A stretch of 63,320 bases of DNA, counting the filler, from Globobulimina sp. (lineage: Eukaryota), in assembly GCA_003354225.1 (NCBI GenBank). It is 51 parts of 51 records of this genome, joined end to end, with 100 filler letters (N's around TTAATTAATTAA, not from the genome) between each part and the next. Parts side by side here need not be neighbours in the genome. Positions count along the whole stretch, not along the records: positions 4,977 to 6,120 come from PIVH01022435.1; 50 more parts are not named here. One strand, 5' to 3'. The position numbers and the translations under genes are program-made. The notes under the pieces were generated by a model. It was given only the letters and a program-made list of their open reading frames with translations. It did no database searches and was not told the origin of the DNA. Shown here piece after piece: positions 1-63,320 of the stretch; position 1 is the stretch's first letter, and each line of letters begins with the position of its first letter.

Positions 1-1
1 C

Positions 2-1144
2 CGTCGATTCGAAGGTTAATACCTTTTCAGATAATAATTTGTAAAAATCTTTATTAATTAATATTATTTCTTGATATGACAATGAATATTTTGCGTCATT
101 TATATCCATTTCATTCACAACATCCATATCATAGTCATCCGCGGCATATTTCTCTTCATTTTCAAGGTCGTCCTCTCTCTCTTTGTCTTCCTCTATGCTC
201 TCATCGCTATGCGTTAAAAATATAAATGACTGCGTTTCCTTTCGTTTCTGTCGCAGTTTTAAAATTGTATAAAAATGCGACAAAAATTTCTTTTTTTTAT
301 TCTCGTCTTTGTGATGGAATTCCTTCTCGTTACATTTCATAATATATTGATATAACTTATAATGCATTTTAATTTTCGAGTAAATGATTTGTTTTTTAAC
401 AATGAATTCCGAACCTAACAGGCTCAAAATACTAAAATCTATTTTTAGAGCTTCTTTTAAGATATACGGAGGCAACGGATATGGGAATGATTTGATTCTA
501 ATCTCAACCGCGTGCTGCGACTGCGGGAACAAAGACATATTTTCTAATTTGCGCACATCCACATTGTAGTTGGCAAATAGATCTTTAATATGAGACTCAA
601 AGGGATCGAACCAATTATTTCTTTTCGACATAATTTTGTCAATCAGCAGCACGTAATCTGTGCTCTCGATTTTTTTTGTCCTCTTCATCCAGCTATTTAT
701 CAATGTGTCGTCGAAATTGATGCTAGAAATCACAAAATGTTCATGAGTTTCCAAATCCGTTTGAATGGCAATACCAATCCATTTCGGTTTGGTGATTATC
801 GATTCTTTGACGATTTTCTCGTTCAAACTGACGCTGTATTTGCTCGAATTATATTTTAAATCATACCAATAATCATTATATAATATCTCTTCATTTTCAT
901 AGAAATCCACCGCTTCGTCCATTGTGGGGTTATCATACGAACAAAATTTGAATGAGATGTTATTTACTCCTAATTTGGAGGTGGTGGAAATACGAAATCT
1001 AATTTCATTCTCGTCTGGGAACATAAAATAAAACCAGATTTTCTCCGAATCGATGTTGGTGGTAAATAGTGAGAAATGTGTCAATTCACTTTCCAATGTT
1101 TTTAATTCACTTAATTCTATCTCTGGTGCTGTGGTTTGGTATTT
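2..1144 (-). CDS. Hypothetical protein, internal fragment (about 381 aa, open across the whole contig; absent from the ORF track)
   Basis: Manual translation KYQTTAPEIELSELKTLESEL...WFYFMFPDENEIRF...EKVLTFEST has no stop. No family recognised. Confidence 0.8.
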
Positions 1145-1244
1145 NNNNNNNNNNNNNNNNNNNNNNNNNNNNNNNNNNNNNNNNNNNNTTAATTAATTAA
1201 NNNNNNNNNNNNNNNNNNNNNNNNNNNNNNNNNNNNNNNNNNNN
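1145..1244. other. Artificial contig linker N44-TTAATTAATTAA-N44 (first of 50; period 1244 bp, then 1243 bp from about 33.6 kb)
   Basis: The identical 100-nt linker recurs 50 times, with stops in all six frames. 27x1144 + 24x1143 + 50x100 = 63320. Confidence 0.99.
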
Positions 1245-1506
1245 TGGTCTATTATCATTATATAATTATTAGGATTAAAACAGAAGAAGATTTATGTATC
1301 GAAAACCAGCAGCAAGCGTAAACAATAAATATTGTTTTTAACAAACAAGACCGGGGCTAAACCCTTAAATGTAAAATTTTTCTTTGAAAAAAGATTATAG
1401 CGTAACAAGAATGATCATATATTTTTTATATGCGCAATACAATTTTTGCATTATCTACAATATCGAGTGAGAAATATAGCTGAAGATTAGAAATAAAAAA
1501 GGTGAT

Positions 1507-2387
1507 CTAGTTATCTACGTCACTGCATACAGTACAGTCTGAGTCTGTCACTGAATAATAAATTATGTTTCCATCGACTACATCTCCGTTTTCTATGGTT
1601 ACTTGGGTTGCATCCCATCCTTTCAAAGTATTATTCCTTACATCAATCCTCGATGGATCCAATACAAAGTATTTGTCTGTTCCATTATGATCCGGCGGAT
1701 GTCTTTCAGCAATTGGATGACACATATTATTTTCAAATGTGTTTTCAACGCATGTTAATGTTACAAAATTGGATTGGTCCTCAGTCTTCTCATCATAAGA
1801 ACTATATCGATTTCCAACACTAATACAAGCGCATTCCGCAGCTTGTTCATGTCCACAGTTTTTGAATAAGCATTTAACCAAACTAACTTCATTCGAAACC
1901 GGTGAGAGAGAAATTGCTGTTGAACCACCAATAAATTCACAATTTTCAGCAGACAAACTACAGCCACGCAACACACCGATACCAATATTGCCAAATGTAA
2001 ATTTGCAATCATTCATAAATAAATTCCCTTTATGTCTGCGCAATTTTATAAGTCCTTCGTATGAATTATGGCACGAAAAATCAAATATTATATTCTCAAA
2101 ATAGACATTTCCTATTATTTCAAATAAATACTCCAACATTTCCTCCCAATCATATCGCTGCATTTTTAATGTTACATTTCCAATCCCGACAATCTGCAAA
2201 TTATTTATTTGATATCCCCCGTCCAAATAATATAATTATCATTGAAAGTTGGATCCAAACAATAATTCCCGTCACAAATTATCAGCCGATCGCCGCCATT
2301 ACAAACTGACAATACACTCTCAACGCACTCAAATGATTGGTCACACATTGCAGGAAACTGATACTTTGAATATATTTCAATTATTAT
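1507..2387 (-). CDS. Right-handed parallel beta-helix (pectin lyase-like fold) protein, 5'-partial, frameshift near 2215-2230
   Basis: Beta-helix-type repeats (MNDCKF, AENCEF, LVKCLFKNC, CVENTFENN). The upstream frame SVCNGGDRLIICDGNY joins only via a frameshift at a G5 run. Confidence 0.6.
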
Positions 2388-2488
2388 ANNNNNNNNNNNN
2401 NNNNNNNNNNNNNNNNNNNNNNNNNNNNNNNNTTAATTAATTAANNNNNNNNNNNNNNNNNNNNNNNNNNNNNNNNNNNNNNNNNNNN

Positions 2489-3218
2489 AAATGAGATCAT
2501 AATCATCCAAATGATGTTCGTTAATTAATCGAACAACTTTAATATTTGATGAATGGTAATATTTATATAAATGATTTAATACCAAATGTATTCTGTGGTC
2601 AGATTGCATCTTAATTCTTAGTCGTTGGATATTTGAAAATAAATTGTCAAAATCATCCCAGTCATATATAAAACATAAGTCATATTCAGAAATGTCAAAA
2701 TTAAAAATCCAATCATCAATGGTCAATGATTTGAATAATCTGAATTTCGGTAAATATGTTTCTTTATTTTCATGGCAGAATTTAAGTAATTTCATAAAAT
2801 ATTTTGCATTTAATGAATGAATTGGTTTTGTGGAGGAGCGCGAGCCAATGAATATGGCGCGATTAGTTTTCTCAAATTGTAATTGATCAAAAAATTCCAA
2901 AAAAGAGGAAATCTCACAAATCATTACATTTGGTAATTCATTCAATTTGATTGAAATCCGCATGAAATCATCACAGTCATCATCGTTATTGTCATTGTTG
3001 TTGTTGTTATTTATTGTTTTTGGTTTTCGGGATTGTTTAATTTTAGAAATAATACAATTCATTTTATTGATATTATCCATTTTATTATGTGTCAATTCCT
3101 CAAAGAAGTCTGCAAATAAGGTTTCTACCTCGTTTCCGCCAAATGAAGTCAGACATTGTTGCAATTCATCATCGTTTAATGACTCAATTTGTTGACGGAC
3201 TAATATTAACTTTTGCAT
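2489..3218 (-). CDS. F-box-like motif protein, 3'-partial
   Basis: LNELPNVMICEISSFLEFFDQLQFEKTNRAIF resembles an F-box. Same architecture as 37405-38460. Confidence 0.6.
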
Positions 3219-4123
3219 GTTTTACGGAGAAAAAGGTTTTTGAGAATCAAGTTTTTCTTAATCTTAAAACACTCAATTATAAAATAATCAAGCATGGATC
3301 ACAATATTATAATACAATCACAACACAACACAACACACAATATCAATATACCATCCCATGTACATACACACACAAAAACGAATTGTAAACATGTACATCG
3401 ATCATGCATATCGTTTCTATTTATTCCTCAGCCTTCAGCAAGTTGCATTATCGAGTTCTAGATTACGAGGAATAAGATTTATATACAACGCATTTTTTTA
3501 TCAAAACAGGCAGCAAATAAATATGCAAATAAATCACAGCAGACTGTAAAATATATTGTGGCATAAAATCATGTAAACATTGCAATTAATTGGTATTAAA
3601 TTGCGTATAGCTCCCTAAAAAATTATTTTGCANNNNNNNNNNNNNNNNNNNNNNNNNNNNNNNNNNNNNNNNNNNNTTAATTAATTAANNNNNNNNNNNN
3701 NNNNNNNNNNNNNNNNNNNNNNNNNNNNNNNNCCAATCCATGAGAAACACTTTACGAAACGGCACCAACAATAAACGTGAATTCTGAATGCTACAAATCC
3801 TGCAATGGTTTTATAAGAACATGATTACCCAATGCAACGGTTGTACGCTGCTCCATGATTGAATAACGCACACCAAAGCAGACAGTTTTTAGCTGCTTTA
3901 GCAACGAATGTCTACATTTTATTATTTTCTCAAACTCAAATACGATAATCAATACGCACGTACGACAATCATACGATGAGTCAACACAAATGTTTACGGA
4001 AAATATTTTGAATCACTCAACACTAAATACACAACTACCTTAATACTTTAGAACATGAATAATTTGAAAAAGAGAATGTTCTAAAGTATAAAGAATATGA
4101 ACAAGGGATTAATATATTTCAAC

Positions 4124-4423
4124 CTACAATCTGGTTAAGATGGTACAATACTTTGCCATAAAACGCATATTTCCTACGAATCCAAGAGAGGCTGTTATCG
4201 TATACATTATTACGGATATCCAACAGCACATTGTTACTAAAATGTATATTGTATTAATTTTAGGTTTAGTGGTACGAAATGATAATGACACTCTGTGTTT
4301 TGTGCACAAATCTTGCCATATATTTACAGAGTGAAATAATAAAATAAGCACTAATAATATAGAACATATTCCCCACGATGAAGCATCTACAATCCAATAT
4401 AGATCATGCTGTATCCAAGTCAT
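4124..4423 (-). CDS. Putative membrane protein, first exon (two hydrophobic helices)
   Basis: ATG start and hydrophobic segments WGICSILLVLILLF and IYILVTMCCWISVIMYTI. Possible GTAGGT donor at the end. Confidence 0.4.
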   Translation of the reverse strand: MTWIQHDLYWIVDASSWGICSILLVLILLFHSVNIWQDLCTKHRVSLSFRTTKPKINTIYILVTMCCWISVIMYTITASLGFVGNMRFMAKYCTILTRL

Positions 4424-4976
4424 TTTAGAATTGACTACTGCTAACTAACTATTTTCTGAGAGCTAATACACAAAACTTCGAAGAACACTTAGTGGCAGTT
4501 AGTGCATTGCATGCAAGGAGCGTGAATTAATTAAAAGTACTCTTTCCTCTCCTATCTATGCATGTATATGTAATCAAAAAGTCATTTGAAAAATTCGCCA
4601 TTATATAGATATTCGATAATGGTTAATTTAAACAAGATCATGCATATATTGCTATTAACTGCGATCGTGATGATTTTGCATTCATTAAAGCGTCAAGAAC
4701 CGCGTGGATCATATACCGCAGTATCATTCCTTTCAATATCAATTATTTTATCAAATTATGATCTATTTACAAGCTGCACGAGATTCCAACCACATATCTG
4801 GTTGGAACATTTATTTAAATGCAGGGCGAGATTATTATTTATTTGATGGGGTTCATCAAAGGCACCGTCTTAAGGCNNNNNNNNNNNNNNNNNNNNNNNN
4901 NNNNNNNNNNNNNNNNNNNNTTAATTAATTAANNNNNNNNNNNNNNNNNNNNNNNNNNNNNNNNNNNNNNNNNNNN

Positions 4977-6027
4977 TCTCATCCGAACCAATCTCAACAA
5001 CATTTTCATTCTCAACATCCATGTCATTTACTTGCCTTTGAGAAGGATGTTGCGATAAATAATAACATTCTGGTGCAGAAATCGATGGACTAGTAATTGT
5101 TGCAAGACCTTGATGTTTTCTAATATGATTTGCTAAACGAATTGGTTCTATACGTCGCATATCCCATTGTATTTCTGTCGCACGATTTTTTATAATATTT
5201 TCCCATACATCTGAATCAACAATTGATTTTAAACTTACATTGCCAATGGTAATCCAAAATTCTCCAGATGTGCGAGGAGCTTCAGCCACATATCTTTTAG
5301 GTATTGTCCATGTATCATCATCACCTACCATTCCATGTTCCATCATCTGTGTATCAAACCCACCTTTGGTACATGTGACCTCACTAAAACCATCCACAAT
5401 CAAACCAAATACAGAATTTTCGTTAAATCCATGAGCCCAATTATTCTCAGAAAAACTTAATAAATCATGTTATATGCGTTTGTAAACAAGTTATGTACAG
5501 ACAATACAAACGCAATAATCTTTTTATTTGTTTACAAACGCAATAATCACTAATTCAAAACAATTATTACCATAAATATGCACACGGAATAACATCCATG
5601 ATAGCTTTAGCTACAAAAAATGATTTTAAATGATTACTTGGACCAAAAATATGAATCCAAGCAGTACCTTTACGAAGATCTCCTTCTGATACGGCAGTGT
5701 TAAACCAACGCAAAAACACTTTTGCTGAAGAATGAAAACTTTCATCGATTGAGCATGGCACCACTTTTGGTCTGGTTGGTCTATTAGATTTATTTAATTC
5801 TGTTCGATATTCATTAATTTTTCTGGAATGATGGAAGAAAAATGTAGGATATTCACTCATGATCTCATCATTTGTCCAATTTGCTTCTAATAATTCAATA
5901 ATTCGTGCTGTAATTTTGGTATGCTTTTTATATCCAGTTTGATACCATTCTTTAATTTCACGTCTATGTTTTAAACAGTTTAATATCATTTTATGAACAA
6001 ATGTGACATCTTCATCAAAAATCAAAT
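4977..6027 (-). CDS. Spliced SF3 helicase resembling the CRESS-DNA virus Rep helicase domain (exons 6027-5571 and 5455-4977), partial at both ends
   Basis: EIMSEYPTFFFHH oligomerisation-like segment, Walker A-like IHIFGPSNHLKS, WAHGF..GLIVDGF Walker B context, TIPKRY, motif C-like WITIGN, Arg-finger-like IIKNRA. A GT-AG intron restores the frame. Confidence 0.65.
5456..5570 (-). other. 115-nt spliceosomal intron in the Rep-like gene, with internal inverted and direct repeats
   Basis: TG|GTAATA...TTAAG|T joins the two ORFs in frame (YLC|FSENNWAHGF). 15-bp perfect inverted repeat at 5475-5489/5528-5542. Confidence 0.75.
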
Positions 6028-6220
6028 CTATATCATCGTATTTGAATACATAAATGAAAAAATTGCGGAATGCTTGCGGTGTTGACTGTGTGTATTAAAC
6101 ATATTATACAATTTATTATGNNNNNNNNNNNNNNNNNNNNNNNNNNNNNNNNNNNNNNNNNNNNTTAATTAATTAANNNNNNNNNNNNNNNNNNNNNNNN
6201 NNNNNNNNNNNNNNNNNNNN

Positions 6221-7327
6221 CCTCCTTTTTTCAACGAGGTGCAAAAATCAACCAAGTCAATTTCATGGTTATCCACCAATAATAAAACATGCGGCCTCCA
6301 TAATTTACTGTGCTCAAAGTTTTTAGCATTTAGCTTCAATAAATATTTGCGTAGCTGATGAAAAATAACAGCCTGACCGACATCTCCCCAGTCGTTCATC
6401 CTCGGGTTATTCACTCTGTTCCGTACCAGCAAATACAGGAAAATCAATATTGCACAAAATAATGAAATCGCAGCAAATGTAAAATCGACATAAAACATTA
6501 TGAAGAAATTCATACAAAACCCAAGCACTGCTGTCCACTTTGAATAATATTTAAACAAAGGTCTAAAATTAGTTTGTCCCGAAATACATAACAAAAAGCA
6601 GCATAAATTTACTGAGCAGCATAAATTGGAATTGTTTCCAAGTCCACACGTCATGGCTGTATCCCTTGTCTTTGTAATCAGGTAATACGAATTCGCCACG
6701 GCCCACTCCGGCCAATATAGACAGCATCACTGCTACAAATATACCCATACATAAAAATATGTTTACTTTTGTAAATATTCGAGCGCCTAATAATGCAATG
6801 CAACAACAAAGGAAGCAAATTATTGAGCCAATTGTGAGAGTTAATAGATAATTATTGGCGGATCCTTGAAACCATGTATTGACGATTTCTTCTGCACAGC
6901 CACTGCAACAAAAGGCAATATTGACAGCATATGCTGAATAAAATAATATGCCGACAGAACCGCCCATTTCTGGACCCAATGTGCGGGATATCATATAGTA
7001 TGAACCACCTCCTTTCATATTCCCGTTGGTGACGATTGCTGAGATGGATAGCACAGTTAAAATAGCTGCTATTTCAGCGAACAAGTATATGAAAAATACA
7101 TCACGAATACCAATATTACCTACTCCCCAGCCCAGACGCTCAAATAATACTATTCCCATTATGTTTAATAAACAGGGCACGTAACATCCATTGATAGTGC
7201 CCAATTGATTATGAAATACTGCATGAGGTTGTTGCGTGTTCAAATCAAAGGCAGAAAGGGAAGTGATTCCAGTATTGGAGAAGCCCGCAGTTTGGGATAA
7301 TTTGAACGTGTGGGATGTTATTAGCAC
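6221..7327 (-). pseudogene. SLC12A9-like cation-chloride cotransporter with a large internal deletion and frameshift
   Basis: LGTINGCYVPCLLNIMG, SAIVTNGNMKGGGSYYMISRTLGPEMGG, NFRPLFKYY, WGDVGQAVIFHQLRKYLL and KLWRPHVLLLV are present. The central TM block is missing at about 6597-6630. Confidence 0.85.
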
Positions 7328-7464
7328 TCCATCAGATGTGTATGAATTTTCAAATCATTTTTATNNNNNNNNNNNNNNNNNNNNNNNNNNNNNNNNNNNN
7401 NNNNNNNNTTAATTAATTAANNNNNNNNNNNNNNNNNNNNNNNNNNNNNNNNNNNNNNNNNNNN

Positions 7465-8095
7465 CTGGACTTTATGCCCTATTTTATGTTGATCGGTTTT
7501 GCTCTTTTTTTAGCTTCAACATCAGCCCATCTGGGTGTTCTGTGACGTCTCCAAATGTTAATGTGCTACATTCCGCAAATCGTAGACACCCGGCAAAGGA
7601 GAATAAGGCCACAAGGAATGTACGGTAATCTATAAAACGGCCAGACAACATGGCTGCCTTGTGAAGGGCTACAAGAACTGGGCGGGAGGCAGCAACAGTC
7701 CGACACTGGGGCGGGGGAGCAACCCGTTTTGCACCTTCTATAAAAGCACGACAAATCGCACTGTCAGAAGGGGGAGACAAGTTACACATGCGATGCAACC
7801 ACGAAATGCCATAAAGAGCTGAGGCTAGCGAGGCGGGAGAAATACCCTTGGCTCGTCGGTGCTCTAAATATAAAATGACATGCATGGGATTAGCTGGCAA
7901 AGCTGTGAACCCATGTTCATTTGTGAAACTATAAAAATCGCGCAACACCACAGAATATGCAGCTAAGGTAGCAGGTGCTTTACTTGACAACAGTATATTG
8001 ACTGCACTGTTATGGAGATCATTTAAGTGCGATGGGAGAGTGATACCAGTTGCAAGACTTGTTGACAAATCTAAAATTGTGAAGCTACTGTACAT
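7465..8095 (-). mobile_element. Tyrosine recombinase of DIRS/Ngaro-type retrotransposon, 3'-partial, frameshift in an A run near 7505-7511
   Basis: N-terminal SKAPATLAAY...ILYL...ISWLH core-binding domain and FAGCLRFAEC catalytic Arg box. Removing one A gives KKSKTDQHKIG. Confidence 0.85.
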
Positions 8096-8446
8096 AAAGC
8101 TTGTAATATGTTTCTGCTATTACAGGGAACCAATAACTGTAGGGAGGGAGGGTGGGGCAAGTATAATAATCAATTGAAACAATTAACCAACCCAAAAACT
8201 AGATAACCAACTAGCGATGGAGTGACCAAACAACGTGAATGATGGCCGATCTGATCGGCCGCGGAGCAGGGCTCCGCCTCTTGCGCTGATTGGTCGGCGC
8301 TAATACTTATCGCTTCATTCTACCTCCGTTACACTACGGTAGAAAGGCGATAAGTAATCGCTTTAACAACAACACAATAGTTTACACGCTTTTATTTTGT
8401 CACTCCAAATTATACCAAACACAATGGCTTCCAAATTATAAAATGC

Positions 8447-8582
8447 ACAATGATCATAATTTCAAACAGTACATTACCAATCAGTACAGATACACGATTA
8501 TAAGTGTAGATATTTTGTGATACAACAATGATCATTAAATTAAAACAGTACATACCAAGCAGCACATATTAACGATTATAAG
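8447..8582. repeat. Imperfect direct repeat, about 58-bp unit, 78-bp period
   Basis: ACAATGATCAT..AAACAGTACAT..ACCAA.CAG.ACA.AT..ACGATTATAAG occurs at 8447 and 8525. Confidence 0.75.
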
Positions 8583-8890
8583 CCAATCACTGCACAGAAT
8601 ATATATGTNNNNNNNNNNNNNNNNNNNNNNNNNNNNNNNNNNNNNNNNNNNNTTAATTAATTAANNNNNNNNNNNNNNNNNNNNNNNNNNNNNNNNNNNN
8701 NNNNNNNNTATTCAATGTTTAGTGGTGTTGTTGAATTCCCAAAGTATTGAAAATAAATAATTTATAAAATAAGCTATCGAATGAGACATCAATGAGAAAT
8801 TATCGTCGGCTACTTATTGAGGAGTTGATTTGAACGAATAACTTGTAAGATCAGTCAATAATTATATCAACACACTGCTTTGCACACTTT

Positions 8891-9330
8891 CTAGCATTCT
8901 ATTGCAGAATAATATTCATTAAACTTGTTCGAACAAAAATCACTTCTATTTTCTGTAAATGTCATTTCTGTATTGTTCTGCTGTTTTGTTCCCATTAAGC
9001 AGTTAGAATTAGCTATTTGCGGGACTAATACCATATATAAAACCGCAAAATTGGCGAAGAAAAATAAAAGTATGCGAAATGATTTATCTATGATATCTAT
9101 GTAATGTCTGTCGTCGAGCGAGATGTCAGAAATTGTTTTTACTTGGTGTTTTACAGAAATTGGTGTTGATTAAAAGTTTCCCAGTAGGTCTTCAGTATGA
9201 AAACAATGGTTGTTAAACAATGATACCCTTGACCAATTACTAATACATTACCATTCAATTTATTATTGGCAATAACATAAATAAATAGCAATATTATAAA
9301 TAACCATATGTCCACAAATGTGCGTGATTG
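8891..9330 (-). pseudogene. Possible degraded Cys-loop ligand-gated ion channel C-terminus
   Basis: RTFVDIWLFIILLFIYVIA (M3-like) and YIDIIDKSFRILLFFFANFAVLYMV (M4-like) lie in interrupted frames. Confidence 0.3.
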
Positions 9331-10102
9331 CGGATTAGATGGGTAAATCTTGTATCGGAATTGATGGAAGAGTGTTTCTCTATTTTTTATCAGAAATTGA
9401 CAATCTAGCGAAACGTTTAAAGTTAATTTCCTTGACTACACCAATTACAATTTTTCGTTACATGTGTGAGCATATTGTTTTGATTGACATTGCATGTAAA
9501 AGGGATCGGATTGATTGCACTCTCTATCCTGTTTTTACACTGAAAAAGCAGGATTATTGCAGACATGGCCTGAAATGATGAATAATGTTGCATGGAAATT
9601 GTATAAGAAGTGGTGTTGTGCACAAACTTAATTTATAAATTGTAAGATCCAATCTTTGAGTCAATGAAATCTAAATGCCCACTTAGTTTCTGCACTCATA
9701 CACTTCCGATGCCCCGCGAAGTTTAAGTTCTAAATATAAGTACATGGCGTTTCAGAAAAATGTATTTTCTCACAAAATTTGTGTTGAAAATCATTGCAAA
9801 ATATAAAGGGAAAGGAATAGGAGTGCTAGAATGTCGCTTTAGAAGAAAAAGANNNNNNNNNNNNNNNNNNNNNNNNNNNNNNNNNNNNNNNNNNNNTTAA
9901 TTAATTAANNNNNNNNNNNNNNNNNNNNNNNNNNNNNNNNNNNNNNNNNNNNGTTTGAAATTTGAATTTGGTGATATTTTTGATAATAATCAGGTGCGAT
10001 TGGAGTGCAATATAAGGAATGAGTCAACAGAGCAAATAAGTGGAGAAATACTGTTGCCATTTTAATTCAAGACAAGACAAGTTTCGAGCTGTTTTTTTTT
10101 AG

Positions 10103-11096
10103 CTAAAGTTTATATCCGAACATTTGCATTATGGTATGGTTGACCACATTATTCACAAACTCTATATCATTCCTGCCATAATTGACATATCTATAAGATG
10201 CATTGGCATATGCTTCCAATGCTTGCTGTCTGGTCTTGCTCTTTCCGTGCGGCTTTGCAGCGTCAGCAAGCAACCACGTTTTGTGCGTTCTGAAGCCGCC
10301 GACACATTCACACACTTTGTCGATAACATCTGTTGGACGGAACAATATGTCCTCGAATCTCACCACAATATGTGGCAGTTGTACCGGCTCATAAAATGTT
10401 TGTAAATCTTGGTATAATTTCTGTTCCTTAATTTCATTGGAAAACTGCTGCTCATTAATCAGCTTAGAAACGAATGTTTGCAAACCAGCATAAAATGCGG
10501 CATTGGAATGAGATGAAAAGTTGCCCAGTTTGGCTAACACTGCATTTCTTGATTTTGTTCCGATTCCAACCGTCAAATTTCCATCCAACCAACTTTCATA
10601 ATAAATGTTGTAAAGTTGCACCACATTCTCAAAGAAATGGCCATGCCATTGGTTGGCGGACATTGTTCCATTGAAAGCAGAGATATTGAGAGGACACAGC
10701 GGGTGTTTGGTCCACTGATGGCGCCCAAATATGACATAATAGGCTGCTTTGCACAGAGATTTTATCCACGTATAGGGGTCTTTGATAATTATGACATATA
10801 ATTCCTGTGTCGAATAGTCACTGTGATATGGGATGTTTTTCTCAATCAATTGCTGCATCGAAGGGATGGCCTCATGTTTGGTGATGTTGTACAATGATTT
10901 GAAATTAAAGCGGTGGAAATATTTGACTTTTCTAGAAAGAGTTTTGTAGAGTCGATTGTGATACTTTTTATTAATCACCTTTTTTGGCGATAAACCAAAA
11001 CAATTTTCACGCAACAAACTTAATAATGCATTGGTTCCGCTATTGTATAAACCGCCAATCATTGCACTTTTATACTTATATTTGTAGTCAATGTGG
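10103..11096 (-). CDS. Sulfotransferase-like protein, 5'-partial
   Basis: GLYNSGTN (5'-PSB-like), IIIKDPYTWIKS (3'-PB-like), VVRFEDIL. Confidence 0.7.
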
Positions 11097-11196
11097 NNNN
11101 NNNNNNNNNNNNNNNNNNNNNNNNNNNNNNNNNNNNNNNNTTAATTAATTAANNNNNNNNNNNNNNNNNNNNNNNNNNNNNNNNNNNNNNNNNNNN

Positions 11197-12338
11197 CCGC
11201 ACAACAGTTTGCTCTGTTGATTGTATGCCAATTTCCATTCGTTCCCGCAATTCTCAGACTCTCTCAGCAATGCCATTTGCTTTTGTATGTTTTTGTTTTC
11301 TAATATTTCTTTCAAATTAATTACATTCGAACATTGTATAATTATTTGATTGCTAACTTTCCGCAGCAAAGAAGTGAGCCGATCGTTAGTTGCATAATAC
11401 TGAGACGTGGACCATATCATTCGTATAATTAATATTATCTCTTCCAACAACAATGGTATTTTAGCAGGAGAACATTCTGACAATTTTAAGCATGGCGCTT
11501 TCAAAGTTAATAAGTATTTTAAGTTTTCATTGGCTTCGGCTGACCCAAACTCTATGGAACCCGCCAAATTATCAAACCTTTCTAAATATGTCGATGCCGA
11601 AGCTCGTAATATTAAAATTATATTCACGACGCCTGCTTTGTTCAATTGCTCTCTCACTGAGACCAAATCGATAGTCCTTGCCCGCCAAAATTCGATTTCT
11701 TCCAAAGGTCCAATATCATCGGTTTCGCCGCTCACTGTCTGGTTTTTCACCATTTCTTCAATTTGCCGAGTCCAATGAATGAGAGTTGATTCTAATCTGC
11801 GCACTAATTCTGTATCGGAGGCCAATTTATTGATATCGATGCTGTCCGCATTGCAGTTTATACTTTGTTCTTTCGGGACATATAAAACCGTTTTTCCTTT
11901 TTGTTGGTTTACTGACTCAGTTAAAGCAGCCATAAATTTGTGTAGTTTTTCCGATAAGTCTTTCTGTACAGATTTGGGCCAGGAGGCATTGCCTAAGATG
12001 GTGGGCAGATATATGGTATTCATCATAGACAATAATGATTCTAATCTGTTGCCAGAAATGATGCCATACTGAACATGCTCGCTTGTTTCTGCACTGTTTA
12101 TCAAAGAGACATCGGAATCTTTCAAGAAGAATTGAATCATATTATTGTTGTATTTGGTGGGCGTACCACCTGTGTCAAAAATCACTTTTTGAGTGTTGTT
12201 GTTTCTATAAATCAATAAACGTGTAATATTTGGTGAGGCTAAAAAGTCAGAGATTGTCATTTCGTATTCTTCATTCCATTCATCATCGGAATATGGATTG
12301 AAATTCTTCAAATTTATTTTGCGTCGAATCCATTCAAT
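11197..12338 (-). CDS. Axonemal dynein heavy chain N-terminal region 1 (DNAH2/1-beta-like), internal fragment
   Basis: KGKTVLYVPKE, RRLESTLIHWTRQI, GPLEEIEFWRAR, IRMIWSTSQYY, LLRKVSNQII. Confidence 0.9.
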
Positions 12339-12440
12339 TGNNNNNNNNNNNNNNNNNNNNNNNNNNNNNNNNNNNNNNNNNNNNTTAATTAATTAANNNN
12401 NNNNNNNNNNNNNNNNNNNNNNNNNNNNNNNNNNNNNNNN

Positions 12441-13584
12441 TGACACAATTCCAACACGCTCCGTTAGCACAATTAACCTCATTAATCATCACGTTGCCAG
12501 TAATAAATGTTGCGCCGTAACATGCGCCCTCTCCGCCACAGTCAATCAAATCAATCACCACATCCGACCCCGATGTATTTTCAATAGTAAACGTGGCACC
12601 GCGCGCAGAATACATACCACCCATAAAAAATCCAGCCAAATGCGTCACCGGTTCCATATTGGAAAGACCCCTGAAAAAATAACAAATAATACATACCATA
12701 TTACCACACAGAATCATACCTATCTAATTTAATAAGAAAATTCGCATTTTCGCAAGATTGCACGTTACTGCACACAAACTCAAAGCCATCCGCAGGATTT
12801 GTAATAGTTTTGGTCGATCCCTGACACACATACGGCTCAGAACACATTACAGTGTCTAAGTTCTCAAAACATTGATCTAATCCGATTGCATTATCGCAGC
12901 TGGGACCGCATTGGCAAGTTTCTATACCAATATCGCCAATGAAGTTAAACACCGCCGCATCGCAGGCATTGGGCACAATGCACTCAAGTTCTTGGATCAC
13001 GACGCGGTCACAGCCCTCATTATTGATCGTGATATGTAATCCATGGCAGGCATTCTCGTCCGTACATAGGATTTTGCCAAACTCAAAGAGCTCTTTCACG
13101 GCCACAGCCCTACAGGCAAAGCCTGCGGGCGGTGCGCTCAAAGTGACATCAATGGTTAGTCCTTCACATGCACTCACACCTAAGTATAAAATGTCAAGTA
13201 AAGCAAGGTTTTTGAAAATCGTTTTCGCAGTTTGCATGTATACAAAATGACAAAATGTTTCTGGGTTTGTATCTCACAAACCTGCACAATCGATCATGAA
13301 CGATTCCTTCGGGTCAGTCACAGAGATGACGGCAAGTTGACAGGCACTGGGTCCATCGCAATCGATATAGTCCACATCGCTCGCAGTGATCACCGCGTCT
13401 TTGCACGCGTTCACGCCCGAACACTCAATGCTCACTCCATTCGCCGAAGACTTGTCACCCACAATGCGAATATCTTTCACACCGTAGACGCCAGCGGGAC
13501 CGGCACGAAACTCATAGCACGGATATTGAGAGCGCACTCCACATTCAATACTGCCACACTTACAACATTCGTACCCCTCCACAC
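12441..13584 (-). CDS. Cys-rich repeat extracellular protein fragment with two introns (13180-13281, 12671-12719)
   Basis: Recurrent C-x3-4-(A/S)C units (CSGVNAC, CDGPSAC, CTDENAC, CSNVQSC). GT-AG introns join the three ORFs in frame. Confidence 0.8.
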
Positions 13585-13957
13585 NNNNNNNNNNNNNNNN
13601 NNNNNNNNNNNNNNNNNNNNNNNNNNNNTTAATTAATTAANNNNNNNNNNNNNNNNNNNNNNNNNNNNNNNNNNNNNNNNNNNNTTATTTGGAATAATGC
13701 TAAGGAAGTCATGATTAGTGTGTTAGTGAGCAACGAAGCGAAAAACTGCTACATTTGCATCTGATCAGCACTCATCGTCGTCGGCAGAAAAGTGTCAAAA
13801 ATGAATAAGAGTTTGTCATTGAGTTTCCGCAGTGTCTATGCCAATGAATATGATGATATGATAGCATTTCATTGCTTATAAAACAATACACGGGACAGGA
13901 AAAAAAGGATTTGGGTAAATAAAAAATATACTTTATATGTCCGCATTTCTTATTGAT

Positions 13958-14826
13958 TCAATCATAAATTTGTAGCTGATATTGATCATCACACAGAGCC
14001 ACAGCTAAGACATAATTTCTATCATTATCCACATTGAACGCAAGTCCGTTAACATTATCATTGCTGTAAAATCTTAAATCATTATGCATTATAAACCTAT
14101 TATTCGTTCGATTCAACTCCACAGTGACGGTGTCACCCACTTTATATTTATGTCCATACGATTTGCCTTTCTTATCAATATGGTATTTTCTGCCCTTTTC
14201 GCCACCAAAACAATATCCAATCCGTGGTAATAACCAAAACGCGCTTCGTATGGCGCTCCCACGTTCTCCCTCCGATATACTGTCAATATCTACCACACCG
14301 ATCATACACTTAACTGCTTTGTTTGTATTTATTATAGAAACGTTTCTAGGAATATCGGTATTTGGTAATATCTTTATTTGCCATCGTTTATACTCTCCTT
14401 TGGTCACAATTTTTGTACCAAATACAGATATCCATTGTGGGCTCTTTGCGTTCGAATCAGTTTTAACACTGATTGTGTTGGCTAAGTTATCGTTGAATAT
14501 AATGTATGGATTGGAAGCAGGATTTTCAATGTCCCAACAATCACTTAATTGGTTGGTTGTGGTTGATTCGTTGTGTATAATTATGCTTTTATTGCCTATT
14601 TTTGTGATAGTATTTGGTGGATTGCATTCTGTTGATCTGCTATTACGGTCCAAGTGATATTGCTGCGTTTTGTTGTGTATATTTTGTGTGTTATGTTTGG
14701 ATTTTATAAACATGTACAAAAACGGATTCATACTTTATGACTTTCATCATGTATTCTTTGCTCCCATCCTGCCAGTTTGGATAGAATGGTTTCAATTGTT
14801 TTTGAATCTGAACTTGGTGTGTTTTG
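13958..14826 (-). CDS. SPRY/B30.2 domain protein, 5'-partial, intron 14663-14733
   Basis: RWQIKI, CMIGVVD, SYGHKYKVGDTVTVELN, LRFYSN, YVLAVAL. Phase-0 GTATGA...CAG intron. Confidence 0.8.
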
Positions 14827-14928
14827 TGNNNNNNNNNNNNNNNNNNNNNNNNNNNNNNNNNNNNNNNNNNNNTTAATTAATTAANNNNNNNNNNNNNNNN
14901 NNNNNNNNNNNNNNNNNNNNNNNNNNNN

Positions 14929-16018
14929 GGCATCATTGACAATTACCTTTACAGCATCATGTATGAGACCAGTTCGATGGCGCACAAAAACAAAACATAC
15001 CGTTTCCAGGATTGCATTCTATGACACAGTCCGTGTTATTGTCGCAAATTATTATATTTTCTGTTGGATTAGAAAAAGGACAACAAACTGCACCCTCGTC
15101 ACCCCATAAACCGATATTGCCACAGATACTTTCTCCAGTTTCATCATCAAAATATATGGTGGTACTTCCAATTAACACATTGTTTCGAAATGGATCGTAA
15201 CATAATATTCCTATGGGATTGTAGTATGAATTATGATTTTTAAAATCAGCGTACTGGACAGATAAAAAATCTTTGGTATAATTTAAACCATCAATATAGA
15301 TTTGAGCAGAACATACAGCGCCATTATTACAAAAAAATAAACAACTTTCCACCGTATTAGAAGGACAATATAATGATATCCAATTACAAGACATGTCGTT
15401 GCATGTTAACACCACCAAATCGACGTTGTCATTACTTGCTAAATTTGTAAGTTGACAGCCTTTATCTTCTGAACATTCCATACTAACAATTTCTGCATTG
15501 GATATATCAAAATCTGCATACCCGCATCCACTGCAATGTATATTTATTACATCAATATTTGAAATATAAATATTTCCATAATCACAGGAACTGCAATTTA
15601 TAGCAACTGTGGTAGTGTTATAATCATTAATATTGCCATTTACATGAACATTAATATTGGTACAAGAAGTTGCCGCATTGCATGATAACCGGAAATCATT
15701 TGAATATGAGATGATTGTGGTATTATGACAGCTATAATAGTCTGAACATTTGATATTACAATTAGTTGAATCATCAGCTACGCATAAAATCATGCTGTTT
15801 GAGCACGAATGATAACCAGCACAATGGATGACACATTCTAATGATGAATTACACGCAATAATAAATTTTTGGTTTCCATCAACATTGTTTGCAGCTGAAT
15901 CGAGGAACCAATATTGACCGGTGGCGTTCATAATGCTTGGGGATAAATGTATGTTTGAGGAGCTGGACGTAGATGCGAGCCAAGCACTCATCAAACAAAG
16001 GATGGTAGACATGTTCAT
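14929..16018 (-). CDS. Secreted Cys-rich repeat protein, N-terminal part
   Basis: Signal-peptide-like MSTILCLMSAWLAS and repeats CAGYHSC, CSDYYSC, CNAATSC, CSEDKGC, CNDMSC. Confidence 0.8.
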
Positions 16019-16172
16019 TTTGTTACTTAAGGTTAAAAAACTGCATGCTTAAATGTTCCAACATGACACGGTNNNNNNNNNNNNNNNNNNNNNNNNNNNN
16101 NNNNNNNNNNNNNNNNTTAATTAATTAANNNNNNNNNNNNNNNNNNNNNNNNNNNNNNNNNNNNNNNNNNNN

Positions 16173-16585
16173 CTTATTGTAAGAAACTATGTATTTCCAC
16201 AACAGCTTTTTTTGTTGTGGGGCTTCCGGGAGAAACTAAAGATGGGATAGTTGAATCCATGAAATATGCTGAAAACTTGAATGTCGACACCATCTCTATT
16301 ATGATTGCAACGCCATATCCTGGAACCAGGCTATATGACATATGCATTGAAAACGGATACATTGATGATGGATATCAATTTTACAAGTTAACTCCACATT
16401 ACAGTTTGATTAATACTGAAGATTTTTCTTCAAAAGATATTGACAAAATCATAAAAAAAACAGTTATTAATCAAGCATTAAAGCATCCTTTAGGGACATT
16501 GAAAAGAATCCGTGAAAAATTTTTCACAGCTCCTGAAGCTACATTGTCAATAATTTATAAATATATATTTTCTGAATTATCTTGA
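16173..16585 (+). CDS. Bacterial radical SAM protein (B12-binding family-like), C-terminal fragment
   Basis: FFVVGLPGET and IATPYPGTRLY motifs. No introns, operon-like spacing to the next gene. Confidence 0.85.
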
Positions 16586-16628
16586 AAAAAAGTATTATAT
16601 AATTTCATATTATATTAGGGGTTACAAT

Positions 16629-17316
16629 ATGCGTGTTCTGTTTGTTGATGAAAATTTGGCATTTCCTCTTAATTCGGGAAAAAAGCTCAGAACCTATCAT
16701 CTTTTAAAAGAGACATCGCAGAAACATGAAATTACATGCATAACATATGTTGATGCATACGAAGATCAAAACTCTAAAAAGCACTATGAGTCCTTAGGAA
16801 TTCGTGTTGTACCTATAAAACCACCAAACATTAATAAAACCGGACTTTCCATGTTAAAGTCGGTCGGAAAAAATATTTTTCAGTCCTCGCCTTTCAGTTC
16901 GGTAGCATATGACACACCTCAAATTCGTGCTGCAATAAAAAATGAACTGAATATTCATAATTATGACTTGTTTCATTGTGAATTAACACAGCTGGCACAG
17001 TTTATTTCCTTGGCTGATAGTTTGCCATCTGTATTAAATGCACATAATATTGAAGCCATTATTTGGCAACGCTTAGCTAATATAACTTCAAATCCGTTGA
17101 AAAAGTTGGGGTATATCATTCAAGCAAAAAAAATGGGGCATTTTGAAAAATATTACAGTAATCAATATAGCCTGGTAATATATGTATCTGAAAATGACAG
17201 GAAGATTGCTCAGAAACGATACAATATTAATAATACTGAAGTTGTCGAAAATGGTGTTGATATTAAACACTTTAACTTCTATGAAACAAAAGTAACCATC
17301 ACCTTAAACGGCAAGC
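16629..17316 (+). CDS. Bacterial glycosyltransferase family 4, N-terminal part
   Basis: MRVLFV..FPLNSGKKLRTYHLL, VLNAHNIE, YVSENDR, VVENGVD. AGGGG RBS-like motif upstream of the ATG. Confidence 0.9.
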
Positions 17317-17416
17317 NNNNNNNNNNNNNNNNNNNNNNNNNNNNNNNNNNNNNNNNNNNNTTAATTAATTAANNNNNNNNNNNNNNNNNNNNNNNNNNNN
17401 NNNNNNNNNNNNNNNN

Positions 17417-18560
17417 CAGCTGCGACCGGCAGACAGCCACCAAAAGATATTACTATGCGTGGTATACAATGGAATAAATTAAAAGGTTCAGCATTAAATA
17501 AATCCATATTTAGCAATATACAAATCAAAGACGACGATATCGATTTAGATTTTACGCTATTAAGTCAATTATGGCGCAAACAAAAGAAAAAAAAGAAGCC
17601 AAGGAAACCCAAAAAAAAAAATAGCGACAAACATAAAAAACGCAGCAAAATTGAATTCTTAGAAGACATGGACGACGGTGGCAAAAAAGCCAGAGTTGCA
17701 AACATCACAATAAAAGCCATCAAAAAAAGCGCAGAGCAATACAGAGACATCATACTGACGATGCAATTTGCAGACGGCGACAAAAACCACGAAGACATTG
17801 TCACTGCCATTCAGAAGATCGTGCCCAACGAAGAGCACATGGCCAAATTCCACGAACATTTTAAAAAAGAAAAATATAAACCAATCGATGTGAAATATTT
17901 TGCCCAAGGAGAGAGATTATGGTATTATTGTCGCAAAATCCCATTAGTATCGCTACGTTGTGAGCTATGGATGTTTAAGTTGCAATTTGCTGAACTATGC
18001 GACGACCAATACAGACATATCCATTTATTACGCGATACCTACAGCAGTATCAATGGCAACAAGCCCATGTTTAAAGTCTTTGAATTGATCCTCGCCATTG
18101 GCAATTATCTAAATTACGGCCATCGGCGTAACGGTGGCGCCAAAGGTATCCGCTTGGATATATTTGACAAATTACGTGATTTGAAAGCCAATAAACCAAG
18201 TTTGCCGGATGAGGATGAAAAGGAGGAGAAAAAGAATGCCATTCCAGATATGGGCACTGATAAATACACGTTGCTAATGTATTTGGTACATATGGTAAAT
18301 AAGAGATATCCCGAATTGAATGACTGGGTCAAAATATTTGATAATTGCAAAGCTTGCATCAAGATAAAAACAGACGAGTTGGAGAAAGATGTCAATTCCA
18401 TTGATAAGAAAGTGAAGAATTTGAAGGTTCAGTTGCGTAAAATGGATGAGGAGAGGCTCCAATTTATAGCGCAGGAGGCGGAAAAGGCGGAAAAGGCGAA
18501 AAAAAAGAAAAAAAAGGAGCAAAAGGAAAATAAAAACGAAGAGTGGGAAGACCCACCGGC
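17417..18560 (+). CDS. Formin FH2 domain protein, fragment
   Basis: MRGIQWNKL lasso, ANITI, ILAIGNYLNYG..GGAKGIRL, TLLMYLV. Confidence 0.9.
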
Positions 18561-18660
18561 NNNNNNNNNNNNNNNNNNNNNNNNNNNNNNNNNNNNNNNN
18601 NNNNTTAATTAATTAANNNNNNNNNNNNNNNNNNNNNNNNNNNNNNNNNNNNNNNNNNNN

Positions 18661-19804
18661 ACATATTTACATTCCGGTCACATCCCCATTCATCCTGACA
18701 TGTTATGCCTATATTACAATCCACACCAAACTCAGCAAATATTTTATTTGTATCATTGCAATCTATCGCATCAATAATATCATAAACACTCAGTTCATTT
18801 CCAATTGCTTTGTTACTGTCAATTCGAAATAGTTTTGGAACAAAAACTTCATCGATATCAGCCATAAATAAATATTTATTATCCCGCGCAAATTGGCGAA
18901 TGCATGAATTCATTGCGGATATTTGAAATGTAAATTGTCGGTTGAATGGTTTGGCCCATTTTATGTATGTTATCAATTTGCGTCCATATACTTTGAAATA
19001 TGGGCCAATAATTTCATTCCACATAAATTCGCTCTGTTTTTCAATGTCATCGTTATGATGATAAATATCAAAATGTTGATAAAAATAAAAATGTTCAACA
19101 CCAACGATATGCATTACAAATTCCATCCATTCATGCACTTTTTGAATGATTTGAGTTTGATCAAACGAGTATATATCACCTCGAGTTACATGCAATATAA
19201 CACAGGCTCCCATGTTGTGTTTTTTATGCTTTATCAAATCACCGGATTGCTTTAGTGCTAATAGTGAATGGAGCGATGTAGGAAGTACTGGCTCTGCTGA
19301 TTGCAGCATAGAATATAGATTCATCCCATTGTTTATCACATAATTAGGACAAATGGGTACTGTGATATATGATATGTTGTGCTTATTTGATTGGGCGTAA
19401 AATAATTGAAAAGGGTCAAGCAATGTCACTTGGAATGGTGTATAAATATATTGTTTCTTGGTCATTATATCTAAATATTTGTATAAGATCGAGGGAACTT
19501 TGCATTTTATGATGGCATAGCGATCCTGTAATTTATGAGGTGGCTGGATTCTGAGACATAAAGGGGTCAAAGTCTGTTTTGTTGTGGAAGCTCCAAAATT
19601 AAAAAGACATAACAAATATTTTGTTTGTTGCAGTAGTTGACGGAAATAATGTGATTGCTGCTTATATTTATTGGTGGAAAAGTCTTGATAGACATACGGA
19701 TTGACCACAAATATCCAAATAATGAGTTGCGATGTCGATGGCTCTTTAACCAACATAACGTTATCTACTCTTAAATATGACATTGCTGCCGTACCATTGT
19801 GATA
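18661..19804 (-). CDS. Glycosyltransferase family 92-like protein, fragment
   Basis: EWMEFVMHIVGVEHFYFY, QISAMNSCI, YLFMADIDEVFVP (DxD). Confidence 0.75.
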
Positions 19805-19978
19805 NNNNNNNNNNNNNNNNNNNNNNNNNNNNNNNNNNNNNNNNNNNNTTAATTAATTAANNNNNNNNNNNNNNNNNNNNNNNNNNNNNNNNNNNNNNNN
19901 NNNNAATTTAAAAAAAAAACGCGTTTTCAATATGTATAAAACGCGTTTTTGTGATAAAAATATACAGTATTTGCGTGT

Positions 19979-20677
19979 TTGGGGCGTTGTATTGAACGCT
20001 GTGCCGGGTTCAAATTACAAGAATTAGTGGCAAAGAAAGTGGTGGATATCGATGGATTGAATGTAAATATTAACATAAAACGTGCGTTTCAACGCGTCTC
20101 TGTGACCTCACATAACGAGAACATAGCGAGTCAGTTTAATGTGCGAAGTGGTGATGAATTGGTGGAAGATTTGAGTATAACCAATCAGTCTCATATAGAA
20201 ATGTCAAATACTGAATCAAATCCATTGCATACATCTGGCAGCAAACAGAAACGGAAGAAATTGTTTACATCGTTAGATATTTTAGAGGATCATCGGAGTA
20301 CATTAGCCTCAGCCTTGAGCTCTGACGACGAAGAGCCGGAATTGAAGGCATATGCACAGAAAGGGAAAGGTGGCGATTCTTCATTGATGGATGAGATGGA
20401 GAATGGGAATGGGAACAATCAAGTGACGGATGAGGAGGATGATGGGTATGATGTTGATATTGATATGGAACAAAGTCAGAGTAGAACATTAAATAAAAAT
20501 GATGTTTTGGAAAATGATTTTTATCACTCATCGGATACTATGGGTGCTGATAGTAAAATGAATGATAATTCAAAAGCACTGATTGAACAGAAACATAGTT
20601 TGCGAGGTGATTTGGCACTTTTTAATCAGGATAGAAATAGGGGGGATTCTGGTGCGCGAAGAAAGCTTTCGTTATAA
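19979..20677 (+). CDS. Hypothetical acidic low-complexity protein, last exon
   Basis: 232-codon ORF preceded by an intron-like ...ATACAG and followed by a T-rich 3' region. Confidence 0.6.
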   Translation: MGRCIERCAGFKLQELVAKKVVDIDGLNVNINIKRAFQRVSVTSHNENIASQFNVRSGDELVEDLSITNQSHIEMSNTESNPLHTSGSKQKRKKLFTSLDILEDHRSTLASALSSDDEEPELKAYAQKGKGGDSSLMDEMENGNGNNQVTDEEDDGYDVDIDMEQSQSRTLNKNDVLENDFYHSSDTMGADSKMNDNSKALIEQKHSLRGDLALFNQDRNRGDSGARRKLSL

Positions 20678-21148
20678 AAGTTGATATGTTTGGATTTTAT
20701 GATTAGTAGTTTGTGTTGTAATGAATTTGTGATTTCAGTTCTTGATTTAGTTAAATAGATTATATTAATTTCAGTTAAACGGCTACAATTAATATAATGT
20801 CATTTTACACATTTGCATACTGGCTCTGTCACAGACATTAGCTGATGTTTCATGTGGGACCATATGTAAAAGTGTAAAATTCATTTGTTTTGTTTAGTAA
20901 AGTGATTTTTGAGAGGTTGTGCTTGCTTTGTGAGAAAAAAAGGTAAATTAAAAAATTGTACAAATTCAAAATTATTTATATTAATCAATTAATTCGACAA
21001 ACAAATTAAAGCACACACTAAGACACTTTTGATGTATGATGTTTTAATNNNNNNNNNNNNNNNNNNNNNNNNNNNNNNNNNNNNNNNNNNNNTTAATTAA
21101 TTAANNNNNNNNNNNNNNNNNNNNNNNNNNNNNNNNNNNNNNNNNNNN

Positions 21149-21867
21149 TAGAATCTTTTCATTGAAATGAGTCGATTATAGCGAGAGTTTGCTAACCGGA
21201 ACCTGTAACTATCAATAACTATACATTGACAAATAATACAGTGTCCGAATCGACATTGATATCGATCGCCATTCTGGTTCTGACAATAATTATTTTTAAG
21301 CAAACATGCATCACAAATATATATATATTTCATGTCTTCGTTGCATTGTATAGTTTTGTTTCTTGTATAATGATAAATGCACATTACACAGTCCATATAA
21401 AGCATTTGTTTGGCGGGTGATTCCGTGCTATGCGATTTAACTGCGCCACAAAGGAAACATTCAACGAAATGACAGCTGAGTCGAACTCGCAGCCGCTGGC
21501 CATGGATTCTATTCGTTTGCTCGTTTTCTTTCAAATTACAAAAACTATAAAAATCCCAACAAGAATCACATGCGTAATATTTTTTCAAAGGGTATTTGTC
21601 TCCTTTTATCAAAAATTCACTGCAATGTTGACACTCAATGAGTTTTAGCTTTGAAGCACTGCATTGTTTGCAGACTCTGCATAAATGCTCTCTGATATTG
21701 GTTTTATAATGAATTGAGTTGACTGAATACGGAACAATATCATTGATACTATAATCTGGATCCATTGACAAATCATACTTGATTTCATTTATGATATATT
21801 GATAATTTTGGGAATTCGATAAAATTTTATTTCTCTTAAAATCTCTGCAGTTTTTGCGATGTAGCAC
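21149..21867 (-). CDS. Hypothetical Cys-rich (multiple CxxC) putative zinc-binding protein
   Basis: CRVC, CQHC, CDSC, CFLC, CVMC, CDAC, CIIC. Confidence 0.55.
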
Positions 21868-22393
21868 TAATTATAATAAGCAAACTTCGTAATGTGATTA
21901 TGTGGAATAAACAAAAAGATACCTTTTGGTTTTAAATGTTTTTTTTTACATTTCCTCGCGTATTTTGATGTAACATAAGAAAAAGCGTCGTCCATTGCAA
22001 TGTTTAGAAGATGTGAATGATTTTAAAGTTTTCAGTAGTTTTTTCAGTATAATTTATAATTTTGAATATCTTTGCAAAGATGTTTATTATCAACAGTTCC
22101 ATAGTTTGGTGGATGAACAATAACCAAATCCATTGGAACGGAAAAGAATATGTTATTTTGTTGTCTGAATGATATATAGTTAAAATTTTCCAAATCAGCG
22201 ACAACTTGCGTATCAAAACATTTTTGGGTACCCCATGTTTTGCCTATCAAAAAAACAATATCCTCTTCCACTGTTTTTCTCTGAAAAAAAAANNNNNNNN
22301 NNNNNNNNNNNNNNNNNNNNNNNNNNNNNNNNNNNNTTAATTAATTAANNNNNNNNNNNNNNNNNNNNNNNNNNNNNNNNNNNNNNNNNNNNC

Positions 22394-22600
22394 AAAGGAG
22401 TACATTATATTTTATTATGTAAAGTGATTACTGGAGAATATATTATCGGTAATTCAAAAATGAAAACAATACCAAGAAAAGCAGACGGCTCGGAATACGA
22501 ATCTTTGGTAAATAATGTGAGTGAGCCGCGTGTGTTTGTTATTTGGAGGGATTATCATGCTGTGCCATATTTTTTGGTTAAATACAAAAGTTGTGTTTAA
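22394..22600 (+). CDS. PARP-family ADP-ribosyltransferase catalytic C-terminus (mono-ART type; absent from the ORF track)
   Basis: ILLCKVITGEYIIGNSKMKTIP...YESLVNNVSEPRVFVIWRDYHAVPYFLVKY* matches the PARP10/12/14/15-type C-terminal pattern. Confidence 0.85.
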   Translation, partial: KGVHYILLCKVITGEYIIGNSKMKTIPRKADGSEYESLVNNVSEPRVFVIWRDYHAVPYFLVKYKSCV

Positions 22601-22665
22601 ATTATTTCCTTTTTGGTCGAAAGTTTTCAGCAAGCTGTCATATATTCAGATAGAGAAAAGTAAAG

Positions 22666-23536
22666 ATGGGTAATGGCCTTGCAAACAATGATATTGTTTC
22701 CCCCCGACACAATAATCATCACCGTACACATTCTCCCACCGCATCGGCTTCATTGAGTTCATTTTCAAGAAGGAAAATTCGTGTCTATGATGAGCATGAA
22801 AAGGAATCGCGAAAGATTTATAAAGAGATATTCCGCGACATTAAAAAACTGCGCGTCGAGGATGGAAATAAAGAATATAATCCACATCGGAGACACCAAT
22901 CGATTTATATGAATTTGCCACCAAATTTAAAGAAATACAGCGATACAATGCATGTGGTGAATGAATTTTGGTTAAATAACATCAAGAGTTTGGATGGTGA
23001 CAAATTAAACGAAATCGCAATGTTATTATATTGCCATTTATATTGCCAATGTTCAGCAAAACAACGAAAATTATTATTAAAATCCAATAAAAAGGTGGTT
23101 CCATCGCATATATTGAAAATATTTACTATTTGGGAATATTTTGTGCGTCAAACAATCGATGCAAATCCAGAAAGTCATAAGAAATTATTCAAACAATTAC
23201 GGATTTTGGGTTCTCTCCATAACAAATATTTGAATGCAACTGAGAATGACAATGAATTTTATGATATGGATGAATTTGAGCATGCAGACAGCTCTGATGA
23301 TAATATTTATATTTTAATACTAAATTCATTCAATTATGCCATGGAGCAAACATTTAAAAACTTGTACACTGTTCGAATACGTTTTTGTTTCAGCCAATCA
23401 TATCAGGTTTTTATTGATATAATGAACAACAATGATTTAACCTCATTACTTAACAATGCATCGTTATTGAGACAAATTGATGGTTTTCTGGCTTCGTTGG
23501 CTGATTGTTTGAGCCATGAAATCGGTGCATTGTATT
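22666..23536 (+). CDS. N-myristoylation-motif globin-domain protein with a probable downstream RGS domain, 3'-partial
   Basis: MGNGLA start. Globin-like helices at about aa 92-254 (FW102, LLYCHLY, H148, LGSLH185, YTVRIRFCFSQSY...IM). FLASLADCLSHEIGALY resembles RGS alpha1-alpha2. Confidence 0.65.
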
Positions 23537-23636
23537 NNNNNNNNNNNNNNNNNNNNNNNNNNNNNNNNNNNNNNNNNNNNTTAATTAATTAANNNNNNNN
23601 NNNNNNNNNNNNNNNNNNNNNNNNNNNNNNNNNNNN

Positions 23637-24301
23637 GTTTGTTGCTCGGTTTTTTCAGCCAATTCTTTCATTTCTTTTTCAAGCACGGACTGTTTCAGAC
23701 GCTTTGTTTCCGCATCTTTTGCTGCTAATTTTTGGTCCATTTGGTTTGAATGTGCAGCAAGCTGTGCTTCAACGGTTCGTTTTAACATTGCTTCGATACT
23801 CAAAATATTATTATTATTATTGCACTCATTTGTGTTGTTATTAGTGGAGGATGTGGATGGATTATTATATTTATTGTGAACTATTTCAACTCTATATTCA
23901 TGATTGAAATCTTTATATTTTTTACCAAATCGTATGATATCATTATTGAATAATTGCGTTAAACTTCCATTTTTATCAATTTTTTCGCCGTTTACAAACA
24001 CACCGTTTGTGGATTTTAAATCTTTGATCAATAATTGATTATTGTTATTGTTGTAAATAAATTGACAGTGTACGCGTGAAACCATTGGTGTATTTGCAAA
24101 AATAACTGAACAACATGACGGATCCCTGCCTACTTTGAAGGATTTCTTGTTATTTATTGAGAACTGCTGCTCTTCGCCGGTTGCGTTTTGTGTTGATGTT
24201 AATTTGATGCACCAGTTGCTATTACTACATGGTGCTGCGTCGAGTTTCCTTTTTTTTGTTGGTGACTCCTTTTCTTGGTACGGGTTTTTTCTTTTCGACA
24301 T
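23637..24301 (-). CDS. FHA domain protein with N-terminal NLS and coiled coil (RNF8/CHFR-like layout), 3'-partial
   Basis: VGRD, VSRVHC, IKDLKSTNGVFVNG, DIIRFG. KRK...KKRK bipartite NLS. Confidence 0.9.
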
Positions 24302-25272
24302 TATGGAGGACTAACTCACTTCAAAAAAAACATAAAATCAGGGTTCTCACCTCATATACGCAAGGCTGCAGCGTTTTCAAATTCAAAACCAAGAGTTGCA
24401 AGAATAAAGTAAAAACTTATCTTCATACAATGAAGGAATCAAAATCGAGCAAAAACAAACTAAGCACGGATGTGAAAACAAAACGAATTAGAAACAAAAA
24501 CAATACAAATAATCAATATGAATAGGAATGTCATTTTTACAAACATTTATATACATTCAGAGACTTTGTTTGTTTTTAGTTAATTTTTTGCAATATGTAT
24601 TCGGGTCAGTTTTTTTTGAATGTGTTGTATAGTTTGACCACGCTGCATACAGCCTGTCGTGAATGTTGATTCTTTGTAGCAGAAATGATGAAATATATTG
24701 CAAATTATCAGAGTGCTGTACCATTAATGGATAATAAGTGTCATTTTTATTCACCGTTTTGGATCTGTATGTTGTGGCAGNNNNNNNNNNNNNNNNNNNN
24801 NNNNNNNNNNNNNNNNNNNNNNNNTTAATTAATTAANNNNNNNNNNNNNNNNNNNNNNNNNNNNNNNNNNNNNNNNNNNNTATATATATATATATATTAT
24901 CTCAAATAATTAGTTATTAATTAGCTACAATAATAGAATAATTCTGATAGGTATCTGCAGTTAGTGTTACTAAAAAAAACACTTCGTTGAGCTATCATTT
25001 TATAGCAGGCAAAGAACAATCAATTATAATACGACAGATAATGAAAAACGATATGCAAAACATGTCGTAGTCGTGAGGTTAAAAAAAGTAGCTGAATCAC
25101 AGCAAAGTACAAAACAAAAACATAAAGTAAAACAAAAAAAAAACAAAAAAAATATGCGAAGTGTGTGATTAATAAATTAATTAAAAGAAAAAAAGAAAAA
25201 AACGAGAGAAACAGTTATAAATTAAATATATAAATTATATAAAAAAAAAGTGATAAAGTTTAGAAAATCTAT

Positions 25273-26024
25273 TCATTCAACATCAATGTAAGATATTTGT
25301 TCATAATCCGCTGCAGTTTTGTGTTTTCTTTGTGCCAATAGGTTGCCAGCATACGTATTGTCCACATCCTCGTCCTCCTCATACTCGTCATTGTCTCTCT
25401 CCATCGCAATCCTCGACTGTCTCGCATCTAACTCGGCGATCCAATCCGTTAATTTTGACAATGCATTCAACCGCGAACTGGTGTTTTTATCCTCGTCGCA
25501 TAGCACAAATTTCTGCACTGTTTTATAGGGCATCAACCGATTCAATTCCATCACTTTCAAGATCGATAGCAAGCCATTGTGATTATTTTTATTCTCTGAC
25601 GATATGCTGATTATAGACGACAATATCAACAGAGAATGGCTATCCACATCGTCATCATCCTCCTCCTCCTCCTCCTCATCATGTTTCTCCTCCTCATGCT
25701 TACAATGCAGCAATTCAATGATCTGCGGAAAATGCGTCTTCTCCCCACCGACAATCAACGCCTTCGCAATTGCTTCATTTTCCTCCTCATTGCCACTGAT
25801 TTTCGCGAAATAAAAGGCGTTCAACACATACGCCAATATGCTATGTATGCTCTTGTAATTTGAATAGATAATTTGACTTTTTTTGATTGTTTGCATTAAG
25901 TTTATTATATCCTCCATCGGGGGGCTCTTATCAATGAGCTCTTGGAACGTGGCCACAATCTCCGGCTGCAACGGGTAGATATATTGCAAGCCATATTCCT
26001 CAAACTCCTTCATCGTGGCCATAC
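25273..26024 (-). CDS. Hypothetical helical acidic protein C-terminus (possibly W2-like)
   Basis: 249-aa ORF. LLSILKVM...LTDWIAELD followed by an acidic tail only weakly resembles W2 domains. Confidence 0.5.
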
Positions 26025-26718
26025 NNNNNNNNNNNNNNNNNNNNNNNNNNNNNNNNNNNNNNNNNNNNTTAATTAATTAANNNNNNNNNNNNNNNNNNNN
26101 NNNNNNNNNNNNNNNNNNNNNNNNACTCACATTTCAATACAGCAGGCAATATTCATTCGACACACTTAAAAATAATAAATGACAAAGCGTTGGCTTTAAT
26201 TGATGAAGAAGTGCAATTGGCAGTAATTGATTCATGTCATCTCCAAGACATTGATGATGATCCATTTCCATTGTGACTGTATACTCTATTTTTAGTCATT
26301 AAGCATCCAACCAAATTCAAGCGACATTCGCCATTTATTGACAATGTTTGACAGCTCATTGAATGCACCGATTGAGACAAGGTCGTATGCCGAAGGTACC
26401 ATCCATTTATACCCCATCCCACCGTACAAAACATCCTTAGCTCTTTTCTGCAGATGTATACAATCTGTGAGTTTGTCAATGCTTTTTTCCATCAACATTC
26501 ACTTGGAGTGTGTCTGCAATATAAATAATTGCGTCATTTAAACTTTAAATGATTGAAATAATCGACTCGACTCAGCAGATTGAAGCAATTAAAATGTTCG
26601 TATTTGCCCATATTGACTTGTTGTTATTTGCTCTGAATTGCTCATATTGAGTCGAGGCCTACTCAGTGAAGAAAAGTCGAGCACGGCGCGGCATCTCTGA
26701 TTTATAAACTAATAAAAA

Positions 26719-27268
26719 CTATGTTGTTTCTACTCTAACAGCGAAATTATATGTTATAATATGATGGTTTGGCTCAGTTTCTGCCGTAACATAAATTCTA
26801 TCTCCTTTGTTCACATTTATTTTCCTATCCAACATAACAAACTTATTGGCCCACATACAATTATTTGAATTTGGCTTTGAACTCAAAATGTTGTCTTTGT
26901 CAACACCAATTTCAATCGATGACAAAAAGCCTGCCAAAATACCATCTTTTTGTGCAATAAATTGGTGATTATCCATTCTAAACTGATTATTATTGCTTAT
27001 CTTACAATTATTAAACTGAATGTGTTCCCATAAACCAATGTCATTGACCGAACATAAAAAGTGTCTTTCTGGAAAGGACCACAAATTGATAGTATTGCAT
27101 CGATTGTTTGCAATAACTTTCTCATTTAAAGATTGCCAATATTCAACATCCGGGAATTCGACCGGAAGCAGATAAGTTTGCACATAATCCGGAATTGACC
27201 ATATTTTTGTATTTGTTGTCTGAATAAATTTACGTTTTGCTGATTGTATCACTGCGTTAACTCCTTCA
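26719..27268 (-). CDS. Protein arginine methyltransferase-like C-terminal beta-barrel
   Basis: AKRKF..IPDYVQTYLLPVE, KDGILAGFLSSIEI, LSSKP...W...LDRKINVNKGDRI. Confidence 0.65.
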
Positions 27269-27368
27269 NNNNNNNNNNNNNNNNNNNNNNNNNNNNNNNN
27301 NNNNNNNNNNNNTTAATTAATTAANNNNNNNNNNNNNNNNNNNNNNNNNNNNNNNNNNNNNNNNNNNN

Positions 27369-28017
27369 GTTTCGAATTTGTCATCGGATGAGTCTGGCGT
27401 GGAAAGGGTGATAAAATGCATAATCGAGGATGAAAGTTTGAAATTTCGGCCAATAATTGGAGCTCGTTTAAGATACTGTCAATGTCAGGTGACAAAATGT
27501 CTTTATATCTAACTGCTGGATCGGAAAGGACTGATGATAAATGGGGATATGGTACAATGTCACACGTGAAGGATATTAATATATATTTTGACTTTGCCAA
27601 ACAAAATTGGAGGAAATTGATTGCACGCACGAGAGTTCGGAGTCTTGCGCCTCCCAATACGGCAATTGAACAACAATTAGAAAGACATGAACCCATACTG
27701 TCGGATATAGCAATAATTGGAAAGTTGTTTTCTTTGGAGCGGTTGAAAAATTGAGTAATAGCGTAATCCATTAAACAATGTATACATGTGCTGGAACGAT
27801 AGGCTTTTGTGAAACATGGAAAAAAGCAATTTTTGATAGAATTTTCATTATAAACAGGATGCAACATTTTGGTTAAAACTTGAAAACAATTGGTCGAACC
27901 CTTAGTGAAACATGAGAGGGCATGATTTAAATCCAAATTTAACAGATAAAAGATGAAAAGAAATTTAGCCTTTTCAATTGACATGATGGTAACATTTTCA
28001 AGGAATAGCTGAGGCAT
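27369..28017 (-). CDS. SGNH/GDSL hydrolase-like protein, 3'-partial
   Basis: IIAISDSM (block I-like), LGGARL (block II-like), ILSPFPR. Confidence 0.5.
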
Positions 28018-28447
28018 AATGAATTGAATTGGAGTAGTAGTACAATATTAATAATATAACTTTCTTTTAGTAAACCAAAAGACAGAATAACTTATGTCTT
28101 GCTACTACAGTCTTGCATTATCTTCTTATAGGGCAAAGTTGTTATGGCTATCCCTTGGGATATACTGTCCAAAAATAAAGTGGATGTGGAACAATGATCT
28201 GATGAAGGATCGATCAATTATCGTTTCTAGTCCGCCTCCCCACAGGTGGGGGACTAGAACATCGTTTATTCGCGGACGTCGTTTATTCGACGCCGGACAT
28301 TTCGTTGTTCAAAATGATGTTTGAAAGTCTAGTTCCAGGCGTCAGACGTTGATTAAACTATGTCCCATAGCATACACATTCGATCGGAGGTCTATACCCG
28401 AACATATATATCAAAAATAGTCAAAAATCAACAAAATATATCGTTGG

Positions 28448-28510
28448 GGGCGTCATTTATTCGATGTCGGGCGTCATTTATTCGGCGTCGAGCGCCATTT
28501 ATTCGAAGTC
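28448..28510. repeat. 21-bp tandem repeat x3 (G.GCG.CATTTATTCG..GTC), related units at about 28262-28296
   Basis: Directly visible; runs to the contig end. Confidence 0.85.
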
Positions 28511-28614
28511 AGNNNNNNNNNNNNNNNNNNNNNNNNNNNNNNNNNNNNNNNNNNNNTTAATTAATTAANNNNNNNNNNNNNNNNNNNNNNNNNNNNNNNN
28601 NNNNNNNNNNNNCT

Positions 28615-29594
28615 ATTCAAATATTATCAGAAACCGCTGCTAAATACAATATCGTGGAATCTCTGGAATCTACAGCCTACATTGAACATGACCTCGCTGT
28701 GATTAATACTTATAATATCATTAACTTTTATCATTTGAATGATCCCAACTGCACATTTTAGCCAATCACATTAACAGTTTATGGAATTTGCAAGCAATAC
28801 AACGAACATTTTATGAATATAGAATTAAACCGAGTCATTGGTTCGCATTAAATGAAAATATGGACTATTTTTTCAATAAAATAAATGACATTTTTGATCC
28901 AGAATACATTCCAAATACAGAAGATATTTTAAAATGTCGCACAAGATCAATTGGAGCGTATCAGCAAGATTTTGAAGACGAAAAAGGCCACAAATTTGAA
29001 ATATGGGATGTTGGCGGTCAAAGATCAGAGAGACATAAATGGTGGCATCGTTTTGAAAACATTAATTGTATAATATTTGTATGTGAATTAAGTGCGTATT
29101 GTAAACCGCAAGAATGGAATGAAAAGGAAATACAAATCAGTGAATGTTTAGAAAAATGGGATAATGTATCAAATAATAATCTTTTCAAAAGGTGTCAAAT
29201 GGTGTTATTATTGAATAAAACGGATTTGTTTTATAAACATTTGCAATTCACTCCATTGACTGCGTGTTTTGGTGAGTATCCAGGCAAAAATTATTGTGAT
29301 TTCCCGGTGGATTTGAAAATGAAAGTTTGTCACAAATTGGTGCAATTAATTGCGAAAGATGTCGATATTGATATTAATACGATATCTATGGATGTTATTG
29401 GCATAATTTCTGGTGATTGTGATGTATTGTTTGGATATTGGTTGGATTTAGTTTATAAGGAAGGAATTGAATTTATAAAAAATAAATTCTTAAATATTCA
29501 TTCGAATGCATTGGTTTATGAAGTTTGTGCCATTGACATGCATAATGTGAAAGATACAATGAAGCAAATAATTAAGAATGCTAATTTTGTATGA
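28615..29594 (+). CDS. Heterotrimeric G protein alpha subunit, divergent, 5'-partial, frameshift near 28745
   Basis: DILKCRTRSIG (G2), DVGGQRSERHKW (G3), LLNKTDLF (G4), CAID (G5). Confidence 0.92.
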
Positions 29595-29856
29595 ATGGAA
29601 TTTCACGGTGTATTCAATTTAATCATTGTGTAAAGTTTTTCCCTTAAAAACACTTGAGCTCTGTGTGTAGAAATTATCTACAAATCATTCTTGCGTTGAT
29701 TCTTTATCCATCAAACATATCAAAAATGCGTTCATCTGCGTCGAACAACCAATACTNNNNNNNNNNNNNNNNNNNNNNNNNNNNNNNNNNNNNNNNNNNN
29801 TTAATTAATTAANNNNNNNNNNNNNNNNNNNNNNNNNNNNNNNNNNNNNNNNNNNN

Positions 29857-31000
29857 GATTTAGGATATCCAGTTTATAATATTACTGATATTCCTTTGCC
29901 AAAACAGTATTTTATTCAAGCTGTTATTCAAAGATATACTTATTATGATCGTTCTGATGGTGCACAAATTTGGTTACCAAGACCTGAAATTAATGCAGAA
30001 GGATTATTTACTGCACCAAAAACATTATATTCTGCTGTTATGTCCGTTAATTTAGACACAAACTCAATTGTAAATATTTTATGTGATCAAATTGAAGGAC
30101 CATATGCAAAACCCAATGATACAGATTATATTAAACATGTTAGTATTAAATCAAATTTGTTAACTGAATTTTGGGGGACTTCAATATATTTAGAAGCGTG
30201 TATATTATTACCATATGGTTTTGATACTCATCCAAATGCATCATATCCTTTATTTTTATATCAAGGACATTACCATCGTGATTGGGCAACGCCTGTTGCA
30301 TTTAGTGAAACACCGCCTAATTCATCTTTAACTGGTTATAGTTATGTTGCTGCTCAATATGCGTATTATTTATATTTAAATTGGACAGATCCAAGTGGTA
30401 TTTTTAAAGATAATCGAGGAATGATTATGACAATAAAACATCCGACACCATATTATGATGATAGTTATTCAGTTAACTCAGCCAATTTAGGTCCATACGG
30501 TGAGGCAATTATGACTGAATTAATTCCTTTTGTTGAACATAAGTATCGTGGAATTGGACAAGAATGGGCACGAACAGTATATGGTGGTTCAACAGGAGGA
30601 TGGGAATCAATCGCCACACAAATTTATTATCCAAAGATGTTTAATGGAGCTTGGACGTTTTGTCCTGACCCAGTGTCGTTTAACGCATATTCATCCATCA
30701 ATATATATGAAAATAAAAATGCATATTATTTAGATTCATTTTGGAAGAAAACACCACGAGCATCGCAAAGAGATGATGCAAGTAATCAAATATATCCTGG
30801 ATATGGAGAAATGAGCGGTTTTGGATGGACAACGTGTACTGTCGAAGAAACCAATATTCGGGAATTAGTGTTTGGGGAAAATAGTCGTAGTACGGGGCAA
30901 TATGATATTTGGGAGGCTGTATTTAGTCCATTGGGTCCAAAGGGATATCCACGTCGTTTGTATAACAAAAGAACGGGTGAAATTGATCCAATAACAGTTA
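29857..31000 (+). CDS. Alpha/beta-hydrolase putative esterase of bacterial type, internal fragment
   Basis: GGSTGGWES nucleophile elbow, YYDDSYSVNSANLGPYG, ELIPFVE, CPDPVSF. Confidence 0.85.
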
Positions 31001-31251
31001 NNNNNNNNNNNNNNNNNNNNNNNNNNNNNNNNNNNNNNNNNNNNTTAATTAATTAANNNNNNNNNNNNNNNNNNNNNNNNNNNNNNNNNNNNNNNNNNNN
31101 AATGCAGCTTGATAGAATTTCAGCATTTCAGGGATATCTTTCACGACGATATTTATATGTTCAAGTTTGATCATACGATGCTCCTTTTCGTGTTTTCGTA
31201 ATCAACAAGGACATTATAAAACCTCAGCTTAACTTGAGGTAAAGAGCTAAT

Positions 31252-32244
31252 TTGGAGAAATTGATAATTAAATCAGAAACTGAGCATTCAAAAAATGGCT
31301 ATTGCAATGGGTCTGGATTGCCATGTGTAAATAATTTCGATTGCAATGCTTCCAAATGTACTCCATTGTCATTTTATAAAGAATTGAGCAATCAAAACAC
31401 ATCAGCATTGTGTGAAGAAAATATATCATTCGCAACAGGCGCAACTACAGATTATAATTATCCAATTTTGTATCCAGCCAGAATTGATTTAAAAGCATAT
31501 ACGGAAGGAAGCAAAGAAGAGAAAGAGAGGTTAATCCAATCATTTGACGAATATTTGCATCGCTTCTCAACAGTGTCATTATTTAATCACGGAATAGAGA
31601 ATGAATTATTTGATAAATTATTATTTGGCAGTAAACGATTTTTCCATACATCCTTAGCGCATAAAATGAAATATAAAACAAGTAACTTTGGCAATTCTGG
31701 TTATGATCCATGGAAATTTGTATCAGCCGCAAGAGTTTCTGGCATTGCTGACCAACCGCTAGATTTAACAGGTTCGCATCGCATAAATTTGTATAACTAT
31801 AACTAGAATATAAGCATATAAATCTATTATATTATAATATAAATTAATTAGAGTCATTTTCTCGATATAATCATGATGGCGAGAATGGTGAGTATGGGCC
31901 TCCGAATTGTCCAAATTCTTTGTTGAATGCATCCAATACTTATATTGAAAAAATATCGGCTGTTTTAAAAATTGTCCATGAAATAGCTGCATTATCATTA
32001 GGTTTAGACAGAAATTATTTTGCTGATTTGCATAAAGTTAATCCAACATATCATTTGCGTTTGTTTTATTATCCGGAGCTAAATTTATCAAATATTGAGG
32101 AAAGAGCAATGCGCGTATCTCAACATAGCGATTTTTTGGAGTTTACTCTGTTTCTTCCCGGTCAAACGCGTGGATTACAAATGAAAATTGATGATTTATG
32201 GATTGATGTTAAAACAAAAAATCAATATCAGTTGGTTTTGAATC
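31252..32244 (+). CDS. 2OG-Fe(II) oxygenase (IPNS/DIOX-like), intron 31772-31851, partial
   Basis: LFNHGI, SKRFF, spliced DLT|ESF, LRLFYYP, HSDF..FTL (HxD). Confidence 0.88.
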
Positions 32245-32762
32245 NNNNNNNNNNNNNNNNNNNNNNNNNNNNNNNNNNNNNNNNNNNNTTAATTAATTAA
32301 NNNNNNNNNNNNNNNNNNNNNNNNNNNNNNNNNNNNNNNNNNNNTCCTACATTTGATATGGCGTATGATCCTGGGAATATTGAAAGTAATCGATTTTGGT
32401 CATTGACTGCCAATTTAAATTGGTTAATTTCCAAAGTATATCCTACATCATCAGCCTTGTAAAATGTAAATTGTAATTCATAAATATTAAACAGTGACGA
32501 GTAATGATTGACCTATATTACCATTTTTTTGACATAGAATAATCCGCATAAACATTTTATTATATAATATAAATATCGAACGTAACAAAATCGCTGTTCC
32601 CAATCGTTTCTAGCTCAAATCGTTATTTTGGTGATAAACGTTTAATTATTTTAGGTCCGGCGACATTTACAATATTTTTAAAAGTCTCGAGTTTTTGCAA
32701 TTTGTAATTAAGGACAATCCAATACCTGTACACAAAGGCACTCAGAAACATAAAACGGAAAA

Positions 32763-33488
32763 ATGTCCATCATTATTGACAATCAACAGCTAACACAACA
32801 ATATAGCTGGTTCATAAACGGCATTCCCAATGAATTTTATATAAAAGGACAATGTAGTTGAGTCCACATATGTTTTTTGTTCAATTGTATAATATTTATA
32901 AAACAGAATTGCCACAAATATCAATCAAACATGAATTAATCTCTTACTCTTTGCAATATCCATTATCAAAATGTGCAATTAGTGATCTTAAGCAAATAGC
33001 TACATTATCATTATTTGGGCATGGCAGAGAAACTATTTATGATGAAAATGTTAGAAATTCATTTGAATTGAATGCAACACAATTTAATATTGAAAACTTT
33101 AATTTATCATCAACAAATAATAAATATTTGGAGTCAATCCGTAAATGTTTATTGCCAGATGTTGAGAATATATTATGTGAACCTTACAAATTATTAGTAT
33201 ATGAAACTGGATCATTTTTTAAATCACATGTTGATACTCCAACAAATAAAAAGCATTTTGGGACATTAATCATATCACTACCATGCGACCAGCAATATGA
33301 AGGGGGTCAATTTATACTATCGTTTAATAAACAAATAACATGGAAACCAACGCATTGTTGTGAATATATTGCATTTTATTCTGATATTATCCATGAAATA
33401 AAACCAATTACGAAAGGTCATCGAATTGTTATTACATTCGATTTGGTGATACCTGCAAATATTAAAGATAAACGATATGAGAAAGGCA
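32763..33488 (+). CDS. 2OG-Fe(II) dioxygenase (prolyl-hydroxylase-like), probable short intron near 32856-32907
   Basis: YKLLVYETGSFFKSHVDT, FGTLIISLP, EGGQF, AFYSDIIHEIKPITKGHRIVITF. Confidence 0.88.
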
Positions 33489-33629
33489 NNNNNNNNNNNN
33501 NNNNNNNNNNNNNNNNNNNNNNNNNNNNNNNNTTAATTAATTAANNNNNNNNNNNNNNNNNNNNNNNNNNNNNNNNNNNNNNNNNNNNCAATTATTTGTG
33601 CCATATCATATGCAATTAATTGGTGTAAA

Positions 33630-33983
33630 TTGAGAAAAATCAAAGCTACATATTCAGGATGCATTGAACCACTGGTTCAAAATGCATTAAATTTATTAAA
33701 CACAAAATATCAAAATCAATGTATTTATAGTATTGATAGGATAACTGGTTCAGCGCAATTTGACTTTTCCATTGCCCTCCAGGTTAGGGTTAAAATAAAA
33801 TTAATTGGCGCAAATGCTGTATATTATATTGATAATAATGTTGTTGATGGCGCTCCATCAGCACAAATTGTACAACCATACAATGGAAACAGTAATGCAA
33901 ATAATTATGCTACATTTGAAGGAAACAGTAAAGACACAACTGATAATGTACAAAAAGCGTTGGTTCCAATTAATACTATCTGA
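33630..33983 (+). CDS. Hypothetical protein C-terminal fragment
   Basis: 117-codon ORF ending 92 bp before the next ATG. Confidence 0.4.
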   Translation: MRKIKATYSGCIEPLVQNALNLLNTKYQNQCIYSIDRITGSAQFDFSIALQVRVKIKLIGANAVYYIDNNVVDGAPSAQIVQPYNGNSNANNYATFEGNSKDTTDNVQKALVPINTI

Positions 33984-34075
33984 CTGTTAAATGTTTTGAT
34001 GTCCATCATGTTAATTTTTGTTGAATGCATTAAATTTTAGTTTTTTGTTATTGTCAGTTCAGAGTAAAAAAATCA

Positions 34076-34731
34076 ATGGAACCTATTTTGATACGTAAAC
34101 GTGCTCCAAAACAAAAGGTAAATGACTTTTTGGTGAAATACAGTAAAAATATTACCTCACAAAGCGGTGAAGATGGAATATTGCTCGAGATATTCAGATT
34201 AATGGATGAATTTGACACTCAAAATAATACCAAAAATGAAACACAAAAACAACGGCGATGGTGTGCTGAATTTGGTTGTTGGGATGGCAGACATTTATGC
34301 AATACACATAACTTAATCATAAATCATGGATTTCACGGTGTATTAATCGAAGCGTGTTCGGAAAAATACAAAGATTTAATTGAAAACTATAAAACCGAAA
34401 TAAAAACAGGACAAGTTATTACAATGAATGAATTTGTTGGTTTCAATGATAAATCAAATAATTCATTGCATGTTTTATATCCGAATAAATATAATATTAC
34501 AAAAACACCGCCCCCACCAACGCTGAAAACGAAAAGCAAAGAAGTTAAAGATTTTGATCAATTGATCGATTCATTGAACATATCTATCAAAGATAATATG
34601 TTTGATTTAATTGTGATTGATATTGACGGCAATGACTATCACGCATTCGATTCAATCATCAAATACAAATCAAAAGTAATAATGATCGAATTTAATCCAA
34701 CTATTCCACATAATATTATTCCTATACAATC
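34076..34731 (+). CDS. FkbM-like SAM-dependent methyltransferase-fold protein, 3'-partial
   Basis: SQSGEDGIL, AEFGCWDG..CNT, GVLIEA, IDIDGNDY, IEFNPTIP. Confidence 0.8.
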
Positions 34732-35141
34732 NNNNNNNNNNNNNNNNNNNNNNNNNNNNNNNNNNNNNNNNNNNNTTAATTAATTAANNNNNNNNNNNNN
34801 NNNNNNNNNNNNNNNNNNNNNNNNNNNNNNNCTATCATTCATTGCATTATTACCATTTTATTAATGTATTTGGCATTTATGGCTGGGAAACATAATATAT
34901 TTTAGTTTAATGACAATAATATTGACAATGAGCATTTTGTTGACAATGATACCAATGATACCAATGATACCATTCACAAAGATGAAGTTTGACCTTGTTT
35001 ATATTTCATAGCGCACTGCGTCGTATTCATAGTCACTGACACTCTAAAAATAAAAATTGGTTTCTTAGGGTTATTGTAAAGTTTTTGAAGTTGTCTAGTC
35101 ATCAAACTCAACTCCAAATTCTTTTTTTTTATTCTAAAACA

Positions 35142-35974
35142 ATGGCAACGACAACTTCTGTTGATAACTTACCAAACGACCAAGACACAGAGATGGCAGA
35201 TGCATCTGAAAAACCATTGGTCCACAAATTATTGGTATCCTCAGAAGACGGCAAAATCAAAAATCTATTATGCCCAATCGAATTAGTATTGGAATCTCAA
35301 AATTTCTCAGCACCATTAATCCCATCCAAATACGACCCAAACATCTTTTGTTTATTTCAGAACGTCTCCTCCAATTCCTATCGTGCAACGACACCAAAAA
35401 CAAGTTCAAGTTCAAGAAAGCGTAAAAATGATCGCAACGCCAGCCGCAGCCCCAAAAAAAGGAAAAAACTGCACCATAAATTCCATAAAAAAAATAATCA
35501 CACTCACGACCAACACACTCATCTCACAAATACTCGCTCCATGCATGGCGAGGATGATTTTTTTAGTTTCCAGCCACATTTGAATGTAAACTCTCGTCCA
35601 AAACGACAACGCAAAAAAGTGTCCTATAAAGAAGTCGATAGCAATATAGCTTACATACCAATAAAACCACGCGGCCGCACTCCAAAAAACCATAAAAAAA
35701 CTACTGCAAACCCTGTCCGTTCAAACCCTGTCAAGCCAGTCAGAGGCACTGTGAATGCAATTACGCATTTTGTAGAAAGTGTGGTTGAAATGCGGTGGGT
35801 TCAATGTGATAAGTGCTTGAAATGGAGGCGAATCCCGACCAGTGTCTCGGACGCAGAGTTAGAGGGCGAATGGACGTGTTCTATGAATAAATGGGATTTG
35901 AAGCGTGCGAACTGCGCAGCGGAAGAGGAAGCATATGATTTAGCAGAGGAGCAAACCATTCATGTGAACAGTGG
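35142..35974 (+). CDS. CW-type zinc finger (histone H3K4me reader-like) protein, 3'-partial
   Basis: WVQCDKCLKWRRIP...WTCSMNKWD...CAAEEE, plus basic NLS-like tracts. Confidence 0.9.
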
Positions 35975-36170
35975 NNNNNNNNNNNNNNNNNNNNNNNNNN
36001 NNNNNNNNNNNNNNNNNNTTAATTAATTAANNNNNNNNNNNNNNNNNNNNNNNNNNNNNNNNNNNNNNNNNNNNTCAAAAAAAAAAAAATTGGTATTAGC
36101 GAGTATTGGTATTGCTAATCAATGTTAATTATGGAACGTTAATATATTAGCAAATCTCAACCAATTAATA

Positions 36171-37121
36171 TTAGCCATTCATACATACCCATCGACCAAT
36201 TAATTTAATAATATAAAATGGCAATGGTTGAATATTCATAAAATCAGAACTTGCAAAACATTGATTTACAAAACCAAATACCATCAAATCGTCACCAATA
36301 TCATCTCTTATAATTGTTGCTCTGCAGTAAGATCCTGTAAAAGGGCGTTTTATCGCCGATTTAATGAAAGTTTTACTTTTAACATTAAATATAAAAATCG
36401 ATATAGAAGCAGGATATGGCCATCCTCCTAAAACAACCAAATATTTTTCATTTTTAGTACAAACAATTGATGAGAATCTAAAACGAGGAATTGATTTACA
36501 TTTATATTTATTCCATTTATTATTACAAGTTTGAAATTCATGCATTTCTGAATTGTTTCTATCAAATAATATCATTGTTTTCTTTGATTTTAAATGTAAA
36601 GCATTACCAAGAAAGACTAGATAATTAATGTTAAATTGATGTATTTCATTGAATGATTTTGTGTTTTTGTCAAATGTAAAATGTTTATTGCCAATTATTA
36701 AATGAATAATGCCATTGATACAAATAATGTTAGAACCAAGTACGTTATTTTCGAGATACGCCAATATTTTGGGAATTTTTGAATTTAAATCATATTCTAA
36801 CAATTGATGTCTATTAACAACATATATCAATTGGTTTAATTCATCGAATGTTGCTATTTGTCTTGAATTGAACGGGTTAACGTTATCATAACTAATGATT
36901 TTACTCCATTTATTAGCATTTACATTATATTTATATACACCCTGTGATGAAAGAACCACAAGTTCTGTATTGTTAATAAGTGGAAACATTTGTTTTGCTT
37001 TGTTGAGGTTAACTTGCAGGTTTTTGCAGTTCTTCATGTCGGCTTCTTGTCCAGAGCCACCAATTCCATCTTCATTCAATTTATTACATGCATTTATTAG
37101 AAATAATATTGTATTAAACAA
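36171..37121 (-). CDS. Kelch-like/beta-propeller protein with C-terminal VFGFV...LPFYIIKLI motif
   Basis: YKYNVNANKW, IHLIIG, YLVVLGG, IFIFNVKS repeats. Confidence 0.65.
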   Translation of the reverse strand: MFNTILFLINACNKLNEDGIGGSGQEADMKNCKNLQVNLNKAKQMFPLINNTELVVLSSQGVYKYNVNANKWSKIISYDNVNPFNSRQIATFDELNQLIYVVNRHQLLEYDLNSKIPKILAYLENNVLGSNIICINGIIHLIIGNKHFTFDKNTKSFNEIHQFNINYLVFLGNALHLKSKKTMILFDRNNSEMHEFQTCNNKWNKYKCKSIPRFRFSSIVCTKNEKYLVVLGGWPYPASISIFIFNVKSKTFIKSAIKRPFTGSYCRATIIRDDIGDDLMVFGFVNQCFASSDFMNIQPLPFYIIKLIGRWVCMNG

Positions 37122-37404
37122 AAACTTTTGGATTTGTATGGGAATCTATAATATTACTTTTTATTCAGCATTTAAAATATTTGATGACATTTATTATCCA
37201 AAATTACATAAGAGAGCNNNNNNNNNNNNNNNNNNNNNNNNNNNNNNNNNNNNNNNNNNNNTTAATTAATTAANNNNNNNNNNNNNNNNNNNNNNNNNNN
37301 NNNNNNNNNNNNNNNNNATCCCAGTATTCGGTTCCTCTTTTCAATATTCACATAGTGGATGGTTTTGGTGGTTATTTGCAATAATGTGTCATTTTGGTGA
37401 ATTA

Positions 37405-38460
37405 CTAATTGTTGTATTGTGGATATGGCATTCTGTGAATTACTAATTGTTGTATTGTGCGAAACAATTGTTTACATATTGTATTCTCAATAAATGTATT
37501 TATAACATTTACATCTATAAAAATATAAACACGTTTCAGCTGTGTTTCTTTCATTTTTTTCAAAAAATCCACATCATTCGGATAATACAACTTCACTGAT
37601 TGCAATTTTCGATATGTTGTATTTGCTGGAATTACTGCCGGATAGTCAACTGTGAGTGATTCTATTTCATTATGTAATGCTGCAATAATATTACCTGCAA
37701 ACATTGCGTTCTTTGGGTCAGAAATCCATAATCGTGTTACAAATGGAAACCATTTTTTTATTTCAGTTCTTTCAATTAAATTTGAATTATTCCCGGTGCT
37801 TAATTCAATGTGGTCAATGATCAAAGTTTGAATTTGTGTAAATTCTAAGTTTGCTGCTAAAGCTTTAACTAATTCTGGTGTAAAATGACAAAGGATCAAT
37901 GTTGTAATGGTATTGTAATTAATTAAATGTTGATTAGCAAATGATAATGTTTCATTTGTATTGGTATTAAATAATTGCAATGTATGCAATGAATTATTAT
38001 TAGACCATGTTCGCTTATTTGATGCTGATAAAGCATTAAAATCCTTGGCATTCATTGATAATTTGGCAATATTTCTAAATGCATTCAAATGCGTGGATTC
38101 ATACATATTTGCAACAGTAGCAAACCTTAAGTCTAATTCCGATATTTTAGGAAATGCAAAACATGCAATATATGTTTTTCTGTTGCATTCAGCCAATCGA
38201 AAATATTCTTTATAATGTAAATACGATCCACATTCACTAATTAGTTCTGATGGCAATGCATCAATGCAATCATAAGGCAATATTTGTTGATTTTCTTCTC
38301 TTTTGGTAATAATACCGGATTGAATGTTTGTAACTGTTGATATTTGGCTGGGAGTAGTTTTAAAATGATTAAATAATAATTTTGTGATTAATTCTCTTCC
38401 AACAGATTTAGTAAATTGATTAAAAAATTCATCATCAGTTAATTGCGTGTCTAAATGTCG
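37405..38460 (-). CDS. F-box-like + LRR-like protein, 5'-partial
   Basis: IDALPSELISECGSYLHYKEYFRLAECNRKTY, then LHTLQL/ITTLIL/IQTLII/VTRLWI/IESLTV repeats. The frame is open to the contig edge. Confidence 0.7.
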   Translation of the reverse strand, partial: RHLDTQLTDDEFFNQFTKSVGRELITKLLFNHFKTTPSQISTVTNIQSGIITKREENQQILPYDCIDALPSELISECGSYLHYKEYFRLAECNRKTYIACFAFPKISELDLRFATVANMYESTHLNAFRNIAKLSMNAKDFNALSASNKRTWSNNNSLHTLQLFNTNTNETLSFANQHLINYNTITTLILCHFTPELVKALAANLEFTQIQTLIIDHIELSTGNNSNLIERTEIKKWFPFVTRLWISDPKNAMFAGNIIAALHNEIESLTVDYPAVIPANTTYRKLQSVKLYYPNDVDFLKKMKETQLKRVYIFIDVNVINTFIENTICKQLFRTIQQLVIHRMPYPQYNN

Positions 38461-38694
38461 NNNNNNNNNNNNNNNNNNNNNNNNNNNNNNNNNNNNNNNN
38501 NNNNTTAATTAATTAANNNNNNNNNNNNNNNNNNNNNNNNNNNNNNNNNNNNNNNNNNNNTTTCAATTTTTAACTTGTCTTTTTTCTCTTGCAATAGAAC
38601 ATTCTAAACATCAAATTATTGCAATGTAATCTAGAATATTCTAAAAGACAAATTATGGTTCGCACTAGACGAACGACATATTTTTTCTTGCACG

Positions 38695-39703
38695 TCAATA
38701 CATTTTTTTTTTTGTGATTTTTTTGCTTTTTTTACACTTTTTAAATTGTATTTTTTTTTTACTTGGCGCTTTCCACCACATATGGTGGAAATAAACATGT
38801 ACACATTCACCTTTTTTAAACTGCTGAACATATTTGCTATATAGCGCACTCAATTGTTGATATCTTGTTAATATGTCCAAATATGTGGTTTGCTTCATAT
38901 TATTATCATTAACGTTTTTATTTTTTTTCCGTTTCTGTATCTCCGCACTTTTATTTTGAGCTTTATCCATCATAAGTCTCGCAAAGTATAATTTATGTAA
39001 ACACACAGGACATAAATATAACGGTGCTCCATCAGATTCAATCAAATGGTTTGCTCCATTCATACAACATTCAAAATATACACAATGGCCCAATCCAAAA
39101 AGATGCCCAATTTCATGTAATAATACACCTAAACATCGTCGTATGAATAATATTTGTTCCTTTCCATTTAATATTCTATAAAACCATTGTTCGTCATCAG
39201 CTGTTATATGTCCATCGATCATTGCTTTTAAATTTTTTAGTTTATTCGCTTGTTCTTTGTGTTTAATTCTTTTTAATTGCACTAATTTATAAAAACCAGG
39301 CAAATATCTCGCAAATGAGAATATTCCAACCATGTCATTTATGGAAGCCTGACCAAATACAAAATTCCAACTGTCGTCGGGATATAAATCAATAATACTT
39401 ATTCCCATCAAACAGCGTAGATTCGTATGATTTCTTTTAATATTTTTTAATTGGTATTTAATGGATGTTGTTTGTAATTGGTTGTTGTTACTTGATGAGT
39501 TATAGCGGGATGCAATGTTTTTGGATGACATTGATTTAAGAATTTCAATGTTTATTCCAAAGTAATAAACTTGGGTTATTTCTGACAATATATCAAATAA
39601 AGGATATAACTGTTTTGTTAAATAAATATTAAAAGAACCACAAGTTATCAAACCGATGCTGTTCTTGTTTGGATTTGATAACATTGAGTATATTTTTGTT
39701 TTT
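38695..39703 (-). CDS. Archaemetzincin (peptidase M54, AMZ-like)
   Basis: DLYPDDSWNFVFGQAS, GIFSFARY, HEIGHLFGLGHC, CCMNGANH..E.D..PLYLCPVCLHKL. Confidence 0.92.
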
Positions 39704-39803
39704 NNNNNNNNNNNNNNNNNNNNNNNNNNNNNNNNNNNNNNNNNNNNTTAATTAATTAANNNNNNNNNNNNNNNNNNNNNNNNNNNNNNNNNNNNNNNNN
39801 NNN

Positions 39804-40380
39804 CCACATAGCCAATTTTGTCAACAGATTCATTTTGTAATAAAGCGCCGCATCCTTCGCATTTATCACCCACACAAAATATTCGTTTTTTAGTAATAAT
39901 TGGTCGATCTAACGCATCCAAAATATTTTCTTGGTATTTTATTATTTTAGTTTTCCTTCTTTTCAACCCCGGGATTATTCGGCTTTGATGCAAATGTTTG
40001 TTATCATTGAAATTGTTATTTATTTTATTGTTTATATTCAAACTATCTCTTGAATCTAAATGTTGTTCAATGTCATCTTCTCTCTCATCCATTTGTGTGG
40101 TTGTTATAGTTGTGTCTTTCAATGCGTTTTTGGGTAACTTAATTTTAGTTATTTTACGGATGTGCGGTGGTGTTAGTTGTTGTTGTTGTGGATGGATTAT
40201 AGAGTCTGGATCATATAAAGGATCGATTGATGTCCCAGTGGCAGCTCGGAATGGTGAGGATGTGTGTTCATCTTTTACTGATTTCATGCTTGTACTTAAT
40301 TGATTGAAATTTCTGAACCAAAAAAATAACGAATTTGATACATGGCGGTTTGTTGCTTTACACTTTGTCACAGCACGCAT
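39804..40380 (-). CDS. NOA1/YqeH-like GTPase N-terminus with putative mitochondrial presequence, 3'-partial
   Basis: KCEGCGALLQNESVDKIGYV zinc-finger start. Basic, acid-free N-terminus MRAVTKCKATNRH. Confidence 0.65.
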
Positions 40381-40449
40381 GATTGGACTAACTATGCAAA
40401 GCAAGTGGGTAAAATTTTCGTTTCTACTGTGAATTGGAAACAATATTAC

Positions 40450-40946
40450 ATGAACCACTTGCGAAAGAAAGCATGGGCAGTGGGCGGAATAACATTGGCC
40501 TCAATCTTCGGATACCAATATGTTAACGATCATTACAGAAAGAAACGCATTCCTCACATTGTCATTGTTGGTGGTGGCATTATGGGCAGTTGGTCCGCAC
40601 ATTTACTATCTCAAGCAATCTACCAATATCCATACCATATAACTCTAATTGACGCAGGACATCCAATTCGAGGCTCATGGGGTGATTCTCGAGCACTGCA
40701 TGCTGCCATAGATTGTGATCTCAAACTTAAACTAAATAAAATAAATCTCAATGAATATATGGGATTGCAACAAGAATCCGAAGCAGAAGCATCAAATATT
40801 TGTTTAGTCAAAAAAGTTGGTCGAATATTTATAGGCCCTACAAACGCCATGGAAAACATGCATAATGTAATACAATCCAATGATATCCCGGTTAGATTCG
40901 TTGAATCAGGAAATGATGCTCAATTACAACAGGAATTAAAAGAAAT
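40450..40946 (+). CDS. FAD-dependent oxidoreductase (sarcosine/pipecolate oxidase-like), 3'-partial
   Basis: IVIVGGGIMGSWSA Rossmann motif, ITLIDAG, GSWGDSR. Confidence 0.8.
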
Positions 40947-41046
40947 NNNNNNNNNNNNNNNNNNNNNNNNNNNNNNNNNNNNNNNNNNNNTTAATTAATT
41001 AANNNNNNNNNNNNNNNNNNNNNNNNNNNNNNNNNNNNNNNNNNNN

Positions 41047-42189
41047 GTACCTCTCAATTTTTCCAAACGTGCAAGCCTTTTACGCCGTATGACTGGTGGT
41101 TTATCGATATCTATTTTATGCAACATGTCATGTGGCTGTAACGATTTATTTTCGACTGTACATGATGACTCAATGCTGCTTTGACTATTTTCGACGACTT
41201 TAACAAATGTTTCGGACGAGTTTGCATTTTTAATTTTCTCTTCAGCCGAGAGTCCTCCCACAACGAAATGTTCAACTTCAGTGACACTAAGGAATACTGT
41301 ATCTTTATAAATTGTATCACTTTCATGTTCACATACATTTGAGTCTGTACTTTCGACTGTTGCTTCTATATTTGACATGACTGAATCTACATTTTTCTCT
41401 TTATTTATTGCTGGACTGTCCGAAATGTCGTTTGATTTATCATTATTTTCATCTTTGTGCGCTTTAATATCATCTAATGTATGTGTGGCTTTGTCTTTGA
41501 CTGGAATAATTATAGACGAATCGTAATTTACATGTATTTGTGTCTCTTGGGGTGTCCGTCCGCCGTTATTCCCCATTTCTATCTTTTCTATTTTACTGAT
41601 CGGGGTGCCTTGAAGAAAACTGTTCTCCCCTTCTTCGTCAACGACTTTAGTTTCGAACGGAACATTATTAGACACGACGTTACGACTTATCGTTTTATGC
41701 AAACATGTGTACTTTATCTGTTTTCGTATTACTTTCATTTGTTGCATATGTCTCTGCTCCTTCTTTTCGTTTTGTCGTTTCTGCGCTTGTAAACTATTTT
41801 CATTTTGTATTTTTATTTCTTCAAACTGTCTTTGCATCTGTACACATATTGATTCTGTAGATTCACGTTGCAACTGTATCTGTGAGTCTAATTGATCGCG
41901 TAAGATTTGTCTTTGAACTTGTGCTTCTGTACGTTGTGACTCTAATTGCTCACATAATATCTGTACTTGGGCACGTGCTTCTATTCGCTGTACATCTAAC
42001 TTTTTCTGCGAATCTTGTCGTTGCAATTCTAACTGTTCTTTTATGTTCTGAATCTGTGCATTCGAAGTTATTTCTTGCATTTGCAGCTGCGACTGCATCT
42101 TTTCAAACATAGAATGAACTTGGTTTACAATAGGAGTAACAATGTCTGTTTCAAATGTATTACATGCTGCACTATTGTCACCTTTATTT
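41047..42189 (-). CDS. Hypothetical Q/E-rich coiled-coil protein fragment
   Basis: Long ORF with heptad-like repeats QILCEQLESQR/QILRDQLDSQI. Confidence 0.6.
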
Positions 42190-43252
42190 NNNNNNNNNNN
42201 NNNNNNNNNNNNNNNNNNNNNNNNNNNNNNNNNTTAATTAATTAANNNNNNNNNNNNNNNNNNNNNNNNNNNNNNNNNNNNNNNNNNNNTATAACAACGT
42301 GCAACCCTTCACAACGAACACATAATCCTCCACAACGAACACATTTGCGTTGTGTTAATTGTGTTTGTATGTGTGTTAATTGTGTTTGTGTGTGGTAATG
42401 AAATGAATGTAATCCATTTTTTAATGTGTTTGTTAACATCGTTTGCAGATCAAATCATGTAATGTAATGAATCAAAGCAATGCAATGATGGGATTTCTCG
42501 CGGGGTCAACAAAAATTATCACAACAAATATTTTCTGACTAATTTTTGTGCGTAGAATTTAATGGTGACAATGATTTTGACAGTGAAATCATCTCAATAA
42601 GCAAAACGGCACTTTTTGGCCATTTTCGAACAGTTTTTTTAGAGTCTACTTCACTTCAGCTCACAGTTAACTCCGATTTCCCTTATCAATGGGTCCATTG
42701 CATCAGATTCCTTTATGCGCCAATATCCCCTCATTTTTGCGCACATTTCACATATTTCATTTTGGTCGTATGTTATGCATATTTTGTCTGTGGCATCAAA
42801 TCCCGACCCGTTGCTTATGTTTTGCAGTACATAACAATACTAATATGAGGCATAGGATGGCAATTTCATAAGCGATTGTTGTATTGCTGGTTTGTTTTGG
42901 GTTTGTTGCAAAACATTCGCAGTTGTGACACTCATGGCTCCAGCTTCCTTTCAATAAATCCGTCACGTTTTTATCCTTTCACATAAAATCCAAATTCCGA
43001 TGATACAAAGCCAACACTAGTGAGTGCTGATATTCCTTTCACATTTGCAAAATATGGTAAGTTATCGTATTTTTGAATATTGGATGTAATTGGTTTGCTT
43101 TTGATGGTACTCTGCTGAGATTTGGATGTCTCCTCAGACAGCTCTTCATGATCGGAAATGATGCTTGATACAATGCATAGATTCATTACAGTAAATGGCA
43201 TTTTTTGTGCTGTTTAGCATTGTGACTTGTTCGGGTGATGAAATCATGTGTT

Positions 43253-43323
43253 CAACCAATTGTTTAATGTGATTTATCAAACTCACTTTGTCACCAAACT
43301 CAGTAACACCAAATCGATGCAAA
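43253..43323 (-). pseudogene. SAM-domain-like C-terminal fragment in a disrupted context
   Basis: LHRFGVTEFGDKVSLINHIKQLV resembles SAM helices 4-5. Flanking frames are interrupted. Confidence 0.35.
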
Positions 43324-43532
43324 AAAATCAGTGACTGTGCCAGTGGAAGATAGTGAAAAAGAGAGGTAATGTTGAATGGACATTAACCAATAAAAGCATA
43401 TGAATCAAATAAATGTAATGATGGCATTGAAANNNNNNNNNNNNNNNNNNNNNNNNNNNNNNNNNNNNNNNNNNNNTTAATTAATTAANNNNNNNNNNNN
43501 NNNNNNNNNNNNNNNNNNNNNNNNNNNNNNNN

Positions 43533-44673
43533 ATTGAATAATCAGGCATTGACATTGTTGCACCTTGACTAATACCACATTTTTGTTGTACGCAACCAAC
43601 TTTCTTTCTATTTACATGTACTAATAAGTAATTGTTGTTTTCCACGTCTTTTTTAATTTTATATATTCTTCTATCTATACCTGGTTGTTCGTGATATGAT
43701 TGATTCCTAAGAACAACAGGCATAGCTCTGTCAAATGCTTTATCAAAGTCGATTAATCCAATTGCGATGGGTTTATGTAATTCGACATTGATTTCAATTG
43801 TTAATCTAAATGAAAGTAGTTGTACTAATGTGCCTTTTTCACAGTGCTGTATTTGCGGTACATCCTTTCCTTCATTTACTATGTCAGTTATAAATGCTTC
43901 CAACAGCGCCCGATCCTTTGCCACTGCTCTAATACATCTATATTCACATTTTTTCTTTTTCAATGTTACTAATTTCGATATTTTCATTTTTTGTGGTATC
44001 GCGCCGTGATTTAGTATTAAATATAATATTATTGAATCGCATTCATCATCCAATAATTTCGAAATATTCCAATTTAATATATCTAAGCCGCTTGATTTAT
44101 TTATTTTTTTGTTTTTCTTATATTTTTCAACAAATAAAGCACATTCATCGATTTCAAATTTCTTACAATTATGAAATTGTTCTTCGTCTTCTTGCTCAAT
44201 ACGTTGATCTTCCAATTCGTAGAATATTTTTAGACGGGGGTCAATTATTGCATTCTTGTTGTATAATATACCAATTTGTTTTAATATTTCCTGCGCTTTG
44301 ATTGGGAGGTTATAAATTTGCTGATCATCAATAATAACACCTCCATCGTCTTTAGCTTTATTTTTCATAGCAGTCCAATATTTATGGTCATTGCGAGCTA
44401 CCGATTCATTAATTGATGTTATTTCTTTTTCAATTTGAGCTTCGTATTGGTTTTGCAAGATTTGATCTATTTCCTTTGTTATTTGTTTACATTGCAGGCT
44501 TATTTGATCATCGTCATTGTTTTGCTCGCTATTATTCAATAATTGGATTAATTCATTTTGTTTAGATTGGATATCCTCATTTAATTTCTGCCCTTTCCTT
44601 CTTTTTATATACTTTATTTCTACGCATTCATAATATAATAATATATCATTTATAATGAAATTACGCGTATCAT
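43533..44673 (-). mobile_element. Non-LTR (LINE-type) retrotransposon ORF, reverse transcriptase domains 0-4, internal fragment
   Basis: KSSGLD (domain 0), IPQKMKISKLVTLKK..YRCI, IDFDKAFD, GISQGATMS. The frame is open across the contig. Confidence 0.88.
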
Positions 44674-44775
44674 ACNNNNNNNNNNNNNNNNNNNNNNNNN
44701 NNNNNNNNNNNNNNNNNNNTTAATTAATTAANNNNNNNNNNNNNNNNNNNNNNNNNNNNNNNNNNNNNNNNNNNN

Positions 44776-45918
44776 CATAAACGAGACAGTATCAAAAATG
44801 TCAAGCTAGGCCAGACCACAATGCATATGCATCCCTATCGGGTATACAACGAACATGAGTACGAACACTGTAATTTATTGGAGAAACCCGCAAACAGTAT
44901 AAAATCGATAGGCTCTGCCATCAGCATCGAAACCGAACACAGTATCTCTCGTTCACTTGGCGCCAATGAAGAATATGAAGCGATTCCACAAAATTACGGC
45001 AATTATAATCCCAGCAAGTTGACCACTGCGCACACCAACAACTCTAAAAAAGACAAATTAAAAGACATACGCATCAAATTAACGCCGACCACCTCGACAC
45101 CGATCAAAAACTCTCCAAATCACTCGCATACCAACTCGCATAATAACGTAACATGGCAGACGTATATTGGACATTTTGTGTTTCACGAACATGACCGTGG
45201 CCATTCATTGTACCATTCCTTCAAAAAGATTGGAGAAGGAGTGTTCGCGCGCGTTTATAAAACGGTGCGGAAGGAACCGCAACGCACTGTGGCTTTGAAA
45301 GTCTTTCCCGTTACGTCTTTATTTAATTCGTTTCTTATACAGTTTTATACGTTTTCTGTTATAACAGAAGAAGAACTTGCATGCAGAGGGCTCGTTTGCC
45401 AATGAACTGATGCTATTACATAACGTCTCGCATCCAAATATCGTGAAATTGTATGACGCGCACGTCGATCCCAAGTATTTCTACTTGGAAATGGAAGTCT
45501 GTCGCGGTGGCGATATATTTAGTTTAGTAACTTTAGTTTCACTGTATACAAATAACGGGGCAAATACTCCGAGAATTACATACTTTTTGTTTAATTAAAT
45601 TATTATTCGTCCATGTTTTTGCAATTTGTAGTTTGGACATCTCATTTTATATACGTTTATCTTATCATATGTACACAGAGCATATCTCTCGCAAAGGCCG
45701 CATCGAAGAGAGGCATACTCGACAGATCATCTATAAAATTGTGGACGCCATTCGTTGTTTCCATGAACACGATTTCGTGCATCGGGACCTCAAACCAGAA
45801 AATATTGTTTTTGTGCATCAAAATGATATTTCTGACATTCGTTTGATCGATTTTGGAGAGTCCATACGGGTGGAACCGCAGTCCTGTTATAACGAATTCG
45901 GTATGCAATTATTATATC
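44776..45918 (+). CDS. CAMK/CDPK-type Ser/Thr protein kinase with at least three introns, partial
   Basis: IGEGVFARVY, VALK, HPNIVKLYD, MEVCRGGDIF, HRDLKPEN, IRLIDFG. Confidence 0.92.
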
Positions 45919-46051
45919 NNNNNNNNNNNNNNNNNNNNNNNNNNNNNNNNNNNNNNNNNNNNTTAATTAATTAANNNNNNNNNNNNNNNNNNNNNNNNNN
46001 NNNNNNNNNNNNNNNNNNAAAAAAATTCACCGTAAAATAAAGATATTATTC

Positions 46052-46711
46052 TTATAACAGGGGATCATAAAAAAATTTAAAAAGTTTAAGATGACGCTTT
46101 GATTTCAAATGTAGTTTTAAATGGCTGTTTTGCCGGAATTGTTTGTTACACAGTTTACATTCAAAGGGTTTAATGCCACTATGTGTATCTAAATGCGTTT
46201 TGAGATTGCCTTTTTGTGAAAATCTTTTATTGCAATTTTCAAATTTGCATTGATATGGCTTTTCTTTGGAATGTACTCGAATATGTTGGATTAATAGTGA
46301 TTTTTTAGCAAAATATTTTTTACAAAAAGAACATTGATGTTTCTTGTTTGTATGATTAGTATTGGCAGCCACCAATTTTGTCTTTGTTGCTGGTAGGTTA
46401 TCACCACCATGGCCGGCGCCATAATCATTATCTTGCAGTGGAATACATGGTTTATTATCAGAGTGTTGTGCGCGCGTTTCAATATTATCGGGTTTCGAAT
46501 CATGGCAAGAAAAACTAACTGATGCAGCCTACATAGATTGGCCAAACAAAAAAAAGAGACAGTTTCTTCAATTTGTGAAATTGTATATCATTTTCAATGT
46601 ATACTAAACTGAATGTAAATTTGAATGCGAAACTTCTTCATTGGAAAGCAATACAGGATAACACAGAGCTTGATCATTGTTATTCGTATTCATTTGCGGA
46701 ACCAAATTGTT

Positions 46712-46747
<36 letters not shown>

Positions 46748-47161
46748 TGGAGCGGGTGGAACACCCACATTGTTATTATTATTCATATCCATTTGCATAT
46801 TTTGAATAATTTGAGGTGGATTCATATTTATCTGACTCAGGTTATTTATAATATTTTGTATGTTATTCATATTCCGCGTATTCCTTTTTTGCACATTATC
46901 ATTAAAATGCATGTGTTGAATATTATGCGTAAGTAATCGTTGCATATTATTCACATTCCTTCGTTGCAATTCACTCTCATTTCTTACATTTCTTATAATA
47001 TTTCCATTGTTGTGTGAATGGGATGGAGCAACAAATGCATTCCCATTTCTATGTGCCGTGGTTTGCAGTCTCTGGCTGTTATTTGTGTTGGATGGTAGTG
47101 GATGTTGTTGGTGTGTCTGGGCAAATGAATGAGTGGCATTCGTAGTGGTACCATTACTTTG
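46052..47161 (-). CDS. C2H2 zinc-finger transcription factor with Asn/Gln-rich region, one probable intron, 5'-partial
   Basis: Three C2H2 fingers with HSKEKPY and HSGIKPF linkers. Confidence 0.9.
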
Positions 47162-47261
47162 NNNNNNNNNNNNNNNNNNNNNNNNNNNNNNNNNNNNNNN
47201 NNNNNTTAATTAATTAANNNNNNNNNNNNNNNNNNNNNNNNNNNNNNNNNNNNNNNNNNNN

Positions 47262-48153
47262 CAAAACTTTTTAACATATTTTCATTCCATAAATACTGAA
47301 TAATATTATTATACACAGAGATATTTGCATCGACAAAACACGACTCATATTCTTTAGTTATAGTATCGGACAAAGACACCGCAAAATTGATATTTGCATT
47401 GAAAAATGCTTCTGTTGCTTTTTCGCAATTTCCTGTTTTTTTATACAACGTAACCAACCATCGATAGCTTTCTTTGTTTGCTGTGACTGCATTTTGATTA
47501 TAACTCATGTTCATATCTTTAAAAACAAATTCCGCCATCATCTCTTTCATTCCATTTGCCATTGTTCCTGACTTTATTATTGATTCTAAAATGAGATTAA
47601 ATGTGTTAATGTCCGGAAGCAAATTACTGCCCTCTGATTTCATCCAAATTAAATACCGCCAAAATTCTGTATGTACGCCAGAAGCAGCGGGACCTTGGAA
47701 ATAAAGTTTAAACAAAGTGTGCCATACTTTTACGTCCATAGTGTGTATTTCCATTTTAATATTTTGACACATCAGCGAACGTATTACATCTGTTAAACTA
47801 GCAAACAACCCCAAATCTGAACATTTTAGTAATACTAATTGATATAAATAAAATATGTGTTGCTGCGGCATGTGATCATAACTATTAATGGTATTTGCCA
47901 GTGTATCGACAAATCGGTATAATTGGTAAGTATCAGAAATAGCGTAAATCTCAGATGTGAGTTTGTTTGTATAAGAGTCGATGTTATTTACTCCGAATTG
48001 AATGAGTGGGGAGTCATATGCATAGTAATTGGATGATGGTAATGATGTTGCTGAGTCAGGTAATTTGTATTGTTCATATGATGTATTGATGGTTGATGGC
48101 GTAGTGGCACTATTGATTGCTGGCGTAGTGGCAATATTGATTGCTGGCGGCAT
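47262..48153 (-). CDS. PPR-like repeat protein fragment (eukaryotic half of a chimeric contig)
   Basis: DVKVWHTLF, MKSEG..PDINTFNLIL, ANKESYRWLV, ANISVYNNII PPR-like motifs. Confidence 0.65.
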
Positions 48154-48404
48154 ATTTCTATATATAACCGATCTTGCAAAAGACTTGCCGGATTATGAGG
48201 TGCTTAACGCCTATGAGCCTCCGGTGACCACCCGCATGTATGCATCAGATGGTTCGCTAATGGCCGAATATGCCAAGGAACGACGCGTTTTTGTCCCGAT
48301 TGGTGCGATGCCTCGCCGCGTTAAGCAGGCATTTATCCCGGCTGAGGATCAGAATTTTTACAGTCACTATGGTGTCGACTTTATCGCATTGGCGCGTGCG
48401 GTGG
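48121..48404 (+). CDS. mrcA: Bacterial penicillin-binding protein 1A N-terminal fragment (Alphaproteobacteria-like)
   Basis: KDLPDYEVLNAYEPPVTTRMYASDGSLMAEYAKERRVFVPI...AFIPAEDQNFYSHYGVD (transglycosylase motif 1). Abrupt rise in GC. Confidence 0.88.
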
Positions 48405-48505
48405 NNNNNNNNNNNNNNNNNNNNNNNNNNNNNNNNNNNNNNNNNNNNTTAATTAATTAANNNNNNNNNNNNNNNNNNNNNNNNNNNNNNNNNNNNNNNN
48501 NNNNT

Positions 48506-48740
48506 TATAATAAACGCGTATGGCAGACTAATAATTATAATAATAACAAGCAAAGGAAAGCAGCTGCATGGTCGTGTAATGTATGTACATTTGTCAATGA
48601 TGTACAATATGGCAAATGTTTAAGGTGTGGTGAAGAAAAATGGGGAAATCTATTCCCAGACCCAATGAGAATGAGCAATCCATATTTAAGACATGGTGGA
48701 AGGATAAATATGCCTCCTCCAATAACACAATACAATATGC
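48506..48740 (+). CDS. RanBP2-type zinc finger protein fragment (absent from the ORF track)
   Basis: WSCNVCTFVNDVQYGKCLRC at 48569-48628 fits W-x-C-x2-C-x3-N-x6-C-x2-C exactly. Confidence 0.8.
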
Positions 48741-49019
48741 ATACAAATATGATGAAAATCTCTGTTTACAGTGGTCCTATGTTGACCGTAGTAATGTGCT
48801 ATGAAATCAAATGACACACAGCGAAATCGCAAAAAACATATAACCAATCTATCCAAGTTTGATATTTGGCATTTTCTCATCCTTCCAACATATCGATCAA
48901 TGCTATAATCATCACGCAATAAATAACCTCTCCGCAATATGTGTTATAAATACATGCGGCTCAATCCTTAATATATTCCGAAATGTCCCAGGTAGCTTAA
49001 TTAATCTTTCTATGCTACA
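48686..49019 (-). mobile_element. Degraded PIF/Harbinger-type transposase N-terminal HTH region
   Basis: FRNILRIEPHVF, then after a frameshift ISNLDRLVICFLRFRCVSFDFIAHYYGQHRTTVNRDFHHI (HTH_Tnp_4-like). Confidence 0.6.
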
Positions 49020-49368
49020 ATGGTAATGCTGAATAAGCTGCAAATCTAATTGCTTGTTTCTTAGCTTCTTTGAGTTGGTCAAACAAGAATAAAATAAGTA
49101 AAGTAAGAAAGGTCATGCTGACATTCAAGCACGTAGACGAAAAAAACTACAGAAAACTAATTCGATTAGTGATTTTACTTTCAATTCACTTAAATGCACA
49201 AACTCTTAATGAAATAAAAATGAACATGTTTCTGACAGTATTCGTCAGTGTTTTCAATATTTTGGGGACTGATCAACTAAGAAGAAAAAGTTTGCTATGC
49301 ATAAAAAATACAAACATACGTAAACCCAGTGATGTGCTTCGGCAAGATTCAACCATTCGTCACCATTG

Positions 49369-49515
49369 AAGAGCATCCGGTTTTCAGCGTCATATTTTTA
49401 TTGTTTCTGAGAAACGAAGGCAAACCTATATTGTTTTTACCTTTATCATTCACCAGAAACGGTTTGCGTATACGTTGCCCCAATAAAAATCTGACGCTGA
49501 AGACCGGATGCTCTT
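49369..49515. mobile_element. MITE-like element with 35-bp terminal inverted repeats (2 mismatches)
   Basis: AAGAGCATCCGGTTTTCAGCGTCATATTTTTATTG (49369-49403) versus CAATAAAAATCTGACGCTGAAGACCGGATGCTCTT (49481-49515). Confidence 0.65.
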
Positions 49516-49747
49516 TTCGAGCTATTCGACGACCACAGCTGAAGTCTTCTTCAATGTTTGTATTTTTGTGTTCCTCTGTCATTATAAAGAGTTACACTGA
49601 AAGTACTTTTACTGACAATTCTACATTTCGTGAAATTAGCATACAACNNNNNNNNNNNNNNNNNNNNNNNNNNNNNNNNNNNNNNNNNNNNTTAATTAAT
49701 TAANNNNNNNNNNNNNNNNNNNNNNNNNNNNNNNNNNNNNNNNNNNN

Positions 49748-50669
49748 TTTTTTTTAATACAATTTGCCATAAACAAAGAGCTGCGATAACATTAAACGTC
49801 ACGATAACAAGGACACCCAATAATTGTATACCAAAATGTCTGAGTCCTCCATGGATTAAGCCAGGTGTACCATATGTATCATTAGCAACAATGCCTTCTG
49901 TAATCCCGCTAAACATACCACAGCATAAATGAATCGCAATTACATTCAATGGGTCATCGAGTTTAAATTTATTTCGAATTATTCTTGACATAACAAAATA
50001 AACAACAGATGCGCAACAGCCCACAAATACAGCTTCAATTGGACCGCATGTATGACACATTCCTGTAATGGATACTAAACCAGCTAACAAACACGAAAGT
50101 AGGTTCTCAAAACTTAATGGCACAAAACCTAACCACATCCATACAAATCCAGAACAAACGGAGGATATCGGCGATATAACCGTAACTAATGCTGTTGTAC
50201 CAATGGCATTTACATCAATGCCTCGACTGAATGCGATCGGAGATGCTACATTGAATGCAAACCATCCATACCATAAAAACAAAGCGCCGATAGCATTTAT
50301 AATGGGTCGTGCAGCCTTTCCTATTGGTAATAACTCACCGTTTCTGTCTAATGATCCTTTCCTTGGACCTAAATGCCAAACAGCGATTAATGCGGACATT
50401 CCTGCAGTTGAATGAACAACCACTGATCCAGCACCATCTACAAATCCTAATTTATTTAGCCAACCATGTTCATGCCATACCTTAACACAAAAAAAGAAAA
50501 TTAAAATATCAAATTTATTGTTTACTATGTCGGTCTAAATACATTCTGAGGCCATATATAGGACATACCCAATGACTTATAAATGAATAATTTATTAAAA
50601 TTATTAATAAACACCATACAATATATGCTTTGTTCTTCATTCGTTCTAAGACGGCTCCGCTAATAATTG
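49748..50669 (-). CDS. amt: Ammonium transporter (Amt family), internal fragment, intron 50481-50568
   Basis: IISGAVLER, SHW|VW..GWL, DGAGSVVVH, LWYGWFAFN, LAGLVSIT, DDPLNVIAIH. Confidence 0.95.
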
Positions 50670-51372
50670 CTGTTGTTATTGTTGGTTAACAAAAAAGGAT
50701 CGGATGCAGCAAATGGAACATTCTATACACCCTTAACTGGCACAAGTGGATGCAAAAAATGCCTGTATATTTATATATATTTTTGTACCCGTTGTACATC
50801 TGACTATTCCATAAACATATCCCAAACAGATGTGACAAACCTGAGATTAATATTTTGTCATGAGACTCACTGTCAACTACAAGTAATAACNNNNNNNNNN
50901 NNNNNNNNNNNNNNNNNNNNNNNNNNNNNNNNNNTTAATTAATTAANNNNNNNNNNNNNNNNNNNNNNNNNNNNNNNNNNNNNNNNNNNNGATTATATTT
51001 CTTTCTTTATTTGTTTCTTTTGTTTGTTAGTTTGATTGGTGACAAAATATGTGCAAATTACATCTTATTTACACTACAAATTCTTGTGTCGGATTCATAA
51101 AAATTCGGGTTCGTTTATTGAATGGTTGTTTATTGAATGGCCAATCTCTTTTTATAATAACATACCAAACAAATTTACAGGTGTTGAAAATACATTTCGT
51201 TGTGATCAAACACAAAGACTGAAGAAAAGATTTTCAAAGAACACACAAACTCAAAAACACTGCACACAGAATCAGATCTCAGGCTGCTCATAAACTCGCA
51301 AATATGTCAGATATATATTCCAGGTTTTAGGGAAATATGTAAGTCTCAACAATTTTCTCCAATAATTGCACA

Positions 51373-52098
51373 ATGTCACAGCATAATGCTGACGGGGCAC
51401 ACTCTACAAATTGTGAATCAATCTCTAGTGAGTATTCTTTTACAATTCGAAACATTTACAATTCAGTTGATATCATTTTTGGATTGTGGTTAATTATCGG
51501 TGGATTAGGAGTTGTTGTAGTTACATTTTGGTGGAGCATAGACGATGAATGGAATGCAGACATAACACCATATTATTATGTGATTTTAATTGTGTTTCAT
51601 TTAACCATATCCTTCATTTGTCTCTCATTTGTAGTGCAATATTATGTGTTACCCGCAGGTTTACCCAAAATATAGTCGCATATCCATAAACAAGAAGTTC
51701 CTGTAAACAAACATAGACAAAACGTTGCTGCAAACAAAATGCCAATATTACTATCTGAGAAAAAAAAGAACAACGCAAAACAAGCTTTGTTAAGAGAAAA
51801 AAAATTGAAACGAACTAAAGATCCACAACAAACACATTTTTATTTGAGGCGATGTTCATTAATTTTATCCCCGATACTCACTGCAAATTTGACATTATTT
51901 AATTTTTCATCAATTTGTGTAATGATATTCCATTGGCTTTATGTAATTGTATTAATTATATCATTATATTATAAGTTTGAAACCGATACAGTATTAGAAA
52001 TATTATGTCATTCAATACGATCGATCTCTGAGGTATTACCTGGTATTTGTTTGATATTATATTGGAAAGCAAGAGAAACATACTATCCTTATGTTTAG
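51373..52098 (+). CDS. Hypothetical multi-pass membrane protein, probably two exons
   Basis: Two ORFs with several hydrophobic helices. CAG|GTTTAC donor-like site near 51659. Confidence 0.5.
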
Positions 52099-52233
52099 TG
52101 TCTATTCTATTCTATTCTATAATTTATATTTGCNNNNNNNNNNNNNNNNNNNNNNNNNNNNNNNNNNNNNNNNNNNNTTAATTAATTAANNNNNNNNNNN
52201 NNNNNNNNNNNNNNNNNNNNNNNNNNNNNNNNN

Positions 52234-53305
52234 CTTAAATAATGCCAATTCACATCCACCCAAATTAAGCAGCTGCGGTAAAAAGGCTGCCATCCACAGC
52301 AATATCAGTGGGAATAAGTTAAAAAAGCGATATTTTGAGAGTTCGCCTACGCCAACGGCATCCTCTACGTCTTGTGGCCTCACCATAACCAGACGGGGTC
52401 GCACTGACATGACTGATATGAGCGATGTGATCTCGACTGCAGCTGATATCGATCACGAATTACAAAGGAAATTGCAAAAGAAATATAAATTCTATAAATA
52501 TAAATATGCGCGCTTGCGTGCCAAGGTCGAGGAACAAGAGATAGAGCAAAGGTGCCAACAGGATCAGATCTGTCGGTTAAAACGTGTGGAGGAACAAGTT
52601 AAAGATCAATGTCATACCATGGCGAAATATAAAAAGAAGCTAAAATCAATGAGTAAAGAAGGTGAATGGTTAAAGAATACGTTGCAAAAACGAAACCAAA
52701 CCATCATTAATTTAAATAAAGAAAATTCAAAATTAAAACAGCAGATTGCGGCCTTACAAACATTAGAAACCTTAAAATCTGTCGATATCGATATCGATTT
52801 TGACGATCATGTAAACAAAAATGAAACCATGCTAATAAATGAGAGCTCGAGTGGCAAAGATGAGGAATCAACCACTACGCCAATGGCCACTGCAAAAGAG
52901 ACACAAATACAAACTAAAGCACGTCGACAGAGTACACACATTCGAAACAGTGATCAATTGCAAATCAGCACAGAAATGGTACAAAAGCTCAGCACAGATG
53001 CTGTTGATGATATTAATTATAAAAAGTTGTATGAGAAGGAAAGAGCGCGTGCAAATCATTACAAATCGAAGACATCCGCTGCCTACAAAAAATATGAAAA
53101 GTGTGAGATGCAACTAAGTATTAATACGCATGAAATGGAAGAGTTACAATCCAAACATAAAGTGATGGAAGAGGTTTATATTAAATTAAAACAAGATTTA
53201 ACCAAAATGATGGATAGATACTCAAAATTAGAAATTGAATATGAAAAAATACAAAATGGTGTGGAATCTTTGACCGATGGCGATGATAATTATGATTCGG
53301 TTTAG
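52234..53305 (+). CDS. Hypothetical coiled-coil protein, C-terminal part
   Basis: Long K/E/Q-rich ORF followed by a T-rich 3' region. Confidence 0.7.
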
Positions 53306-53521
53306 GATGTGGTTGTTGTTTAATTTTTGTTTTTGTTAATAATTTGTTTTTGTTTTTGTTTGTTTACAATGTTTGCNNNNNNNNNNNNNNNNNNNNNNNN
53401 NNNNNNNNNNNNNNNNNNNNTTAATTAATTAANNNNNNNNNNNNNNNNNNNNNNNNNNNNNNNNNNNNNNNNNNNNAAGTTTAGCAATTACATCAATCAT
53501 TTTCAACTGTGATACAGTCTT

Positions 53522-54619
53522 TTGTTTATTCATCAGCAAATTAAGAATCTGAATAAAAATTACAACTCCATTATGGAAAATGATGTGTGGTCTCTGGGCA
53601 TAATATTATACATAATGTTAATTGGATTGCCACTTTGTATGAAACATGATTTAATTATTGCACAAATAAAAAATAAATCATTAGAATGGTATGATGAAAG
53701 TATTGCTGCCTCAGCAAAGGATTTAATTTATAAAATGTTACAGATGGATAATACTAAAAGATTGAGAATAAAACAAATTGAACAACATCCGTTTATGCTT
53801 GGTTATGATGATATAATTTATCAGAATGGCAATGATATTATAAATCAAGAAGAAAAACTTCAACATCAAAAATATACATTAAAACAGAAGATGTTATATG
53901 CTCTGAGATCTACCAAATTAAGGTACTGCATGCCATTTTATTGCATTTTTATTAATTGTATTTTGCTGTTTTTTGCTGGTATTTACAGACCGATTCCATG
54001 TCAAAAAGAAATGCAAGAATCGTTTGCATTCTTTGAAAAAACGCAAAAATATTTCAAACGGTATGATGTTGTAATAGATGTTTGTGGATCGCATGGATTG
54101 ACTGCATATTTGTTTGCAGTGTACTGTCGAACCCCATTTATTTATGTTGTCGATTTACATAAACCAAAATCATTTGATATCATTGGCAAAGTATTGAATA
54201 TAAAACAAGATACAATAAAATATGTTTGTAAAGATTTATATGTTGGTTTACCAGAATTATTACAACATTGGACAGCTAAAAATAAAAAGATTGCAGTAAT
54301 TGGGTGTCATGCTTGTGCACATTTATCAGACTCAATCATGGATATTTGTTATAAATATGAAATGACAGAATTTGCGTTAATGCCGTGTTGCCATGCAAGA
54401 AGTGATCATTTTCGCCAAATTGGAACAATAACAGATACATTAAACATTGATATGCATCTAAGAAATGGTGGAGACAATGTTGGTGATATAAACCGCAAAA
54501 ATTTAAAAAATGTGGATAAAATAATAAGTGCAGGAATTGTGAAAGATATGGTTATGTTTGGGAGAGGCGTCCAAATGGGTTATTGTATGAGATGGAAAAT
54601 GATTGACGCAAAAATAACA
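53522..54619 (+). CDS. Protein kinase C-lobe fused to a SAM-dependent methyltransferase domain; probable in-frame 66-nt intron 53923-53988
   Basis: DVWSLGIILYIMLIG, AKDLIYKML...R...HPF, then KEMQES, VIDVCGSHGL, IGCHACAHLSD, LMPCCH. Confidence 0.75.
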
Positions 54620-54720
54620 NNNNNNNNNNNNNNNNNNNNNNNNNNNNNNNNNNNNNNNNNNNNTTAATTAATTAANNNNNNNNNNNNNNNNNNNNNNNNN
54701 NNNNNNNNNNNNNNNNNNNG

Positions 54721-55263
54721 AATGTCAATATAATCACCGGCGACGATGGCATATGTCCGAAAAGCACAGATGTACTGTCTCCAACATCCAATATTTTGGT
54801 GGAAAATGCATTTATTTCGTCACATTCGAGTGCCATAAAATTTGGCAGTTCGACAGAGGGCGAAATGTACGACTTTGTGTTTAGAAATATAACCATCGTA
54901 GACTCGAACCGCGGGCAGGCGATACAAATGAGAGACAATTGCAGTGTTTACGATGTGTTGTACGAGGATATAAATATTGAGACCCGATGGTGGGACAATG
55001 ATTGCGATGAATGGTGGGGAGACGGCGAAGCAATTTGGATCACTGCAATACAAAGAACACGGCAACAAACATATATTGGCAGTGTTTATAATATCACATT
55101 TAAAGATATTACCATACGATCAGAAAATGGTATATTTATATCTGGCATTGGCAATGCATTGCAGTCGGTGCATGATATCACTTTGCAAAATATTGAGATG
55201 GTTTTGGATGACTGGGATCTGTTTTGGATAAGATGGGCAAACACAAGATATTGTTGTACATAA
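54721..55263 (+). CDS. Glycoside hydrolase family 28 (polygalacturonase-like), fragment
   Basis: TGDDGICPKS, SAIKFGS, NITIVDSNRG..IQMRD, WWGDGEAIWIT, SENGIFISG. Confidence 0.85.
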   Translation, partial: NVNIITGDDGICPKSTDVLSPTSNILVENAFISSHSSAIKFGSSTEGEMYDFVFRNITIVDSNRGQAIQMRDNCSVYDVLYEDINIETRWWDNDCDEWWGDGEAIWITAIQRTRQQTYIGSVYNITFKDITIRSENGIFISGIGNALQSVHDITLQNIEMVLDDWDLFWIRWANTRYCCT

Positions 55264-56035
55264 TTTTAATTGTGTCGACCTGTAATTATAGACTGTTAAT
55301 ATTCTCTTTTTTTAATTATTAATTTTGATAATTTTTTCTATCCTCGCACACAAAGCAATTTGCGCACTGAGTGCGAGGATACAAATAAACTAATTTTCCA
55401 CTCAAAAACGTTGACTAAGTACAATGCTGCGTCAGTTTGTATAATGCTGCGCAGTCCCACAAAAACAATGCAATTTCAACACAGTCACAGTAACTACAAC
55501 AGAGTACTTTGAGTAAACAGGCTCTGAAATATTGTATTATTATATCAATTTATATGCAGCTACATAAGACATGACATTTTAAATCAAAATGTCATGTGTT
55601 AACTCATAATCGCTCAATATTACAATAATTAATCTAAGTCATAATTGCGTAGTAATTCTAAAGTTGGATAATATTCGAATATTGTTTGAGTGTCATTCAT
55701 TTCAAGATTAAATGAATCAATCTCATCATAAAAGCGTTCCTAATCAAATCTCGAGCCAAATTATAAATGGTTAAAAGCATATAAAAGGACAATATCAGAT
55801 TAAATAATTTTTCATCCTGATTTATTGCACAATACAACATGTTGACAATACAAGATGAACCANNNNNNNNNNNNNNNNNNNNNNNNNNNNNNNNNNNNNN
55901 NNNNNNTTAATTAATTAANNNNNNNNNNNNNNNNNNNNNNNNNNNNNNNNNNNNNNNNNNNNTTTTTTAGTGGCAAAAACAGAAAGATTCAAAATTGTGA
56001 TTTCCCAATCATATAGGCAGGCGTACGTACTGTCA

Positions 56036-57103
56036 CTAATGTTTTTGATAATCTGTGTGCCAGGGAGGGGGTTTGCGAGTACGTGGACTTGGTGCATTTT
56101 GCAATACAGGGGGCGCAGATTGTGGCAATTGTAATAATGGTAACTCTAGCCTGTCTTTTACGGGTGTATCGTCGAAAATATGCCACTTTTCGAATAATTG
56201 TTTGGCCATTTCAAAACTAATGACCTTCCCATAAAAGACACTTAATTTACGAGCTGCCCACCTGTGGTGTCCATACTTATAAGGTCCAAATGTCAATTCC
56301 AACAGTTGTTCCAATTCATTTCGGACCTCTTTTATATGCATTTTGTACTTCCATCTCCTGGCTTTTTGTTTTCTTGTAAAGGGGTACAATCTCACTGAAT
56401 AGGCTTCCTTAGTGCTACCTTCCCAGTTGACATCCTCACTTCCTGGTATTACCACTGGTGTGAGTTTATTTCCCCAAAACTCATAATATATTTGATGTAT
56501 CTTCTCTCTCGCTCTGACCATGATGTTTTCTTTCTTCAGAAATTCTCTTTGACTCAAACCTGAGTGTAAGGTTTCCATGTCTGGGGTCCATTCTGGCTCA
56601 TCATGGCTTTCATCACCACTGGATTCCTCAGGTTCTAATCCTGGTATGGTGTCATTAGGGATTTCCGTGATAGCAGTTTGTTCTTCATCACCTGAAATAA
56701 AATGATCTGATTGCACTGATTCGATCAATGGTACCTGAGTTTGTTCTTCTTGATGAGCTGATGTTGGTGTTGATGGTATCGATTGTTCTTCATGATGCAT
56801 TTCATTACTTTCAGCTATTTCATCATGATCTTCTGGTGCCAATGCATTTTCAGCTTCACATTGAACCAAATCAGTTGTTGATTCATCCATGTCATTTTCA
56901 GGATTCATTGTATAACTGTCCCATGTGTAAACCATTGGATCAATGGTGGTTTTAACTTCACTTGGGATGTCATCCAAATCGGGTAATGGCAAAAACAGCT
57001 CTTCTGTGATGATGGTTGGCTCATGATATATGCGCAGATGGTTCTTGTGCCGATGTATAGTTGGACCATGTGGGTCATCACATCGTTTCAGTGACGCTGT
57101 AGT
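56036..57103 (-). mobile_element. Probable Gypsy-type LTR retrotransposon pol C-terminal tail
   Basis: IHRHKNHLRIY (end of integrase GPY/F-like module), acidic linker, terminal PRTRKPPPWHTDY. Confidence 0.5.
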
Positions 57104-57552
57104 ATNNNNNNNNNNNNNNNNNNNNNNNNNNNNNNNNNNNNNNNNNNNNTTAATTAATTAANNNNNNNNNNNNNNNNNNNNNNNNNNNNNNNNNNNNNNN
57201 NNNNNGATAAGAAACAGGAAAAACAATGTAAAGCAAAAAAACGCAAAAGAAACAAGGAAGATATTAATGTAATAACAGTGCCTGGCACTGATAGTGGATC
57301 AACACACAAAAATGGTAACGTGGCACCGGCAAAAAAAAAGAGGAAGTTAACGAACATACAGCGTGAAAACACAAGTATGGATTTCTAATTCACTTCTTTG
57401 TCTCTAATATTTGTATGTTGTTTTCATGCTGTTTTCATGCTGTTTGGTTTACTGATCATAATAACAAGACACATTGACACATTGTTTGTTGTTTTCTCTT
57501 TGTTTGTGTGGTTATTTTGGTGCAGTGGTTTGAATAATGTTCAATTTATGAT

Positions 57553-58083
57553 ATGTTGATCAGTAAAACAAATGGCCCCATGCATGAGCCTCATCCTTTT
57601 GTTGCTAAATTGCTTTTTACCTTTTGTGCATTAGATGAGGATGTTGAAGGTGCTACGTTGATGGATGTAACGATTGAGAATGATGGAAATGATGAGAGTG
57701 TTAGTAATGGATCATGTGAGTATGAAGAGATTGTGGAATATATGATGATTGAAATGAAAGTTGGAAATTCGGGTTCATTTAATTTACATGGATATGATAA
57801 ATGTGTATTAAAGAATATGTTTAATGATAATATGTTGCAAAGTATTAAATTGCAGAGTAGGATGAATGATGCAGATGATGAGTGTGAAGGTGCTTATTGT
57901 GATACATTGGGATCTCATTTGTTTTTCAAACAATTGCAAAACAATGTTTCCAATGAGAATAATAATCAGAATTCGAGTGAAAACGTTGTTACAAATGCAT
58001 ATGATCGGACGGTATTGGAGTATGTGGATAAAACAGATACAAAATGTGTGTTTCGGTTTAAACCTCGATTTTATTCTTCTTAA
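57553..58083 (+). CDS. Hypothetical protein, last exon
   Basis: 176-codon ORF preceded by a T-rich intron-like tract ending TGCAG. Confidence 0.5.
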   Translation: MLISKTNGPMHEPHPFVAKLLFTFCALDEDVEGATLMDVTIENDGNDESVSNGSCEYEEIVEYMMIEMKVGNSGSFNLHGYDKCVLKNMFNDNMLQSIKLQSRMNDADDECEGAYCDTLGSHLFFKQLQNNVSNENNNQNSSENVVTNAYDRTVLEYVDKTDTKCVFRFKPRFYSS

Positions 58084-58531
58084 TTGATTATTCACCAATT
58101 TGTTATATTTTGTTTTAAACTGGTTTCAAAAATCATTGTCGGTTTTGCATGGTATTTTACGCATTGAAGATTAAAGGATTTGCAACTTTGTTGTAAATCC
58201 TTAAAGTATTAAATCCATAAATCCCTACGACAATGATTACCGAATTGTAGCATTCCCTGTCATTAAGATATGGGCCGGTGTTTATTTCTTATCCATCTGC
58301 ATAGGAATAAACTAGAATCCATGGACCAAAGTTGCAAACCCTAAAGTTNNNNNNNNNNNNNNNNNNNNNNNNNNNNNNNNNNNNNNNNNNNNTTAATTAA
58401 TTAANNNNNNNNNNNNNNNNNNNNNNNNNNNNNNNNNNNNNNNNNNNNGGGGGGGACAAAATATTCAATACATTGCTATAAAATAATTAAAAAAAAAATG
58501 ATGTAAAAAATGTTCAATTAATTCATTGCCT

Positions 58532-59497
58532 TTATTGCTTGCGGAATTTACTGAACTTTTCAATTAACATCAAAATAATGGATAACAATATCAGACATAA
58601 TCCAAATATACAATAAAAATGTGGTATTTGAGCATCGATAAAAAATACTTGAATAACAATACTAAATATAATAAAAAATGTCATTTTTAAGAAAGATGCA
58701 GTCCCAATGGATATGAGTTGTGTGCCGCGTACAAAGGCCCAGCAGTTCCAAAAGCCAATCAAACCGACACTCGACATTTCAATAACATCACTAAATGAGT
58801 TTAATGCCACAAAACTATCATTTGAGGTTTCAAATAAAATTAAACCCAACACACAACAAAATACGCTTTGACTAAATACTAAAATAAAAGTTGGTATGTT
58901 TGAGGCATACTTAATTAAAATATAACCAAATGATTCAAACAATGCAGATGATATTAAATATATGTTACTCATTCCAAATACTAATGTATTAAAATCTGAA
59001 TAATTAATATTTACTGTTCGTATAAATGAATAGGCACATATTGCCACACCAATATACATGAAAAATAAATATAACAATACTTCGCAACTAAGTAAGGTTT
59101 GATACACAATGTACGACCATATAAAAGCGAATACGATTGCCAATGAATTAAATAATGGCGCAATCTCAAAATGGTTTGGATTTGTATTGAATTCCAAGTA
59201 TCCAATAAAATATGTCAAATGTGAGGCAAACTGTATAATGCCAAATGATATAATTGCAATTATTAATTGTATTTTATTTTTATGACTCATTTCATTATTC
59301 ATATTATTCAGGTTATTCGTACTATAATTACTATTTAGATCGGACAGGGCACCGTATTTATTATTATATGATTGTATTTGTACACTCTCATTTAATGGCT
59401 GTTTGTTGTGCGCAGTTTTACATAAATTTACAAAATTTACATTATATTCCATAGAGAATGGCAATACCAACGATCGAAAACTTACATTTCTGCGCAT
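58532..59497 (-). CDS. DMT/EamA-like multi-pass transporter
   Basis: About 8 hydrophobic helices, RGTQLISIGTASFL, IFGLCLILLSIIL. Confidence 0.65.
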   Translation of the reverse strand: MRRNVSFRSLVLPFSMEYNVNFVNLCKTAHNKQPLNESVQIQSYNNKYGALSDLNSNYSTNNLNNMNNEMSHKNKIQLIIAIISFGIIQFASHLTYFIGYLEFNTNPNHFEIAPLFNSLAIVFAFIWSYIVYQTLLSCEVLLYLFFMYIGVAICAYSFIRTVNINYSDFNTLVFGMSNIYLISSALFESFGYILIKYASNIPTFILVFSQSVFCCVLGLILFETSNDSFVALNSFSDVIEMSSVGLIGFWNCWAFVRGTQLISIGTASFLKMTFFIIFSIVIQVFFIDAQIPHFYCIFGLCLILLSIILMLIEKFSKFRKQ

Positions 59498-59757
59498 ACC
59501 TTTGTTGGACCTATGCTAATTATGTCGAGCCATTAATTTCAGTGTAATTATACCAAAGAAAAAGCATAATATGATTTGTACAATGCCTTGANNNNNNNNN
59601 NNNNNNNNNNNNNNNNNNNNNNNNNNNNNNNNNNNTTAATTAATTAANNNNNNNNNNNNNNNNNNNNNNNNNNNNNNNNNNNNNNNNNNNNTTAAGCGAA
59701 GTTCTAGAAATTTCTGTCTAGAAATCATCATATTGCTACAGCAAACATATATATTTA

Positions 59758-60834
59758 TCACACAGTGCGATAATTTCTTCGTTTGGTCAATGTAGCAACT
59801 TGCTCTGTGTCCCAATCTACATAATTATTTTTTGTACAATTGCTCTTTGAGCCATTTCCCATTTCAGCCTTTAACTCCTTTGACGAAACACCAGATACAT
59901 TAACAATTTGTATATATTGATAAATAATCTTTGCTATTTCACATTTATTAAATTTCAATATTTCTGCCTTTTGCACAAATGGATATTTTTTTAATAGTAA
60001 TACAAAATAATTTATTTTCTTTTGTTCCCTCCACAATAACTTACAAATACGATCCATATAAAAACACTCTGAAATATCGGAAACGCGACGGATTGGATTC
60101 TGTTTTATTTGATGTATACAATTTGCGGTTCTTTTTTGTGTTTGTAGCCATTGCATCACTTTCAATTTTAATAAATCCATTAAGGTTTTGGTAATATTTA
60201 TATATTTGTTGGCATCGCTGATCAATAATATATTGCCAATACATTTATAATGGAACCAATATGAATTTGCAAATTTTTGAGGTAAATCCCTATAGTCATT
60301 GTATACAATATTTTGTAGCCGAATAAATCCGGTATGACTGATACAGGTTAACTCGCCAATAAATTCAATATGTCTGTTTTTCCAATATGTTACAACCATT
60401 TTTGAGCCTAAATATTGGTCAGGTTTTAATGATAATAATTCGCTGACATTATGACTGAATTTATACTCATTTTGGTACACTATATTGGTATACACTGTTT
60501 TTGTTGTGATCCGATCAAATTTATCATTGCTTGGATTAAAATACGAGTTATATAGTGATGTTAAGTTTTCTTTGTGTTTACTTCCATGTTGGTATTGTAT
60601 TGTTGGTCGAATCTGTATTCTTTTTGATATATTGACTTCATTTTTATTTTTAAACATAAAATCATTATAATCGAATGCCATTTGTTTCTGTACTTTTTTT
60701 CTGGATCGTTGAGTTTTGAATTTCTTTCTATCTTTTCTTTGTTTCACCGGATCTTTTCTTTTGAAGATAATCTCGTTTTCGTCTGTACCGTAATGTTTTG
60801 ATGCATATTGGATTTTATTTTGTTTTTTTTGGAT
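59758..60834 (-). CDS. Hypothetical basic protein, possible Sm/LSm-like segment
   Basis: 329-aa ORF. YLGSKMVV...FIGELTCI...IRLQNI weakly resembles an LSm fold. Confidence 0.5.
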   Translation of the reverse strand: MQKKQNKIQYASKHYGTDENEIIFKRKDPVKQRKDRKKFKTQRSRKKVQKQMAFDYNDFMFKNKNEVNISKRIQIRPTIQYQHGSKHKENLTSLYNSYFNPSNDKFDRITTKTVYTNIVYQNEYKFSHNVSELLSLKPDQYLGSKMVVTYWKNRHIEFIGELTCISHTGFIRLQNIVYNDYRDLPQKFANSYWFHYKCIGNILLISDANKYINITKTLMDLLKLKVMQWLQTQKRTANCIHQIKQNPIRRVSDISECFYMDRICKLLWREQKKINYFVLLLKKYPFVQKAEILKFNKCEIAKIIYQYIQIVNVSGVSSKELKAEMGNGSKSNCTKNNYVDWDTEQVATLTKRRNYRTV

Positions 60835-61396
60835 NNNNNNNNNNNNNNNNNNNNNNNNNNNNNNNNNNNNNNNNNNNNTTAATTAATTAANNNNNNNNNN
60901 NNNNNNNNNNNNNNNNNNNNNNNNNNNNNNNNNNTCAAATGTTAAATATGATATATATTTCCATATTTTGTCATCCTCCGTAATCCATGCTGACATATTA
61001 CGTTTTATAATTATATTATACTCAATGATTTTAGATAACAATTGAAATGAAATCAATCTTATTTTACCTCTTTGCTGCATACGTCCTTTGCTCAGCGATA
61101 AACATAAATATTCGGAATAATCATCAAATATATATCTGAATAACCTGTTTTCTTTGGCAATTGTACATGTTTCCACATCAGTTTCAAAACTCAAATTTTA
61201 TATTTTCATGAATCACAAGGACTTGACAAACAAATTTAGTTTTCACTTATATTATGTAATTTTGTGCGCTGATTCCAAAAATGCAACTTAGAAATTTCTC
61301 AGACAAATATTCTTTCCAAATTTGCTTTATCGATAATGCCATTTTTGACTAGTACTTTATCGATTTTTGAAAATCACAAATTCAGAAAATCACATC

Positions 61397-62053
61397 ATGT
61401 CATCTCATCGGCGTTTCTATATGCCACAGATCCCTCAGACCTATCTCACAATCCCTAAAAAGCAGTCTGAGAAGAAACACGCAGTCATAAAGATGCAAAG
61501 GAGCGGAAATAAGGGCACCATGACATTCGCCGATCCTGTTTTGTATGCCTATCAATTTTTCGATCAATATAAGAATACATTATTAAATCAATTAGATGAT
61601 GCATTAAAATTATACAGTTCGAAAGAAGAAAGAGAAAAATATATCCAAAAACAAGACAAAGAACGATGGGGCGATGATGAGCAGAACAAAAATAACAATA
61701 TAGCATTCTACAGAAATACATGGAATATTATAATTAGTTTATTTAAATTAAAAAAAACAGAAATTATACGTAACAATAACACCAATAATATGCAACCAAA
61801 GACCCCCAAAACACCCAAAACAGCAAACAAAAACAAAGAGAATGATGACAAAAAATGCAGCGAAACACCAACTATCAACACTGAAGAGGTAGCAAAATAT
61901 TTAGAAGAAAATGTATTGCGTGATATATATGGTAAAATGAAAAATATGCAAGCAGAAAATGACGATAATTATAATAAATTGCAAATGATGATTGAGGCGA
62001 TAACGCCGAAAAAATTCAGGCACCGTACAGTGAAAAATCAAATTAGGAAGTAG
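61397..62053 (+). CDS. Hypothetical K/N-rich protein
   Basis: ATG-initiated ORF of about 218 aa; no family recognised. Confidence 0.55.
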   Translation: MSSHRRFYMPQIPQTYLTIPKKQSEKKHAVIKMQRSGNKGTMTFADPVLYAYQFFDQYKNTLLNQLDDALKLYSSKEEREKYIQKQDKERWGDDEQNKNNNIAFYRNTWNIIISLFKLKKTEIIRNNNTNNMQPKTPKTPKTANKNKENDDKKCSETPTINTEEVAKYLEENVLRDIYGKMKNMQAENDDNYNKLQMMIEAITPKKFRHRTVKNQIRK

Positions 62054-62178
62054 CAAGAAATGACATGAGCATATTTTNNNNNNNNNNNNNNNNNNNNNNN
62101 NNNNNNNNNNNNNNNNNNNNNTTAATTAATTAANNNNNNNNNNNNNNNNNNNNNNNNNNNNNNNNNNNNNNNNNNNNA

Positions 62179-63320
62179 ACCACCGCAGCCAGCCGTTATC
62201 CAACCACCTCAGAAGAGTATGACTCATTTTTTAGGATAACATATGCAATAAAATATTTAGAAGATGAATATACTCAAATATTGGTGCAGAATATATTTGA
62301 AGTTTGGGATAAAATGCGTGAAATTATTGAACAATCATATTTTGAAACAACTGCACTTAAATATCGATTTTTTAACTTTGAAATTGAAGATTTATTAACG
62401 TATCAAAGAAATGAAATCAATCAAGAACAATATCAAACATTTGCCGATGCCCAGAATGATGGAATTTTAATAAACTGCAATATTGAATGCCGCAAATATG
62501 CTTGCAAAATATTAACAAAATATGACAAATTTAAAGATGAATTTGAATTAATTGCCACAAATAAATTTAGAAAATATTTTGTCAATTTTATATCTGCAAA
62601 AGTCAATGCAGAAAATGAAGAATTTGAATCAAAATTAATATTTGAAGTTAAAAGTTATGGCAAAGTGGACGCGTTATATGGCGCATCGGAAGAGATTAAT
62701 GTTCCTCTTTCAGTGAATAAAGTGTTGATTTTCTTATTTAGCATTGTCATTATTATGTGTATTGTTTCTTTGTTGGCATTGATCCATTCAAAGGTAAAAA
62801 AAATTGATTGTATATGGTACGGATTAATGATCTATGTTTTGCAATTTGTGCTGCTTATCAGTGATATTAATGTATGTATTGAATTGATGTCGAATGGATT
62901 TAGAATTTATGCTGTTTCCTGTTTTATATTTGTAGTAATTTCCTATTATTTTAATATCTATTTTGGCGGCAAAATAACGAGAATGATTCCCGAGGAGAAT
63001 GAGAGTGCCATTTTATTTTTTAAAAATAGAAATAAATTGTTTATGATTTTAATTGCAATTTCCGGCGGTTGCTATCCCGTTTTATTTCTGCTGTCCTCCA
63101 ATATATTTGCTTTGAAATATTTTAATTCAGGTTTAGTAAATTATGAATTAAAGAAAATGAGTAAAATGAAAATTATTTCTACCATTTGTTTACAAAATAT
63201 CCCACAGATTTTTATACAATGTATGTATTCCGCTGCGGTTGGAGTGATCTCTGCAAATATTGCATTTGCATTTGTTATCTCTGTTTTATCCATTATTTGC
63301 ACGCCATTTGTGATTAATAA
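62179..63320 (+). CDS. Receptor-like membrane protein fragment: extracellular domain plus XK-like multi-TM domain (absent from the ORF track)
   Basis: The frame is open across the contig. TTAASRYPT stalk end, soluble domain, then 5-6 TM helices including LQNIPQIFIQ (cf. XK-family ExxPQxxLQ). Confidence 0.75.

Follow-up and report, generated by a model that had tools for sequence, protein, structure and literature searches.

A putative intron-split Rep-type gene with a predicted SF3-like helicase domain on a contig of Globobulimina sp.

Whether a replication gene of the kind carried by single-stranded DNA viruses has become part of a protist genome, and if so whose interests it now serves, is the question raised by one short contig (PIVH01022435.1) of a Globobulimina sp. 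assembly (GCA_003354225.1), on which an intron-containing, CRESS-virus Rep-like helicase had been predicted from the DNA alone. Our reading, which we hold with a confidence modestly above even, is that this contig carries the larger part of a nuclear gene, interrupted by an intron, from an AT-rich eukaryote, probably a foraminifer or other rhizarian, and that the gene codes for a Rep-type replication initiator belonging to a small and very divergent family. The window, by which we mean the whole stretch of 63,320 nucleotides that was analysed, is made up of 51 mutually unrelated contigs of 1143-1144 bp with linkers of the form N..TTAATTAATTAA..N between them. Since the gene sits on one entire contig, the contigs adjoining it in the window are not its genomic context; the original prediction placed the locus at the right coordinates (Table 1) but overlooked that both of them are contig ends.

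Two minus-strand ORFs are found on the contig, 6094..5567 (175 codons) and 5469..4921, and the two exons that they contain hold 334 intact codons with neither a stop nor a frameshift, in DNA of 32% GC. The portion of the protein encoded here extends from YVxK to an acidic tail, and the gene runs past both contig ends. A tblastn search of the window with the spliced product returned no paralogue from any of the 50 remaining contigs. Codon usage is host-like: in RSCU the gene correlates at 0.89 with 11 further ORFs of the window, while those ORFs correlate among themselves at 0.45-0.87, and its GC3 of 0.20 falls inside the 0.16-0.44 that they span. Among the products encoded by other contigs are a dynein heavy chain, a formin FH2 protein, a protein kinase, an amino-acid permease, a peptidase M54 and a zf-CW protein, and genes of this kind support a eukaryotic source. 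From the host-like codon usage together with the introns, it is plausible that the gene is endogenised.

Table 1. Positions of the gene and its features, counted along the window
Feature	Position	Strand	Remark
Whole contig	4977..6120	.	1,144 bp; assembly ends on both sides, then N linkers
Upstream intron, putative 3' end	6086..6120	-	Suggested by an in-frame stop and a candidate acceptor
In-frame stop TAA	6097-6095	-	In the putative upstream intron
Candidate acceptor ..acacAG	6087-6086	-	Sequence
Exon A (first)	5571..6085	-	Putative nuclease domain end, helical bundle, helicase start through Walker A; frame open from 6094
YVFKYD, candidate HUH-nuclease motif III (YxxK, putative catalytic Tyr)	6035..6052	-	YV[FL]K invariant in the 5/5 rows covering it
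Helical bundle before ATPase core, oligomerisation-domain-like	5780..5926	-	Approximately helices 136-185 of the P0003 model, mapped via alignment
EIMSEYPTFFFHHSRKI, inside helical bundle	5866-5816	-	Sequence
Walker A variant GPSNHLKS	5621..5644	-	Lys-Ser retained; Leu for second Gly
GT..AG intron (predicted)	5456..5570	-	115 nt, phase 2, between Walker A and Walker B; relatives continuous across site
Exon B (second)	4977..5455	-	Remaining helicase domain, conserved C-terminal segment, acidic tail; open to contig end, stop-free
WAHGF	5439-5425	-	Sequence
Walker B variant LIVDGF	5386..5403	-	D-G for D-D/E, in 9/9 rows covering site
MMEHGMVG, family-specific conserved block	5323..5346	-	Glu nearly invariant
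TIPKRY	5307-5290	-	Sequence
Motif C WITIGN, sensor-1 Asn	5239..5256	-	Asn in 11/11 rows
IIKNRA, candidate arginine finger	5179..5196	-	Arg in 11/11 rows
YYLSQ, conserved C-terminal segment	5064-5050	-	In exon B

When 1.84e9 proteins were searched with the second exon (phmmer), 12 matches were returned, ten of which are real relatives (best E = 1.1e-46); P0009 and P0011, repeat proteins matched in 8 short stretches, were dropped as spurious. The spliced product is 45% identical to P0003 (317 residues, E = 4e-102), 44% to P0002 and 36% to P0004, in alignments that cover 306-320 residues at E = 4e-102 to 3e-72. With relatives of the second exon at 1.1e-46 and a spliced alignment at 4e-102, the gene is not the product of chance. 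P0002 and P0003 are EukProt proteins of the foraminifer Nonionella stella, which we take to come from its transcriptome, and P0013, another EukProt protein, is 99% identical to P0003 where the two overlap. The full-length relatives begin with a long N-terminal region that is disordered and has basic as well as Cys-rich stretches; after it come a putative nuclease domain of single-tyrosine, HUH-like type, in which H-[WY]-N precedes the invariant YVxK, then a helical bundle, the SF3 (AAA+) helicase domain and an acidic tail. Pattern searches yielded 6 matches in IMG/VR, 232 in JGI metagenomes and 23 in the 185,579 prokaryote genomes of GTDB, with no confirmed relative in any of the three, and a further homologue search returned nothing for either exon and, for P0003, only itself and P0013. 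As seen so far, the family appears to be rare and to come mainly from a foraminifer.

The proposal that the two ORFs are joined in frame by a GT-AG intron is borne out by the sequence and by the relatives, which align without gaps over the junction and have exactly one residue at the split codon, where TG and T combine to encode Cys in a product that reads ...PCAYL-C-FSENNW.... This gap-free colinearity over the intron site supports the splice, and we infer that the intron is removed. Homology to P0001 starts exactly at the start of the second exon and is preceded there by a 14-residue unrelated lead-in. The intron itself folds into a long internal hairpin. Among reads from three runs of one sample, only X1 contained the stretch, as two unitigs (5007-5226 and 5545-5905) that are both identical to the window; the X1 unitigs show no joints and leave parts of the contig without cover, and the one at 5545-5905 spans the border between exon A and the intron, so that it represents the unspliced genomic form only. 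A 16-nt likeness (81%) between this border and the start of exon B, considered as a possible trace of intron gain by duplication, was judged to be chance in AT-rich sequence.

A second intron, upstream, is likely as well. The first Met of the ORF does not occur before residue 36, homology is already present from about residue 4, and the ORF of P0006 starts in the same alignment column as the homology of the contig ORF. If the stop and candidate acceptor listed in Table 1 do mark the 3' end of such an intron, then a further exon lying off the contig would hold nuclease motifs I and II. The acceptor originally proposed for an upstream intron, at 6028/6027, must be rejected, because same-frame homology continues across that position without interruption (FRNFFIYVFKYDDIDLIF compared with FRKFMEYVFKYDDINFVY in P0002).

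All of the quoted helicase motifs are present in the order that the original prediction gave, and the two oddities that it pointed out, Leu for Gly in Walker A and D-G for D-D in Walker B, are real. GPSNHLKS departs from the canonical Walker A, GxxxxGK[ST], and in the family as a whole the K[ST] is kept in 8/8 rows and the second Gly in only 2/8. LIVDGF likewise departs from the canonical Walker B, hhhhD[DE], with the Mg-binding Asp kept and the second acid absent from every row covering it. Since the unusual forms, GxSNxxK[ST] and hhhDG, are common to the whole family, they do not reflect decay of the copy in the window. Given that the Walker B lacks its second acid in 9/9 rows and the Walker A its second Gly in 6/8, NTP hydrolysis may be weak or absent; as a speculation, MMEHGMVG could be a B'-like element or supply a substitute acidic residue. 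Farther downstream, a motif C Asn is followed by an Arg, as in SF3 helicases, with putative roles assigned through a colinear but non-significant hhalign alignment in which WITIGN pairs with TSN, and IIKNRA with RRI, of circovirus-like Reps.

For the fold we relied on an AF2 model of P0003, the 45% identical relative, and not on a model of the window's own protein. The model has a pLDDT of 80-94 over approximately residues 140-385. Foldseek against BFVD gave 411 matches at E <= 1e-3, of which the best 12 (E = 5.6e-12 to 3.4e-9) comprise six nameless entries and named ones that are all Reps of uncultured or CRESS viruses, and against the PDB it gave AAV2 Rep68/Rep40, BPV E1, Vientovirus Rep, B19 NS1 and SV40 large T antigen at E = 7.6e-7 to 1e-3. 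In VIA-align, viral SF3 helicases take ranks 1-23 and, in a second search, ranks 1-11 of 48,161 chains, with Z = 9.4-12.0 over residues 135-372, where other AAA+ proteins reach at most 9.5. The P0003 model therefore has an AAA+ core behind a helical bundle, with SF3 as its closest class, and the matches to E1, AAV Rep40 and large T antigen take in its helices at about 136-185. With viral SF3 helicases alone at the top of the structure searches, the call of a Rep-like SF3 helicase holds for this relative, and a Rep-like protein with an SF3-helicase fold is supported for the window by way of the model.

Comparison of sequences and profiles places the family apart from known ones. The Pfam profiles against which the original prediction was to be checked, RNA_helicase (PF00910), Viral_Rep and Parvo_NS1 (PF01057), matched neither the exons, scanned separately at E <= 10, nor the 11 relatives, ten of them (P0001-P0008, P0010 and P0012) scanned at E <= 1 and P0013 at E <= 10, and the same is true of Gemini_AL1. 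Single exons scored at chance level only in Pfam and PHROGs (DUF433, DUF1281, STIV_turret and phrog_18159, all with E >= 0.014 and below the cut-off), and the second exon gave one unrelated match among PDB sequences (phmmer, E = 0.93) and no usable match in the ESM Atlas. GAPDH, the best match of the family HMM among PDB sequences (E = 0.25), shares a short YVFKYDS-like stretch that we take to be chance. Against nine Pfam-verified Reps, a reference set that is circovirus-like only, hhalign returned E = 0.095 and a probability of 0.6, and this non-significant alignment is colinear at every SF3 motif. The reference Reps came from 120 IMG/VR loci chosen by Walker A pattern, ten small-genome candidates among which were tested with Pfam; nine proved to be true Reps and were used, and L082, having no Pfam match, was dropped.

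The original prediction had the HUH nuclease out of view, which is right for motifs I and II and has to be amended for motif III, for which YV[FL]K is a candidate on the contig. Motif III of CRESS Reps has a known pattern, and by this pattern YVxK is likely the corresponding nuclease motif. P0002, P0003/P0013 and P0004 have an H-[WY]-N, which makes H-x-N, neither HUH nor HUQ, the candidate motif II; the second Tyr of YVFKY is not conserved, being Phe in P0003 and P0013. Residues 175-335 of P0004 scored 0.90-0.92 against ESM Atlas clusters that are mostly Cressdnaviricota carrying Viral_Rep, Rep_OBD or Gemini_AL1. The nuclease domain has a pLDDT below 50 in the AF2 model of P0004 and of about 50-60 in that of P0003, and in hhalign the N-terminal domain alone gave P = 0.14, with the motifs not co-aligned.

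If the want of any significant sequence or profile link to Rep families were given full weight, the protein might be no Rep at all and instead a cellular AAA+ ATPase whose likeness to SF3 helicases is that of the general fold, and ClpA, Lon, ORC and RuvB do match the P0003 model at Z = 8-9.5. We regard this as very improbable, given that SF3 helicases fill every top rank in both Foldseek searches and in VIA-align, that their matches take in the upstream helical bundle where those of other AAA+ proteins cover only about residues 187-354, that the hhalign alignment to Reps is colinear at all SF3 motifs even though it falls short of significance, that the upstream domain has a CRESS-Rep-like feature profile in the ESM Atlas, and that the pattern scan of prokaryote genomes found no relative. 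A dead endogenous viral fossil, drifting neutrally, would explain the non-canonical Walker motifs, the lack of a start codon close to the ORF start and the availability of the gene as a fragment only. Such a decaying copy is hard to square with 334 open codons in AT-rich DNA, with deviant motifs that all relatives share around an invariant Lys, Asp, Asn and Arg, or with identity to the relatives that is even along the protein, and we give it only a slight chance; a similarly small share goes to explanations other than a mobile element, a host gene, a decaying copy or a free virus.

The remaining possibilities differ in whom the gene serves. The contig could derive from a CRESS-like ssDNA virus, free or episomal, that infects a foraminifer-like host, has a spliced rep and was co-assembled with host DNA. 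According to PMC7468197, 36 crucivirus genomes have Reps annotated as spliced, and cruciviruses were reported from the metagenome of a foraminifer. Four relatives lie on contigs of CRESS-like size, 3.4-3.8 kb (P0006, P0007, P0012) and 5.6 kb (P0005), the catalytic-looking residues are conserved, and CRESS Reps are the top structural matches. Compact CRESS Reps, however, have far fewer residues than the members of this family, which reach 755 in P0004, 931 in P0002 and about 700 in P0013 and P0003 together, with hundreds of them disordered; P0004 lies on an 8-kb contig, the codon usage cannot be told from that of other ORFs in the window, IMG/VR viral contigs yielded no relative, and the likely second intron and the ORF boundaries common to relatives fit a long evolution as a eukaryotic gene. 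We think a free virus unlikely. On the other hand, an ancient captured Rep could have been domesticated as a host gene family with a cellular function that involves NTP binding and perhaps no hydrolysis. This would agree with the intact frame, the introns and the host-like codon usage, with divergent paralogues in one foraminifer (P0002 and P0003, both recorded proteins of that species, share 39% identity), with 90% clusters of the relatives that have a single member each and so give no sign of many near-identical copies, and with the family-wide loss of the catalytic acid from Walker B. There is a precedent in the captured Reps of avipoxviruses, which PMC10193959 describes as expressed and under purifying selection; their catalytic motifs, though, are often inactivated, whereas here no row that covers the putative catalytic YVxK or H-x-N has lost it, which points to a putative retained nicking activity. 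We consider co-option rather doubtful. Because relatives that differ widely in sequence all keep the residues that look catalytic, and because the proteins are transposase-like in being large, we lean, tentatively and well short of even confidence, toward a gene that still works for a selfish element of its own, resident in the genome as an integrated or transposon-like replicon, and not for the host. A narrower version, to which we give a low probability, is that the gene encodes the transposase or replicase of undescribed rolling-circle elements of Foraminifera in which a single-tyrosine Rep is fused to an SF3 helicase.

If the gene is that of a Rep-type initiator resident in a nuclear genome, its descent would be from a CRESS-DNA-virus-like or plasmid Rep. 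Through the Tyr of YVxK, its product would cut single-stranded DNA at an origin and join it again. The helicase domains would probably assemble into a ring, as in SF3 helicases, with NTP held by the family-specific P-loop GxSNxxK[ST], the Walker B Asp, the motif C Asn and an Arg finger acting in trans. The conserved D-G Walker B raises the biochemical question of how, or whether, such rings hydrolyse NTP.

That eukaryotic genomes can take up Rep genes from ssDNA viruses is known, so this find is of a familiar general kind. What sets this case apart is its divergence, the family being missed entirely by curated sequence models; its rarity, with just 10 relatives in 1.84 billion representative proteins; its form, that of intron-split genes for proteins two to three times as large as a usual Rep; and a nucleotide-binding site that is unusual in the same way in every member and is accompanied by conserved residues with putative roles in nicking, NTP binding and ring assembly. 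Should the gene prove mobile, it would represent a new class of eukaryotic HUH elements and, if a transposon, would join Helitrons and Replitrons as the third kind of HUH transposon in eukaryotes, standing between CRESS viruses and transposons as a living intermediate. Co-option, if that is what happened, would make it a rare example of a Rep that was retained without losing its catalytic residues. To our knowledge, almost nothing is known of the viruses or transposons of Foraminifera, and in either case the family would offer a first handle on ssDNA-replicon biology in this group.

Among known systems, the CRESS Reps (PCV2, Vientovirus, uncultured viruses) share with this family the order of domains, a nuclease-like domain (putative in this family) ending in YxxK, a helical bundle and an SF3 helicase, as well as the order of Walker A, Walker B, motif C and Arg finger, and they include the best BFVD structural match (E = 5.6e-12), with PCV2 and Vientovirus Rep at Z = 9.7-9.8. 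They differ in having GPPGxGK[ST] where the family has GxSNxxK[ST], D-D where it has D-G, and HUH or HUQ where it has H-[WY]-N. The family has no match to Viral_Rep, Gemini_AL1 or RNA_helicase and no significant hhalign alignment to Reps, and unlike CRESS Reps its proteins are lengthened by disordered extensions and an acidic tail and at least one intron interrupts its gene, in the stretch from Walker A to Walker B. Parvovirus NS1/Rep, papillomavirus E1 and polyomavirus large T antigen give the highest Z, over bundle and ATPase core (11.7-12.0 for E1, 10.1-11.4 for AAV Rep40/68), but at a sequence identity of 8-14%, with no Parvo_NS1 match and with other N-terminal domains.

The endogenous CRESS Rep elements of protists such as Chromera velia and Polymyxa betae resemble this case in that a SAR-supergroup organism has a gene derived from a Rep, and PMC10193959 adds the precedent of captured Reps that are kept, expressed and under selection with altered motifs. 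The elements of protists and avipoxviruses belong recognisably to named CRESS lineages, whereas this family is not recognisable by sequence, is known here from a flankless contig and retains its catalytic-looking residues instead of losing them. Replitrons are eukaryotic transposons with a Y1 Rep transposase and no fused helicase (PMC10288648); like the present family, they have a gene with introns whose large product is disordered at its ends, a Rep-like domain (putative in the present family) missed by Pfam, a helical domain next to it and no more than a weak link to CRESS Reps, and the family parts from them in its clear SF3 helicase domain. Helitrons, which combine a two-tyrosine Rep with an SF1B helicase (PMC10288648), likewise offer a eukaryotic Rep fused to a helicase and a possible rolling-circle movement, but here the helicase fold is SF3 and the second Tyr is not conserved.

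The gene lies on the minus strand, where two open reading frames, one running from 6094 to 5570 and the other from 5469 to the contig end, can be joined across a 115-nt interval delimited by GT at 5570-5569 and AG at 5457-5456. Taking this interval out leaves TG|T as a Cys codon, keeps the frame and gives 334 stop-free codons; in alignments six relatives cross the junction without a break, and the split codon pairs with exactly one residue. These features support the GT-AG intron of the original prediction. We infer the splicing from sequence and not from RNA; two unitigs from the sequencing reads fall on the contig, both of them the unspliced genomic form. Homology to P0001, a 51% identical paralogue or orthologue, sets in with the very first residue of exon B (exon 2) and is preceded in P0001 by 14 unrelated, AT-rich-looking residues that end in LLS. 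The window's intron, read in that lead-in frame, likewise gives LLS, consistent with an intron similarly placed in P0001. The intron folds as a long hairpin in which its two splice sites come close to each other (−26.4 kcal/mol, z = −2.9), contains two kinds of repeat (see table) and has no second copy in the window; it may be a small foldback insertion, or else just a structured intron.

The upstream frame is closed by a TAA and open from 6094 on. Its first 35 residues lack a Met, yet homology to relatives begins at about residue 4, and the ORF of the relative P0006 begins at the same alignment column. A further intron would thus lie upstream, with its acceptor at about 6087-6086 and the preceding exon off the contig. 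A second acceptor had been proposed at 6028/6027; this site is unsupported and taken to be wrong, since the conserved frame FRNFFIYVFKYDDIDLIF continues upstream of it, conserved as well as the rest of the protein.

Features of the Rep-like gene
Feature	Coordinates	Strand	Remark
Exon A (upstream limit predicted)	5571-6085	-	
Intron	5456-5570	-	
Exon B	4977-5455	-	
YV[FL]K	6052-6035	-	candidate nuclease motif
GPSNHLKS	5644-5621	-	Walker A
LIVDGF	5403-5386	-	Walker B
WITIGN	5256-5239	-	motif C
IIKNRA	5196-5179	-	candidate Arg finger
Perfect 15-nt inverted repeat (15 bp)	5475-5489 / 5528-5542	-	inside intron
16-nt direct repeat	5505-5520 / 5533-5548	-	inside intron

Neither exon has a match in Pfam or PHROGs, and Pfam is equally silent on 11 relatives, so the RNA_helicase, Viral_Rep and Parvo_NS1 profiles suggested as a check on the helicase reading found nothing. 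A full phmmer scan with exon 2 against 1.84 billion representative proteins gave 12 matches, 10 of them real (E = 1.1e-46 to 2.2e-05); P0009 and P0011 were dropped as repeat proteins. In EukProt, the foraminifer Nonionella stella supplies P0002 and P0003, and P0013 covers the 5' part of the Nonionella gene that also gives P0003; P0001 lies on a 1,353-bp NCBI contig, and ENA or Logan contigs 3.4-8 kb long encode P0004-P0007 and P0012. Each of the eight relatives checked (P0001-P0007 and P0012) is the sole member of its 90% cluster. The spliced product is 45% identical to P0003, 44% to P0002 and 36% to P0004 over 306-320 residues (E = 4e-102 to 3e-72). Pattern scans found no relatives in IMG/VR, JGI metagenomes or GTDB prokaryote genomes.

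Sequence profiles link the family to no known family, and its HMM run against PDB sequences retrieved only GAPDH, a chance match. An AlphaFold2 model of P0003, made with a 12-row family alignment, has pLDDT 80-94 over approximately residues 140-385, and Foldseek places it in the PDB with AAV2 Rep68/Rep40, papillomavirus E1, Vientovirus Rep, B19 NS1 and SV40 large T antigen (E = 7.6e-7 to 1e-3) and in BFVD with CRESS virus Reps first (E = 5.6e-12) and parvovirus NS1 and E1 after them. Viral SF3 helicases occupy all of ranks 1-23 in VIA-align (Z = 9.5-12.0) and all of ranks 1-11 in a pass over 48,161 chains made independently of Foldseek (Z = 9.4-11.7), with ORC, Lon and ClpA next below (Z ≤ 9.0). 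The SF3 matches cover residues 135-372, helical bundle and core, while those to general AAA+ proteins are confined to the core. As a control set we aligned circovirus-like Reps from IMG/VR, where nine of ten candidates examined were Viral_Rep plus RNA_helicase by Pfam; hhalign of the family against nine such Reps gave a single alignment, not significant (E = 0.095) and colinear at Walker A, the WWDGY-like block, Walker B, motif C and the Arg finger. Since no sequence or profile match is significant while SF3 helicases lead the fold rankings and the motifs are colinear, the SF3 assignment rests on predicted fold and motif order and not on sequence statistics; on that footing the core of the original prediction, an intron-containing Rep-like SF3 helicase, holds.

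All the motifs quoted in that prediction were found where it had placed them. The deviations that it noted in Walker A and B are real. Across the alignment rows covering each motif, Walker A reads G/x-x-[ST/P]-N-x-x-K-[ST], with Lys-[ST] in 8/8 rows and the second Gly in 2/8, and Walker B has D-G in 9/9, which makes the deviations, as judged from these alignments, traits of the whole family. Both the Asn of motif C and the Arg downstream of it occur in 11/11 rows, and a block [LM][MI]EH..[VIM]G is also conserved.

Upstream of the contig's cover lies a domain common to P0002, P0004 and P0013/P0003; it contains a conserved H-[WY]-N and, some 50-60 residues on, YV[FL]K, which is invariant in the five rows covering it, the window included. 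Residues 175-335 of P0004 resemble ESM Atlas Cressdnaviricota clusters with Viral_Rep, Rep_OBD or Gemini_AL1 (scores 0.90-0.92, a lead only); the models give the putative domain no confident fold, and hhalign gives P = 0.14. An HUH-type nuclease in the family is plausible. The HUH nuclease had been described as not in view, which is right for most of the putative domain but overlooks the candidate YV[FL]K; the window carries at most this last motif. Its sequence there is YVFKY, in which another Tyr follows the first at a distance of four residues, a spacing resembling that of two-tyrosine Reps. Because Phe replaces the second Tyr in P0003 and P0013, a single catalytic Tyr seems more likely. 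Upstream of this domain P0002 and P0013 also carry a CxCxxC-like Cys cluster and a Lys/Arg-rich stretch, and an Asp/Glu-rich tail closes several of the family's proteins; these parts may serve in zinc binding, nuclear import and regulation.

The region 4977-6120 is exactly one contig, both of its limits being assembly ends. The 63,320-base window consists of 51 segments of 1,143-1,144 bp, ordered by length and separated by N..TTAATTAATTAA..N linkers, and is not one continuous locus; "neighbourhood" readings across a linker are therefore meaningless, and the adjoining contigs are unrelated to the gene's. Other contigs code for dynein heavy chain, a formin FH2 domain, protein kinase, amino-acid permease, peptidase M54 and a CW zinc finger, and per-contig GC is ~27-46%, so the source is an AT-rich eukaryote. 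Many 1.1-kb contigs are open end to end in one frame (e.g., 11197-12340, 17417-18560 and 29857-31000), which suggests long exons or low intron density. The next contig (6221-7364, minus strand) encodes an SLC12-like amino-acid permease in two overlapping frames, where positions 4-158 of the Pfam profile are matched by the N-terminal part and 365-468 by the C-terminal part; the ~200 positions absent between them suggest an internal deletion, mis-assembly or unusual exon structure. On a contig of higher GC (42%), an ORF at 7484-8116 (minus strand) weakly matches a phage-integrase N-terminal SAM-like domain (E = 9.8e-5) and may be a Crypton- or DIRS-like tyrosine-recombinase mobile element or a contaminant.

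Codon usage of the gene correlates with that of the pooled other window ORFs at r = 0.89 (0.45-0.87 for those ORFs among themselves), and its GC3 of 0.20 is inside their range. Relatives reach 755-931 residues; their N-termini are disordered, basic and Cys-rich and their tails acidic, and the recorded proteins of one foraminifer include two divergent paralogues. Host-like codon usage, one or two introns, large relatives with disordered N-termini and the two foraminiferal paralogues agree with a long stay of the gene in a eukaryotic nucleus. They are no proof of nuclear residence, since spliced rep genes are known from free CRESS viruses and cruciviruses have been seen in a foraminifer metagenome (both from parts of PMC7468197), and a free virus is a live rival.

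Catalytic-looking Tyr, Lys, Asp, Asn and Arg are kept across members only 25-45% identical, which argues against a dead fossil copy. Co-option as a host gene is also a live rival, but simple co-option sits less easily with this retention, given that captured Reps of avipoxviruses often lose catalytic motifs (sections of PMC10193959). On this contrast we lean towards the gene being a resident selfish replicon or transposon-like element; should it turn out to form a new mobile-element class, its interest would be high.

Literature searches on foraminiferal, Reticulomyxa and rhizarian Reps, ssDNA viruses and endogenous viral elements brought up no account of a gene of this kind from Foraminifera. 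Liu et al. in 2011 and Kinsella et al. in 2020 reportedly described Rep-like genes from Giardia and Entamoeba. Endogenous CRESS-derived elements are known from SAR protists (part of PMC10193959), and the family is a very divergent variant of Reps that, as such, are already known. Its nearest functional analogue is the CRESS virus Rep, although it falls outside the Pfam-defined families to which CRESS Reps belong. Replitrons, as described in portions of PMC10288648, likewise have a eukaryotic, intron-bearing and Pfam-invisible Rep but are without a helicase, whereas this family has a predicted SF3 helicase fold, and Helitrons carry an SF1B helicase in contrast to that SF3 fold.
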